A DNA stretch of 64,000 bases, taken from an uncultured Clostridia bacterium. GTDB taxonomy: Bacteria; Bacillota; Clostridia; Christensenellales; UBA1242. Position 1 is the stretch's first letter. Every line of letters starts with the position of its first letter. This document shows positions 1-64,000 of the stretch, piece after piece. The stretch covers positions 12,957 to 76,956 of the forward strand of contig CANSRZ010000006.1 in the NCBI GenBank assembly GCA_947649575.1. The letters are read 5' to 3'. Below the pieces are notes generated by a model, which saw nothing but the letters and a program-made list of their open reading frames with translations, ran no database searches and was not told the DNA's origin. The position numbers and the translations under genes are program-made.

Positions 1-1
1 A

Positions 2-1078
2 TCGCGGGATTATATTTCTTGTGATATAAAAAAGTTGTTTTTCCCAAAAGATTACACAAAAGTTACTCAGTTGGAATGCTATTTCTCTTGCCCATTCAAG
101 CATTTTGTTAGATATGGTCTTAAACTGGACGAGCCTGTGCTTGCCTCTATTGAGCAGAAAGATATTGGCAATATTTGTCACCTTATGGCAGAGTTTTTTG
201 TTACGCAAAATATGCAAAGCCTAAGCGAACTGAATGAAAAGCAAATCAAGCAATTTATAGAAAGCAATTTTGACAATGTTGTAAATCAGCTTAATCTTGC
301 AAATTTGATTGATAATGTTGATGATAAATATACACTTATTTATTTTATCAAAAAGCAAATACAGACAGTTCTTTCAAGAATTTGCTATGAGCAAAAGCAT
401 TCAAAATTCAAGCCAATCTTTACAGAGAAAAATCTTGAGGGCATGCAGATTGCGATTGGCAATTCAAACAAAATGCTGGCTTTGCAAGGCAAGGTTGACA
501 GAATTGATAGTTTTGGAAATTATTTTAGGATTATAGACTATAAGACTGGCAAAGTTCATCCGCTTGTCAAAGATTTATATTATGGTGACAAGTTGCAACT
601 TTTTATTTATCAAAATGCTGTAAAAAATATGCTTAAACTTGTGCCTGGCGGAGTGTTTTATTTTGACTGCAAGTTTGACTTCTATGAAGAAGATAACGGC
701 ACTCTTATGAAAGGGCTTGTTGCAAAAGATGATGAAATTATTTCTGCAAGCGATACGCGTCTCGGTGTTTTAAATAAAAGCGACCTCATCAGCGTTGCCA
801 CAAAAAAGCAGTTTAAAGATGACACAAACTTTACTGGCAATGCCATAAGTAAGTTGCCGCTTACAAGTTTGCAAGCATATGCAAGCAAGGTGGCTTCAAA
901 AGCGCTTGAAGAAATTTGCGAGGGCTATATTTTGCCAAAGCCTGATGAAAATGCCTGTGCAAGTTGTGCATATCATGGCATATGCCTTTATGATTGTCAA
1001 AATGGCGTTCGTGAAAAGTCGCGGACAAGTCTTGATGATATTGAGCGATGCTTGAAAGGAGGTGAAAGCGATGAGTGA
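2..1078 (+). CDS. addB: AddB helicase-nuclease subunit, C-terminal part (5' end outside window)
   Basis: Frame is open from the window edge. It has a RecB-type nuclease motif (VDRID...RIIDYKTGK) and a terminal Cys cluster (CASCAYHGIC) as in AddB Fe-S nuclease domains. Its stop overlaps the addA start. Confidence 0.8.
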   Translation, partial: SRDYISCDIKKLFFPKDYTKVTQLECYFSCPFKHFVRYGLKLDEPVLASIEQKDIGNICHLMAEFFVTQNMQSLSELNEKQIKQFIESNFDNVVNQLNLANLIDNVDDKYTLIYFIKKQIQTVLSRICYEQKHSKFKPIFTEKNLEGMQIAIGNSNKMLALQGKVDRIDSFGNYFRIIDYKTGKVHPLVKDLYYGDKLQLFIYQNAVKNMLKLVPGGVFYFDCKFDFYEEDNGTLMKGLVAKDDEIISASDTRLGVLNKSDLISVATKKQFKDDTNFTGNAISKLPLTSLQAYASKVASKALEEICEGYILPKPDENACASCAYHGICLYDCQNGVREKSRTSLDDIERCLKGGESDE

Positions 1079-4000
1079 AAAAGCAAAAACTAACAAACTT
1101 GATATAGCTGAGAAAACGCTTTCTGCAACAGAGGAACAGCTTGAAGTTTTGAATAATAACGCCAAATCGCTTATAGTTTCAGCCTCAGCGGGGAGCGGAA
1201 AGACTTGGGTGCTTGTTGAATATATAACAAAACTGATTTGTGAAAAGAAAATTCCAGTAAAAAGATTGCTTGTTTTGACATTCACTAATGCTGGCGCAGG
1301 CGAAATGAAAGAGCGTTTGTTGAAATCAATTATGTCGCAAAAGCCAAACAAGTTTTTGCTTGAACAGATTGACGATATTCCTGTTGCTGACATCTGCACA
1401 ATAGACGCTTTTTGCGAAAAAGTTATAAAAAGAAACATCGAAAAGCTTGAACTTGATGAAAGTTTTATTGTGCTAGACGATGGCGGAGCATTGAAATTAA
1501 GATTAAACGCTTTCTCAAACTCTATTAAAGAATTTGAAGAAAAAAATCAAGAAGATTATCAATATATTTATAGTTCTTTTAAGAAAAATAAAGATTATTT
1601 GTTTAAATGTTTGCGATTTATTGAAGATTTTCTTGACGCGTCAGATAATCCGCAAGAGATTATTGAAAATATTTTAAATAAGCAAGAGTGCTTTTTTGAC
1701 CACGCTTGTCAATATTTGTTAACGGATTTTTTAACTAATTTCAATGAACTTGAAAATCAAGTCAGAAAATTGAACTTGCAAAACAGCAATGACAAATATA
1801 TCACTTTTGGCGCTGCAATTGTTGAAATTTTAAACAAACTGCATGTTGAAAATCTGTTTGAGCTTGCAAGCTTAGCAAATGTCATCACTTTGCCAACAAT
1901 GCCAAGATTGAGTGAAATGGAAGCAGACACAAATGTTAAAAATGCGTTGGCAGACATTAAAAACCAATTAAAAGATTTGCTAGACCAATTAAAAAGTTAT
2001 AATTTTGAAAACAAAACTTTGTTACAGCATATGAAACAAGGCAAATTGGCAGTCGGACTAGTAAAGCTGTATCAAGAATATAAAACTGCCTATACGCAAG
2101 CCAAGCTTTGCGAGGACTGTCTTGATTTTGGCGACATGGAAAGATATTGTCAAGAACTGTTAAACAACCAAGATGTGGCGTTAACTTTGCAAGAGAGTTA
2201 TGACTATGTGTTTATAGATGAATATCAAGATACAAACAGGTTGCAAGAAAAGATACTTAAAAATATTGCAAGCAAAGGTAATTTTGTTGCTGTTGGCGAC
2301 CCAAAGCAGGCGATTTATGGATTTAGAAATGCAACTATGCAAATAATGAAGTCTGATATTGAAACAAACAACGCTTCAAACTCTGGCAATGTCGTGTTCC
2401 TGCGAGGCAATTTTAGAAGTGATAAACGGGTGCTTGACTTTGTCAACAGTGTGTTCAAAGTTCTTATGAAAGAAAGCAATGTTGGGATAGATTATTCGTC
2501 AACTTCTATGCTGGACGGCTTAGCCCCATATATTTATGATAAAGATAAAGCTGTTGAAGTTTGTTTTGTTAAGCCAAAAGAAAATGAAATTCAAGAAAAA
2601 AATCAAGTTTATAGCGTAAAAAACGACCTTTTGCAAGAAAAAAACAAGGATTTGCTTGAAATTAACACAATAATTGCTTTTATTGACGATATGTTAACTA
2701 AACAGATTTATGACATCAAAGAGCAAAGGTGGCGTGCTGTTGAGTTTAACGATATTGTTGTGCTTATGAGAAGTCGTGGCGATCTTATGCAAGGCTTGGA
2801 AAGCCAATTAAAGCTTAAAGGTTATGCTGTTGTGGCTGATAACAAAGAGTGTTTGACTGAGGATGGCGAAATTGAAATGCTTATCAATTTTCTTAATTTT
2901 TGCCTTGATAAAAATAATCAAGTTGCATTTGTGTCAATCTTGCTTTCTAAACTTGGCGGAATGGAGGTTCAAGAAATATCTGAGATAACAAGCCTTTATG
3001 ATAAAGATACTTTTGAAAACTTGATAAATTCTGACAATGCCAAGGTTAATGCATTGCTTGAAAAAATTCAAACCTTTAAATCAGAGTATGAAATTTATGG
3101 CATTCGTCATGCTTTTGAAAGACTATTTGACAAATGTGACTATTTTGCTTATTTATCTTATTTAGGAGAAAGCAAAAAGCAGGCAGTGGAGAAATTTTTG
3201 AATATAATTTCTCAAAGTGGATTTAATTATTCAATCGCCTCTTTGATAGCATATTTGAATTCCCTTTCTGCTGGCAAACTTGAAAATGCCGACGCTGTCA
3301 GCAATGCCATAACTCTTATGACAATTCATGGAAGCAAGGGTTTGGAATTTCCAATTGTTATCTTGGCGGGGTGTGGCAAGAATTTGAATAGTGGCAACAA
3401 AACCTCTTATGAAATAAATGAAAAATATGGGCTTTCAACTATGGAGTTTGACATTGATTTACTTGCAAAAACAAGAACTCCTCAATTGGAAATGGCAAGG
3501 CGTCTTAAAAAACTGAGGGAATATATTGACGAACTTATGATTTTCTATGTGGCATTGACTCGTGCAAAGAACAAGCTTGTTTTGACAGGAACTTTTGATT
3601 TTGAAAAACAAAAGCTGGCTCAGACAACTGATTTCTTTAAAGGGAAAACATATTTTGATTGGCTGATTATGAGTCTGTCAGAGGCTGACAAAAATAATCT
3701 TTTAAACAACGAAGAATATGAAAATGAATTTGCACATTTTGTTAAAGTGAACGAAGTTCAAAATTTGAAAGCAATTGAAAAAGAAAATTTAATTATTGAA
3801 GAGGATAAAGATTTAACTGAAAAAATTATAAAATATTTAGATTTTGTTTATCCAAATTTAAATTTAGCAAAAGTAGAATTTAAAAATTCTGTAACAGGCC
3901 TTTTAAAAATCAATTTAGATGAAAACGAGGTGGAAACAGAAGAGAGTAATTTATCAGATTTGTTTATGGACAAACCCCAGCCGACGGGTCAGTTCACTTT

Positions 4001-4493
4001 TGCAGAAATTGGAACATTATATCATGATATATTGAAATTGACAGATTTTTCAAAAATAAGCTCGATGCAAGATTTGCTTGAACAAATTTCAATTTTGCAA
4101 ACTGGCGGATTTATAACCAAAGAACAAATAGATATTTTAGATTTGGACATTTTGTTTAAAGACATAATAATTTTGAAAAATTTAACAAAAAATATGAAAA
4201 TATTTAAAGAAAAACCTTTTATTATGAAAATTCCATTAAATGAAATATTTAATTGTCAATTAAAAAACTATATTTTAGTTCAAGGTGTTGTTGATATGTT
4301 TTGCCTTGGCGAGCAAAATATTTTAGTAGATTATAAATTTACCTCTATAAAAAATCAAGAAAAAATATTAGAAAAATATTCTAAACAATTGATTTTATAT
4401 TCAAAAGCAATAGAAAAAGCATTTAATATAAAATTAAATAAAAAATACATTTTTTCATTAAAAAACAGCCAATTAATTGAATTTTTTGAATAA
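1071..4493 (+). CDS. addA: AddA ATP-dependent helicase/nuclease (UvrD-like helicase plus C-terminal RecB nuclease)
   Basis: Walker A (SASAGSGKT), DEYQDT box, HGSKGLEF motif and a C-terminal nuclease motif (VDYKF). AGGAGG lies 8 nt upstream of ATG 1071; the ORF-track start at 1062 is an upstream GTG. Confidence 0.9.
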   Translation: MSEKAKTNKLDIAEKTLSATEEQLEVLNNNAKSLIVSASAGSGKTWVLVEYITKLICEKKIPVKRLLVLTFTNAGAGEMKERLLKSIMSQKPNKFLLEQIDDIPVADICTIDAFCEKVIKRNIEKLELDESFIVLDDGGALKLRLNAFSNSIKEFEEKNQEDYQYIYSSFKKNKDYLFKCLRFIEDFLDASDNPQEIIENILNKQECFFDHACQYLLTDFLTNFNELENQVRKLNLQNSNDKYITFGAAIVEILNKLHVENLFELASLANVITLPTMPRLSEMEADTNVKNALADIKNQLKDLLDQLKSYNFENKTLLQHMKQGKLAVGLVKLYQEYKTAYTQAKLCEDCLDFGDMERYCQELLNNQDVALTLQESYDYVFIDEYQDTNRLQEKILKNIASKGNFVAVGDPKQAIYGFRNATMQIMKSDIETNNASNSGNVVFLRGNFRSDKRVLDFVNSVFKVLMKESNVGIDYSSTSMLDGLAPYIYDKDKAVEVCFVKPKENEIQEKNQVYSVKNDLLQEKNKDLLEINTIIAFIDDMLTKQIYDIKEQRWRAVEFNDIVVLMRSRGDLMQGLESQLKLKGYAVVADNKECLTEDGEIEMLINFLNFCLDKNNQVAFVSILLSKLGGMEVQEISEITSLYDKDTFENLINSDNAKVNALLEKIQTFKSEYEIYGIRHAFERLFDKCDYFAYLSYLGESKKQAVEKFLNIISQSGFNYSIASLIAYLNSLSAGKLENADAVSNAITLMTIHGSKGLEFPIVILAGCGKNLNSGNKTSYEINEKYGLSTMEFDIDLLAKTRTPQLEMARRLKKLREYIDELMIFYVALTRAKNKLVLTGTFDFEKQKLAQTTDFFKGKTYFDWLIMSLSEADKNNLLNNEEYENEFAHFVKVNEVQNLKAIEKENLIIEEDKDLTEKIIKYLDFVYPNLNLAKVEFKNSVTGLLKINLDENEVETEESNLSDLFMDKPQPTGQFTFAEIGTLYHDILKLTDFSKISSMQDLLEQISILQTGGFITKEQIDILDLDILFKDIIILKNLTKNMKIFKEKPFIMKIPLNEIFNCQLKNYILVQGVVDMFCLGEQNILVDYKFTSIKNQEKILEKYSKQLILYSKAIEKAFNIKLNKKYIFSLKNSQLIEFFE

Positions 4494-4682
4494 TTTTTTA
4501 AAAATCCTCTTTTTCTTTATTTTAAAGGAGAAAAAATATTTAAAAAATAATTATTTTTAATATTTTTGAATTAAAAATTAAATATCGAAAAAAATAAAAA
4601 TAAATGAAAATATTTGTTAAAATTATTTTTATTTATTTTTTTAATGTGTTATACTACATATATATTTTAGGAGGATAATATT

Positions 4683-7025
4683 ATGTTGTCATTGTTATGT
4701 GATATTGAAAGTTCTTTGACTAATTTTTTTAGACAAGTTACTTCGGCAATAAAATTCAATGGCCTTTTTGCAATCGCAATTTGCGTTGAAATATTTTTTA
4801 TATTTCTATTTTTGTTAAGGTCTGCTTTCTCTTATGAACTTCGCCTGCGCAGAAGTCTGGATAAAGTGAACGGTTGGCTTTTTAAAAACAAAAAGTTAGA
4901 TAAAGACAATATTAAAGAATTTAACGAACTTGTCAAAAAAGGTCCAAAACGTTTGGTTTATTATTGGCAACAATTTATTCTCTATCGTGAAAAGGAACCT
5001 ACATATTATATGTCTATGGACAATCTTGTAGAGAAACCTTTGAAATCTTCTGGCTTTGCCAACAATATCAAAAATCTTAATATTGTGACTTGCCTTTGGT
5101 CTGCATTCATCTTGCTTATGGGCGTTGCTTACCAATTTGCAAACGGTGACGGCTCATTAAGACTTGGCGCGCTTGTTGGAATTTTGATTTTGCCAGTTTT
5201 AATCTTGGTTATTGGATATATTACAACAATCATTATGCGTGCAAGAAAAATTGCTAACCTTGATGAAATTTATCACATGTATCACATCTTTGCAAGATTT
5301 ATCAACAATGCAAGTGTAGATCTTCCTCCATATATTGATTATGATATTTTATTCTCTCCAAAAGAGATTGAAAAAGGAAATCCTCAGCTTCGCGAATATT
5401 ATGAAACTCGCGCAAGAAAAGCAAAAGAGGAGTTTGAAAAAACAAAACAAAGTGACATTGAATATGTTGAATACAATTTCCAAGACGCTGGCGTAGACGG
5501 GTCACTTGTGCTTGAAAGAGCTATGAAAGAAAGTGAAAGCTTTTCTAACAAAAAGTCTAGCACTCTTGCAAAGATTGCACATGTTGACGCTCAAAAAGAA
5601 GCTTTGAAACGTAACTATGAAAATGTTCAGAAAGATTTGCAACGCAAAATTCAGACTTCAAAAGAAAATATTCAAAAACTTATTCAACAACAAGAAGCAA
5701 CAACAAACAGAATGGAAGTTGGCTTCTTGAGAAAGCAACAAGAGCAAGAACTTGCTAAGCAAGAGGCTCTTCAAGCAGAGTATGATCAAGAAGAAACTCG
5801 TTATGCTGTATCTAATGAAGAACTTAATCAAGAAATCACTGCTCTTAATAAGCAACTTGATGAGGCTAAAGAAAATGTTCAAAAAGCCATGGTGGCAGAG
5901 TATCAATCTTTCTATGAAAAGATTATGAAAACCGCTTATGAAAATGCAGAAAGTCGTGTAGCAAAAGAAAAGACAGAACTTAGACATGCAAAAGACAAAA
6001 ATGAAAAAGACCTTATTGTTGTTCAAACCCAGGTTAAACGTTTGATTGATGAAAATGAAACTTTGCGTGCTAGATTCAATGAGGGTAAACCTGTTGAAGA
6101 ACAAATCCCTGCAACTTCACAAGTACAAGAAGTTGTTCAAGAGCAAGAAACTCCAAAAGGGCAATATGATGTAAATGGCAACTATGTTTATGAAGACGGC
6201 TCTTATCATGATCCAAACGGATTATTCCATGACGTCGACGGCAAAATCTATGACATGAATGGCACACTTATAAGAGAGCCAGAAGATGATAAAATAATTG
6301 AGCCAACTCCTGTTCAGGAAGCGCCTGTTCAACAAGAACCTGTTCAAGCACAGCCAGTTCAAGAGCCTGTTCAGCCAAAACCTGCTGAATATATGGTGGA
6401 AGATGTCAGTCTTGATGAAATCTTTGGTGAACCTGCTCAGCCAACAGCACCTGTTCAAGCACAGCCAGCTCATCAATCAGAGCAAACTCCTGTTCAGACA
6501 GAGCCTGCACCTGTTCAGCCAACTTATGTGGCAGAAAAAGCACCTGCTCAATCAGCAAGCAGAGGAAGAGGTCGCCCTAAAAAAGTGGTAACTGAACCTG
6601 CTCAGCCTAAAGAGCCTAAAAAACGGGGGCGTCCCAAGAAAAACGAGTCTAGTATAGGTTCGAAAACAAGCGCAAGCAAAACAACAGCAAAACGCTCGCC
6701 TTATAAAACAACAACTTCAAAGGCTAAGGCTAATGACGATTTGGACCTTGTGAGTCTTGCCAAAATCAACAAGCTTATCACAGAGGAAGAAAGCAGGCTT
6801 AGCAAAATGAAAGCACTTGTTAATTCTGAGATCACTGATGCCTTGAATGATAATGAGGCTCAAGAAATCAATGATGAGCGTCAAGAAATCATGAAAGCTG
6901 TTGAAGCGCTTAGAATGAAAGCTGAAGAAGCTAAACAAGAAGGGAAATCTGAGCAAGAGCTTGCAGGAATCAATGCAAGGCTTGAAAGTCTTATTAAAGA
7001 GATTTCAGAACTTAATAAAAAATAA
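4683..7025 (+). CDS. Membrane-anchored coiled-coil protein with PVQ repeats and two AT-hook-like RGRP cores; function unknown
   Basis: TAGGAGG RBS. N-terminal hydrophobic segments, a long E/K/Q-rich region, and the motifs SRGRGRPKK and KRGRPKK. Confidence 0.65.
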   Translation: MLSLLCDIESSLTNFFRQVTSAIKFNGLFAIAICVEIFFIFLFLLRSAFSYELRLRRSLDKVNGWLFKNKKLDKDNIKEFNELVKKGPKRLVYYWQQFILYREKEPTYYMSMDNLVEKPLKSSGFANNIKNLNIVTCLWSAFILLMGVAYQFANGDGSLRLGALVGILILPVLILVIGYITTIIMRARKIANLDEIYHMYHIFARFINNASVDLPPYIDYDILFSPKEIEKGNPQLREYYETRARKAKEEFEKTKQSDIEYVEYNFQDAGVDGSLVLERAMKESESFSNKKSSTLAKIAHVDAQKEALKRNYENVQKDLQRKIQTSKENIQKLIQQQEATTNRMEVGFLRKQQEQELAKQEALQAEYDQEETRYAVSNEELNQEITALNKQLDEAKENVQKAMVAEYQSFYEKIMKTAYENAESRVAKEKTELRHAKDKNEKDLIVVQTQVKRLIDENETLRARFNEGKPVEEQIPATSQVQEVVQEQETPKGQYDVNGNYVYEDGSYHDPNGLFHDVDGKIYDMNGTLIREPEDDKIIEPTPVQEAPVQQEPVQAQPVQEPVQPKPAEYMVEDVSLDEIFGEPAQPTAPVQAQPAHQSEQTPVQTEPAPVQPTYVAEKAPAQSASRGRGRPKKVVTEPAQPKEPKKRGRPKKNESSIGSKTSASKTTAKRSPYKTTTSKAKANDDLDLVSLAKINKLITEEESRLSKMKALVNSEITDALNDNEAQEINDERQEIMKAVEALRMKAEEAKQEGKSEQELAGINARLESLIKEISELNKK

Positions 7026-7111
7026 GAAGAGTTAATCCACTCTTCTTTTTTTGTAACAAATAAAAATTAAAAAGAAATTTGTCATTATCACTTTAAATTT
7101 AAAAAGTTTTG

Positions 7112-7120
7112 TGCTAAAAT
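7112..7120 (+). promoter_or_regulatory. Extended -10 promoter (TGCTAAAAT) placed 6 nt before the ATG; candidate leaderless transcript
   Basis: TG-C-TAAAAT at 7112-7120 and ATG at 7127, with no Shine-Dalgarno sequence between them. Confidence 0.5.
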
Positions 7121-7126
7121 ATTGCC

Positions 7127-7909
7127 ATGCGAGTTGTTAATCTAGCCTCAGGCAGTGACGGAAACTTAACATATATTGAAACTGATAACAGCAAGATTTT
7201 GCTGGATATGGGTCTGTCATGCACTGAAACAACCAAGAGATTGGAGCTGTTGAATGTTAGTCCTGGTGATATAGATGCTATTCTTGTCACTCATCAACAC
7301 TCAGATCACATAAAAGGTCTTGATGTGTTTTCATCTAAGTATAATGTCCCAATTTATTCTCATCGAGAAATTTGGGATGGCTTAGATGAAAAGTTGAATA
7401 AAGTTAGTTTAAGAAACAGGAAAGCATTTGACGGCGATTTTGAGTTTAAAGATTTGACTATTATGCCATTTGAAGTGCCTCATGATGTTAAATGTTTTGC
7501 GTTCTCATTTTTGAACGATGGCAGAAAAGTTAGTGTAATGACTGACCTTGGTCATGTTAATGATGTGATTTTAAGCAAGATTGAGCATAGCCAACTTGTT
7601 TATCTTGAAGCAAATTATGACAAGCAAATGTTGATGAATGGTGATAAATATCCACTTACTCTAAAAAGAAGAATTGCAGGTCCAAGAGGGCATTTGTCAA
7701 ATGACGATAGTGCGTCAGTTGCAAAATTTTTAACTCAAACTGGCACAAGACAAATTGTTTTATCCCATGTTAGCAAAGAGAATAATACTCCATCGCTAGC
7801 CTATGAGTACATATGTGAAAAACTTTATCAAGAGGGAATTGAAGAGGGGAAAGGTGTTAAAATTGATGTCGCTTCCCCTCGTCCAGGAGCAATTTTTAAG
7901 TTAAAATAG
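7127..7909 (+). CDS. MBL-fold metallo-hydrolase (YycJ/WalJ-like)
   Basis: HQHSDH metal-binding motif and the N-terminal LASGSDGN signature of the beta-lactamase fold. Confidence 0.75.
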   Translation: MRVVNLASGSDGNLTYIETDNSKILLDMGLSCTETTKRLELLNVSPGDIDAILVTHQHSDHIKGLDVFSSKYNVPIYSHREIWDGLDEKLNKVSLRNRKAFDGDFEFKDLTIMPFEVPHDVKCFAFSFLNDGRKVSVMTDLGHVNDVILSKIEHSQLVYLEANYDKQMLMNGDKYPLTLKRRIAGPRGHLSNDDSASVAKFLTQTGTRQIVLSHVSKENNTPSLAYEYICEKLYQEGIEEGKGVKIDVASPRPGAIFKLK

Positions 7910-8113
7910 CCAAAAATATAAAGATTATAGAAATTTAAATGTTATTTTTAAACCCCAAATTTGCGAAAAATGCCCAATTTGGGGCTTTTTTAAGTCAAAT
8001 TTAATAAAAAATCACAGAAAAGTGCATAATTTGCATATATTTTTTTATTATACCCCTTGAAAAATCAAAAAATTTGTGCTAAAATATATAAAGTAATGGA
8101 GGGAACAAAATCT

Positions 8114-10561
8114 ATGGAAGAAAAAAATATAAACACTATTTATCAACTTTCAGAATTAATGAGTGAGGGTAAGCCAGGGAATGACGTTGCCAACTTTATG
8201 ATTGAAAACAATAAGTTGACTGATATGCAGTTTGGAGATGTCCTTGTTAAGGACAATAATGGAAACATTATGCGTAATGCGGACTATAGTCCTGTTATTG
8301 AAGAGGGTTTTAATATGCATAGCCTTGCTTCTTCGTTTGTAACTGATAATATGGATGTTGAAGATTTTGGCAAAGAGTTGGAATCAAAACGTAATGCTAA
8401 TGTTGTATCAAAAATCAAAAACTCTGCTATTGACAATGAAGCATGGAATGATATTAAGTTAAGCCGTAAAAATAAAGAGGTTAAACATAAATCGCCTGCT
8501 TGCAAAGTTGCAAGTTTTATTCAAGATAAAGATTTTGGCATTGAAGATGTTGACGGAGTATTTACTAACGCTAGCGACAACATGATTTTGTTGGAAAGCT
8601 TAACCAATGATGGAGAAGTAAGCAAAGTTCAAAATGCCAACAAGCCTGTTGAAATCTTTATGTGGCGCGCTTTAAGATATTTTGGCGAAATGAAAAGAAA
8701 GGTTATTGTTTCCTCAAAGAAAAACCCTGATGAAAAAATTGTTAAAGAAGAGGACTATAATCCACTTACTCCATTTGTTGCAACTGCAATTTTAGCAAGA
8801 ACTTTTGCTGGCACATATTATGGCAAAAAGAGCGCAATGGTTGATAATATTGAAAATGTTCTTGAAACTTATATGTTGGCTCTTATCAAACATGATATGG
8901 TTGGAACTCAAAGATATACTGGCAAAGAATATGACACTGCTCTTATAGAAAATATTGTTAATGATGCAATCAATTTGGTAGATGTGGCTGTTGAAAATAT
9001 CAATCTTCAAGAAAACGGAAATAAAATCACTGTTAAACCTAGCGCATATCTTCACGATCTTAACTTGTGCAAAACTTTGGGCGTTGCACCAATGGATGTA
9101 GAGCATATTATGTCTGATATTGATCAAGGCGCAACATCTCCACTTAGTTATGTAGATGAAAGAGGATTTACAACACCTATTTTTGCAGATGAAAGCGATT
9201 TTGTGTTTGCTGATGAACAAGATCTTGTTAAACTTGTTGCAAGCGGTGAGAAAAATCAAGTTTGGTCAGCGCTTAAAAGAATCCAGGCTGAAATTGTTGG
9301 CGTAGATGTAAATGGCGGTCAAGTGGATAGCAGATTTGTTGACCATACAAAGAACTTGCAATTTGCTGTTAGGGCTGTAAAACTTTTGGAAATCGCTGGG
9401 CTTGCTAACAAAAACCCTGAACTTGCACAGCAACTTGCTGAGGGCTTTGCAGAAGTTTACTCAGAGGGCGCTGTTGTATATAAAAACAACGAAGAACTTG
9501 CTGAGTTTGTTAAAACTGACCTTGAATACTTTTTGTCAAACCATCCTGAAATCAATAGGTTGGACTTGGCTAAGGCATCAATAAATAAAGTTATAGATAA
9601 AGCTCTTGCAAATTGGAGAGAGAATGGCAATAAAAAGCCTGCAACAAAAACTGTAAAGGCAAAGAAAGTTGAGTCTAAACAAGAAAGCAAAGCAGCAGAG
9701 TCAAAGGTTGAAAAGAAAGAAGAAAAACCTGTAAAAGAAAAGAAAGAGCCAGCTCCACAAACTGAAGAGGTTAAGCCTGCTGTTGAACAACCTAAAGAGA
9801 ACAAAGAAAAAGTTGTTCCAGAAGTAGTAAATAATGAAGAAAAACCTGCAACAGAGAAACCTGCTGCTGAAAACAAAACAGAAGAAAAGAAACCTGTAGC
9901 AAAGAAGAAAGTAGTTAAAAAGACTGCACCTGCTACTAAAAAACCAGTTGTGAAGAAAGAAGAAGTTGCTCCACAAGTTGAAAATAAAGAGGAAGTTAAA
10001 CCTGTTGAAGAGAAACCTAAGGCTAAAACACCTGCAAAGAAAACTTCTAACACTCAAACAAAGAAAAAGGCAACAGTTAAAAAGACTGTAAAACCTGCAG
10101 AAAAAACTGAAGAACTTGCAGAAACAACACTTGCAAAGAAAGCTCCTGCAAAACGCAAGACTAAAACTGAAAAGGTTTCAGAGGCAACTCCTGAAGTTAA
10201 AAATCTTGAACAACTTAAACTTATTGCTCAAGAAAGTGCAGTTAAGTTTGCAGACTTGATTGTAACAGGTTCAAATGTGCCTGCTGCAAAGGTTACTTAT
10301 ATGGCAAAAGTTGCAGCAAACTTCAGATCTGACGCAGCAAGAGGAACTATTGAAAATAGACAACTTACTGCAACAGAAAAAAATGCATTCCAAAAAATGC
10401 CTGTAGAAGTTCGTGAAGCTATCAGAGCTTTGGCAGATTTGAAAGAGGAAGCTTTGCCAAATGAAAAATATGCAATTTCAGAGGGAGAAGCAATTGCTCG
10501 TCAAATCTCAGAAAGTTATGATGAAGCTCATAAGAAATCTTCAGACGAAGAAAGACAATAA
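8114..10561 (+). CDS. Large hypothetical protein with a K/E/P/A-rich low-complexity region (histone-H1-like KKxxAKK runs)
   Basis: Long ORF. GGAGGG lies 10 nt upstream of ATG 8114; alternative in-frame ATG at 8096. The antisense ORFs inside the repeat region look compositional. Confidence 0.6.
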   Translation: MEEKNINTIYQLSELMSEGKPGNDVANFMIENNKLTDMQFGDVLVKDNNGNIMRNADYSPVIEEGFNMHSLASSFVTDNMDVEDFGKELESKRNANVVSKIKNSAIDNEAWNDIKLSRKNKEVKHKSPACKVASFIQDKDFGIEDVDGVFTNASDNMILLESLTNDGEVSKVQNANKPVEIFMWRALRYFGEMKRKVIVSSKKNPDEKIVKEEDYNPLTPFVATAILARTFAGTYYGKKSAMVDNIENVLETYMLALIKHDMVGTQRYTGKEYDTALIENIVNDAINLVDVAVENINLQENGNKITVKPSAYLHDLNLCKTLGVAPMDVEHIMSDIDQGATSPLSYVDERGFTTPIFADESDFVFADEQDLVKLVASGEKNQVWSALKRIQAEIVGVDVNGGQVDSRFVDHTKNLQFAVRAVKLLEIAGLANKNPELAQQLAEGFAEVYSEGAVVYKNNEELAEFVKTDLEYFLSNHPEINRLDLAKASINKVIDKALANWRENGNKKPATKTVKAKKVESKQESKAAESKVEKKEEKPVKEKKEPAPQTEEVKPAVEQPKENKEKVVPEVVNNEEKPATEKPAAENKTEEKKPVAKKKVVKKTAPATKKPVVKKEEVAPQVENKEEVKPVEEKPKAKTPAKKTSNTQTKKKATVKKTVKPAEKTEELAETTLAKKAPAKRKTKTEKVSEATPEVKNLEQLKLIAQESAVKFADLIVTGSNVPAAKVTYMAKVAANFRSDAARGTIENRQLTATEKNAFQKMPVEVREAIRALADLKEEALPNEKYAISEGEAIARQISESYDEAHKKSSDEERQ

Positions 10562-10564
10562 AAC

Positions 10565-10597
10565 AAAAAACTCAGTGAACCTCGCTGAGTTTTTTTG
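10565..10597. terminator. Bidirectional intrinsic terminator between convergent genes
   Basis: A-run, CTCAGTG...CGCTGAG hairpin, then a T-run. Confidence 0.6.
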
Positions 10598-10648
10598 TGT
10601 GTCAATGACACTTTTTATTATGAAAATATAGTATTTTTATATAAATAA

Positions 10649-12235
10649 TTATTTGTTTGCAATTTCATAAAGTTTTTCTGTTTCTGCCTGAATGTCAAGG
10701 CGAGGGAATAAAATCCCGATTGGCTCAATTGCTTTGCTTTCATCAAGAGTGTAGAATTTGTCAAGTTCAGCAAAAGCCTCTTCAATATTTGCTATGTGCA
10801 TTGCGTCAAGCACTTTTTGAGTGCATGTTGGCAAGAATGAGTTTAACAAAAGTGTGCCAATTCTTATGCTTTCAAGCAAGTTTCTCATAACATTTTTAAG
10901 TTCTTGTTCGCGAGCAGCGTCTTTTGCGATTGCCCATGGCTCTGAAAGTTCAATATATTTGTTTGCTGCTGAGAAAATGTTGAAAATTGATATAAGTGAT
11001 TTTGAAACATCAAAATCTTTCATGTATTTAAATACTTTTTCTTTTTCTTCTTCAACGGTTGTGTTCAATTCTTTTGCTTTGTCATTATCTTCGCCGTCAG
11101 CATGAGGAACTTGCGAGCCAAAATATTTCTTTAACATGCTGAAAGTTCTTGAAACAAGATTGCCATAATTGTTGCTAAGGTCGCTGTTAAAGCGGGTGAG
11201 GAACGCCTCAGTTGAATAGTTGCCGTCTGAGCCAAATGGAATTTCTCTTAACAGAATATATCTGATTGCGTCTGCTGAATAAAGGGGGATAAGCACGCGG
11301 GGGTCAAGACATTCTTTTTTGCTAGTTTCTTTGCTTTTTGAAAGTTTGTCTCCGCCAAACAGCATCCAGCCATGAGCAAACAAGCGTTTTGGAAGAGGAA
11401 GTTCAAGAGCCATTAATATAGCTGGCCAAATAATTGCATGAAAGCGTACAATTTCTTTGCCAATCATATGCACGTCAGCTGGCCAAAATTTTTTAAACAA
11501 GCTGTCGTCCTCGCTGTTATAGCCAAGTGCGTTGATATAATTTGTTAAAGCGTCAATCCAAACATAAATTGTGTGCTTTGGGTCAAAGTCAACAGGGATT
11601 CCCCATTTAACAGATGTTCTTGAAACGCAGAGGTCTGCAAGTCCTGGCTTGATAAAGTTGTTTACCATCTCATTTACGCGCGATGTTGGCAATAAAAAGT
11701 CAGGCTGGTCTTTATACAGTTTTAAAAGTTTGTCGCCAAACTCAGAAAGTTTAAAGAAATATGCTTCCTCTTCTTGCATTGTCACGTCGCGTCCGCAGTC
11801 AGGGCATTTGTGATCAACAAGTTGAGATTCAGTCCAAAAGCTTTCGCATGGAGTGCAATACCAGCCCTGATATTTGCTTTTGTAGATATAGCCTTTATCA
11901 TAAAGTGTTTTAAATATCTTTTGAACTGATTTCTCATGATAGTCATCAGTTGTTCTTATAAACTTATCATAAGTAATTCCTAAACTACCCCAAAGTTCTT
12001 TTGCATCTGCAATCATTTCATCAAGATATTCTTTTTCAGTTTTGCCAGCCTTGCTTGCAGATAAGCTTATCTTTTGACCATGTTCGTCAGTGCCTGTCAA
12101 AAACATAACATCTTTGCCTTGATTGCGATTAAATCTTGCAACGGCGTCGCAGATTACTGTTGTGTAGCAATTGCCAAGTGTGAACTTATTGCTTGGATAA
12201 TAAATTGGTGTTGTGATATAAAATTTATCTTTCAT
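10649..12235 (-). CDS. metG: Methionine--tRNA ligase
   Basis: Class I motifs (TDEHGQK, KLSKSK) and a Cys knuckle (CPDCG). GGAGG precedes the ATG that gives MKDKFYITTPIYY. Confidence 0.9.
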   Translation of the reverse strand: MKDKFYITTPIYYPSNKFTLGNCYTTVICDAVARFNRNQGKDVMFLTGTDEHGQKISLSASKAGKTEKEYLDEMIADAKELWGSLGITYDKFIRTTDDYHEKSVQKIFKTLYDKGYIYKSKYQGWYCTPCESFWTESQLVDHKCPDCGRDVTMQEEEAYFFKLSEFGDKLLKLYKDQPDFLLPTSRVNEMVNNFIKPGLADLCVSRTSVKWGIPVDFDPKHTIYVWIDALTNYINALGYNSEDDSLFKKFWPADVHMIGKEIVRFHAIIWPAILMALELPLPKRLFAHGWMLFGGDKLSKSKETSKKECLDPRVLIPLYSADAIRYILLREIPFGSDGNYSTEAFLTRFNSDLSNNYGNLVSRTFSMLKKYFGSQVPHADGEDNDKAKELNTTVEEEKEKVFKYMKDFDVSKSLISIFNIFSAANKYIELSEPWAIAKDAAREQELKNVMRNLLESIRIGTLLLNSFLPTCTQKVLDAMHIANIEEAFAELDKFYTLDESKAIEPIGILFPRLDIQAETEKLYEIANK

Positions 12236-12372
12236 TTGTTGCCTCCAAATATGCAACAATCTTATCACACAAGAAATTTTATGTCAAGCAGTAACACAAA
12301 ATATTATATACTTAGCCCAAAATCGACATAATTTTTGTGAATAAAATAAAAAATAAATGTTAAAATTTATAC

Positions 12373-12471
12373 ATGAAAAAGTTTTTGTTGTGCTTGATTG
12401 GGGTTATGGCAATAACGGCTATATTTTTGTTAGTCACGATTTATGGCGGACATGCCATGAAGATTTTATAA
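12373..12471 (+). CDS. Possible 32-aa hydrophobic peptide (MKKFLLCLIGVMAITAIFLLVTIYGGHAMKIL)
   Basis: Short ORF followed directly by a hairpin terminator (about 12476-12505). There is no clear RBS. Confidence 0.3.
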   Translation: MKKFLLCLIGVMAITAIFLLVTIYGGHAMKIL

Positions 12472-12562
12472 TAAAAAATCTCATAAACTGATTATGAGAT
12501 TTTTTTAACAACAAAAAACTTGGCAACATAAAAGTTGTCTTAATTTATTTTATGTAAAAAGT

Positions 12563-12778
12563 TTAGCAATCTGTGCGACCGATAAGATAATCAACGCTTA
12601 CTTCAAAATAGTCAGCAAGTTTTCTGAGCATGTCAAGATTTGGTTCAATTTGACCGCGTTCCCATTTTGAAACTTGTTTTTGATTTGAATCAATTTTTTC
12701 AGCAAGTGCCACTTGGCTTAACGAACTTTCTTTTCGCAAAGATTTAATTCTTTCTGCAAACATAATATTCTTGTTCAT
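12563..12778 (-). CDS. XRE-family helix-turn-helix transcriptional regulator
   Basis: Typical HTH_3 pattern (LRKESSLSQVALAEKIDSNQKQVSKWERGQ). Confidence 0.75.
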   Translation of the reverse strand: MNKNIMFAERIKSLRKESSLSQVALAEKIDSNQKQVSKWERGQIEPNLDMLRKLADYFEVSVDYLIGRTDC

Positions 12779-12955
12779 GCTTTGATTTTAGTGCAAAATT
12801 ACGCAAAAATATCCTGTTACTCAAAATTTGCGAGATTATTTAAAAATTACCTAAATTTCGACATTATTCTCAAATTTTTATCCTGAAATTGCATTTAAAT
12901 TAGTCTGCAAATATTGTCATAAAAACTTGTCCGCAAGAGTAATTTACACTATGAG

Positions 12956-13717
12956 GTGCTTGTGGACATACTTTTTTTGATAATTTTGGGTGCTGTTCAA
13001 GGACTTACTGAATTTTTGCCAGTTTCATCGAGCGGGCATTTGGTGCTTTTGTCGCGCTGGTTTGGAATAGAAAATTCTTTGTTTGTTTCAATTCTTTTGC
13101 ATATGGCAACTTTGCTTTCGATTTTGGTGGTGTTAAGAAAAGAGGTTTGGCAAGTTGTTAAAAAGCCGTTTGGCAAACAAGGCATGAATATCATTGTGGC
13201 AACAATCCCAACTTGTATTATAGTTTTGATTTTGATGCCTTTGATTAACTCTTCTTTTGAGGGTACGCTTTTGCCTGTTTGTTTTCTGATTAGTGCAATG
13301 CTGCTATTAAAAAGCCAAAGAGTTTCTTTTAAAAAAGTTCAGCATGAGTTAACATTCAAAGACGCAATTTTGATTGGGGTTGCGCAAGGGTTTGCGACAT
13401 TTCCTGGAGTGTCACGCTCAGGCACAACAATAAGTGCGGGATTGTTTGCTGGTGTTAAAAAAGATGAGGTTGCAAAATTTTCATTTTTGATGTCAATTCC
13501 AATCATTATACTTTCCATGATTATGGAGATTTATAAAATTGTTATGCTTGGTGAAACTATAACTGTTAACATTGTTGGCTTGATTTTGGCATTTGTTGTT
13601 GCATTTTTGATTGGTGTTTTTTCTATCAAAGCGATGATAAAATTAACGCAAAAAGCAAATTTTAAGTGGTTTAGCTTGTATCTTTGTTTAATCGCTTTGA
13701 TTTCTGTGTTTATTTGA
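12956..13717 (+). CDS. uppP: Undecaprenyl-diphosphate phosphatase
   Basis: GLTEFLPVSSSGHL signature and PGVSRSG motif in a multi-TM protein. Confidence 0.85.
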   Translation: MLVDILFLIILGAVQGLTEFLPVSSSGHLVLLSRWFGIENSLFVSILLHMATLLSILVVLRKEVWQVVKKPFGKQGMNIIVATIPTCIIVLILMPLINSSFEGTLLPVCFLISAMLLLKSQRVSFKKVQHELTFKDAILIGVAQGFATFPGVSRSGTTISAGLFAGVKKDEVAKFSFLMSIPIIILSMIMEIYKIVMLGETITVNIVGLILAFVVAFLIGVFSIKAMIKLTQKANFKWFSLYLCLIALISVFI

Positions 13718-13741
13718 TTATAATTTGTTAAAAGGATTGCT

Positions 13742-16390
13742 ATGAAAGATTTTCATAATATGACGATAGGGCAAACTTTGAAAGAGGTTGGCTCAAGCGA
13801 AGAGGGTTTGACTGCTTTTGACGTAAGCGCGCGCTCAGCAAACTTAAAAGAGAATGATATTGCTTCTGAAAAGAAGTCATCCTTTTTTGTTAAATTTTTG
13901 GAACAGTTTAAGGATTTGATGATTTTGATTTTGCTTGTGGCTTCTGGCGTTTCAATTGGAATAGGCATTTGGCAAGGTCAAACAAGCGAGATTGTTGACG
14001 GTGGAATAATTTTGTTTATTGTTCTTATGAATGCTATTTTTGGACTTGTTCAGGAAAACAAGGCAGAGAAGTCGCTTGAAGCTTTAAAAAAGATGACTGA
14101 GCCAGAGGCTATTGTAAGACGAGATGGTGAAAATGTTAAAATTAACACAAAGAAACTTGTTGTTGGGGATATCGTTGTTTTGGAGGCTGGCTCGATTGTT
14201 CCAGCCGATGTCAGACTTATTGAAAGCGCGTTGTTGCAGATTGACGAAAGCTCTTTGACAGGTGAGAGCATGGCTGTCAACAAAGAGGCCGACTGCACAG
14301 TTAGAAAAGATTTGCCGTTGGCGGACAGAAAAAACATGGCGTATAAAGGAACTCTTGTAAGTTCTGGTCGTGGGCTTGGCGTTGTTGTGGCAATTGGCTC
14401 TGAAACAGAGATTGGCAAGATTGCAGAAAGCATAAAGACGACAGAAAAAGAAATTACGCCTCTTCAAAAAAACATCAAAGATGTTGGCAAACTTTTGACT
14501 TTTCTTGTTTTAGGCATTGCCGTTGTAACTTTTATATTAGAGGTTGTTGCAAGACCTGGCAATATCTTGGAAGCATTTTTAACTGCAGTTGCAATTTCGG
14601 TGGCGGCAATTCCAGAAAGTATGCCAGCAGTTATCACAATCATTATGAGTCTTGGCATTTCAAGACTTGCCAAGCAAAAAGCAGTTGTTAAACATTTGCA
14701 TTCAGTTGAAACTTTGGGTTGTTGTGAAGTTATATGCTCTGATAAAACAGGCACAATAACTCAAAACAAAATGACGGTTGAGTTAACTTATTGTGACGGA
14801 GTTTTGCAAAAAGCAGGACAAAATCAAACGCAAAGCATAGATAAATTGTTTGCATGTATGTTGCTTTGCAATGACAGTTCGCTAAGCAAGGGGAGTTATG
14901 TTGGCGACCCAACAGAAACCGCGCTGTGCGATTTTGGCAAACTTATGAAAATCAAAAAGAAAGAGTTTGAAAAGGCAAATCCACGTGTAAATGAAATCCC
15001 ATTTGACAGCAAACGCAAACTTATGTCAACACAAAACTTGTATCATGGCGAAAACTATGTTTTCACAAAAGGTGCGCTTGACCACTTGCTTAAACGCTGT
15101 ACAAAAATTGTTATTGACGGCAAAGAAGTTCCTTTAACAGAAAAACATATTTGTTCAATAGAAAAGGCAAACTCGGCAATGGCTGACAAAGCTTTGCGCG
15201 TGCTTGGCTTTGCATATAAAAAAGTTAACAAATCAGCAAAAGAGCTAACCGAAGAAAGTTTGGTCTTTATCGGACTTATTGGTATGTATGACCCTCCAAG
15301 AAAAGAAATTGCTGGAGCGGTTGCTAAATGTAAAAAAGCAGGCATGAAAGCGGTTATGATAACTGGCGATCACAAAGATACTGCTTTTGCGGTTGCAAGA
15401 GAGTGCGGAATTGCTGAGGATATTAAACAAGTTATCACAGGTGCTGAGCTTGATAAATTGACTGATGAGCAGCTTGACGAGCGCATTGGCATGCTTCGAG
15501 TTTTTGCAAGGGTTAGTCCAGAAAACAAAGTGCGCATTGTTGAAGCTTTTAAAAAGCAGGGCAAAGTTGTTGCCATGACAGGTGACGGAGTTAATGATGC
15601 GCCAAGTCTTAAAAAAGCCAATATCGGAATTGGCATGGGCATAACTGGCACAGATGTAACAAAAGAAGTTGCCGATATGCTTGTGACTGATGACAATTTT
15701 GCAACTATAGTTATAGCTGTTGAAGAGGGCAGGAAGATATATCAAAACATTGTTAAAGCTGTCAAATTTTTGTTCTCAGCAAACATGGGCGAGCTTATGG
15801 CACTTTTCTGTGCAACAGTTTTCTTCCCTCAATATGTTTTCTTGTTCCCAGTGCAAATCTTGTTTGTAAATCTTATCACTGACAGCTTGCCAGCAATTGC
15901 TCTTGGCGTTGAACCGCCAGAAAAAGATTTAATGTCTGTTCATCCACGAAGCGCAAAGAAAGGCTTGTTCAGCGAGGGCTGTGGCGTTTCTATCGTTGTG
16001 CTTGGTCTGGTGCAAACCTTGCTTACAATTTTGGCTTTCTTTATCGGAATTAAGTTTGGCGGGCAAGAAACAGGTGTGACTATGGCATTCTATACGCTTA
16101 ATATAATTCAGATGTTCTATCTGGCGTCTATGCGTACAAATGGAAGCATGTTTAAATCAAATCCATTCAAGAATAAAATGTTTATCATTTCACTTGCATT
16201 CTGCTTTGGCTTGCTTGCACTTATTGCGCTTACGCCATTGAGCGGCGTGCTTGGTCTTTGCGACCTTTCATGGGCAATGTGGGGAGTTATCTTCGGCCTC
16301 AGCTTTGTCATGATGTTTGCAAGTGAACTGTTTAAAGTTTTTTATCATTTATACGAGAAGAACAAAGAGAAAAAAGCAAAAAGTGAATAA
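13742..16390 (+). CDS. P-type Ca2+-transporting ATPase (P2 type)
   Basis: CSDKTGTITQNKM phosphorylation site, MITGDH, TGDGVNDAPSLKKANIG and a PEGL-like region; about 10 TM segments. Confidence 0.9.
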   Translation: MKDFHNMTIGQTLKEVGSSEEGLTAFDVSARSANLKENDIASEKKSSFFVKFLEQFKDLMILILLVASGVSIGIGIWQGQTSEIVDGGIILFIVLMNAIFGLVQENKAEKSLEALKKMTEPEAIVRRDGENVKINTKKLVVGDIVVLEAGSIVPADVRLIESALLQIDESSLTGESMAVNKEADCTVRKDLPLADRKNMAYKGTLVSSGRGLGVVVAIGSETEIGKIAESIKTTEKEITPLQKNIKDVGKLLTFLVLGIAVVTFILEVVARPGNILEAFLTAVAISVAAIPESMPAVITIIMSLGISRLAKQKAVVKHLHSVETLGCCEVICSDKTGTITQNKMTVELTYCDGVLQKAGQNQTQSIDKLFACMLLCNDSSLSKGSYVGDPTETALCDFGKLMKIKKKEFEKANPRVNEIPFDSKRKLMSTQNLYHGENYVFTKGALDHLLKRCTKIVIDGKEVPLTEKHICSIEKANSAMADKALRVLGFAYKKVNKSAKELTEESLVFIGLIGMYDPPRKEIAGAVAKCKKAGMKAVMITGDHKDTAFAVARECGIAEDIKQVITGAELDKLTDEQLDERIGMLRVFARVSPENKVRIVEAFKKQGKVVAMTGDGVNDAPSLKKANIGIGMGITGTDVTKEVADMLVTDDNFATIVIAVEEGRKIYQNIVKAVKFLFSANMGELMALFCATVFFPQYVFLFPVQILFVNLITDSLPAIALGVEPPEKDLMSVHPRSAKKGLFSEGCGVSIVVLGLVQTLLTILAFFIGIKFGGQETGVTMAFYTLNIIQMFYLASMRTNGSMFKSNPFKNKMFIISLAFCFGLLALIALTPLSGVLGLCDLSWAMWGVIFGLSFVMMFASELFKVFYHLYEKNKEKKAKSE

Positions 16391-16507
16391 GTTAAAAAAA
16401 GTTAAAGTCAATTAGTTTATTAAAATTAATCAAAGATAAAGTCAAAATAAAATGCATAACAAAATCGCATGATTGTGTTATGCATTTTTGGTTTCAGTAT
16501 TCTTTTG

Positions 16508-16534
16508 CCTACTTTTCTTTTAAAGAAAAGTAGG
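16508..16534. repeat. 27-bp palindrome, copy 1 (CCTACTTTTCTTT-T-AAAGAAAAGTAGG)
   Basis: Perfect 13-bp arms. Near-identical copies occur at 18380 and 30948. Confidence 0.8.
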
Positions 16535-16590
16535 ACGTAAAATAAAAGAGAAAAATAAAATAAAAAAAACTTTCTTTTTTACAAGTTTTA

Positions 16591-16599
16591 TGCTAAAAT
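16591..16599 (+). promoter_or_regulatory. Extended -10 promoter (TGCTAAAAT) 6 nt before the holB ATG; candidate leaderless transcript
   Basis: Same geometry as at 7112: TGCTAAAAT-N6-ATG (ATG at 16606) with no SD. Confidence 0.5.
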
Positions 16600-16605
16600 G
16601 ATGTT

Positions 16606-17562
16606 ATGTTAATAAATGCTATCAAAAAATCGCAGGATTTTGTTTCGTTAAAGGAAGAGGTCGAGAAAGGCAAGCTTGGCAAAACTTTGTTATTTATCAG
16701 CAAGGACAGTTTGTATGCCGAGGAATTTTGCAAGCAAGTGGCTTCTCTCATTTTTGACGGGCAGGATTTGGAGGCTAGCGAAAACTCGATGAAAGTTAAT
16801 GCAAATGCTCATCCTGATTTGAAAATCTTTCCGACCAAAGAGCGTTTGCTTGTTCCTGACAGTGAAGAGATTGTGTCGGAGTGCTTTGTTAAGCCTATAT
16901 TTGCAAACAAAAAAGTGTTTATCATCAGAAACATTGATGAGGCAATGGAAGTTGCTCAAAACAAACTTTTAAAGGTCTTGGAAGAGCCTCCTGCAAATGT
17001 GTATTTTCTTTTAACATGTTCCAGCGTGGACAAGGTTTTGCCAACAATTCGCTCACGTTGTGTTAAGACAAGTTTAAAGAAACTTGACGACAATGTAATT
17101 TTGAAACTTATTGAAAGCAAGACTGAAAACAGCGAACTTGTGCTTGCTGTTTGCGAGGGGCAGATTGGCAAAGCAAATAAACTTTCTTCAAAAAAGGATT
17201 TTGCAGAGATTTGCAAAGCTAGTGTTGAAATTTTGACTAAGCTTTCTTCAAGCAAAGAGGTTTTGGCGTTCTCAAAGAAACTGCAAGAGTTTAAAGATGA
17301 TTTTATCTTAATATTTGATATAATTTCGGTTGCACTCGGTGACTTATTAAAAATCAAAGCAGGGCGAGGGAATTTGATTAAACTTAAGCCTTATGAAGAT
17401 GACTTAAACAAGGCTAGTTCAGGCTATACAATTAGAGCAATATGCGAAATCTCACAGCTTATTGACCAAGTTGTTAAAGAGAAGTTTTATAATGTAAACA
17501 CACAACTGGCAATCGAAAATTTTTTACTTAATGTTTTGGAGGTTAAATATTTATGCAAGTAG
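16606..17562 (+). CDS. holB: DNA polymerase III delta' subunit
   Basis: LLKVLEEPP and SRC (TIRSRC) motifs typical of clamp-loader delta'. Confidence 0.8.
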   Translation: MLINAIKKSQDFVSLKEEVEKGKLGKTLLFISKDSLYAEEFCKQVASLIFDGQDLEASENSMKVNANAHPDLKIFPTKERLLVPDSEEIVSECFVKPIFANKKVFIIRNIDEAMEVAQNKLLKVLEEPPANVYFLLTCSSVDKVLPTIRSRCVKTSLKKLDDNVILKLIESKTENSELVLAVCEGQIGKANKLSSKKDFAEICKASVEILTKLSSSKEVLAFSKKLQEFKDDFILIFDIISVALGDLLKIKAGRGNLIKLKPYEDDLNKASSGYTIRAICEISQLIDQVVKEKFYNVNTQLAIENFLLNVLEVKYLCK

Positions 17563-18368
17563 AAGTTGTTAGTGTAAAATTTAGAGGCGGTTACAACTCT
17601 TATTATTTCAGCCCAAATGGGCTTGAACTTAAAAAAGGTGACAAAGTTATTGTAGACACTGAAAAAGGGAATGATCTTGTAACAATTGTTAAAGACATGC
17701 AAACCATTGACGCGTCAGAACTTACTGAGCCACTTAAAAATGTTATCCGAAAGGCTGACGAAAGTGACGAAAAAAAGGCAATTGAGAGCGAGCAAAAAGC
17801 GAGAAGTTATTTTGATGACATAAAAAAGCTTGTGCGCGACTGCAAGTTGGATATGAAAGTTGTTTCTGTTGAGGGGAACTACAATCTTTCAAGGCTGACT
17901 GTTAATTTTACGTCAGAGAACCGTGTTGATTTTCGTGAACTCGTAAAAAAACTGGCTGAAAAATACAAGACAAAGATTGAACTTCGCCAGATTGGGCCAC
18001 GCGATGCGTCGCGAATTTTAGGCGGAATTGGGCCATGCGGAAAGGAGTGTTGTTGCAAGCAAGGAATTGGCGTTTGCGACCATGTTTCAATCAAGATGGC
18101 AAAAAATCAAGGGTTGGCATTAAATCCAAACAGCATTAGTGGGCTTTGTGGCAAACTTTTATGTTGTCTTTCTTATGAGAATGCCAATTATGTTGAGCTT
18201 TTAAAGATAATGCCAAAAGTTAACTCTTTTGTCAAGACGCCAGAGGGCGAGGGTAAGGTTGTATTCTGCGACCTTTTACAGAAGAAAGTTGATGTGCGTT
18301 TTGCGGACGATAATTCGTCTGAAATTAAAACATTTGATTTGAACGATTTGAAATTCAAAAAAGATTAA
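17553..18368 (+). CDS. yaaT: PSP1-domain protein (YaaT/RicT-like)
   Basis: Conserved PSP1 C-terminal region with a Cys cluster (GPCGKECCC...GLCGKLLCCL), in the usual position after holB. Confidence 0.8.
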   Translation: MQVEVVSVKFRGGYNSYYFSPNGLELKKGDKVIVDTEKGNDLVTIVKDMQTIDASELTEPLKNVIRKADESDEKKAIESEQKARSYFDDIKKLVRDCKLDMKVVSVEGNYNLSRLTVNFTSENRVDFRELVKKLAEKYKTKIELRQIGPRDASRILGGIGPCGKECCCKQGIGVCDHVSIKMAKNQGLALNPNSISGLCGKLLCCLSYENANYVELLKIMPKVNSFVKTPEGEGKVVFCDLLQKKVDVRFADDNSSEIKTFDLNDLKFKKD

Positions 18369-18379
18369 GGTTTTATATT

Positions 18380-18406
18380 GTTACTTTGCTTTTAAAGAAA
18401 AGTAAC
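18380..18406. repeat. 27-bp palindrome, copy 2 (one arm mismatch)
   Basis: GTTACTTTGCTTT-T-AAAGAAAAGTAAC. Confidence 0.75.
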
Positions 18407-18458
18407 CAAAAGAAATCTAATTTACGATACTCAATAAAGATTTGTTTTCGTGTCGTAA

Positions 18459-19238
18459 ATGAATTATCATTTGGCTGCTTTTTCAAAAAAAATAGAAAAA
18501 ATGAAATTAGATAAAGAAGAAAGAATTGAAGATTTGGGATGTAAGGGTTTAAAGATTGTGCAAGATAAGAGCCTTTATTGTTTTACGTCGGATAGCGTTA
18601 TTTTGGCGAACTTTTTGAAACTGAAAAAAGATGATGTCGCTGTGGAGATTGGTACAGGCTGTGGCGTGGTTTCAGTTCTGGCGACGGCAAAAAACAACTG
18701 CGCAAAAATCTATGCTTTTGAGCAGGACGAGGCTATGGCAAAACTTGCAGAGAAAAATATAAAACTTAATAATTTGACAGAAAAGATTGAAATTTTGCAT
18801 GAAAAAGTGCAAAATTATAGCAAATTTATCAAAAAAGAGAGCCTAGACGTTGTTTTTTCTAACCCACCATACATGAAAAAGTTTACAAAAAATGATAGCA
18901 GTACTTTAAATTTTGTGCGAGAATATGCAAGACATGACAATCTTTTGCCAATACAAGACTTATGCAAATGCACAAGCGAAATGCTCAAATTTGGTGGAAG
19001 ATTTTATGTGGTCTATTCAGCAGAGCGTTCGGCTGAACTTTTAAGCGAACTGATTAAAAATAACCTGCAACCTAAAACAATGTTCTTTACAGAAAATGGC
19101 AAAGGAAGAGTTGTACTTATTATTGTTGAGGCGGTTAAAGGTGGCAAAAGTGGAGTAAAAGTTTTGCCTAATCTTGTGACAAATGAGCAGGACGGCAAAT
19201 TCCTCGAAAAACTTCAAACACGAAATTTTCAAACCTAA
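18459..19238 (+). CDS. SAM-dependent methyltransferase, TrmN6/YabB-like (NPPY type)
   Basis: EIGTGCG SAM-binding motif and SNPPYM catalytic motif. The start is uncertain (alternative ATG at 18501). Confidence 0.7.
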   Translation: MNYHLAAFSKKIEKMKLDKEERIEDLGCKGLKIVQDKSLYCFTSDSVILANFLKLKKDDVAVEIGTGCGVVSVLATAKNNCAKIYAFEQDEAMAKLAEKNIKLNNLTEKIEILHEKVQNYSKFIKKESLDVVFSNPPYMKKFTKNDSSTLNFVREYARHDNLLPIQDLCKCTSEMLKFGGRFYVVYSAERSAELLSELIKNNLQPKTMFFTENGKGRVVLIIVEAVKGGKSGVKVLPNLVTNEQDGKFLEKLQTRNFQT

Positions 19239-19310
19239 CGCTTGGCGAGCGTCTTAAAATTGATTGAAGATTTATGTTGTATCCGTTCATAACAAGCCTA
19301 ACGCTTGGAG
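19234..19310. repeat. About 1.2 units of the 63-64-bp intergenic repeat family (see 25832-26150)
   Basis: CCTAACGCTTGG recurs 63 bp apart, and the unit contains TATCCGTTCATAACAAG. Confidence 0.75.
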
Positions 19311-19328
19311 AATATAAAAAAGACGAAG

Positions 19329-20180
19329 TTATTCGTCTTTTTGTGTTTCTTTTAAGGTTTCATATTCTATAGGCTGTAATTTATCAACAATTTTCATAAA
19401 TCCTTGGCTATCTATCAATCCTTTTTTGTATAAAGAGAAAGCATTTTTTAAATCTGTTAGCGCTGTATTTGTTAAATGTTTTTCTTGTTCCAAAATCGGC
19501 GTAGCTTTATCATAGCCATCTTCGCTGGACATTTCAACTGGAACAAGCATTGCCTTTTCTTCGTCACTAAGGTTGTTTTCAACCCATCTTTCACATTGAT
19601 TATGTAGTTTCTCTGCCTTTGCCCAGTCGTTATGATCGCCGTTTTCAGCAAATGGCTCTGCTTTTTCTACAAGATCGAGTGTCCAAAGTTGTATTGTTTT
19701 ATCTTCGCCTTTCTCACACTCGTCTTTGTTAAGCCAAATACATTTTGTTCCGTTTTCTAATGTGATTATTGGTGCAGTGCTTGTTACTTTTTGTGAGTCT
19801 CCATTTTTATCATATACAGGGCTATGGTCACCATTCTCATATACTAATTGTGTACGTTTCTGCATTTCGCACCCTTTAACAAGGGTGCATTTCCGATTAT
19901 AGATTAGGTTGAAAGCGACACGCAGGCCGGCGTAAGAAATGATACTACCACCCCAACCGCGAGTCCCGCTAACGTTACCACAAAAAACTCGACAAGACGA
20001 ACCCGCACAAGCACTTCTTGTAAAGAAATATCCCGCTTTATATGTATCTCCTTCATGTGCACCATTTTCTTTTGCTTTTTGTGAAAGCTTAGCTGACATA
20101 AACGCTCTATACTTTCCCCAAGCTTTATCATATTCACTTGCACTTGGAATATAGGCTGTTTGCTTTAATATTGTTGCCAT
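19329..20180 (-). CDS. Hypothetical protein
   Basis: AAGGAG RBS and a long ORF. No motif was confidently recognised. Confidence 0.55.
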   Translation of the reverse strand: MATILKQTAYIPSASEYDKAWGKYRAFMSAKLSQKAKENGAHEGDTYKAGYFFTRSACAGSSCRVFCGNVSGTRGWGGSIISYAGLRVAFNLIYNRKCTLVKGCEMQKRTQLVYENGDHSPVYDKNGDSQKVTSTAPIITLENGTKCIWLNKDECEKGEDKTIQLWTLDLVEKAEPFAENGDHNDWAKAEKLHNQCERWVENNLSDEEKAMLVPVEMSSEDGYDKATPILEQEKHLTNTALTDLKNAFSLYKKGLIDSQGFMKIVDKLQPIEYETLKETQKDE

Positions 20181-20254
20181 AAAGTATCTCCTTTGTTTTT
20201 CAATTTAATTATATCACAACAAAAAGCAGATTTCAAGAGGGTAATTTTAATTTT

Positions 20255-20761
20255 TTAAATAATTTTACATAAAAGACATGCGACGACTGCACCGATGGCG
20301 GAACAAATCAAGGCTACTGGAATTGCGTATAGTAGCTTTTTTACTTTGGTCTGTGAAAAATATACGGTCGCTACATAGAAAATCGTTTCGCTGCAGCCGA
20401 GTATCACGCAGGCACAGCGGGAGATGTAGCTGTCAGCGCCATAGGTTGATAAAACATTTTCAAGCAGTGCAAAACTCCCTGCGCCAGTGAAAGGGCGAAG
20501 AAGAATAAGTTCAGTAAGTTCGCCAGGTACGCCAAGCACTTTAAAAACTGGGCTTAAAACATAAGCAAGCATATTGGTTATTCCGCTAACGCGAAGCAAA
20601 GCAACTGCAATCATAATGCTGGCAATAAAGGGGAAAATGTCCAAAATAAGAGGGATTGCGCCTTTTGCACCTTTGACAAAAGTGTCATAAGTGTTAACCT
20701 TTTTGAAATAGCAATATCCAAAAAGTGCTAAAAAAATTATAGGCAAAATATAGGCGCTCAT
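20255..20761 (-). CDS. spmB: Spore maturation protein B-like (nucleoside-recognition-domain membrane protein)
   Basis: Membrane protein overlapping upstream spmA by 4 nt; typical SpmB length and profile. Confidence 0.75.
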   Translation of the reverse strand: MSAYILPIIFLALFGYCYFKKVNTYDTFVKGAKGAIPLILDIFPFIASIMIAVALLRVSGITNMLAYVLSPVFKVLGVPGELTELILLRPFTGAGSFALLENVLSTYGADSYISRCACVILGCSETIFYVATVYFSQTKVKKLLYAIPVALICSAIGAVVACLLCKII

Positions 20762-21357
20762 TGTTCACCTCTTTTGTTGAGAGGTGATTTTTTTGCATGC
20801 TTTGCTCTGAAAGAGTTGCATAGCTTGACTAATAATACTCCTAAGCAAGAGGTGACAAAGGTTGCAATCAAAGTTGGCAAAATTATGTCGGCAGGGGAAG
20901 CGCTTCCAGCCGAGGCGCGTAGGCCTATCACTGTGCTTGGCAAAAGTTGAATACTTGTTGCGTTGAGAACTATAAGCATAATCATGGCAGGCGTTGCAAT
21001 TCCAGAGCCGTCATCAAGTGCTTTCATGGCTTTGATGCCCATTGGCGTTGCAGCGTTGCCAAGCCCTAGCATATTTGCTGACATGTTAAGAGCAATCATG
21101 CGCTCGATTTCTGAGTTGTTAATTTTAAACAATTTTCTGATAACAGGTCTTAACAATTTGGCAAGTTTTTCGCCTAGTCCACTGGCATCAACAAGTTCCA
21201 AAATTCCAAGCCATACGGCATAAACTCCTGCAAGCTCTACGCAAAGTTTAAGCGCTCCTGCCGAGGCCGAAATCATTTCGCCAAGCACAGAAGCAGGGCT
21301 TGTCCAAAGCAAAATCCCTATTGAAGTAAACATCATAAAAAGCCAAATTCTGTTCAT
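20758..21357 (-). CDS. spmA: Spore maturation protein A-like (nucleoside-recognition-domain membrane protein)
   Basis: N-terminal MNRIWLFMM...LKLCVELAGVYAVWLGILE pattern typical of SpmA. Confidence 0.75.
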   Translation of the reverse strand: MNRIWLFMMFTSIGILLWTSPASVLGEMISASAGALKLCVELAGVYAVWLGILELVDASGLGEKLAKLLRPVIRKLFKINNSEIERMIALNMSANMLGLGNAATPMGIKAMKALDDGSGIATPAMIMLIVLNATSIQLLPSTVIGLRASAGSASPADIILPTLIATFVTSCLGVLLVKLCNSFRAKHAKKSPLNKRGEQ

Positions 21358-21391
21358 AATGTAATATATGAATTAAACTTGGCTTTGTATG

Positions 21392-22174
21392 CTAGAAAAT
21401 GTGTTTATATAATTCTATAAGCTCTTGCAAATTTAAACTTTCGGCACGTTTTGTCAGGTCAAAATTTGAGAGTTTTTTTGTAAGCTCTTCTTTATTTAGT
21501 TTAAGTCCGCTTGAAAGGTTATTTAGCAGTGTTTTTCGTCGCATTGAAAAGCAAACTTTTACAAAATTATAGAATTTTGCGCGGTCGATTTCTTGATATT
21601 TTTTATTCATTGTTATGTTGACAACTGCGCTATCCACATTTGGCTGAGGATAGAACATTTGTCTGCCAACAATGCGAGTTATTTTTGCATCCCCAAAAAA
21701 TGACACCATAACTGTTAAAACGCCATAGTCTTTTGTGCCTGCTTTGGCAACAATGCGCTCGGCAACTTCCTTTTGCACCATGATTGTAAGTGAAGTTACA
21801 TATTTGGCTTCCTCTAAAAACTTGAACAGCAGTGGAGTTGTGATATAATATGGCAAATTGGCAACAAGTTTGTATTTTTCGCCATTAAAATTACTTTCTA
21901 TTTTGTTGATGTCTTCTTTCAGTGCGTCTGTGAAAATAAACTTTGTGTTTTCAAGCTTTAAGTTGTTTAATGTAGTTTCAAGTTCATTATCAATCTCATA
22001 AGCCACAACTTTTTTGGCGTTTTCTGATAAATATTTTGTTAAAGCGCCTGCGCCAGGTCCAATCTCCAAAACATTGTCAGCTTTGCAAATATCGGCGTCC
22101 TTAACTATCGCTTGCAATAAATTGCTGTCGCTCAAAAAATTTTGTCCAAACTTTTTCTTAAAATTATGCTCCAT
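21392..22174 (-). CDS. rsmA: 16S rRNA (adenine1518/1519-N6)-dimethyltransferase
   Basis: FGQNFL and EIGPGxGALT motifs. Confidence 0.9.
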   Translation of the reverse strand: MEHNFKKKFGQNFLSDSNLLQAIVKDADICKADNVLEIGPGAGALTKYLSENAKKVVAYEIDNELETTLNNLKLENTKFIFTDALKEDINKIESNFNGEKYKLVANLPYYITTPLLFKFLEEAKYVTSLTIMVQKEVAERIVAKAGTKDYGVLTVMVSFFGDAKITRIVGRQMFYPQPNVDSAVVNITMNKKYQEIDRAKFYNFVKVCFSMRRKTLLNNLSSGLKLNKEELTKKLSNFDLTKRAESLNLQELIELYKHIF

Positions 22175-22941
22175 TATATTTTAAACAACCTCCTTGCATT
22201 TTGAGTTGTAACGCGTGCAACTTCTTGGGGAAAAATCCCTTTCAACTTTGCCAAATTTTCTGCGATGTAAGGCACAAGATGAGGGGCATTGCGAGTTCCT
22301 CTGAAAGGCTCAGGAGCAAGATAAGGGCAGTCTGTTTCAAACAATATTTTATCAAGCGGAACAACAGAGATAGCCTCTTGAACTTTTCTGCCATTCTTAA
22401 AAGTTGAAACCCCGCCAACAGAGATATAAAATCCAAGTTTTAAAACTTCCTCAGCAATCTCTTTGCTCTCAGAAAAACAGTGGAAAGTTCCGCCAAATTC
22501 AAGCAAATTTTTGTTTGCTTTCAAAAGTTCAAGAGTGTCAGAAATTGCGTCACGCGTGTGAATTACAATTGGCAATTGCAATTTGTGAGCCAACTTTATT
22601 TGTGATAAAAACACCTGCTTTTGAATTTCTTTATCAGGGCAACCGTCTCGATATTCAAGCCCGATTTCGCCAATGGCTATCACTTTATCATTTTGGGCTA
22701 GCTCTTCAAGTTCAGCTTCTGTTTTAGCGTTATAAGTCAACGCATCTTGTGGATGAACTCCAACAGAGGCGAAAACATTTTCATGCTTGTTTGCAAGTTT
22801 GACAGCCTCCTTTGAAGTTGGCAAATCAGCACCGCTGGTTATAATCATTTCAACCGTGCTGTCCTTTGCAAGCGCAATTATTTCTTCGCGGTCTAAGTCA
22901 TATTTTTCGTTAGTTAAATGAGCGTGAGTATCTATCAACAT
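22174..22941 (-). CDS. tatD: TatD-family metal-dependent DNase/hydrolase
   Basis: IDTHAHL start motif, with HTRDA and ETDCPYL motifs. Confidence 0.85.
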   Translation of the reverse strand: MLIDTHAHLTNEKYDLDREEIIALAKDSTVEMIITSGADLPTSKEAVKLANKHENVFASVGVHPQDALTYNAKTEAELEELAQNDKVIAIGEIGLEYRDGCPDKEIQKQVFLSQIKLAHKLQLPIVIHTRDAISDTLELLKANKNLLEFGGTFHCFSESKEIAEEVLKLGFYISVGGVSTFKNGRKVQEAISVVPLDKILFETDCPYLAPEPFRGTRNAPHLVPYIAENLAKLKGIFPQEVARVTTQNARRLFKI

Positions 22942-23131
22942 AAAATCTCCTTGCCTAAAGAATAGCACGAAGCTGTTTCAAAGTCAAATTTTATTTAAAA
23001 AGACTTGCAGAAATTAAAAAAAATAGAAAAGCACCTTTAAATTGATTGATTTTTATTTATAAATTTGCTAATATAGTAAATATTAATGCGTGTGTGAGAC
23101 AAAATAATTATAAATTTGCAAGGAGGTAAGA

Positions 23132-25528
23132 ATGTCACAACTGATGTGGGGAATATTCGGCGGATATAGCTTGTGGGAATATTTCACCGTTATCTTAGAT
23201 AATATTCCGAAAATTATGTATCTGATTTATGCATCTTTTGCAAGTTGTCTTGACATCTTACAAGCCCTTATTAAAAAACTTGCAGGCCTGGATACATATT
23301 GGGTTAATAATGAGGCAATTACTCAGCAAGACCCAGTTCTTGAATTTATTTATGGCATGCTTGGCATGGGCAAGAATAAAGGTACTTACACAGCAATCAA
23401 TACAGTATTTTGGTCACTTGTCATCTTTGCAGCAATTGTGCTTCTTGTCAGTACAATGATTGCAATAATTAAATCTCACTATGGAGAAGACGTAAATAAA
23501 ACAAATCCTATTACATATGTTTTTACAGCAGTAAAATCAATCTTTACATTTATGATAACTCCAGTAGCAGTTATCCTTGGAATTTATCTCTCTCAGTTTA
23601 TGCTTCAAACCCTTGACAATATCACGGCAGGCTCTGTTACAGAAGAATCAATAAAAGGTATTTATGGCTCTGCTGGTGTTGATGCATGCAAGCCAGGAGA
23701 CAATGGCTATTATGGTTATTACGATTTCTTTAGTTTGGGTTCGTCAACCAGCTCAACAACATTCTCAGGTATGATGTTTAGAGCAGCAGCCTATGACGCC
23801 AATCGTTCAAGATCAGCTGATACCGCAAAAAGATTGGAAAGATCTATTCTTGAGCCATTGGGAATATTTAAAGATGCAAATGGACAAGCACGTCCAAATG
23901 ATATATCTGACCTAGATTGGATGGCATATCAGATTGATTATGCTTTTATGAACAACTTGCATTTGAAAAATGGCTGTCATGTAAATGATTTGTATTCTAA
24001 TTGGGATGATTATGGTGGAAAAGTAATTATGTCAATTGTAAGTGTGGATTTCTTCTCAGCAGTTGGTTATGTAGAATCATTCTCAAAATATAATGTTGGT
24101 TTGGTTTGGTATTTCTATAACCTTTGGACCTTTAACTTCTTTGTAGGCTTCGCTTCAATCAGTGTTTGTCTTGGTCTTTTGGTAAGTATTATTATTGGTC
24201 TGATGAGCAGGCTTATATATAGTGCGGCACTGTTTATGGTGTTCCCTCCATTATTGGGCTTGGCTCCACTTGATGAATTCAACGCTTTCAAAAAATGGCG
24301 ACAAAAGTTTATTTCTTATATCCTTATGGCGTTTGGATCGATTATTGGTATGAATATTTTCTTCCTGCTTATGCCATATGTGAATGAAATCCAATGGTTT
24401 GGAGTTGGGCTTGGTTGGGGAATTATAAATTCAATCATTAACACCCTTATTATTATAGTTGGATTGATAACGGTTAAACAATTTATTGCATTTATATCAG
24501 GACTGATTGGTGCAGCCGATGCGTTTGCAACAGGTGACGGCATGAAAGGTGAACTCACAAAGACCCTTGCCAAAACAGGCGGCGCAGTTCTTGGCGCAGG
24601 CAACCTTGCCATGAAAGCCGCAGGGCTCGGACCGCTTCAGAATACTCTTAAGACAGCTGCAGGTATGGCAGTAGGGAAAGTACGCGATAAGTGGCAGAGC
24701 CATAAGATTAATAAGAACAAGCTTTCAGATGCTGAAGAAAAAACTGCTGCTGATAAGGCTGACAGGGCTGCAAATCTAATGAATGATAGGCGTAATAGAC
24801 AGGATAATAAAGATAACTTTGAAAAATCTAATGAATATAAGCAATTGACTGCTCAAGCTAAAGCTGCAGGTAAAGATTTGAATTCAGATGAATTCAAAGA
24901 AATGAAAAAACAATCTTATGATGCTTATCTTATGAAAAATGATGGAACCTTTAGCAAGGCTCAAGGTATTGTTGCTAGACAAGGTTTTACAAAGGAACAA
25001 CAAGAGCGACAAGCTGTTGTTCAAAAGGCTACTGAAAGACAGAAAATGATTCGTCAACAACACTTTATTGGTGCTGATGGCAAGCTTGATGCGGGTGCAG
25101 CATTCAGAGGTGGTTGGAAAAATGCAGCTGCTGACTTTGGTGGGGCATTCCTTAAGGCAATACAAGGCGGGCTTAAAGACTTGAATATCAATCTTGGCAT
25201 GAAAGACGGTCTTGGCTCTATATTGCAACGCGGTACAAATCTTAAAGTTGATGGCGAGGGTAAAGTTACAGGTACTTATACAAATCCATTTGTTTACAAT
25301 GGCAAAGGTGGCTCAGATAGAGCAGATCCAGGTCAGGCAACGCTTCTTGGCACGCTCAAATCTATTCCTGGTATGATGGTTGGCGCAATGTTTGCTCCTC
25401 CAACAGCTCCACCACCGCCTAAGGCAACCAGTGATGACAAAATTTCTACGGCTGCTGACAAGCTTTCTAAGACTGCGGACGCATTGGTTAAGGCTACAGA
25501 AAAGCTTAACAGGTTTAATCCTAAGTAA
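23132..25528 (+). CDS. Large polytopic membrane protein with a basic/coiled C-terminal tail; function unknown
   Basis: AAGGAGG RBS and many hydrophobic segments. The C-terminal 300 aa are K/A/Q-rich. Confidence 0.6.
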   Translation: MSQLMWGIFGGYSLWEYFTVILDNIPKIMYLIYASFASCLDILQALIKKLAGLDTYWVNNEAITQQDPVLEFIYGMLGMGKNKGTYTAINTVFWSLVIFAAIVLLVSTMIAIIKSHYGEDVNKTNPITYVFTAVKSIFTFMITPVAVILGIYLSQFMLQTLDNITAGSVTEESIKGIYGSAGVDACKPGDNGYYGYYDFFSLGSSTSSTTFSGMMFRAAAYDANRSRSADTAKRLERSILEPLGIFKDANGQARPNDISDLDWMAYQIDYAFMNNLHLKNGCHVNDLYSNWDDYGGKVIMSIVSVDFFSAVGYVESFSKYNVGLVWYFYNLWTFNFFVGFASISVCLGLLVSIIIGLMSRLIYSAALFMVFPPLLGLAPLDEFNAFKKWRQKFISYILMAFGSIIGMNIFFLLMPYVNEIQWFGVGLGWGIINSIINTLIIIVGLITVKQFIAFISGLIGAADAFATGDGMKGELTKTLAKTGGAVLGAGNLAMKAAGLGPLQNTLKTAAGMAVGKVRDKWQSHKINKNKLSDAEEKTAADKADRAANLMNDRRNRQDNKDNFEKSNEYKQLTAQAKAAGKDLNSDEFKEMKKQSYDAYLMKNDGTFSKAQGIVARQGFTKEQQERQAVVQKATERQKMIRQQHFIGADGKLDAGAAFRGGWKNAAADFGGAFLKAIQGGLKDLNINLGMKDGLGSILQRGTNLKVDGEGKVTGTYTNPFVYNGKGGSDRADPGQATLLGTLKSIPGMMVGAMFAPPTAPPPPKATSDDKISTAADKLSKTADALVKATEKLNRFNPK

Positions 25529-25780
25529 TTCCACGGCGGACGGCTGAAACTTTGATTTAATTTACAACTTTTATCCGCTTTAATGCAATTATAAAATTGC
25601 AAATAGACACGGTGATATCACCATAAATCACAAAAGCATCATTCATTCAAAGATTTATGGTGTTGTCATAATGGCTTGTGCAAAAGAAATGCTATATTAC
25701 GCTCCTTTGTTTTATTGCTCTCAACATTAAAACAAATACATATACATTTCATTTGAACGTTTTGCATAATGCCTTTCCAA

Positions 25781-25810
25781 AAAACCGACGTGATTTCACG
25801 TCGGTTTTTT
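25781..25810 (+). terminator. Strong intrinsic terminator (CCGACGTGA-TT-TCACGTCGG plus T-run)
   Basis: 9-bp GC-rich stem flanked by an A-run and a T-run. It lies 250 nt after the preceding stop codon. Confidence 0.7.
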
Positions 25811-25831
25811 GCAAGTCTAATGCTTGCCGCC

Positions 25832-26150
25832 AGCCCAAGCGCTGGGCGACTGTCTTAAATCTGTAATCAAATTCTAACTTTATCCGTTCATAACAAGCCC
25901 AAGCGCTGGGCGATTGTCTTAAACCTGTAATCAAATTCTAACTTTATCCGTTCATAACAAGCCTAACGCTTGGCGACTGTCAATAGACTGCAATAAAATT
26001 AGAGGTTTAATCGTTCATAACAAACCAAATGTTTGACGATTGTCTTAAATCTATAATCAAATTCAAATTTTATCCGTTCATAGCAGCAACCATATGTTGC
26101 ATAAACAGCCCTTGGACTTGTTATGAACGAATAAAATTTAAGTTTAAAAT
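25832..26150. repeat. Tandem array of about 5 units of a 63-64-bp repeat, with the last unit degenerate and partly inverted
   Basis: Units start at 25832, 25896, 25960, about 26023 and about 26085. Units 1 and 2 differ at 2 positions. An inverted CTTGTTATGAACGA sits at 26117-26130. Confidence 0.85.
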
Positions 26151-26246
26151 AAGCCTGCTGACAGCCGTGCAACATTTGGTTGCAAAAATTTTTATAAAAT
26201 TTGGCATTTTTAGTTGACTATTTTTTCAAAATTGCATATAATAGTG

Positions 26247-26273
26247 CTAGCACTTGAATGTTTAGAGTGCTAA
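26247..26273. promoter_or_regulatory. CIRCE operator (HrcA binding site)
   Basis: CTAGCACTT-N9-GAGTGCTAA compared with the consensus TTAGCACTC-N9-GAGTGCTAA; located just upstream of hrcA. Confidence 0.8.
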
Positions 26274-26305
26274 AACAAAGTCGAAAATCAGAATTGAGGT
26301 ATGTT

Positions 26306-27310
26306 ATGGAACTTTCTGAGCGTAGAAAAAAAATCCTATGCAAAGCGGTGGAAGAGTTTATCAAAGATTCAAGTCCTATAACGAGCAGTGGCATTAAAGA
26401 CACAACTTGTTTGGATTGTTCAACTGCGACGTTGCGGGCTGAGCTTAATACTCTTGAAGCTTTGGGATTTTTGAAACAATTACACACTTCGGGCGGGCGC
26501 GTGCCTACTCCGCAAGGGTATCGATTTTATGTCGAGGAGCTTCTTAGAGGAGTTAAGGCAACGGACGCTGAACTTGAAGATGTGCATAAACTTATTTCTT
26601 CGCGCACCAAAAGCCTGACAGAAATGGTTACTGGCATTGCAAAGATTGTCAGCCACGCTACAAACTATCCAACCGTTGTGATGATGAACAACTATAATGA
26701 TTTGATTCTTACCGAGTTTAAGATTATTCCACTCCTTGATAATCAAGTTATGGTGTTGATTGGGACTATTGCTGGATATATTACAAACACGTTAGATATT
26801 TCAGCAAGTGCGCTTGAATGCCACGACGCGTCAAACTATTTAACCAAGAACTTTAAGGGTTGCACGATTGGCGAAATGGTGGAGAATATTGAGGCTGTTG
26901 AGTTTGGCATGCAAGAAGAAATCAAAGCGTTTGAAACTATTGTTGATAGTCTGCTCGGCGGTTTGAAACGGTTAAACAATCAGAAACTTATTGATGTTCG
27001 CAGTGAGGGCGCTGTTAAATTGTTAGAGAACAGCAAGACTGTTGAAGAAGCTAAAAAAGTTTTGAATATGCTTGACGACAAACAGCAACTTGAAAGCGCG
27101 CTAAGTTTATCAGGCAAGGATATTGAAGTTACTGTTGCCGAAGAAAAGGAAGATAGCATTGCCTCGGTAGTTAAAGCGCCTATTGTTGTAGGAGGGAAGC
27201 AACTGGCTTCAATCGGAGTTATTGGACCGCAAAGAATGGACTATAATAGGATTGCATCAGCACTCAAACTTGTTATTGAGGAGCTGAGCCAGATAAAAGG
27301 AGAAGAATAA
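26306..27310 (+). CDS. hrcA: Heat-inducible transcription repressor HrcA
   Basis: MELSERRKKIL...AVEEFI N-terminus typical of HrcA. ATG 26306 lies after the CIRCE element, whereas the track start 26258 lies inside the operator. Confidence 0.9.
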   Translation: MELSERRKKILCKAVEEFIKDSSPITSSGIKDTTCLDCSTATLRAELNTLEALGFLKQLHTSGGRVPTPQGYRFYVEELLRGVKATDAELEDVHKLISSRTKSLTEMVTGIAKIVSHATNYPTVVMMNNYNDLILTEFKIIPLLDNQVMVLIGTIAGYITNTLDISASALECHDASNYLTKNFKGCTIGEMVENIEAVEFGMQEEIKAFETIVDSLLGGLKRLNNQKLIDVRSEGAVKLLENSKTVEEAKKVLNMLDDKQQLESALSLSGKDIEVTVAEEKEDSIASVVKAPIVVGGKQLASIGVIGPQRMDYNRIASALKLVIEELSQIKGEE

Positions 27311-27311
27311 G

Positions 27312-27920
27312 TTGGCGAAGAAAGAAGAACGTCGCGACGCATCTTGTGAACGAGAATGCGACGACAAAAAACAAGAAAAGTTTAATGGCCACAATCATGA
27401 TTGTGGCTGTCATGGTGAAAAAGATAATTGCAATTGTGGTGACAACTGCGATTGTCAAAAAGAGGAAAAGCATGAATGCCATTGTGGGCATCATGAGCAT
27501 AACGGAAAGGCTCAAGAATATTTAGCAATGGCTCAACAAATTCAAGCTGATTTTGAAAATTTTAGGCGCCGAGCGCTTGATGAAATCAAACAGTCTAAAT
27601 TGGCAGGGCAGGCGTCAGTGATAGAAGTTTTCTTGCCATGTCTAGACACTTTTAAAGAGGCTAAGAAATCTATTTCAGATGAAGCAGTGCTTGCAGGCGT
27701 TGAGATGATTGAAAATAAAATCAATGAAGCGTTGACAACTCTTGGAGTTGAAAAAATTGCCAGCATAGGCGAAGTATATAATCCGCATTTGCATAATGTG
27801 ATTGCAGTGATGAGCGACCCAAGCAAGCCTGATGATGTTATCCTTGAAGAATATCAAGCAGGTTATACATTTAACGGCAAGGTTATCAGAGTTGCAGCCG
27901 TGATTGCAAACAAGTGCTAA
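27312..27920 (+). CDS. grpE: Nucleotide exchange factor GrpE with an unusual Cys/His-rich N-terminal extension
   Basis: ADFENFRRR GrpE signature and C-terminal beta domain. TTG start after AAAGGAG. Confidence 0.85.
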   Translation: MAKKEERRDASCERECDDKKQEKFNGHNHDCGCHGEKDNCNCGDNCDCQKEEKHECHCGHHEHNGKAQEYLAMAQQIQADFENFRRRALDEIKQSKLAGQASVIEVFLPCLDTFKEAKKSISDEAVLAGVEMIENKINEALTTLGVEKIASIGEVYNPHLHNVIAVMSDPSKPDDVILEEYQAGYTFNGKVIRVAAVIANKC

Positions 27921-28037
27921 TAGCACTTTTTAAGCAAAAGGAAACTTATAAGCATAAAATTAGAAAAATAAAATAAAAAATAATAAAAAGTTGCGAAATT
28001 TCGCTAAAAAACAATTAATATAAAGGAGATTAAAATT

Positions 28038-29867
28038 ATGAGTAAAATTATTGGAATTGACTTAGGAACAACAAATTCATGCGTGGCTGTTATGGAGGGC
28101 GGAAAGCCAACAGTTATCGCAAATGCTGAGGGGGATAGAACAACTCCATCAGTTGTCGCTTACACTAAAGAGGGAGAAAGACTTGTCGGCAAAGTTGCAA
28201 AGCGTCAGGCTATTGTAAACGCTGACAACACAATACAATCTATTAAAAGAGAAATGGGTTCAAACTATAAAGCAAAACTTAACGGAAAAGATTACACTCC
28301 ACAAGAAGTTTCTGCTATGATTTTGTCAAAGCTTAAAGCAGATGCAGAAAGCTATCTTGGCGGGAAAGTAACTCAGGCTGTTATCACAGTGCCTGCTTAC
28401 TTTAATGACAGTCAACGTCAGGCAACAAAAGATGCTGGCAAAATTGCAGGGCTTGAAGTTTTAAGAATTATCAACGAGCCAACAGCAGCTGCACTTGCTT
28501 ATGGACTTGATAAAGGTGAAAATGCAAATCAAAAGATTTTAGTTTATGACCTTGGTGGCGGTACTTTTGACGTGTCTATTCTTGAAATTGGCGACGGCGT
28601 GTTTGAAGTACTTTCAACAAATGGAAATACTCGCTTAGGTGGCGACGATTTTGATAACAGAATTATCGACCTCTTGGTTGAAGAATTTAAAAGAACAAAC
28701 GGAATTGACCTTTCAAGTGATAAACTTGCAATGCAAAGATTAAAGGAAGCGGCAGAAAAGGCAAAAATTGACCTTTCAGCAACTCCAAAAACAACAATTT
28801 CTCTTCCATTTATTTCAGCAGATGCACAAGGTCCAAAGCACTTAGAGATGGAACTTACAAGAGCAAAATTTGACGCAATCACTGAAGACCTTGTTAAAGA
28901 AACAATTGACTGCACAGTAAAAGCGCTCAAAGACGCTAAACTTGACAAAAACGAAGTTCAAAAAGTTGTTTTAGTTGGTGGCTCAACAAGAATTCCAGCA
29001 GTTGTAGAGGCTGTTAAAAACTTTACTGGCAAAGAGCCTTACAAGGGTGTTAACCCAGACGAGTGCGTAGCTGTTGGTGCGGCAATTCAAGCAGGGGTGC
29101 TTGGCGGAGAAGTAAAAGATGTGCTTCTTCTTGATGTAACTCCACTTTCACTTGGAATTGAAACTTTAGGCGGAGTTTTCACAAAGCTTATTGAAAGAAA
29201 TACAACTATCCCAACAAAGAAATCTCAAGTTTTCTCAACCGCTGTTGATAATCAACCTGGCGTTGACATTCATGTTCTTCAAGGAGAGCGCGAGTTTGCA
29301 GCTCAAAACAAAACTCTTGGCAGATTCCAACTTACAGATATTCCACCAGCACCAAGAGGCGTTCCACAAATTGAAGTTACTTTCGATATTGACGCAAACG
29401 GAATTGTAAATGTTTCTGCAAAAGACCTTGGAACAAACAAGGAACAAAAAATCACAATCACAGCTTCTTCAAACCTCAAAGACGAAGATATTGAAAAGGC
29501 TATTAAAGAGGCAGAACTTCACGCTGAGGAAGACAAAAAACGTAAAGAGTTTGTAGAAACTAAGAATAACGCTGACAATATGGTCTACTCAATTGAAAAA
29601 ATGCTTAAAGAGAACGGCGATAAACTTTCAGCTGACGACAAGAAAAAACTGGAAGACGCAGTAGAAAAAGCTAAAAAAGACTTTGAGAGTGAAGATAAAG
29701 ATACTATTCAAAAAGGTCTTGACGAACTTACAGCAGTTTCAAACGAAGTATTCACAAAGATGTATCAATCTGCAAATCCAAATGGAGGAGCAAACGGAAC
29801 AGACCCAAACGGCAATGGTGGCACTAATGGCACAGACGGCGACCCAGAAGTTGTAGATGTTGAGTAA
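28038..29867 (+). CDS. dnaK: Molecular chaperone DnaK (Hsp70)
   Basis: [18 protein letters not shown] and [10 protein letters not shown] signatures. Confidence 0.97.
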
Positions 29868-29874
29868 CCTAGAT

Positions 29875-30456
29875 ATGGAAACCATACATTTATTAATTAG
29901 GAATTTAGAGGGAAAGGATGCGAATGATTACTATGAAATTTATTCGCACCCTGATGTTCGCCCAAGAACAGGCAACAGCAAGCCGTTCAGTGATTTGCAG
30001 GCGGCAGAAATGCATCTTTCTGAAATTGCAAGTAACAAAAATCAGTTTGCGATTGTTGAAAAAATTTCAAATAAGATGATTGGCAAGTTTAAAATATCTA
30101 ATTATTCAATAGAACGAGCTGAAAAATATTTTCCAGAGCTTTTGGAACTAACAAAGCAAGGGAAAGTATTAACTATGAGTTATGCGATCAATCCTAAATA
30201 TTGGAATAAGGGTTATTGTACAGAGGCACTTAAAAAAATGGTAGAATATACCTTTATTCAATTGGGAGCAGAGCATATAATACTGGGCTATTTTATTCAA
30301 AACAAGGCAAGTGGAAAGGTAATGGAAAAGTGCGGTTTTAAATATAAAAAAACAATCCCTGTTGCTGGTTTCTGGTATTTAACTGGAGAAAAACGACAAC
30401 TTGTAAAAATGGCTCTTAGTAAAAAAGACTGGAAAAAATTAAGCAAGGAGAATTAA
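29875..30456 (+). CDS. GNAT-family N-acetyltransferase (RimJ/RimL-like)
   Basis: Length and C-terminal pattern (NxxSxxVMEKCGF) typical of the GNAT fold. The start is uncertain (29857 or 29875). Confidence 0.6.
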   Translation: METIHLLIRNLEGKDANDYYEIYSHPDVRPRTGNSKPFSDLQAAEMHLSEIASNKNQFAIVEKISNKMIGKFKISNYSIERAEKYFPELLELTKQGKVLTMSYAINPKYWNKGYCTEALKKMVEYTFIQLGAEHIILGYFIQNKASGKVMEKCGFKYKKTIPVAGFWYLTGEKRQLVKMALSKKDWKKLSKEN

Positions 30457-30459
30457 AAT

Positions 30460-30795
30460 ATGAATACAAAAGAATTTTTAGGCAAAGAGGTTAAAGTCAC
30501 TATGGATAGACCTCTTGGCGCAGAGCATCCTGAATATGGATATAAATATCCAGTTAATTATGGTTATATCAAAGGCGTCATCTCTGGCGATGGAGAAGAT
30601 CTTGATGCCTATGTGCTTGGAGAAAACAAACCACTTAAAACATTCAGCGGAGTTGTCAAAGCAATCATTCATAGAACAAATGACGATGATGACAAACTTG
30701 TTGTTATGGCAAAAGAAAAGAGTATGACTGATGAAGAAATTCGCGAGGCTACCAACTTTCAAGAACAATATTTTGAAAGCGAAATTTGGAGATAA
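30460..30795 (+). CDS. Short inorganic-pyrophosphatase-like protein
   Basis: YPxNYGYI...GDGEDLDAYVL and DDKLVV motifs resemble the family I PPase core, but the protein is only 111 aa. Confidence 0.55.
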   Translation: MNTKEFLGKEVKVTMDRPLGAEHPEYGYKYPVNYGYIKGVISGDGEDLDAYVLGENKPLKTFSGVVKAIIHRTNDDDDKLVVMAKEKSMTDEEIREATNFQEQYFESEIWR

Positions 30796-30947
30796 AAAAT
30801 ATAATCATTTGAACTATAATTTTTTCGCTGGTTGCTGCGCAAAGGCTTCAAAAATTTATAGTTAAAACAAAAATATAAATTAAAAGAAAATGTTTTGCGA
30901 TTTGAAAATAATGCATTATTAAAAATCGCAAAATTAGTTTTCTTTTG

Positions 30948-30974
30948 TTTACTTTTCTTTAAAAGAAAAGTAAA
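30948..30974. repeat. 27-bp palindrome, copy 3 (TTTACTTTTCTTT-A-AAAGAAAAGTAAA)
   Basis: Perfect 13-bp arms, ending 14 nt before the dnaJ ATG. Confidence 0.8.
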
Positions 30975-30987
30975 AGGGAAAAGGGAA

Positions 30988-32115
30988 ATGGCAAATAAAG
31001 ATTATTATCAAATACTCGGGGTTGAGAAAGGGGCAAGCGAAGACGAAATTAAATCGGCTTATCGTAGACTTGCAAAAAAATATCACCCTGATATAAATAA
31101 AACGCCTGAGGCAGAGGTTAAGTTTAAAGAAATCAACGAGGCTTATGAGGTTTTAGGCGATAGCAAAAAACGTGCAAACTATGACCAGTTTGGCTCAGCT
31201 GACGGCAATCCTTTTGGTGCTGGTGGTGGCCAAGGTGGCGGATTTGGCGATTTCTTTGGCGGTGGCGGAGGATTTTCTGATATATTCTCCGACATCTTTT
31301 CTGCTTTTGGCGGTGGCGGGAATGCGCGAGTTCAAGAACGCGGTCAGGATATCAATATAGAGATTAATCTTCAATTTAATGAGGCTGTTTTTGGCTGTGA
31401 AAAACTTGTCACTATTGCTAAGCAAGAAAAATGCTCAGTTTGCCACGGAACAGGTGCTAAAAACGGAACTGAGTTTTCAACTTGCCCTGATTGCCATGGC
31501 AGCGGAAGAGTTCGCTTTCAACAAAATACAGTTTTTGGCACAACTATTCGTGAGGGCGTTTGTCAAAAATGCTCAGGCACTGGCAAAATAGTTAAAGAAA
31601 AATGCGCGTCTTGTTCAGGTCGAGGCGTTCAAAAAATTAACAGAACTGTTAAGGTTAAAGTTCCTGCAGGCATTGACAACGACCAAGTGCTTAGGCTTCG
31701 TGGTGAGGGAAATGCGCCAATGCGCGACGGCATAAATGGTGACCTTAACGTAAGGATAAGCATTGCGCCGCATAAAGTGCTTGTTCGCAAAGGAATTGAT
31801 ATTTATTTAGACCTTTATGTGCCGTTTACTATGGCGTTGCTTGGAGGAAAGATTGACATTCCAACACTGAAAGGCAATTATACTCTTACAATTCCAGAAC
31901 TGACTGCAAGCGGAACAGTTATGAGGCTGAAAAATCGCGGAGTCAAGGCGCTTCAAAAAGATTTCTATGGTGACATGCTTGTAACAATCAAGGCAGAGCC
32001 ACCTAAAAAATTGGATAAAGACAGCAAAAAATTACTTGAACAAATTGCAGATAAATTGGGGAATAATTACAAAAAATACAATGAATTTTTGGAAAAAACC
32101 GAAGATTTGAAATAA
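30988..32115 (+). CDS. dnaJ: Co-chaperone DnaJ
   Basis: J domain (DYYQILGV...HPD), G/F region and four CxxCxGxG zinc-finger repeats. The ATG at 30988 gives the canonical MANKDYY start. Confidence 0.95.
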
Positions 32116-32227
32116 AAATCGTGGCAAAATGCCACTTTTTTTGTTAAAAATAAACTCTTCAAAAAATTGGGTATTGACATATTGCCTTTTTTTTGATAAA
32201 ATACATAATATACTTGTAGGAGGGACT

Positions 32228-33022
32228 ATGTCTAATTATCGTAAATTTGACGGAAATGTTTTAAATCCGCCTCATAAAAAACTTAGATGGTTTAACAGAA
32301 ATTTGTACTATATTTCAACAATTGCTATTGTTGCGCTTCTGTGTGTTTGCCATTTTCTTTTTAAATCACAACTTGAAGCCATTGTTGAAAGCAATTTACA
32401 ATGGAATGTATTGCTTATGCCTCTTATTCATAAAAATATAGGCAATCTGATTGGCAATATTATCTTCTTTGTTATTCTTTCTATTTTTTTGGAGCGCCAC
32501 TTTGGTTCATTTAAATATATTTTCTTGACAGCATTCAGTTTTCCGTTATCTTCAATAGCAATTTATGCTTTCAACGGATCTTGGACTGGAACAGGCTTTA
32601 CTGGCGTTGATTATTTTATGCTTGCTTTGCTTGTTGTTGTGATTTTGTATAACTTTAAAGGTTATATTTGGGGCAAATGCCGTTGGATATTTCCGATAAT
32701 TATTCTTGCATTATGTTGCCTCTGCGCTTGCTGGAATGGTTCAGCAAATTGGCCTGAAGTTAATATTGGCTTTGGCTTCTTCTCAAATCTTTTCAAAAAT
32801 TGGGAGCCTTGTGCTATGGGTGGTCTTGTTGGACTCTTTACTATATTTGCAACTTTTGTTGGAAAAGGCAAACAAAAGAAAGGCGTGATTGAAGAAACAA
32901 AAAAAAGTAAAAGCGAAAAGAAAGCAGATAAAAAAATTGAAAAAGCTCAAAAAAAAATTGAAGAAAAAAAACCTTTCTTAAAAAGTAGTAAACTTGTTGC
33001 TCCGCATATGAAAAGAAAATAA
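32228..33022 (+). CDS. Polytopic membrane protein, possibly a degenerate rhomboid-like protein, with a K-rich tail
   Basis: GGAGGG RBS before ATG 32228 and about 6 TM segments. LERHFG resembles the rhomboid ER motif, but no clear GxSG is present. Confidence 0.45.
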   Translation: MSNYRKFDGNVLNPPHKKLRWFNRNLYYISTIAIVALLCVCHFLFKSQLEAIVESNLQWNVLLMPLIHKNIGNLIGNIIFFVILSIFLERHFGSFKYIFLTAFSFPLSSIAIYAFNGSWTGTGFTGVDYFMLALLVVVILYNFKGYIWGKCRWIFPIIILALCCLCACWNGSANWPEVNIGFGFFSNLFKNWEPCAMGGLVGLFTIFATFVGKGKQKKGVIEETKKSKSEKKADKKIEKAQKKIEEKKPFLKSSKLVAPHMKRK

Positions 33023-33034
33023 AAAACAAATCTA

Positions 33035-33066
33035 AACATTGAAGTTAACTTCAATGTTTTTTATTT
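33035..33066 (+). terminator. Intrinsic terminator
   Basis: AACATTGAAG-TTAA-CTTCAATGTT followed by a T-run. Confidence 0.7.
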
Positions 33067-33282
33067 TTAAAAATATACATTATAAGCAAGTTTTGCTACT
33101 ATTTTATAATTTATCATAAACTGCAGCCATTTTGCCCCTCCCGCTGTCAAGCAGAATGAAATTTGAAAAATCTTTACGATTTGCTTGACGGCCCCCTCGT
33201 GTCAAAAATCCATAAATAACCTGCGAAGCCTTGCTTTGTTCCCGTGTCAACTGAAAATAATTTAACTTTGTTTAAGAATTAG

Positions 33283-33311
33283 TTGACACGGGGGGGGGGA
33301 TTTGCTACAAT
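33283..33311 (+). promoter_or_regulatory. Sigma-A-type promoter P1 (TTGACA-17-TACAAT) with a G10 tract inside the spacer
   Basis: TTGACA at 33283-33288; a 17-nt spacer containing G10 at 33290-33299; TACAAT at 33306-33311. Confidence 0.6.
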
Positions 33312-33375
33312 AGTTTTGAAAGTAAAGATGTTAATCTTTAACATACTCTAAAAATGAGTAAATTGTTCTAAATAT

Positions 33376-33404
33376 TTGACTTTGTCTAAATAAAAATGTA
33401 CAAT
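33376..33404 (+). promoter_or_regulatory. Second consensus-like promoter P2 (TTGACT-17-TACAAT)
   Basis: TTGACT at 33376-33381 and TACAAT at 33399-33404, 32 nt upstream of the ATG at 33437. Confidence 0.55.
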
Positions 33405-33436
33405 TTGTTTATAGTAAACTTAGGAGGAAGAGGATA

Positions 33437-35683
33437 ATGAAAAGTTTATCAAAAGCGAACAAAATTATTGTAAGCATGATTTCTGCCTTTTGTGCCATAG
33501 CTCTTGTCGTTGGCCTTACTTTTTGCTTTGTAAACCTCACTCCAAAAAAGGAAGAAAACATTCAAACCTCCCAAGCAAAAACTCAACCCGACAACACCAG
33601 TTATTATTGGGATGAAGCCCATGACGCAGGACTAGTTAAACTAAATTTCAACTGGAAAGGGTCTGGTACCTCAAGTGATCCATGGTTAATTTCTAATGCA
33701 GAAGATTTGGCAGGCTTGAGTTATGTGATTTATAAAAATACTGACGAAACAAATTCATATTATGAGTATGGGGAAAATTACTATTACTCTGAAAAATATT
33801 TTAAACAAACATGCAATATTGATGTTTCAAGATTTTGGTGGCAACCAATAGGAATAAAAACTGATCGGAATTGGGAAGATGAAAATAGATTTTTTGCAGC
33901 TAACTATAATGGTGATGGGCATCATGTGTCAGGAATTTTTACAAAAACATATGATTATCAAGGCTTGTTTGGGAAAATTAGTGTTCCATATGAAAAATCT
34001 CGTGTTATTATAAAAAATCTTGCAATTATAAATTCTGTTATCCAAGGTTACAAGTATGTGGGTGCTATCGCGGGTGACGCAGGTGATTATTCACGCAAAT
34101 CAGTAGAAATTTTAAATTGTTATAATACATCAAATATAACAGGAAGTTATTCAGCTGGTGGTATTGTAGGGGCTATAGGTGACGGAATTATGCAATTTTG
34201 TTATAACACGGGCCATGTAGAAGGTAGTGTGTTAGCTGGAGGCATAGCATATTCTATCGGGTATTATTCTAGCGTAAAAGATTGTTTTAATGTTGCTAAC
34301 GTTATTGGGAAATCTGCTGGCGGAATTTGTATGGAGGGTGGTAGTTATGTTACAAATTGTTATTATGGTGGCGAATGTACATTAAAAAATGGAGTTTTAA
34401 ATGGTACTGATTATTGTACATTTATATCGAATTTAAACACTACTGAATATGCAAAAAATTATGGGTGGTTTAATACAGGTGGCGGAGCTATTTGGAGCGG
34501 AATGGGGACATGGGATTTCTATAATGGTGTTTGGCAAATGAATGCTAAATTGAATGACGGATATCCTATATTTAAAAATCAGTACTTGCTTACTTTGAAA
34601 ATAGATCCAAATGGTGGTAGCTATGAAGGCAGCTCAAAAGAAACAAGCGTTATTAAAACTATTGGAGAAACTTTGTATTTAACAAATCCAATACGCGATG
34701 GATATAAGTTTGATGGCTGGTCGTTGAATGGAGGAGGAACTTTAAGTGGCAGTACCTACACTTTTGGTGACAGCAATGGGACGCTGGTGGCAAAATGGGT
34801 GCTCCCAACATGGATTGATTTTGCGGCAAGGTCTTTTGGTGGAGGAACGGGCTCACAGAGCAATCCATATAAGATTGCTTCGGCTGAGCAGTTGGCTAAA
34901 CTTGCTAAAGACGTTAACAACAGTGTTGAATATTCGGGCGTTTATTTTGAACAAACTGCAAATATTGATTTGGGGGATTACAATTGGATTCCGATTGGTG
35001 ATAATCCCAATTATGCTTTTAAAGGTATTTACAATGGTGCATTTTATTCTATAAATAATATAAATTCTGTTGAGATAGGCAGCAACGACAAAAGTGGTGG
35101 ACTTTTTGGATATGTTAATAATGCCAAACTTATGAATATTATTATGGTAGACGGCAGTGTTGAAGGTGGCAGAGATACAGGCGCTATTTGTGGCGAAAAT
35201 GACGGAGATTCATCGATCAAAAACTGTATTGTGGAAAATATTAGCATATCGATGAAATACGGTAACGCAAGTGTTGGCGGAATTGTTGGCAGATTTACTG
35301 GCGGGACAGTTGAAAGTTGTATTGTTAAAAATTGCGTTATAAGCTCTGGCGGAACTGTTGGCGGAATTTGTGGTTGGCGTAGCACAATCAAAGATTGCGC
35401 TGTTATAAATTGTATTATCAACAAAGGTTGGAGCAACACTTGTGATACTGCTCTTGGTTGGGGAGAAAATTCAACTACTGTTTCAAGTTTTGCAGTGGCA
35501 ACTTGTGACGGGACTGCTAAGAAGATAATGTATGGCAACACATCTGCTTGGGGGAATTGGGGTTTGGCACCTAGCGTAAACAATGACTATCCTATACAAA
35601 ACTCGTTGTTTGCCCTTGGCGGTTTCTCAACCTCACAAGAGGTTTATAACAAATTGATTGCATTGGGGTTTATATGCAATTAA
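33437..35683 (+). CDS. Secreted/surface protein with repeated GLUG-like glycine motifs
   Basis: N-terminal signal/anchor; recurring GGIVG, GGIAY, GGICME, GGLFGY and VGGIVGR motifs in two repeat blocks; TAGGAGG RBS. Confidence 0.65.
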   Translation: MKSLSKANKIIVSMISAFCAIALVVGLTFCFVNLTPKKEENIQTSQAKTQPDNTSYYWDEAHDAGLVKLNFNWKGSGTSSDPWLISNAEDLAGLSYVIYKNTDETNSYYEYGENYYYSEKYFKQTCNIDVSRFWWQPIGIKTDRNWEDENRFFAANYNGDGHHVSGIFTKTYDYQGLFGKISVPYEKSRVIIKNLAIINSVIQGYKYVGAIAGDAGDYSRKSVEILNCYNTSNITGSYSAGGIVGAIGDGIMQFCYNTGHVEGSVLAGGIAYSIGYYSSVKDCFNVANVIGKSAGGICMEGGSYVTNCYYGGECTLKNGVLNGTDYCTFISNLNTTEYAKNYGWFNTGGGAIWSGMGTWDFYNGVWQMNAKLNDGYPIFKNQYLLTLKIDPNGGSYEGSSKETSVIKTIGETLYLTNPIRDGYKFDGWSLNGGGTLSGSTYTFGDSNGTLVAKWVLPTWIDFAARSFGGGTGSQSNPYKIASAEQLAKLAKDVNNSVEYSGVYFEQTANIDLGDYNWIPIGDNPNYAFKGIYNGAFYSINNINSVEIGSNDKSGGLFGYVNNAKLMNIIMVDGSVEGGRDTGAICGENDGDSSIKNCIVENISISMKYGNASVGGIVGRFTGGTVESCIVKNCVISSGGTVGGICGWRSTIKDCAVINCIINKGWSNTCDTALGWGENSTTVSSFAVATCDGTAKKIMYGNTSAWGNWGLAPSVNNDYPIQNSLFALGGFSTSQEVYNKLIALGFICN

Positions 35684-35718
35684 AAAAGCATTCATTTAAC
35701 TGAATGCTTTTTTTGATT

Positions 35719-36471
35719 TTAATCATTATCTTTTTTTGCTATTGCTTTATACTTTTTGTAGGTTTTGTGTTTTGCCCAGTTGCCAAAGTTGCAAAGTTTG
35801 ACAGTGAAATATATTGGCACCATTATTACAAGCGAAGCAACAAAATCCATGACAAAATGTTGTTTTAGAAATACTGTTGCAAGAATAATCAAAATGCCCA
35901 TAATTATTGCAAAAATTTTGAAAAATATATTCATCTTTTTACCAGAGGACAAGCAAGCAATTATCGTGGCTATCGCCATAAAGCAATGCTGACTTGGGAA
36001 GCAACAAGTTGGATTACAAGAGCCCCATGTCCAAAGCAGGAACTTTTCTGTGAAACTATTAGCTTCAAGCACAGGCTTTATCATCTCTGTTTGCCAGAAG
36101 AAATATATAATCCCAGAAATAGCATAACTTATGACCAGTGTGAGAAAAAGATTGAATAATGCTTTTTTGTTTGAATATGCCATATAGAAGAATGCAACAA
36201 TTCCGACAGGGAAAGTTAAAAAATATGGATAAACAAACCAAGGGACAAGTGGAATTTTTGTATCAAGCGGTATTTCTGGATAATTAGTGCCAGGCTTGTT
36301 TAAAAGCTGATTGCAATACCAAGATAAAAATATCATAAAACCATATATTAAAAAAGGAATAATGGCATAAAGAATGCTTTGCCAAAAATTCTTTTTATGA
36401 TTTTTATATCTATAAACATTATCTGTTTTTATTGTTTTTTCTGTTTGCGAATCAAGTTTTATCTTAGCCAT
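35719..36471 (-). CDS. PAP2-superfamily membrane phosphatase/phosphotransferase
   Basis: FPSQH and HFVMD (SxH / HxxxD) PAP2 motifs in a polytopic protein. Confidence 0.65.
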   Translation of the reverse strand: MAKIKLDSQTEKTIKTDNVYRYKNHKKNFWQSILYAIIPFLIYGFMIFLSWYCNQLLNKPGTNYPEIPLDTKIPLVPWFVYPYFLTFPVGIVAFFYMAYSNKKALFNLFLTLVISYAISGIIYFFWQTEMIKPVLEANSFTEKFLLWTWGSCNPTCCFPSQHCFMAIATIIACLSSGKKMNIFFKIFAIIMGILIILATVFLKQHFVMDFVASLVIMVPIYFTVKLCNFGNWAKHKTYKKYKAIAKKDND

Positions 36472-36628
36472 TGTTCCTTCTAAACAAATTATACAATTTT
36501 ATTATACATAAAATAGAAATATTTACAAAACATTTGAGTAAAAATTAAACTATTTTTGCAAATTTGCTTGTTTTATTGACTTTATCGCAATAAATTGTTA
36601 GAATTATTTTTGAACTGAGGAGAAATTT

Positions 36629-37225
36629 ATGAATTATTTGGATTATAAAGAAGAGTTTTTGAACATTATATATGATAATATTGACCGAGATGGGGCAGAC
36701 AGTTTAATTGAGTGGCTAGAAAAGTCTGACTTTTTTACAGCGCCAGGAAGTTTAAGGCGTCATAATGTTTTTGAGGGCGGATTATGTTTGCATTCTATCA
36801 ATGTGTATAAACGTCTGTTACAACTTGTTCAGCAAGAATATGGAAAGGATTGGGAAAAATATATCAGTCATGAAAGTGTTGCAATAATTGGTTTATTCCA
36901 TGACCTTTGCAAGGTTGATAGTTATAAGCCAGATGTAAAAAATGTTAAGCGAGATGGAGTCTGGGTACAAGAGCCTTATTATCGATTTGATGAGGCTTTG
37001 CCATATGGTCATGGCGAGAAATCGGTATATATTTTGTCTGCATTTATCAGATTGACTCGTGAAGAAGCGCTTGCAATTAACTGGCATATGGGGGAATATG
37101 ATGCAAGAGTTAAAGGCGGAAATTTTGCAGTTTCTAATGTATTTTCAAAATATAAAAATGTGTTTTTGGCACATTGCGCAGACCTGATGGCAGCATATTT
37201 GGATGATGTACACTATGAAAATTGA
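36629..37225 (+). CDS. HD-domain phosphohydrolase
   Basis: H...GLFHDLCK HD signature. Confidence 0.6.
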   Translation: MNYLDYKEEFLNIIYDNIDRDGADSLIEWLEKSDFFTAPGSLRRHNVFEGGLCLHSINVYKRLLQLVQQEYGKDWEKYISHESVAIIGLFHDLCKVDSYKPDVKNVKRDGVWVQEPYYRFDEALPYGHGEKSVYILSAFIRLTREEALAINWHMGEYDARVKGGNFAVSNVFSKYKNVFLAHCADLMAAYLDDVHYEN

Positions 37226-37343
37226 GTTTTTTTGCAAAAAATCGCTTAAAATTGGGCATTTTAGGCAAAATTTTTAAAAATCACTATTGACAATTGAAAG
37301 AATCCGTAGTATAATATAGACATAACATAAGGAGGGTTAAATT

Positions 37344-38357
37344 ATGGCTAAAGCAACGTTAAGCAATAATGCTAAAACACCTGCAACTATTAAAGGTGAT
37401 GCTAAAGCATTTTTTAAGAATCATAAAAAAGTTTCAATAGGAGTGGGCGCTACATTGTTAGCGGTTTTGGTTGGTGTGTTTGTTTGGATTGGTGTTAAAA
37501 CTCATCAAAAGAACAAGGCTGATGAAAATATCGGCAAACTCGGCGATCAAATTACAGAGATTGGTGGAGAAAACGACAAACTTAAAGATGAGAATGGCGG
37601 TCTTAAAGATCAAGTTGACAATCTTCAACAAGACATCAAAGATAAAGATGATATTATAAACAGTCTTCAAAACAAACAAGAGGTTGTTATTAATGGCTCT
37701 CCTGAAGAACTGCAAGCTCAATTTGGTGATTATATGCAGGGCAAAGGTGGCAGACTTCAATCTTTTCACAGTTTTAGATGTGATGGAAATGATTTGACAT
37801 TGTTCTTTAATGGCAAGGCTGCAAATGGTAAAACAGACACAGTGGTTGCATTTTCTATGAAAGCTGAGGCTAAAAGTTTTGAGACAAAAGAAGTTTTGGC
37901 TTGGCTCAAAAATCAAGCTCAGTCAGAAAACGAAAAAGATCATCCACAAGTTTCAGTATTTACATCTGCTCAGGATCTTGGAATTAAGTCTGAAACTATG
38001 AATGCAATGCTTAATCAACTTTCTGAAAAGAAAATTCAACTTGCGCAAAAGGATTTAAATGCAAACATCAGTATTGATGGAGGAAATCCAACTGTAACCG
38101 TTGCTGATGTTGATAAAGGCAAAACTTTGTTTGCTGTTGAAAAATCAGAAATGCCTGACAGTAAAGGCAACTATAAAGTTTCTGTTAAGGGCTTAAGTGT
38201 TGGCGCTGATGGTAAATATGTTATTGACGAAGTTGGTGAACAACTTTCAGTTGACGCATATGCTGAGCATAACGATATCGTAACTGCTGCTGTTAAGAAA
38301 TATTGTGAAAAATATGGCGTAGTTGAGCAAGTTTCAGAAGAGGGACTTGAAGCGTAA
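37344..38357 (+). CDS. Membrane-anchored hypothetical protein with a short coiled coil
   Basis: AAGGAGG RBS, a single TM segment, and an LKDENGGLKDQVDNLQQDIKDKDD heptad region. Confidence 0.55.
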   Translation: MAKATLSNNAKTPATIKGDAKAFFKNHKKVSIGVGATLLAVLVGVFVWIGVKTHQKNKADENIGKLGDQITEIGGENDKLKDENGGLKDQVDNLQQDIKDKDDIINSLQNKQEVVINGSPEELQAQFGDYMQGKGGRLQSFHSFRCDGNDLTLFFNGKAANGKTDTVVAFSMKAEAKSFETKEVLAWLKNQAQSENEKDHPQVSVFTSAQDLGIKSETMNAMLNQLSEKKIQLAQKDLNANISIDGGNPTVTVADVDKGKTLFAVEKSEMPDSKGNYKVSVKGLSVGADGKYVIDEVGEQLSVDAYAEHNDIVTAAVKKYCEKYGVVEQVSEEGLEA

Positions 38358-38460
38358 GCAAAATATTAAAAGACTGCTGTTTGGCAGTCTTTTTTGTTTG
38401 ATAATATGCATATTTAGAAAAAACAAAACCTTACAGCAATTATGCTGTAAGGTTTTTGCA

Positions 38461-38506
38461 TGGTGGAGAATAACGGATTCGAACCGTTGACCTCCTGCTT
38501 GCAAGG
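38461..38506 (-). repeat. attL: displaced 3' 46 nt of tRNA-Ala(UGC)
   Basis: Identical to 50684-50729. The original downstream terminator hairpin is retained at about 38427-38452. Confidence 0.9.
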
Positions 38507-38641
38507 AATAACCACAAAGGCTACAAGCCTTTAAAATAAAGAAGAATACGCTTCGGCAATGGGTGTTTCCCAATATTTTCCCAATAATTAAAAAAAAGAC
38601 TAAGCATTTTGCCTAGTCTTTTCATTTTTAATCTCCTTTAA

Positions 38642-38962
38642 CTATAATTCTAGCGAAACTGCTAATGCTTTATCGACTTCTTGCATTTTTGATTTTGGCA
38701 ACTTACAAACATAATTCCGTAATCGTCTTTTATCTATTGTTTTTAACTGCTCTGTAAGTATTAATGACGGCTTATCAAGTTTTACATAAATATGTGTTGG
38801 CAAAAATGGCTTTGTCATTTTACTTGTTATTGCAGCTACTATAACTGTTGGTGAATACTTATTGCCTACATCGTTTTGAATAATCAATACTGGCCTTAAA
38901 CCGCCTTGTTCACTACCAACAACATTTTCTAACTCTGCATAATAAATTTGTCCTCTTAGCAT
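38642..38962 (-). CDS. mazF: MazF/PemK-family endoribonuclease toxin
   Basis: RGQIYYAEL...[34 protein letters not shown] closely follows the MazF/EndoA signature. The start lies 2 nt after the upstream stop. Confidence 0.85.
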
Positions 38963-38964
38963 AT

Positions 38965-39816
38965 TTACTCCAAAAAATTTAAAGTATTTTTATCTTTACC
39001 TTTCTCTCCATAAAGCCACCAATTAAAAACTTCTTCGCCAGTTTTCCAAGTGCATTTGTCTTTATTTGGCATTTGCTCTAACATTTTATTGAAAGTTGCA
39101 ATATAGGCTTTTTTAAAACCTGGCCATCTTTCAAATTCTTTTTCTCTTTGATGTGTTGGAGCCATAGGACAACCAATACAACCAATTCTTGTGAAATTTT
39201 CATCATAAAGACAACAATAAGAAAGATTTTGTTTTTTAATAAACTCCCATATATCTTGTTCAGTCCAATCAATAATAGGATTTACAACAAATTTTCCTTT
39301 AAGTTGGCAAACTTCAAAAAACTTTCTTTCTTTTTCATTATCATTAAAAAGCATTTTTTCTTTACCTCTTGCAAATCTTTCAAAAGGCTTACGATTGTTT
39401 TTTCTTCGAGTGCTTTCAGCCCAACGAACACCAGTCAAACAATAACGACCTTGACCACCACGCTCTTTTAATTCAGAGCAACAAAATCTAATCAATCTTG
39501 TTGGTGGTAAATGTTTTTCAATAATTAACTGAAACATAGATTTTTCAAAATTATGCCAAATCAAATTCGGGTAATTATCTTTCATAAACTTTATTACTTC
39601 AGGTGGGTCTATTCCAGTAATATTATAATGTAATTCATAAGGAATTTTTGCAAGTCTACATAATTCAGCAACAACTATACTATCTTTACCACCGCTAAAA
39701 GCAACATATAATGCTCCTAAATCTCTACTTTTACTTTGTTCATAAGCAAACTTAATTCTGTCTATTGCTGTATCAATTTTATTATTTTCCCCAAAGAATG
39801 TATTTTCAATTAACAT
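38965..39816 (-). CDS. PP-loop ATP-pyrophosphatase, PAPS-reductase/DndC-like
   Basis: SGGKDS PP-loop and a C-terminal Cys cluster (CCLYD...CIGCP). Confidence 0.75.
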
Positions 39817-39825
39817 AAAACACCT

Positions 39826-56073: not shown

Positions 56074-58100
56074 TGGAACAGAACATAAAAGACTTCTTAG
56101 ATAATTATGCACCTGGGAATCACTGGTCATCGAAATCAATGGAGTTGAGTCGTAACGAGGATAAAGGAACATATTGGTATCTTAAAAAATTTGTAACTTT
56201 CTATTATTATGTTTTTATTCAAAAGAAGTTAGACAGAGATGGTCTAAGACAAATTTCAGCGATATTCGAAAATTATTGCAATAGTGTGCCTGAGGAAGCG
56301 CGTGATAAGGCTTTTAGTTTTTTCTTTGAGAGAGATTTAAGAAAAATTGATGAAATAATTACCCTAAACGAATATCTTTTTAATACCGACGCTATAGCTA
56401 ACGATTCAGCTGAAATGGACAATGCAAGAAAGTATTATTTTTCTTATCTTTTAAATATTGATGAGCAAAATCCTGAGAAAGAATTAATTTTTACAACAAC
56501 CATTGCTGAAAGAAATTATTTTAAAGGAATTAAACTTGCAAAAGACTTGTTCGAAGATAAAGAAAAGTTTAAGAAGTTAGTGCCAGATGTCCATGCATTT
56601 TTGAGAAACCAGAGACAAATTCTTTATGTCCTTGGATTAGTTAACTATACCAAAATTAACAATAAAGAAGAATACGCGCCAACCGATATAGGAAAGCATA
56701 TTGTATTTGCTAATTATAATGAAATGATACTTTTGTTGGAAATCCAAAAGCTTAGACAGGTATCCAGAAATCCATTAGTAATATATAGCGAAGATTATAA
56801 CAGGCCAAGAAATAGGCAAATAAAAGAGAATGCTGATAAAACTATAATCAATAAGGGCCATATATGTTCGCACCCATATTTAGTGTTGTTAAGATATCTC
56901 ATAAATAATAAAGAATTATCAACTAAAAATTATATGTTTATTGTATCTAGGCTTTCTAATTTGCATAATCTTGAAAATTGCGTAAAGTTAACAGTAGAGA
57001 ATGTTGACGTATTGCCAATAATGGTAAACAATAAAGATAAAGAATATTATACACCCGGATCTAATTCAGGATCTGACGATTTTGTATTAAGGCCAGAAGA
57101 TTTTAGTAAAGAATATAAAAAATATGTACAGGGTATTTTTTCTGTTGATGCTGATTATAATTCCAACTTATTATCTATTGGGAAACTAGGAACTCACGTA
57201 TGTAAAATATCTAATTTGGACAAAGCAAGTGCTCTGTATAAAAATTATTTTAATATTGTAAAATATCTGGATGATGTTTATAATGCAATCTATGAAAATA
57301 TAGACAATGTTCATAACAAAAAATATGCTACACATATAAATAGAGGCCGATACAATTACAAAAATCCTATATATCTTGCGGCAGTTGAAGATTGGTTAAA
57401 CTATTTTGTATCATCAAATACTAATATAATAAGGATGATGTTAAAAACAGTCTCTGAAATGAATGGTTTACAAAAACAAAACATTAAAAAGATTTATCCC
57501 TACCTTTGTGAGCAAGTATTAAAGGTAAAAACTGCTCAGGATATTGAAAACATGTTTAAAAACACTGCACTATTGGAAATTGAGACTCCTGTTGTAGTGG
57601 TAAGAAATAAAGTTACAGAGAACATGTTGATAACAGAGTCTAAAAAATATTTAAATATAATGAATGACTTTACTCTAGAAAGAAAAAGAAATGTAGCATT
57701 AAGAGATCAATATGCATCATTTAAAATGCAACACAATCACGACATTTGCGAAATTTGTGGAAATAAATTAGCGAAGGAAGTAAATGGAAATTATATATGT
57801 AATTACCATCATATATTACCTTTCAATGAGGCTGGTGCGCTTGGACCAGATCATTACTTAAATTTAATCGGCATTTGTTCTAATTGCCATGATAAACTTC
57901 ATTCAAAAATCACTTGCAATGAGCGAAAAGAAATGTATAATGCTATACTAATCAATTCTTGTTTCACCAAGGATGTGTTTGAAAGAATCCTCAAAATGTA
58001 TAAAGATGGATATTTGTTTAATGCATCCCTCGAATACGCAGTGGCAATGGGAATGATTACGGAATCTCAAAAAATAGAGATAATTAATAGTAGGAGTTAA
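56073..58100 (+). CDS. Restriction endonuclease candidate with a C-terminal HNH nuclease domain
   Basis: CEICG...YHHILPFNEAG...NLIGICSNCHDKLH (CxxC-HH-N-CxxCH). It is operonic with two methyltransferases. Confidence 0.65.
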   Translation: MEQNIKDFLDNYAPGNHWSSKSMELSRNEDKGTYWYLKKFVTFYYYVFIQKKLDRDGLRQISAIFENYCNSVPEEARDKAFSFFFERDLRKIDEIITLNEYLFNTDAIANDSAEMDNARKYYFSYLLNIDEQNPEKELIFTTTIAERNYFKGIKLAKDLFEDKEKFKKLVPDVHAFLRNQRQILYVLGLVNYTKINNKEEYAPTDIGKHIVFANYNEMILLLEIQKLRQVSRNPLVIYSEDYNRPRNRQIKENADKTIINKGHICSHPYLVLLRYLINNKELSTKNYMFIVSRLSNLHNLENCVKLTVENVDVLPIMVNNKDKEYYTPGSNSGSDDFVLRPEDFSKEYKKYVQGIFSVDADYNSNLLSIGKLGTHVCKISNLDKASALYKNYFNIVKYLDDVYNAIYENIDNVHNKKYATHINRGRYNYKNPIYLAAVEDWLNYFVSSNTNIIRMMLKTVSEMNGLQKQNIKKIYPYLCEQVLKVKTAQDIENMFKNTALLEIETPVVVVRNKVTENMLITESKKYLNIMNDFTLERKRNVALRDQYASFKMQHNHDICEICGNKLAKEVNGNYICNYHHILPFNEAGALGPDHYLNLIGICSNCHDKLHSKITCNERKEMYNAILINSCFTKDVFERILKMYKDGYLFNASLEYAVAMGMITESQKIEIINSRS

Positions 58101-58101
58101 T

Positions 58102-58917
58102 ATGATCAACACTTTAGAAAAAAAATTAAATACTATTATATGCGGTGATTGCTTAAAAGAGTTAAAAAAACTTCCCGAAAATAGCATAGATTTAATTGTA
58201 ACAAGCCCTCCGTATGATGATTTGAGAACTTATAACGATTCTGCAATATGGAATCATGAAATTTTCAAACCAATTGCGAGACAAATTTATAGAGTTATGA
58301 AACCTGGCGGCACTGTAGTTTGGGTTGTTGGAGATAAAACAGAAAATGGAAATAAATCGTTGACCAGTTTTAAACAATGTTTATACTTTCAAGAAATTGG
58401 TTTTAATATATTTGACACCATAATTTATGAAAAAACAGGATCAGGACCACCTCATCCAAACAGATATTTCAATACATTTGAATATATGTTTGTATTATCA
58501 AAAGATGGAAAACCTAAAACTATTAATCTATTGAGAGATAAGAAAAATAAACATGGCGGGAAGTCGACATTTGGTGAAGTTACTCGTAGAGAAAAAGATG
58601 GATCTTTAACCAATAAAGGTAAGAAAATTGTAAATGATTTTGGAGTGAGAACAAACATTTGGAAATATGCAAATGGCAAAGGATTTTCAACAAAAGATAA
58701 AATTGCCTATGAACATCCTGCAATATTTCCTGAAAAATTGGCTGAAGACCATATAATTTCTTGGTCGAATGAAGGCGATATAGTTTTGGATCCTTTTGGA
58801 GGCAGTGGCACGACTTGTAAGATGGCTGTTAAAAACAATCGAAAATTCATTTATATTGATAAAGTTCCTGAATACTGCGAAATAGCAAGAAAGAGGATTG
58901 AACACCATGGGAATTAA
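58102..58917 (+). CDS. DNA methyltransferase, beta class (N4-C or N6-A), M1
   Basis: Motif IV TSPPYDD precedes motif I DPFGGSGTT. Confidence 0.85.
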   Translation: MINTLEKKLNTIICGDCLKELKKLPENSIDLIVTSPPYDDLRTYNDSAIWNHEIFKPIARQIYRVMKPGGTVVWVVGDKTENGNKSLTSFKQCLYFQEIGFNIFDTIIYEKTGSGPPHPNRYFNTFEYMFVLSKDGKPKTINLLRDKKNKHGGKSTFGEVTRREKDGSLTNKGKKIVNDFGVRTNIWKYANGKGFSTKDKIAYEHPAIFPEKLAEDHIISWSNEGDIVLDPFGGSGTTCKMAVKNNRKFIYIDKVPEYCEIARKRIEHHGN

Positions 58918-60232
58918 ATGTTTAATTTTAGAGGAAAGATTCAAAAACTTGCAAAATAAATTAAGTAACTATTTGCAAAAATTGCAAGATAACGCAAATG
59001 TTTTTGTTTTAGTATCCAATGAATATGATAACGATAATTGCATTACTTATAGTTTTTTAGATTCCATTAATTTATGCATAAAAAATGGATTGCAATATAT
59101 TAATACGATTATAGTCCCAGTAGAAAAATCTTGCAAATTTGATAATGTAAAATATATATTATGGTTTTCAAAAGATAAAAATAATCTTATCTTTGATAAA
59201 GATTCTATAAGAGAAAAATCAATATGGAAAGATGTTGAATGGGGGAAAAGAGAAAAGAACTATAATCCTAAAGGCAAAGATCCTGGGAATGTTTGGATTC
59301 CCACAAATGATGATGGGAACGGACATATTACAGAGCATATTTTAATGACACAACAACAAGTCATTAATAGAATACAAAAGATGTCTAATGCTACACAAGT
59401 AGAGACCATTGTAGATTTGAATCCTATTAAAAACACAATAAAAATTTCAAATGATAACGTTCATAATATAGAAACAGATGTTAGAACAAAGTATGAAGTT
59501 ATATTTGACAGCTCTGAAAATATGAAACCTATAAAGGATAATAGCGTTTCATTGGTTGTAACCTCTCCACCTTATTGGGATTTAAAGAACTACTTTAAGA
59601 GTGGCCAAATTGGACAAGAAAGTTATGATAAATATTTAGAGAGAATGAAAAATGTATGGAAAGAGTGCTCACGAATTCTCAAAGATGATGGGTCTATTTG
59701 GATTAACATAAACATCAGAGTAAAAGATAATTATCCCATTTTAATTCCTTATGATTATGTTAATCAATTTAAAAATTTAGGGCTATTCTTGAAACAAATT
59801 TTTATCTGGCATAAATCCTCTGGAATACCAACAGGTGCAAAAAACATCGTTGATAGACATGAATATGTGCTTGTTTTTACCAAAGACAAACACACAACAA
59901 TAACTGTTGGAAGGTATAACGATTATAAAAATCCTAAAATTAACGAAACAAATATTTGGAATATTAATCGTAAAGCAGGAAGTGTCGGCAAAAAATATAT
60001 TCATCCAGCAATATATCCTACAGAACTTACTAATAGAATTATCAATGATATGACTCAACCTGGTGATATGGTATGTGATCCATTTCTAGGAAGTGGGACA
60101 ACACTTATCAGTTGCTTAAAGTTAAAAAGATCCTTTGTTGGATTTGAATATAATGAAGGCTTTAAAGATTTGATAATTAGTCGAATAAATAGTGATACTT
60201 CAAACAATATAAAAGATGTAAAATTTGTTTAA
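58907..60232 (+). CDS. DNA methyltransferase, beta class, M2, with an about 200-aa N-terminal extension
   Basis: VVTSPPYWD then DPFLGSGTT in the C-terminal half. It overlaps the M1 stop by 11 nt (alternative TTG at 58898). Confidence 0.8.
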   Translation: MGIKCLILEERFKNLQNKLSNYLQKLQDNANVFVLVSNEYDNDNCITYSFLDSINLCIKNGLQYINTIIVPVEKSCKFDNVKYILWFSKDKNNLIFDKDSIREKSIWKDVEWGKREKNYNPKGKDPGNVWIPTNDDGNGHITEHILMTQQQVINRIQKMSNATQVETIVDLNPIKNTIKISNDNVHNIETDVRTKYEVIFDSSENMKPIKDNSVSLVVTSPPYWDLKNYFKSGQIGQESYDKYLERMKNVWKECSRILKDDGSIWININIRVKDNYPILIPYDYVNQFKNLGLFLKQIFIWHKSSGIPTGAKNIVDRHEYVLVFTKDKHTTITVGRYNDYKNPKINETNIWNINRKAGSVGKKYIHPAIYPTELTNRIINDMTQPGDMVCDPFLGSGTTLISCLKLKRSFVGFEYNEGFKDLIISRINSDTSNNIKDVKFV

Positions 60233-60258
60233 GAACGGAATGAAATCCGTTCTTTTTG
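60233..60258 (+). terminator. Intrinsic terminator of the R-M operon
   Basis: GAACGGA-ATGAAA-TCCGTTC followed by a T-run. Confidence 0.75.
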
Positions 60259-60272
60259 TTTATAAAAACAAT

Positions 60273-60529
60273 TGTCATAATTGTCACAAATGTCACAAAT
60301 GTCATAAATGTCATAAACAGATATTCTATATAAAGGGATTTTATTGTCATTCGTCATTATTGTCATTTTTGTGACAAATGACAATTGTGACAATTAATTT
60401 TAATAAAAATCATCTGTCATTCCTGTCATTGCTGTCACTACTGTCATAAAATTGTAAATTCCTATACTAACAAATTTTCCTGTCATCTGTCATTACTGTC
60501 ATTTTGTGACGGATATGACAGGAGTGACA
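60273..60529. repeat. Field of 21 TGTCAY hexamers in four clusters (two 9-bp-phased direct arrays; two 3-direct plus 3-inverted palindromic sets)
   Basis: Direct 9-bp-phased copies at 60273/82/91/300/309 and 60415/24/33/42. Palindromic sets at 60345-60392 and 60481-60529. Confidence 0.85.
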
Positions 60530-60654
60530 GAAAATTTTATATAAACAAAAGTTTTGAATCTCGGTCGAAACCGAGATTTTTTATTTTTATATTTTTTGTT
60601 GGTGGCCAATATTGGTCGCTATTTTTTACATTTTTCAACAAAAAATTCTTCCTG

Positions 60655-60885
60655 CGTTGTCAATTGTTGACAACGGTGAAATCTTAAAATTAATTTGAAA
60701 ATTTTTGAGGGTTTGTCAAATGGTGACAATCCCTAACTGCTAAAATCATCGTGTAACCATAGAAAAGTGCTAAAAATTTTTCTGGAGTTGTCAAATGCTG
60801 ACAACTCCAAAACGCTAAAATGCTTTCATAAAAAGTTGCAAAAATTTTAAAAAACTTTTTAGGTGTATCAAATGCTGATACACCT
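60655..60885. repeat. Four spaced inverted repeats built on a TGTCA/TGACA core, three of them followed by N5-GCTAAAAT
   Basis: Hairpins at 60655-60675, 60709-60733, 60784-60808 and 60861-60885. The arms differ between copies but stay complementary. Confidence 0.8.
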
Positions 60886-61013
60886 GATGCGCTAAAATAG
60901 CATTAAACCATGAGTTTGGTTTTACCGAAGGACTGCAGCCTTCGTTAAAATATAATCGAAGTTAAGAACTGATCAATCTTAACCGAAGTGCAAAATTTTA
61001 AAAAGGAGTAAAT

Positions 61014-61688
61014 ATGAGAGAATACATCTTTGATTTTGATCAAAAAACAATGATGGACTTAGATCTATCTACAGAGGAGGCTTTACTATTAGATTATTTA
61101 GTGAAGTTCTTTGACAGTGGATGCGCGGTTTCGAGGAATATTAACGGAAGGAAATTTTGTTGGATAACTTACAAGAAAATACTTTCCGACTTGCCTGTAT
61201 TAAGAAAACGCGAACGTCAAACACGAAGGATAATTGTCGGATTAGAGAATAAAGGACTTATTAAAAGATACTTGGAAAACAAAAATCGCTTATTCATTTA
61301 TATCGACCAAGAGATTTTATTTTACGGTTATGACGGTAGTCCATGTCTGTCCCACGACAACCTTACGGACTTATATAGCCTACCTCTCGGACAAAATGTT
61401 CCGCCAATAGTGAGATATTATAAAAATAAAATTAAAATATTAACTAGAAACGCGCGCGTGAAGGATTTGGATAAAAACGAGTTCTTGTTAAGGTTAAAAC
61501 AAAAGATTAAACCGCAAATAAGCGAGTATGCTTTTAATACTCACTTCAAGAATGCTGAAGTTGATTCGATATCGGACAAGCTGATACTGCTTTCAGTCAC
61601 AGCTGCGAGCGAGTTTAAGAATAGGCCAAATAATCCATTCGAGATAATAGTTAAAGAGATTATTGATGAAATGGTTGCTCAGTTATAG
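61014..61688 (+). CDS. Winged-helix DNA-binding protein, candidate replication initiator/organizer
   Basis: AAGGAG RBS. LLLDYL...W-x-TYKKILSDLP...RRIIVGLENKGLIKR pattern resembles wHTH replication proteins. It is flanked by repeat fields on both sides. Confidence 0.4.
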   Translation: MREYIFDFDQKTMMDLDLSTEEALLLDYLVKFFDSGCAVSRNINGRKFCWITYKKILSDLPVLRKRERQTRRIIVGLENKGLIKRYLENKNRLFIYIDQEILFYGYDGSPCLSHDNLTDLYSLPLGQNVPPIVRYYKNKIKILTRNARVKDLDKNEFLLRLKQKIKPQISEYAFNTHFKNAEVDSISDKLILLSVTAASEFKNRPNNPFEIIVKEIIDEMVAQL

Positions 61689-61760
61689 CCAAGGGGGATC
61701 TAAATCTCTACGAGTTTCGCTTTTACGAGCGGGCGCGGAAACACGCGTGAATTTTCGCGA

Positions 61761-61927
61761 AATCAAAAATCAAAAGCTAAAAACGGAAATTGCCCCAAAT
61801 TAAAGGAATTTTAAGGTTTTTACCGGAAAAGTTTGATAAAAAATCAAAATAAAAATCAAAATAAAAATCAAAATAAAAATCAAAAAATAATCAAAATAAA
61901 TCAAATTTCAAAGAAAATCAAATAAAC
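61761..61927. repeat. AT-rich AATCAAA(A)T iterons, including 3.5 exact 12-bp tandem units
   Basis: AATCAAAATAAA repeats from 61842, with further degenerate copies on both sides. Confidence 0.8.
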
Positions 61928-62133
61928 GCGCTGTGTGGCGAGTTTTGGATTTGGTTGATAAATTGCTCAAGAAAGTTATTTTCTCGCAAATGCCGCGCTA
62001 TTTAGGGCAAATGCCGGCATAGTTTGAATTGAAATAAATTATTTGAAAGTAACTTGACTTATTTTTAGATTAGAGGTAACTTACCTGCTAACCTATAAAC
62101 AGGTCTTTACGGTTACACCACAGGAGGTTGTTT

Positions 62134-62352
62134 ATGGGAAGAATTAGGACTATCGCAGAAACATTACAAATGCTAAAGAAAGAAGATCCAAGCACTAGGC
62201 TATCGGAGTTCTTGATCAGAAAACTTGCTAACAATTACAAAATCCGTTCTATCAAAACGGGAAACAAGTTGCTAATAGATTACGATTCGCTGGTGGCATT
62301 TCTTCAAAGCAAAAATTATGAACTGCCGATGGAACAAATTATTGTAGATTAG
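62134..62352 (+). CDS. xis: Excisionase-type helix-turn-helix protein
   Basis: AGGAGG lies 6 nt before the ATG. It is a small protein directly upstream of the integrase, with a Tn916-Xis-like pattern (IRTIAET...LSEFLIRKLA...KTGNKLLIDYDSL). Confidence 0.65.
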   Translation: MGRIRTIAETLQMLKKEDPSTRLSEFLIRKLANNYKIRSIKTGNKLLIDYDSLVAFLQSKNYELPMEQIIVD

Positions 62353-62359
62353 GAGGTGT

Positions 62360-63754
62360 ATGATGGCGTGTATCAGAAGAATAGTGTTACAAGATGGCAA
62401 CATTTCTTACAAGATTCAAGCAAAGGCAAAAAACGAATTGACTGGAAAATTTGAAACCAAGACAATAACTTGGCGCAAACCACCAGAGATTAACGAAAAG
62501 CAATGTCAAAGAGAATTGCAAAGAGTTGCCTTTGAATTTGATGATAAGTTTAGAAAGCAGATGAGCGGTTTATTGGCTATCGATAACGACATTACTTTTA
62601 TGGAGTATGCGCGCAAGTGGACAGAACGAATTAAGATTACAGAGTCGCTGAACTATTATGTGCGCAGTCTTGATTCGCTTAAGAAGTTTGAAGATTACTT
62701 TGGGTAAGTTAAGCTAAAAAATATAACGCCTACAATGGTGCAAGGCTTTATTAATAAACTTAGTTGCACGCCATCAAAACGCCATTCTGCAAAATTAAAA
62801 ATAGATTTAGATCAATTTATAAAATCGCACTTTGCAACGCAAAGCGAAGTATGTAAAAATAGCGGAGTCTCTAGGTCAATCTTTTACTCTGCTAAGAGCG
62901 GACATAACATAACTATTGAAAATGCGAAAATGATTAGCGAGGCTTTGGGTGCGAAGTTTAATGACATATTTGAAGTTGTTGAAGATTGCCATCCCTATGC
63001 AAAAGAAACAATTTCAAAGCACAAAAGAACTTTGCATACCATATTGGCCAATGCAAAGCGTGAAAGATTGATTGAACACAACTTTGCGTCAAAAGATTAT
63101 ATACTCCCTATTCGAGGGGAAAAGAAGGAAGTTAGAATTCTTAATGACGTAGAGGCAAAGCAACTTGTTAAAGCGCTGGAAAATGAACAAAATTATCAAT
63201 GGAAGTATTCTTTATTGATCTCAATATTTATAGGTATCAGGCGCGGCGAACTTGCGGGACTTCAATGGGAAGATATTGACTTTGACAGTAAAACAATGAC
63301 AATCGCGAGGTCTGTGCAAGACATCCCTAAATATGGACTTATTATCAAAGATCCAAAGACAGAAACGTCAAAGCGTGTATTGTCAATGCCAGATAAGTTG
63401 GTTGATTATTTAAAGGAATATAAAATTTGGTGGGATAAACGCAAAAATTACTTCGGTGATAGATGGAAAGATACAAAGATGCTATTTTGCAATGAAAATG
63501 GCAAACTTATAAGTCCTGGACTCTTTAGAGTTTGGTTGCAGAAGATATTATTTCGTGAAGGCTTGCCGATAGTGACTCTGCACTCTATTCGCCACACAAA
63601 TATTACTCTTCAATTAATGGCTGGCGTGGATATGAAAACCGTATCAGTCCGCGCCGGACATGCCCGCGCAAGCACAACATCGGATTTCTATAGCCATTTT
63701 ATAAAGAACTCCGATATTCATGCAAGCGAGATTATAAATAAAATTTTTGAATAA
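62360..63754 (+). pseudogene. int: Tyrosine integrase (Tn916-like architecture) interrupted by an in-frame TAA at 62705-62707
   Basis: Both ORFs (62360-62707 and 62735-63754) are in the same frame, and the translation reads ...EDYFG*VKLKNITPTMVQGF... across the stop. Catalytic motifs RRGEL, HSIRHT, GHARAST and Y (DFYSHF) are present. Confidence 0.7.
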
Positions 63755-63802
63755 TTTTAATATTTATTATCACTTTTTAGAAAAGTATGTTAAAATATGA
63801 GT

Positions 63803-64000
63803 TATGAAGGTATTGCTTGATACGAATATAATTGTCTATAGAGAAGCAAATGAAGTCTACAACACTGCAGTTGGAGATTTGTTTTATTGGTTAGATAAAC
63901 TTCATTATGATAAATTTATTTCGCCTCTTTCAATAGAGGAAATAGATAAATATGAAGATAAACGAGTAGTTAATACTTTTAGAACGAAGTTAAAGAGTTA
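63803..64000 (+). CDS. PIN-like domain protein, 3' end outside window
   Basis: Starts MKVLLDTNIIVYRE, a PIN-type D-x-N pattern, and stays open to the window end. Confidence 0.4.

Follow-up and report, generated by a model that had tools for sequence, protein, structure and literature searches.

The mazF gene of this prophage and the PP-loop gene that precedes it are best explained, with a probability of about two in three, as two independent accessory genes that occupy neighbouring positions in a variable slot at the 3' terminus of the rep operon. According to this explanation, the PP-loop gene would be a member of the very large "PAPS reductase-like" family, whose genes stand alone in phages, and would be a bystander to mazF, and the MazF protein would be an intact EndoA-type, sequence-specific mRNA endoribonuclease that was captured without an antitoxin and that is not neutralised by the PP-loop protein. 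A preliminary description of these genes had proposed that the PP-loop protein stands in for a MazE antitoxin or forms a functional module with the toxin. All coordinates refer to positions within the 64,000-nt stretch of DNA that was analysed, hereafter called the window.

The prophage element and its ends

The two genes are located in an element of 12.2 kb (38461-50729), which is integrated in a tRNA-Ala(UGC) gene (50684-50760). The 3' end of the tRNA-Ala gene is duplicated as a 46-nt direct repeat, with 100% identity between 38461-38506, where it marks the end of the element (minus strand), and 50684-50729. Genes for a tyrosine integrase, a 142-aa membrane protein and an HTH_3 protein are encoded on the plus strand, while the minus strand encodes small membrane and secreted proteins, a Zot-like P-loop ATPase, Rep, the PP-loop protein and MazF. 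The element is a filamentous-phage-like (inovirus-like) prophage with a circovirus-type (CRESS-type) Rep, and integrated filamentous-type elements of this kind have been described previously (Roux et al., 2019; PMC6813254). The Rep protein (39826-40917, minus strand), which consists of an HUH nuclease (PF02407, E 1.6e-15) and an SF3 helicase (PF00910, E 8.5e-10), is encoded by the first gene of the unit that also contains the PP-loop gene and mazF.

The HTH_3 (XRE-type) protein (48432-48791, plus strand; PF01381, E 9.5e-15) is presumed to be the prophage repressor, and as such might silence transcription of the operon in which mazF comes last. Its gene is divergent from the minus-strand phage genes, as are the promoter-like sites, and about 2.4 copies of a 31-nt unit with the core GCACAGTTTTCTAAC are located at 48285-48359, in the interval that separates the promoter of the HTH_3 gene from the divergent one of the phage operon. 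These repeats are probably the operators of the repressor. Downstream of the mazF stop codon, the order is an intrinsic terminator (38593-38623, minus strand), which was identified in a terminator scan and closes the cargo slot, then two arm-type repeats, and finally the att repeat. The arm-type repeats (about two copies of TTTCCCAATAT, 38566-38586) have a counterpart near the integrase end, where about two copies of ATTTTTCCCAAT were found at 50575-50599, and the short repeats just inside both ends of the element are probably arm-type binding sites for the integrase.

The mazF gene and its junction with the PP-loop gene

The rep operon ends with the mazF gene (38642-38962, minus strand), which codes for a solitary EndoA/MazF-type mRNA interferase of 106 aa. 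The protein matched PF02452 with an E-value of 1.2e-30 and 106 bits (cut-off 23), and phrog_1936, "MazF-like growth inhibitor", with an E-value of 8.7e-32. It aligns over its full length with S. aureus MazF and B. subtilis EndoA (PDB 4of1, 4mzm and 4mdx; E ~1e-33), and both the catalytic Arg in GG(L)RP and the catalytic Thr in AAIT are retained in the alignment to 4of1 and 4mdx. The protein is predicted to be a PemK/MazF-fold endoribonuclease with its catalytic Arg/Thr in place, in agreement with the preliminary description, in which it was called canonical. The junction also reads as described there, with the ATG of mazF located 2 nt past the stop codon of the 283-aa gene for the SGGKDS PP-loop protein. 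On the minus strand, the junction (38960-38975) is TTGGAG TAA AT ATG, such that the GGAG Shine-Dalgarno sequence falls within the last codons of the PP-loop gene. The stop codon of rep is separated from the start of the PP-loop gene by only 9 nt, and given these gaps of 9 and 2 nt, rep, the PP-loop gene and mazF are closely packed into a single unit.

The MazF protein differs from its characterised relatives by a single 5-residue deletion in a beta-hairpin and by an N-terminus that is shorter than in all of them. These features, the long stem of its lineage in the MazF tree and the lack of an antitoxin in cis could be taken to indicate that the protein is attenuated or inactive, a decaying remnant that has lost its antitoxin and is tolerated since its RNA cleavage is poor. 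However, the gene has an uninterrupted reading frame and still codes for nearly all of the conserved blocks, in addition to the catalytic residues. Moreover, an identical copy of the protein was found on 9 contigs, and the sole known close variant, which is 96% identical, contains four changes, all of them conservative. We consider such decay unlikely.

In the search for known defence systems with PADLOC, MazF gave no match and the PP-loop protein matched the BrxP and DndC domains only. Small GenBank records named "Bacteriophage sp." that contain MazF were unrelated high-GC fragments with neither Rep nor Zot.

Family, fold and likely role of the PP-loop protein

The PP-loop gene (38965-39816, minus strand) encodes a PAPS-reductase-like PP-loop ATP pyrophosphatase of 283 aa with the motifs SGGKDS and CC...CxxC. 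The protein belongs to the phage PAPS-reductase-like family (PHROG 424/PF01507), as seen from its matches to PF01507 (E 1.1e-22, 81 bits, cut-off 22.5) and to phrog_424 (E 4.5e-39). More than 7750 homologues of similar length were identified, and the protein is colinear from end to end with the stand-alone homologues, with no extra segment or domain. In the alignment of homologues, residues S41-S46, C112, C113, C201 and C213 are invariant and C216 is nearly invariant; the CC...CxxC cysteines would provide a 4Fe-4S site. The AlphaFold (AF2) model (pLDDT 82.7) consists of an ordinary adenine-nucleotide alpha-hydrolase/PAPS-reductase-type domain, for which the best fold matches were the PAPS domain of FAD synthase, an iron-sulfur APS reductase, CysD and CysH. 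No antitoxin-like fold was recognised in the model. A search of 200 genomes from the host family yielded no match to the PP-loop protein, the closest relatives of which form a series at 72-79% identity in Logan/ENA assemblies.

Assignments to the better-known members of the superfamily were considered and rejected. For CysH or another APS/PAPS reductase, the scores were 50.7 bits against a cut-off of 165 (TIGR00434) and 44 against 235 (TIGR02055), and the conserved catalytic Cys near the C-terminus is missing, with C254, the sole Cys in the last 67 residues, falling in a non-conserved column. The match to DndC reached 22 bits against a cut-off of 290 (TIGR03183) and was also weak in PADLOC (E 5e-5), and the PADLOC match to BrxP (E 7e-16) covers the PP-loop domain only. 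Partner genes of the Dnd, Ssp and BREX systems (DndABDE, SspABC, BREX core) were absent from the 12-kb element. Phage PAPS reductases have been viewed as DndC/SspD-like candidates for counter-defence that may modify DNA (PMC13551039). The most likely role of the enzyme would be the adenylation of a nucleic-acid or small-molecule substrate, for modification or counter-defence.

Conservation of the gene pair

We compared the gene neighbourhoods of PP-loop homologues, of viral MazF proteins and of Rep relatives. The first set consisted of 240 loci with homologues at 33-57% identity, of which 80 each came from species-representative genomes, IMG/VR and metagenomes. These were retrieved by alignment-based scans (single-protein scans of genome and viral contigs gave none), with flanks of up to 4-6 kb per side, 1.89 Mb in total, and with at least 500 nt downstream of the gene in 214 of them. 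Neither tblastn nor a MazF profile HMM, used at E-values up to 1, identified a MazF/PemK protein in any of the 240 loci. Conversely, a PP-loop gene was present in none of 44 viral MazF loci from IMG/VR, and the pairing was absent from all 29 related Rep loci, so that it was found nowhere else among the loci searched. The top matches of MazF and of the PP-loop protein, compared by their listed size, had no contig in common, which is weak evidence in the same direction. Besides the 96% variant, the nearest relatives of MazF are chromosomal proteins that are 63-68% identical, and there were no relatives between 68% and 96% identity in the protein collection. This gap argues, if indirectly, that the elements with PP-loop relatives at 72-79% identity lack an orthologous MazF. 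A conserved pair may nevertheless exist within this narrow lineage.

The usual neighbours of PP-loop genes were C5 and N6/N4 DNA methylases, SSB, PcfK-like proteins and proteins of unknown function, and no neighbour was constant among the loci surveyed. The next gene on the same strand starts within 10 nt of the PP-loop stop codon in 59 of 165 cases, and the gap of 2 nt is therefore normal phage packing rather than a sign of partnership. A survey of the gut virome places genes for CysH-like and MazF-like proteins with the most widespread accessory genes that phages carry there (PMC12291355), which makes their chance adjacency in one slot unsurprising.

These patterns bear directly on the proposal that the PP-loop enzyme is the partner of MazF, either as a protein antitoxin or regulator or as part of a modification-gated abortive-infection module. 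The 2-nt gap and the Shine-Dalgarno sequence inside the upstream gene do imply co-translation, the search in cis gave no other antitoxin, and in inoviruses, known toxins are reportedly paired with antitoxins that are unrelated and unannotated (PMC6813254). On the other hand, co-occurrence was seen in none of the 240, 44 and 29 loci, and genes of the PP-loop family commonly lie just as close to neighbours that are unrelated. Nor does the protein carry a domain or tail that its stand-alone homologues lack, and its fold is not that of an antitoxin. Sister prophages (see below) contain either MazF without a PP-loop gene or neither of the two. We therefore do not uphold the proposal that the PP-loop protein replaces MazE, and consider a partnership of any such kind very improbable.

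Sister elements and the variable slot

Relatives of the Rep protein were identified in 43 of 400 host-family genomes and in 23 of 58 genera, with two or three copies in some genomes. In the closest sister element (G406, L301), Rep is 78% and Zot 72% identical to the proteins of the window. The DNA homology to this element covers zot, the origin hairpin and rep, ends at window position 39884 and resumes only at the terminator (38635-38607; 30 nt, 90% identity). A single, unrelated ORF of 144 aa fills the interval between rep and the terminator in the sister. The break and resumption of homology define the segment from the 3' end of rep to the terminator as a replaceable cargo slot, and the placement of the pair at a variable cargo end of the element, as previously suggested, is borne out.

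Two further prophages, from other genomes of the same genus, have MazF after Rep. In a more distant element (G195, L298; G195:C1:182000-198000, 6472-8952), MazF directly follows Rep, with a duplicated fragment of the Rep helicase before it and ORFs of 99 and 75 aa after it. In the other, a CRESS-Rep element of G293 (L303, 648-1444), Rep is followed by a 69-aa ORF, MazF and a 78-aa ORF. Neither contains a PP-loop gene. Among 30 Rep loci including the window, MazF was located after Rep in three, all from the host genus, and a PP-loop gene was located after Rep in the window only. The small ORFs beside MazF in the sister prophages and in the IMG/VR loci represent no common family, and those of the sister prophages share none with the host antitoxin.

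In a phylogeny of MazF, which was inferred from 115 columns with a quick search only and is poorly resolved, the G195 protein was placed inside the clade of chromosomal MazF proteins from the genus (aLRT 94), and the protein of the window formed a long stem of its own together with the 96% variant. The three prophage proteins do not group together, which suggests separate captures rather than a single inherited gene. Judged from the tree, prophages of this genus appear to have taken up an antitoxin-less MazF more than once.

Search for an antitoxin in cis

No recognisable antitoxin gene adjoins mazF, which is flanked by the 283-aa PP-loop gene upstream and by the terminator and att repeat downstream. 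The operon contains no adjacent AbrB-, RHH- or host-type MazE antitoxin such as a MazEF module would have, PF04014 is absent from the whole host genome, and an HMM of the MazE-like family of the genus (see below) had no match in the prophage or in the sister prophages, with contig 7 as the only match in the genome. Neither an Rfam family nor a tandem-repeat RNA antitoxin was identified within the element.

The preliminary description had stated that only a terminator and an att site follow mazF. This holds for recognisable antitoxins, with the qualification that an ORF of 34 aa with a strong Shine-Dalgarno sequence is present downstream (38521-38625, minus strand), its ATG placed 12 nt after the mazF stop codon. 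Its course takes it through both the terminator hairpin and the arm repeats, and the closest sister element, which has kept the terminator, lacks the corresponding ATG. For these two reasons we judge it to be spurious, and it is probably not a gene.

A second feature is a 22-nt near-palindromic repeat with the core CTAnAATTnTAG, of which one copy (38637-38658) covers the mazF stop codon and the other (48399-48420) constitutes the -10 region of the presumed repressor promoter, with 21 of 22 positions identical. On the plus strand, the copy at the 3' end of mazF forms a promoter-like site, TTTTCA-18-TATAAT, which is directed antisense into the gene. An antitoxin could accordingly be sought in cis, in the form of the 34-aa ORF with its strong ribosome-binding site or of an antisense RNA transcribed from the 22-mer at 38637-38658. 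Against the ORF stand its course across the terminator and arm repeats and the loss of its start codon in the sister. As to the RNA, a 40-mer compared with the start region of the repressor gene agreed at 30 of 40 positions, marginally above the background, as given by the second-best genomic site (29 of 40), the number of promoter-like sites in the terminator/promoter scan equalled the expectation from shuffled sequence, and the Rfam search yielded no match. An overlooked antitoxin in cis is, in our assessment, improbable.

The core mazF locus of the host

The host genome (1.09 Mb) contains a second mazF gene, which is located after acpS on contig 7 and the product of which is 63% identical to the prophage MazF. 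The locus (L161:1489-2060, minus strand) includes an upstream gene for a protein of 79 aa (L161:1821-2060). A core mazF locus was found in 19 of 20 other genomes of the genus, and in all 10 core loci examined (L161, L289-L297) an overlapping ORF of 74-93 aa precedes mazF. These ORFs share the motifs KHxM and E(K/L)ADL(L/I)D(F/Y), the latter of which resembles the toxin-binding C-terminus of S. aureus MazE. The family matched nothing in Pfam, NCBIfam or PDB, the 79-aa host protein was not found by a single-sequence search of 80 genomes of the host family, and the family is recognised solely by its position and by the motifs shared across the genus. It probably represents an undescribed family of MazE-like antitoxins. 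With no antitoxin in cis and a MazE-like gene on contig 7, the prophage MazF is an orphan in cis with a related antitoxin in trans. The preliminary description had named a cognate antitoxin elsewhere, fully accounting for neutralisation, as a finding that would speak against its proposal; a MazE-like gene beside a related core mazF is indeed present, which answers to this finding in part.

This raises the question of whether the 79-aa host protein neutralises the prophage MazF in trans, with the prophage toxin both depending on the host mazEF locus and adding to its dose. The toxins are 63% identical overall and, by a count from the alignment, about 80% identical over the N-terminal 56 residues. 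The antitoxin family is kept upstream of mazF in each of the ten loci, the 79-aa gene is the only member of its family in the genome, and all three prophage MazF proteins of the genus lack a host-type antitoxin, one of them being clearly derived from a chromosomal mazF of the genus (aLRT 94). Cross-interactions between related toxin-antitoxin pairs have also been documented (PMC7354431, PMC10305079). However, type II antitoxins are usually specific for their own toxin, and the small ORFs next to mazF in the sister prophages could be antitoxins of their own. The differences between the prophage and host MazF are concentrated in the C-terminal half and the 5-aa hairpin deletion, and could weaken the binding of the host antitoxin. 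We regard neutralisation in trans as possible but well below even in likelihood; it can be combined with the explanation of two independent accessory genes.

Usage of UACAU

The MazF enzymes of B. subtilis and S. aureus cut at UACAU. We counted 4 such sites in the phage operon, as compared to 8.5 expected (ratio 0.47). In the host genes, 401 sites were observed on the sense strand versus 694 expected from synonymous shuffling (ratio 0.58; 558 long ORFs), and 628 on the antisense strand. With ratios of 0.47 and 0.58, there is no avoidance of UACAU that is specific to the phage genes, and since the depletion is like that of the host, nothing points to a protection of the phage mRNAs. The depletion on the sense strand of the host genes may reflect the activity of the core MazF or a general sequence bias.

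Discussion

The slot between rep and the terminator is best filed as an ordinary cargo site that holds two accessory genes widespread in gut phages. As first posed, the gene pair would have represented a new class of antitoxins or a modification-coupled toxin system, and the evidence points away from both. What it does offer is a clear case of a variable slot with well-defined bounds in the CRESS-Rep inovirus-like prophages of small-genome gut Bacillota. The interest that remains is modest and lies in the apparently repeated capture of an antitoxin-less MazF, in hosts that possess a mazEF-like core locus of their own.

The toxin would probably be held in check by prophage repression of the rep operon, by the antitoxin of the host acting in trans, or by both. 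In the first case to consider, mazF would be silenced as the last cistron of a repressor-controlled operon, and MazF would be made only during phage replication. In the second case, the core MazE-like antitoxin of the host would bind the prophage MazF in trans. The two controls may act alone or together. Once expressed, MazF would slow translation in the host during phage production; alternatively, it would add to the toxin dose in an abortive response to other phages. There is a precedent for a prophage toxin under the control of a prophage repressor only, in RacR/YdaS (PMC5700373).

A broader proposal is that CRESS-Rep prophages of this genus repeatedly capture an antitoxin-less MazF after rep and rely on the MazE-like antitoxin of the host, with the PP-loop gene as a bystander. 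We consider this rather unlikely. If it were true, a phage toxin would ride on and amplify the mazEF circuit of its host, and would provide an extra dose of toxin, for example upon loss of the labile antitoxin to stress or to a competing phage. Whether a host antitoxin can neutralise a phage toxin in trans is readily testable in this system.

Several known systems resemble parts of this arrangement. The prophage MazF shares the fold family and the catalytic Arg/Thr with the proteins of PHROG 1936, with B. subtilis NdoA and with S. aureus MazF, and it is about 55-60% identical to the solved B. subtilis and S. aureus proteins. Like the PHROG 1936 genes of gut phages it is an accessory gene carried by a phage. 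It departs from these systems in that it has no mazE upstream, its product carries the 5-aa hairpin deletion, and it closes the Rep operon of an inovirus-like prophage. The PP-loop protein has the SGGKDS and CC...CxxC motifs, the size and the colinearity of PHROG 424 proteins (often annotated as cysH), which are located among phage genes for replication and DNA modification. The gene is found here in a 12-kb element of the ssDNA type instead of a tailed phage. DndC, SspD and BrxP are distant relatives of these phage proteins.

The rac prophage of E. coli provides a parallel that may apply here, in that RacR silences the toxic gene ydaS in the lysogen and no classical antitoxin is involved. YdaS is from a toxin family different from MazF, and the repression of the mazF operon would be the corresponding step in the present element. 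A further resemblance is to the cargo of inoviruses described by Roux et al. (PMC6813254) and to CRESS-Rep elements of Bacillota, which like the present element combine a toxin as variable cargo with a tyrosine integrase and a Rep of the HUH and S3H type. The inovirus cargo consists of toxin-antitoxin pairs that stem nearly all from Proteobacteria, whereas the prophage described here carries a lone toxin in a small-genome host of the Bacillota.

Follow-up and report, generated by a model that had tools for sequence, protein, structure and literature searches.

P4 crr and the SaPI ori appear to be the described systems closest to the repeat field reported here. The annotated crr of phage P4 consists of two tandem 120-bp repeats lying immediately after the terminator of the alpha gene, each of which carries TGTTCAC boxes, two of them direct and 9 bp apart, together with inverted ones. 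The iterons of the P4 crr and ori are of type 1 and are bound by alpha, a primase-helicase. In SaPIs, the replication origin directly follows rep and contains 6–12 iterons of five or six nucleotides, with an AT-rich centre and at least two iterons to either side of it in opposed orientations; a self-loading helicase reads these iterons through its winged-helix domain, and their sequence varies between islands (PMC9371898). RepA_N initiators act at semi-palindromic sites converging on a poly-A/T tract, and the PLE of Vibrio cholerae is an example of a satellite that has such an initiator and can depend on replication proteins of a phage (PMC7145576).

The field studied here belongs to the metagenome-assembled genome of an uncultured gut Clostridia bacterium, of which a stretch of 64,000 nt (hereafter, the window) was analysed. 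Positions 60273–60529 of the window (257 bp) hold 21 boxes, namely 19 exact TGTCAY hexamers and two CGTCAY-type copies (CGTCAT at 60352 and GTGACG at 60506), C being allowed at the first box position. The initial annotation had reported 21 TGTCAY hexamers in strict 9-bp phase, and on recounting the number stands with the two variant boxes included. Its runs of five and of four copies at 9-bp intervals (arrays A and C, Table 1) are also as described, and Tandem Repeats Finder recovers 9-bp periods in the field; the phasing itself is less strict, with 13 spacings of 9 bp inside the arrays, three of 7 bp and one of 10 bp. The window as a whole contains 82 TGTCAY hexamers, including the 19 in the field, compared with 56 ± 7 in dinucleotide-preserving shuffles (n = 100), none of which reached 82. 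Across the 1.09-Mb genome (34–36% GC), the background is 0.97 boxes per kb, or ~0.25 expected per 257 bp; the next densest 260-bp segments hold at most four boxes, and no second box cluster was found anywhere in this genome. The array architecture is real, non-random and single in the genome.

Table 1 Features of the box field and of the island backbone to its right (window coordinates).
Feature	Position	Strand	Description
Intrinsic terminator	60231..60254	+	Immediately follows the second methyltransferase's stop codon; stem GAACGG/CCGTTC
Array A	60273..60314	+	Five direct TGTCAY, exactly 9 bp apart, unit TGTCAYAAA
AT-rich core 1	60315..60344	.	TCTATATAAAGGGATTTTAT
Array B	60345..60392	.	Direct TGTCAT, CGTCAT, TGTCAT and inverted GTGACA, ATGACA, GTGACA
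Array C	60415..60447	+	Four direct TGTCAY, 9 bp apart; opens module 2
AT-rich core 2	60448..60480	.	CCTATACTAACAAATTTTCC; paralogue of core 1 (family D4)
Array D	60481..60529	.	Three direct and three inverted boxes, one of them GTGACG
Two terminator-like hairpins	60556..60621	+	60556–60579 and 60600–60621; right-hand closure of the field
Hairpin units	60655..60890	+	Four; variable complementary arms and constant centre, then TGnTAAAAT (family D2)
Promoter-like element	60921..60950	+	Palindrome CGAAGG-N6-CCTTCG, then TAAAAT
rep	61014..61688	+	224-aa initiator-like protein with two winged-helix-like halves; N-terminal half like RepA_N plasmid initiators
12-bp AATCAAAATAAA iterons	61842..61900	+	Downstream of rep; in all family members, array-less ones included
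Excisionase-like gene (xis)	62128–62352	+	
Tyrosine integrase with embedded XRE-type HTH (int)	62360–62707 and 62735–63754	+	Split by one in-frame stop

The field is built from a module of ~137 bp that is present twice in tandem (repeat families D4–D6), a duplication missed by the initial annotation. Module 1 comprises array A, an AT-rich core and array B, and module 2 comprises array C, a second core and array D. The three direct and three inverted boxes converge on TTTTTG in array B (spacings 7, 9, 10, 7 and 9 bp) and on TTTTG in array D (7, 9, 9, 9 and 9 bp), and the centres of the two arrays are TGTCAtttttgTGACA. Thus, the opposed sets abut over a T-tract of 5–6 bp, and the conserved AT-rich cores separate A from B and C from D. 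The sets of three direct plus three inverted copies (3+3 sets) had been called palindromic; the direct and inverted copies are there, but the spacer order of 2, 4, 5–8, 2 and 4 bp does not give a true palindrome. Strain variants of the field, seen in L121 and in run X28, have four copies in array A owing to a 9-bp deletion and a 15-bp deletion at 60449 in core 2. On its left, the field begins after the terminator of the restriction-modification (R-M) operon, and on its right it ends at a hairpin terminator, as had been proposed. The GAACGG/CCGTTC stem of the left terminator is kept in all related islands, where it abuts the cargo stop codon and marks the junction of cargo and backbone, and the terminator to the right of the field is kept at the same position in distant islands. 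With terminators on both sides, the field would be insulated from transcription, as expected of a structural cis-acting site.

The island carrying the field is ~11.4 kb long and lies between two 3′ halves of tRNA-Arg(CCT), one at ~54299–54343 and the other, past the window end, at ~65731–65775; to its right come a further element and then an intact tRNA-Arg at 70643–70719. Its left end consists of a 122-aa ORF followed by two small leftward genes of 118 aa (PHROG 21303) and 80 aa, after which comes the cargo, an R-M operon for a C-protein, an HNH endonuclease and two methyltransferases. The order beyond the R-M operon is TGTCAY field, hairpin units, palindrome promoter, rep, AATCAAAATAAA repeats, xis and int. 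Both island ends are over 3 kb away from the field. A TGTCA-N5-TGACA pair is found in three of the four hairpin units. The CGAAGG-N6-CCTTCG element is nearly invariant family-wide and is likely the rep promoter/operator. Scans of the island ORFs against Pfam, PHROGs and NCBIfam revealed no partition gene, helicase, primase, terminase or relaxase, ORF profile scans revealed no transfer or capsid genes, and a VapE model search revealed no helicase/primase in the host genome.

The product of rep matches PHROG 428 (replication initiation protein; E = 5.8e-9) with its N-terminus but has no Pfam (including RepA_N) or NCBIfam match. In its AlphaFold model (18 homologues, pLDDT 87), two winged-helix-like halves are seen, and the best Foldseek matches are the N-terminal domains of the staphylococcal RepA_N proteins 4pql, 4pt7 and 5kbj, with a probability of 0.99 but an E-value of only ~0.03. 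From this model, it is plausible that Rep is an initiator of RepA_N-like type, in line with the guess of the initial annotation. Searches of Rep, Xis and the 118-aa left-end protein against PDB sequences gave no significant match, and the structure model of the 118-aa protein was too poor for use (pLDDT 58). As the origin of Rep itself, the AATCAAAATAAA iterons downstream of its gene (AATCAAA repeats) are a better candidate than the field, and no TGTCAY boxes are found at them. These repeats and the upstream CGAAGG palindrome are common to all family members, including the array-less ones, and are better candidates for the sites bound by Rep.

Compared with P4 crr, the field has a similar outline, with two tandem modules (120 bp in P4, ~137 bp here) that start right after a terminator, short direct boxes 9 bp apart, inverted copies and a T-rich spacer. 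Like the island, P4 is also small and integrative, and has int, a regulator of the excisionase type and a hotspot for defence genes. The box of P4, TGTTCAC, is one base apart from TGTCAY, whereas the island has more boxes per module and its opposed sets abut. In addition, P4 encodes its own reader, alpha, and crr lies 3′ of the alpha gene, while the gene upstream of the field is a methyltransferase gene and the island has no primase-helicase. The SaPI ori likewise shares with the field its short iterons and island-specific iteron sequence and, in part, the association of an AT-rich segment with opposed iteron sets. However, the SaPI ori is located immediately 3′ of the rep helicase gene and has its AT-rich region between the opposed sets; in the island, Rep is RepA_N-like without a helicase, the field is upstream of rep, and the box type does not track Rep. 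Members of the SaPI/P4 class have at least six iterons of 5–8 bp, and the 21 hexamers in two modules agree with this, but class members are placed 3′ of a helicase/primase gene, a position taken here by the methyltransferase gene. We therefore do not file the field in this class, because no cognate helicase gene was found upstream of it, in the island or, by the VapE model, in the genome; it would function in the manner of the class, but as an orphan. With RepA_N replicons (pSK41, pTZ2162 and PLE), the island has in common the modelled RepA_N-like N-terminal fold and sites converging on a poly-A/T tract. In contrast to the field, classical RepA_N origins are inside rep and have longer tandem iterons, and the Pfam RepA_N model misses the island Rep.

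Rep homologues led to 24 loci in the genomes of other species, in a collection with one genome per species, and to further loci from metagenomes. The left half of the shared backbone consists of the left-end genes, variable defence cargo, the GAACGG/CCGTTC terminator, the box modules and a terminator, and the right half of 2–11 hairpin units, the CGAAGG palindrome promoter, rep, AATCAAA repeats, xis and int. The cargo gene adjoining the arrays in the relatives is always a restriction or defence gene. Box modules were found upstream of rep in 16 of the 26 loci with enough upstream sequence; two further loci are minimal, their core having a single box on either side, L143 has a partial module, and seven have none. 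The number of modules per island ranges from 0 to 4. None of 400 further genomes from this order contained the exact 3+3 pattern.

The boxes of these islands are of different types, comprising TGTCAY, TGTCC, TAGTGT(nA), GGTGTCACAC and GGTGGCAC. TGTCAY boxes are present in this island as well as in L122–L125 and L127. L122 and L123 have added TGTCC/GGACA and TAGTGTnA/TnACACTA modules, giving three box types beside a single rep, L126 has TAGTGT boxes only, every box of L135 is GGTGGCAC, and the box is aaGGTGTCACAC in islands whose Rep is only 36% identical. Constant across the islands are the core consensus ATAWATAAAGGGWTTTTA, which is retained even at this Rep identity of 36%, the spacer pattern of 2, 4, a T-tract of 5–8, 2 and 4 bp, and the flanking terminators. 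In the distant islands, the opposed box sets do flank the AT-rich core. All copies, in both orientations, switch sequence together while the flanks and the core stay constant, which is the signature of a sequence-specific reader and rules out neutral slippage; in the same way, the conserved non-palindromic spacer pattern makes protein readers likely and a hairpin unlikely. From these comparisons, the field is best described as a multi-copy array whose likely readers are proteins. According to the initial annotation, an array absent from or unconserved in homologous islands would have pointed to neutral expansion; what we found is conservation, with boxes that change in concert. Islands of at least three species (L130, L136 and L144) have no arrays, although their hairpin units are intact and their Rep is 91–97% identical to that of array-bearing islands, so that the islands can persist without the field.

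A question raised by the concerted switching is which protein reads the boxes. One answer would be the island's own RepA_N-like Rep, with the field serving as a second origin or as a dispensable copy-control locus, comparable to P1 incA and F incC, which are control loci acting by initiator titration or handcuffing. Rep is the only recognisable initiator of the island, its fold matches 4pql, 4pt7 and 5kbj at a probability of 0.99, the residues E67, R68, Q69 and R71 of its predicted recognition helix are conserved family-wide, and a TGTCAC core is found in most islands. The loss of the field from some islands would suit a control locus, and TGTCA-N5-TGACA also recurs in the hairpin units by rep. 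Furthermore, the TGTCAtttttgTGACA centres of arrays B and D resemble RepA_N iterons converging on poly-A tracts (PMC7145576).

At a RepA_N iteron origin, iteron specificity would be expected to track the initiator, but this is not what the related islands display. L135, with GGTGGCAC boxes, and L137, with GGTGTCAC boxes, encode Rep proteins that are 98% identical (Xis 97%, Int ~97%), and against 9–12 other islands, none of the residues unique to L135 in these three proteins is a non-conservative change. When its Rep is compared with that of 12 islands having GGTGTCAC boxes or none, the only unique residues are the conservative I43 and, in addition, I213. Likewise, TGTCA, TGTCC and TAGTGT modules are stacked beside one rep in L122 and L123, and the Rep of L126, with TAGTGT boxes only, is no more diverged than that of other islands. 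The weak Foldseek E-value (0.03), the missing Pfam RepA_N match and the AATCAAA iterons without TGTCAY boxes also count against Rep. The sole difference between GGTGTCAC and GGTGGCAC is the central base of a GTG-N-CAC palindrome. With the two boxes only one base apart, the case against Rep is suggestive rather than decisive. Overall, the box type does not appear to follow Rep, Xis, Int or the left-end proteins of the island, a result that for Rep is suggestive, and on balance we consider it unlikely that Rep is the reader. The initial annotation had put forward this winged-helix protein at 61014 as the binder; an initiator-like nature is plausible for it, but both the switch in L135 and the array-less islands with 91–97% identical Rep speak against its binding role.

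Other candidate readers were examined and rejected. The C protein, also named in the initial annotation, belongs to the variable cargo and is missing from other TGTCAY islands, and the region upstream of its gene has a different palindrome, so that the field is not a C-protein operator. The boxes are not recognition sites of the cargo R-M system, being common to islands whose R-M cargoes, of types I, II and III, are unrelated, nor are they integrase arm-type sites, since no TGTCAY lies near the island ends and the field is more than 3 kb away. The left-end proteins are nearly unchanged in islands without arrays. A host factor with its own regulon was dismissed too: boxes are unclustered elsewhere in this genome, which makes a global regulator of the host unlikely, and in four other hosts GGTGTCACAC is nearly confined to the island array. 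A T5orf172-like cargo protein co-varies with the box type in L135, L137 and L142 but is absent from this genome, and was therefore discarded as a general reader.

Arrays of the same design were found in phage contigs. We scanned IMG/VR for three TGTCAY boxes at 9 bp, a gap of 30–60 bp and two inverted copies, and at least 39 phage contigs (37–71% GC) matched. Most of these 39 are fully symmetric, with three direct boxes, a spacer and three inverted ones, the spacer being AT-rich or (CG)n. The proteins encoded next to the arrays are primase/helicases in 13 of 20 cases (VapE in five, D5_N/Prim-Pol/DUF5906 in three, Toprim in one and AAA_25 in four), and in all 13 the array lies 60–160 bp past the 3′ end of the gene or inside it; another four of the 20 are small terminases, with the array upstream, and three are without a Pfam match. 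In addition, pairs of GGTGTCACAC boxes occur in 39 contigs, including arrays that flank AT-rich stretches beside Prim-Pol genes, and some GGTGTCACAC arrays are inside an O-like initiator gene. A (CG)n element like that of the phage spacers stands beside the TAGTGT module in L122, L123 and L126. No IMG/VR contig contained the exact 3+3 pattern or a core-plus-box module of the island type, no annotated phage matched the box field, and among annotated plasmids there was one chance match of 34 bp. Judging from gene order, in phages of many phyla the signature of three TGTCAC at 9 bp, a spacer and three inverted copies marks putative origins beside helicase genes of the VapE, D5 and AAA_25 kinds, and could be used for annotating phage origins.

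Taking these findings together, we favour the view, to which we would give a probability of about 40%, that the field is an origin- or crr-type site for loading an initiator, the reader being a phage protein acting in trans or the island Rep. In this case, it would be an accessory field of iterons, insulated from transcription and of the short-iteron origin type, with the SaPI ori and P4 ori/crr as its nearest counterparts. Each TGTCAY box may represent the core of a TGT-S-ACA half-palindrome and the site for one protomer of an oligomerising DNA-binding protein, so that in arrays A and C the 9-bp (and 7-bp) register would line up successive protomers head to tail. At B and D, the three direct and three inverted boxes would bring two oligomers head to head over the T-tract, and the AT-rich core ATAWATAAAGGGWTTTTA between the arrays would be the likely site of DNA distortion or melting. 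Two such modules stand in tandem, as in P4 crr, and the field as a whole could be the loading site for a ring-forming initiator. In agreement with this, the module design is kept upstream of rep with boxes switching in concert across many species, the island's replication region includes the field, which precedes an initiator-like gene, the same design adjoins primase/helicase genes in phage contigs in the placement of the SaPI ori, and the (CG)n element is shared by phage spacers and islands.

Several observations are at odds with an origin. The arrays are missing from L130, L136 and L144 in spite of their nearly identical Rep, and the family-wide AATCAAA iterons downstream of rep offer an alternative Rep origin. 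The opposed sets abut and follow a methyltransferase gene, while SaPI and phage arrays flank an AT-rich region after a helicase gene; no helicase/primase was found in the island, nor in the genome by the VapE model; and no phage contig has the island-type module or the exact 3+3 pattern. Moreover, one phage family has its arrays upstream of the small terminase gene (terS), and promoter-like hexamers overlap the boxes.

Within the origin reading, the reader is most likely phage-supplied, because the island has no ring-forming initiator helicase, and we tentatively suggest that it is provided in trans by an infecting or helper phage, the island's own Rep being only slightly less likely. Such a protein might bring about amplification of the island, its hitch-hiking with the phage, or titration of the phage initiator. 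A phage initiator in trans would account for the missing covariation with island proteins, for the stacking and loss of modules and for the field's location bordering a defence-gene hotspot. A bolder and rather unlikely extension is that the modules are orphan mimics of phage origins, carried by small defence islands of reduced-genome gut Clostridia, onto which a phage initiator-helicase is loaded, thereby both amplifying the island and titrating the initiator. Amplification would then raise the dosage of the defence genes and spread the island, and an arms race with different phages would explain the concerted switching, the stacked modules (0–4 per island) and the lack of tracking with any island protein. 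The titration would be a natural counterpart of PER (phage-encoded resistance), in which a phage origin on another replicon titrates phage replication factors and gives resistance (PMC8965321). As in PER, phage-type origin modules would act in trans, here as orphan iteron modules of defence islands; PER itself is a laboratory construct with cloned lactococcal phage origins. We know of no natural island that uses the PER mechanism. If a phage initiator does read the field, the islands would make up a new sort of minimal satellite or decoy, one that senses or exploits phage replication via swappable origins, in hosts with genomes of ~1 Mb and almost no known mobile-element biology. If instead the island Rep reads it, one scaffold with five box specificities would offer a natural system for the evolution of iteron specificity.

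The initial annotation had grouped the field with iteron origins and centromere-like sites; an array of this general type is upheld, but its closest matches are the origins of phages and satellites and not plasmid centromeres. A quite unlikely alternative is a site of the omega, ParR, ParG or pAD1 RepC type, serving partition like a centromere or acting as a global operator, at which a small dimeric protein, such as one of the ribbon-helix-helix kind, would bind cooperatively to units of 7–9 bp. Ribbon-helix-helix arrays are dense series of 7–9-bp units, direct and inverted, near a replication gene, with one dimer per unit; examples are the omega heptads of pSM19035, the 8-bp ParG boxes and the 8-bp TAGTARRR iterons by pAD1 repA (RepC). 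The contiguous short direct and inverted units of the field are typical of such arrays, its insulation from transcription would be suitable, and box diversification would suit incompatibility avoidance among islands stacked at one tRNA. In the omega, parH/ParG, parC/ParR and pAD1 systems, however, the binder and a partition NTPase are encoded beside the array, and the island has neither; profile scans and ORF clustering over 26 loci found no such adjacent genes. The reported lack of ParA and ParB nearby holds and extends to ParM, TubZ and any small ribbon-helix-helix gene, in the island as in its relatives. The proteins c11, c14 and c15, small and conserved, have an acidic or helical character and are almost unchanged in array-less islands, the host genomes have no boxes elsewhere and hence no regulon pointing to a host binder, and partition is of little use to an integrated element. 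An origin-type site is thus favoured over a ParR/omega-type centromere.

It is improbable that the field is an operator over back-to-back promoters for repressor-controlled short or antisense RNAs. Putative promoters do lie on the 3+3 sets, one leftward (−35 ATGACA, 17 bp, TAAAAT) and one rightward (−35 ATGACA, 17 bp, TATATA or TATATT); both geometries recur in most TGTCA modules of the relatives, and the region has 24 promoter-like sites versus 10.8 ± 3.8 expected, several of them on boxes. TGACA, however, resembles the −35 consensus, a likeness that by itself would produce such matches. The leftward −10 of the distant islands is TAAAAC and their boxes are not −35-like, and in this island a terminator directly after the rightward promoter would leave an RNA of ~35 nt, consisting of a hairpin only.

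A pac-type packaging site, recognised by the small terminase of a helper phage and allowing transduction of the island, is highly improbable. It would fit an island without transfer or capsid genes of its own, and one phage family (L205, L210, L211 and L223) has opposed TGTCAC arrays directly upstream of its Terminase_2 gene. Nevertheless, the phage arrays adjoin helicase genes more often than terS (13 versus 4 of 20), arrays linked to terS are confined to unrelated phage contigs and have a long A/T-run spacer unseen in the island field, and the island has no terS.

The idea of a functionless, low-complexity expansion by replication slippage, although consistent with copy numbers that differ by whole 9-bp units between strains, can be practically discarded, given that the architecture is kept across islands with only 36%-identical Rep and that the boxes switch in concert in both orientations over a conserved spacer pattern and core. 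A coding repeat was also rejected: array A would read (Cys-His-Lys)n in one frame (ORF 60225–60374), but the relatives have no start codon or ribosome-binding site there, and the inverted box copies make a coding role implausible. A hairpin or cruciform as the main function does not agree with the conserved non-mirror spacer order, and the direct arrays do not fold; as single-stranded DNA, the two 3+3 sets are foldable (z = −3.6 and −5.0).

The 12-bp iterons AATCAAAATAAA lie just downstream of rep, the RepA_N-like initiator gene (61014-61688), with a GC-rich block (GAGCGGGCGCGG...CGCG), itself conserved, ahead of them. These iterons were found in all members of the family of islands sharing the rep, xis and int backbone, whether or not box arrays are present. 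They are likely to be the primary origin for Rep. On the other side of the gene, the palindrome CGAAGGACTGCAGCCTTCG, which sits between -35-like and TAAAAT elements and is followed by two more CGAAGT boxes, is nearly invariant even where the island Rep is only 36% identical; this region is a candidate site for Rep autoregulation. Tandem hairpin units are also present upstream of rep. Their arms vary in sequence while keeping complementarity, the centre is constant (CAAATGGTG-like), and an extended -10 (TGnTAAAAT) follows each hairpin by 8-10 nt. The outer arms (TTCCCG/CGGGA) are kept in distant islands.

Positions of the repeat, tRNA and gene features (window coordinates unless a locus is named)
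Feature	Position or locus	Remark
Tandem hairpin units	60655-60890	4 units here, up to 11 in relatives
Counterpart hairpin units	L135, L137, L142 (related islands), about 7100-7850	
Palindrome CGAAGGACTGCAGCCTTCG with CGAAGT boxes	60921-60990	Upstream of rep
Iterons AATCAAAATAAA and preceding GC-rich block	61842-61900 (and 61760-61775)	Iterons 12 bp; downstream of rep
tRNA-Arg(CCT) 3' halves (three, diverged) and intact tRNA-Arg (one)	53968-54343; window-equivalent 65731-65775, 70643-70719	Last two on the same contig, past the window end
219-228-aa protein gene	L161, L162 (islands of L135, L137); L142:2037-2723	First rightward gene past the left-end genes in L161, L162
terS-linked phage contig family (IMG/VR)	L205, L209, L210, L211, L223, L224, L229-L231, L234	
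(CG)n/(CA)n stretches, islands	L122, about 7200-7225; L126, about 7560-7580	Alternating purine-pyrimidine
(CG)n/(CA)n stretches, phage loci	L214, L219, L221, L232, L235, L236, L238	Alternating purine-pyrimidine

With regard to the TGTCAY box field itself, one reading frame (60225-60374) translates array A (60273-60314) as N-C-H-N-C-H-K-C-H-K-C-H-K-C-H-K. This Cys-His pattern arises incidentally from the 9-bp TGTCAYAAA unit, and a coding role is not supported. Box type co-varies in three islands with a protein of 219-228 aa, whose GIY-YIG/T5orf172-like N-terminus is conserved and whose C-terminus varies: L137 and L142 have the same boxes and their proteins are 97% identical, and that of L135, which has variant boxes, shows only 52-54% identity. 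The genome carrying the window has no homologue of this protein.

Opposed box arrays also occur in phage contigs. In the terS-linked family, a long spacer of A/T runs separates three TGTCAC boxes from the inverted boxes, and a Terminase_2 small-terminase gene follows directly; these arrays represent either a pac site or a genome-end origin. Stretches of (CG)n/(CA)n, 20-30 bp long, lie beside or within opposed arrays in both islands and VapE-type phage origins, and are possibly an element that distorts readily or is prone to form Z-DNA.

An additional module was observed about 300-450 bp upstream of rep in five relatives (L122, L123, L124, L126 and L127), and also in L128 and L134; this repeat-promoter-terminator module is not in the window. 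It consists of 2-3 short direct repeats, differing by island (GAGAAC, TGAACGA, GGGCAAAA or GAGACA), then a strong promoter (..GCCGTATAATATAAG..) and about 45 nt with a terminator at the end. One possible reading of the module is a gene for a small RNA, its operator boxes being switchable.

The three tRNA-Arg(CCT) 3' halves, together with the one intact tRNA-Arg, show that at least two or three elements are stacked at one tRNA-Arg site. The element closest to the tRNA (65776-70642) is unrelated and carries genes for a KAP-like NTPase and an XRE repressor, along with xis/int of its own. The integrase of the island is broken by a single in-frame TAA (62705-62707), and its homologues in relatives are intact (463-466 aa); therefore, this copy may be immobile.
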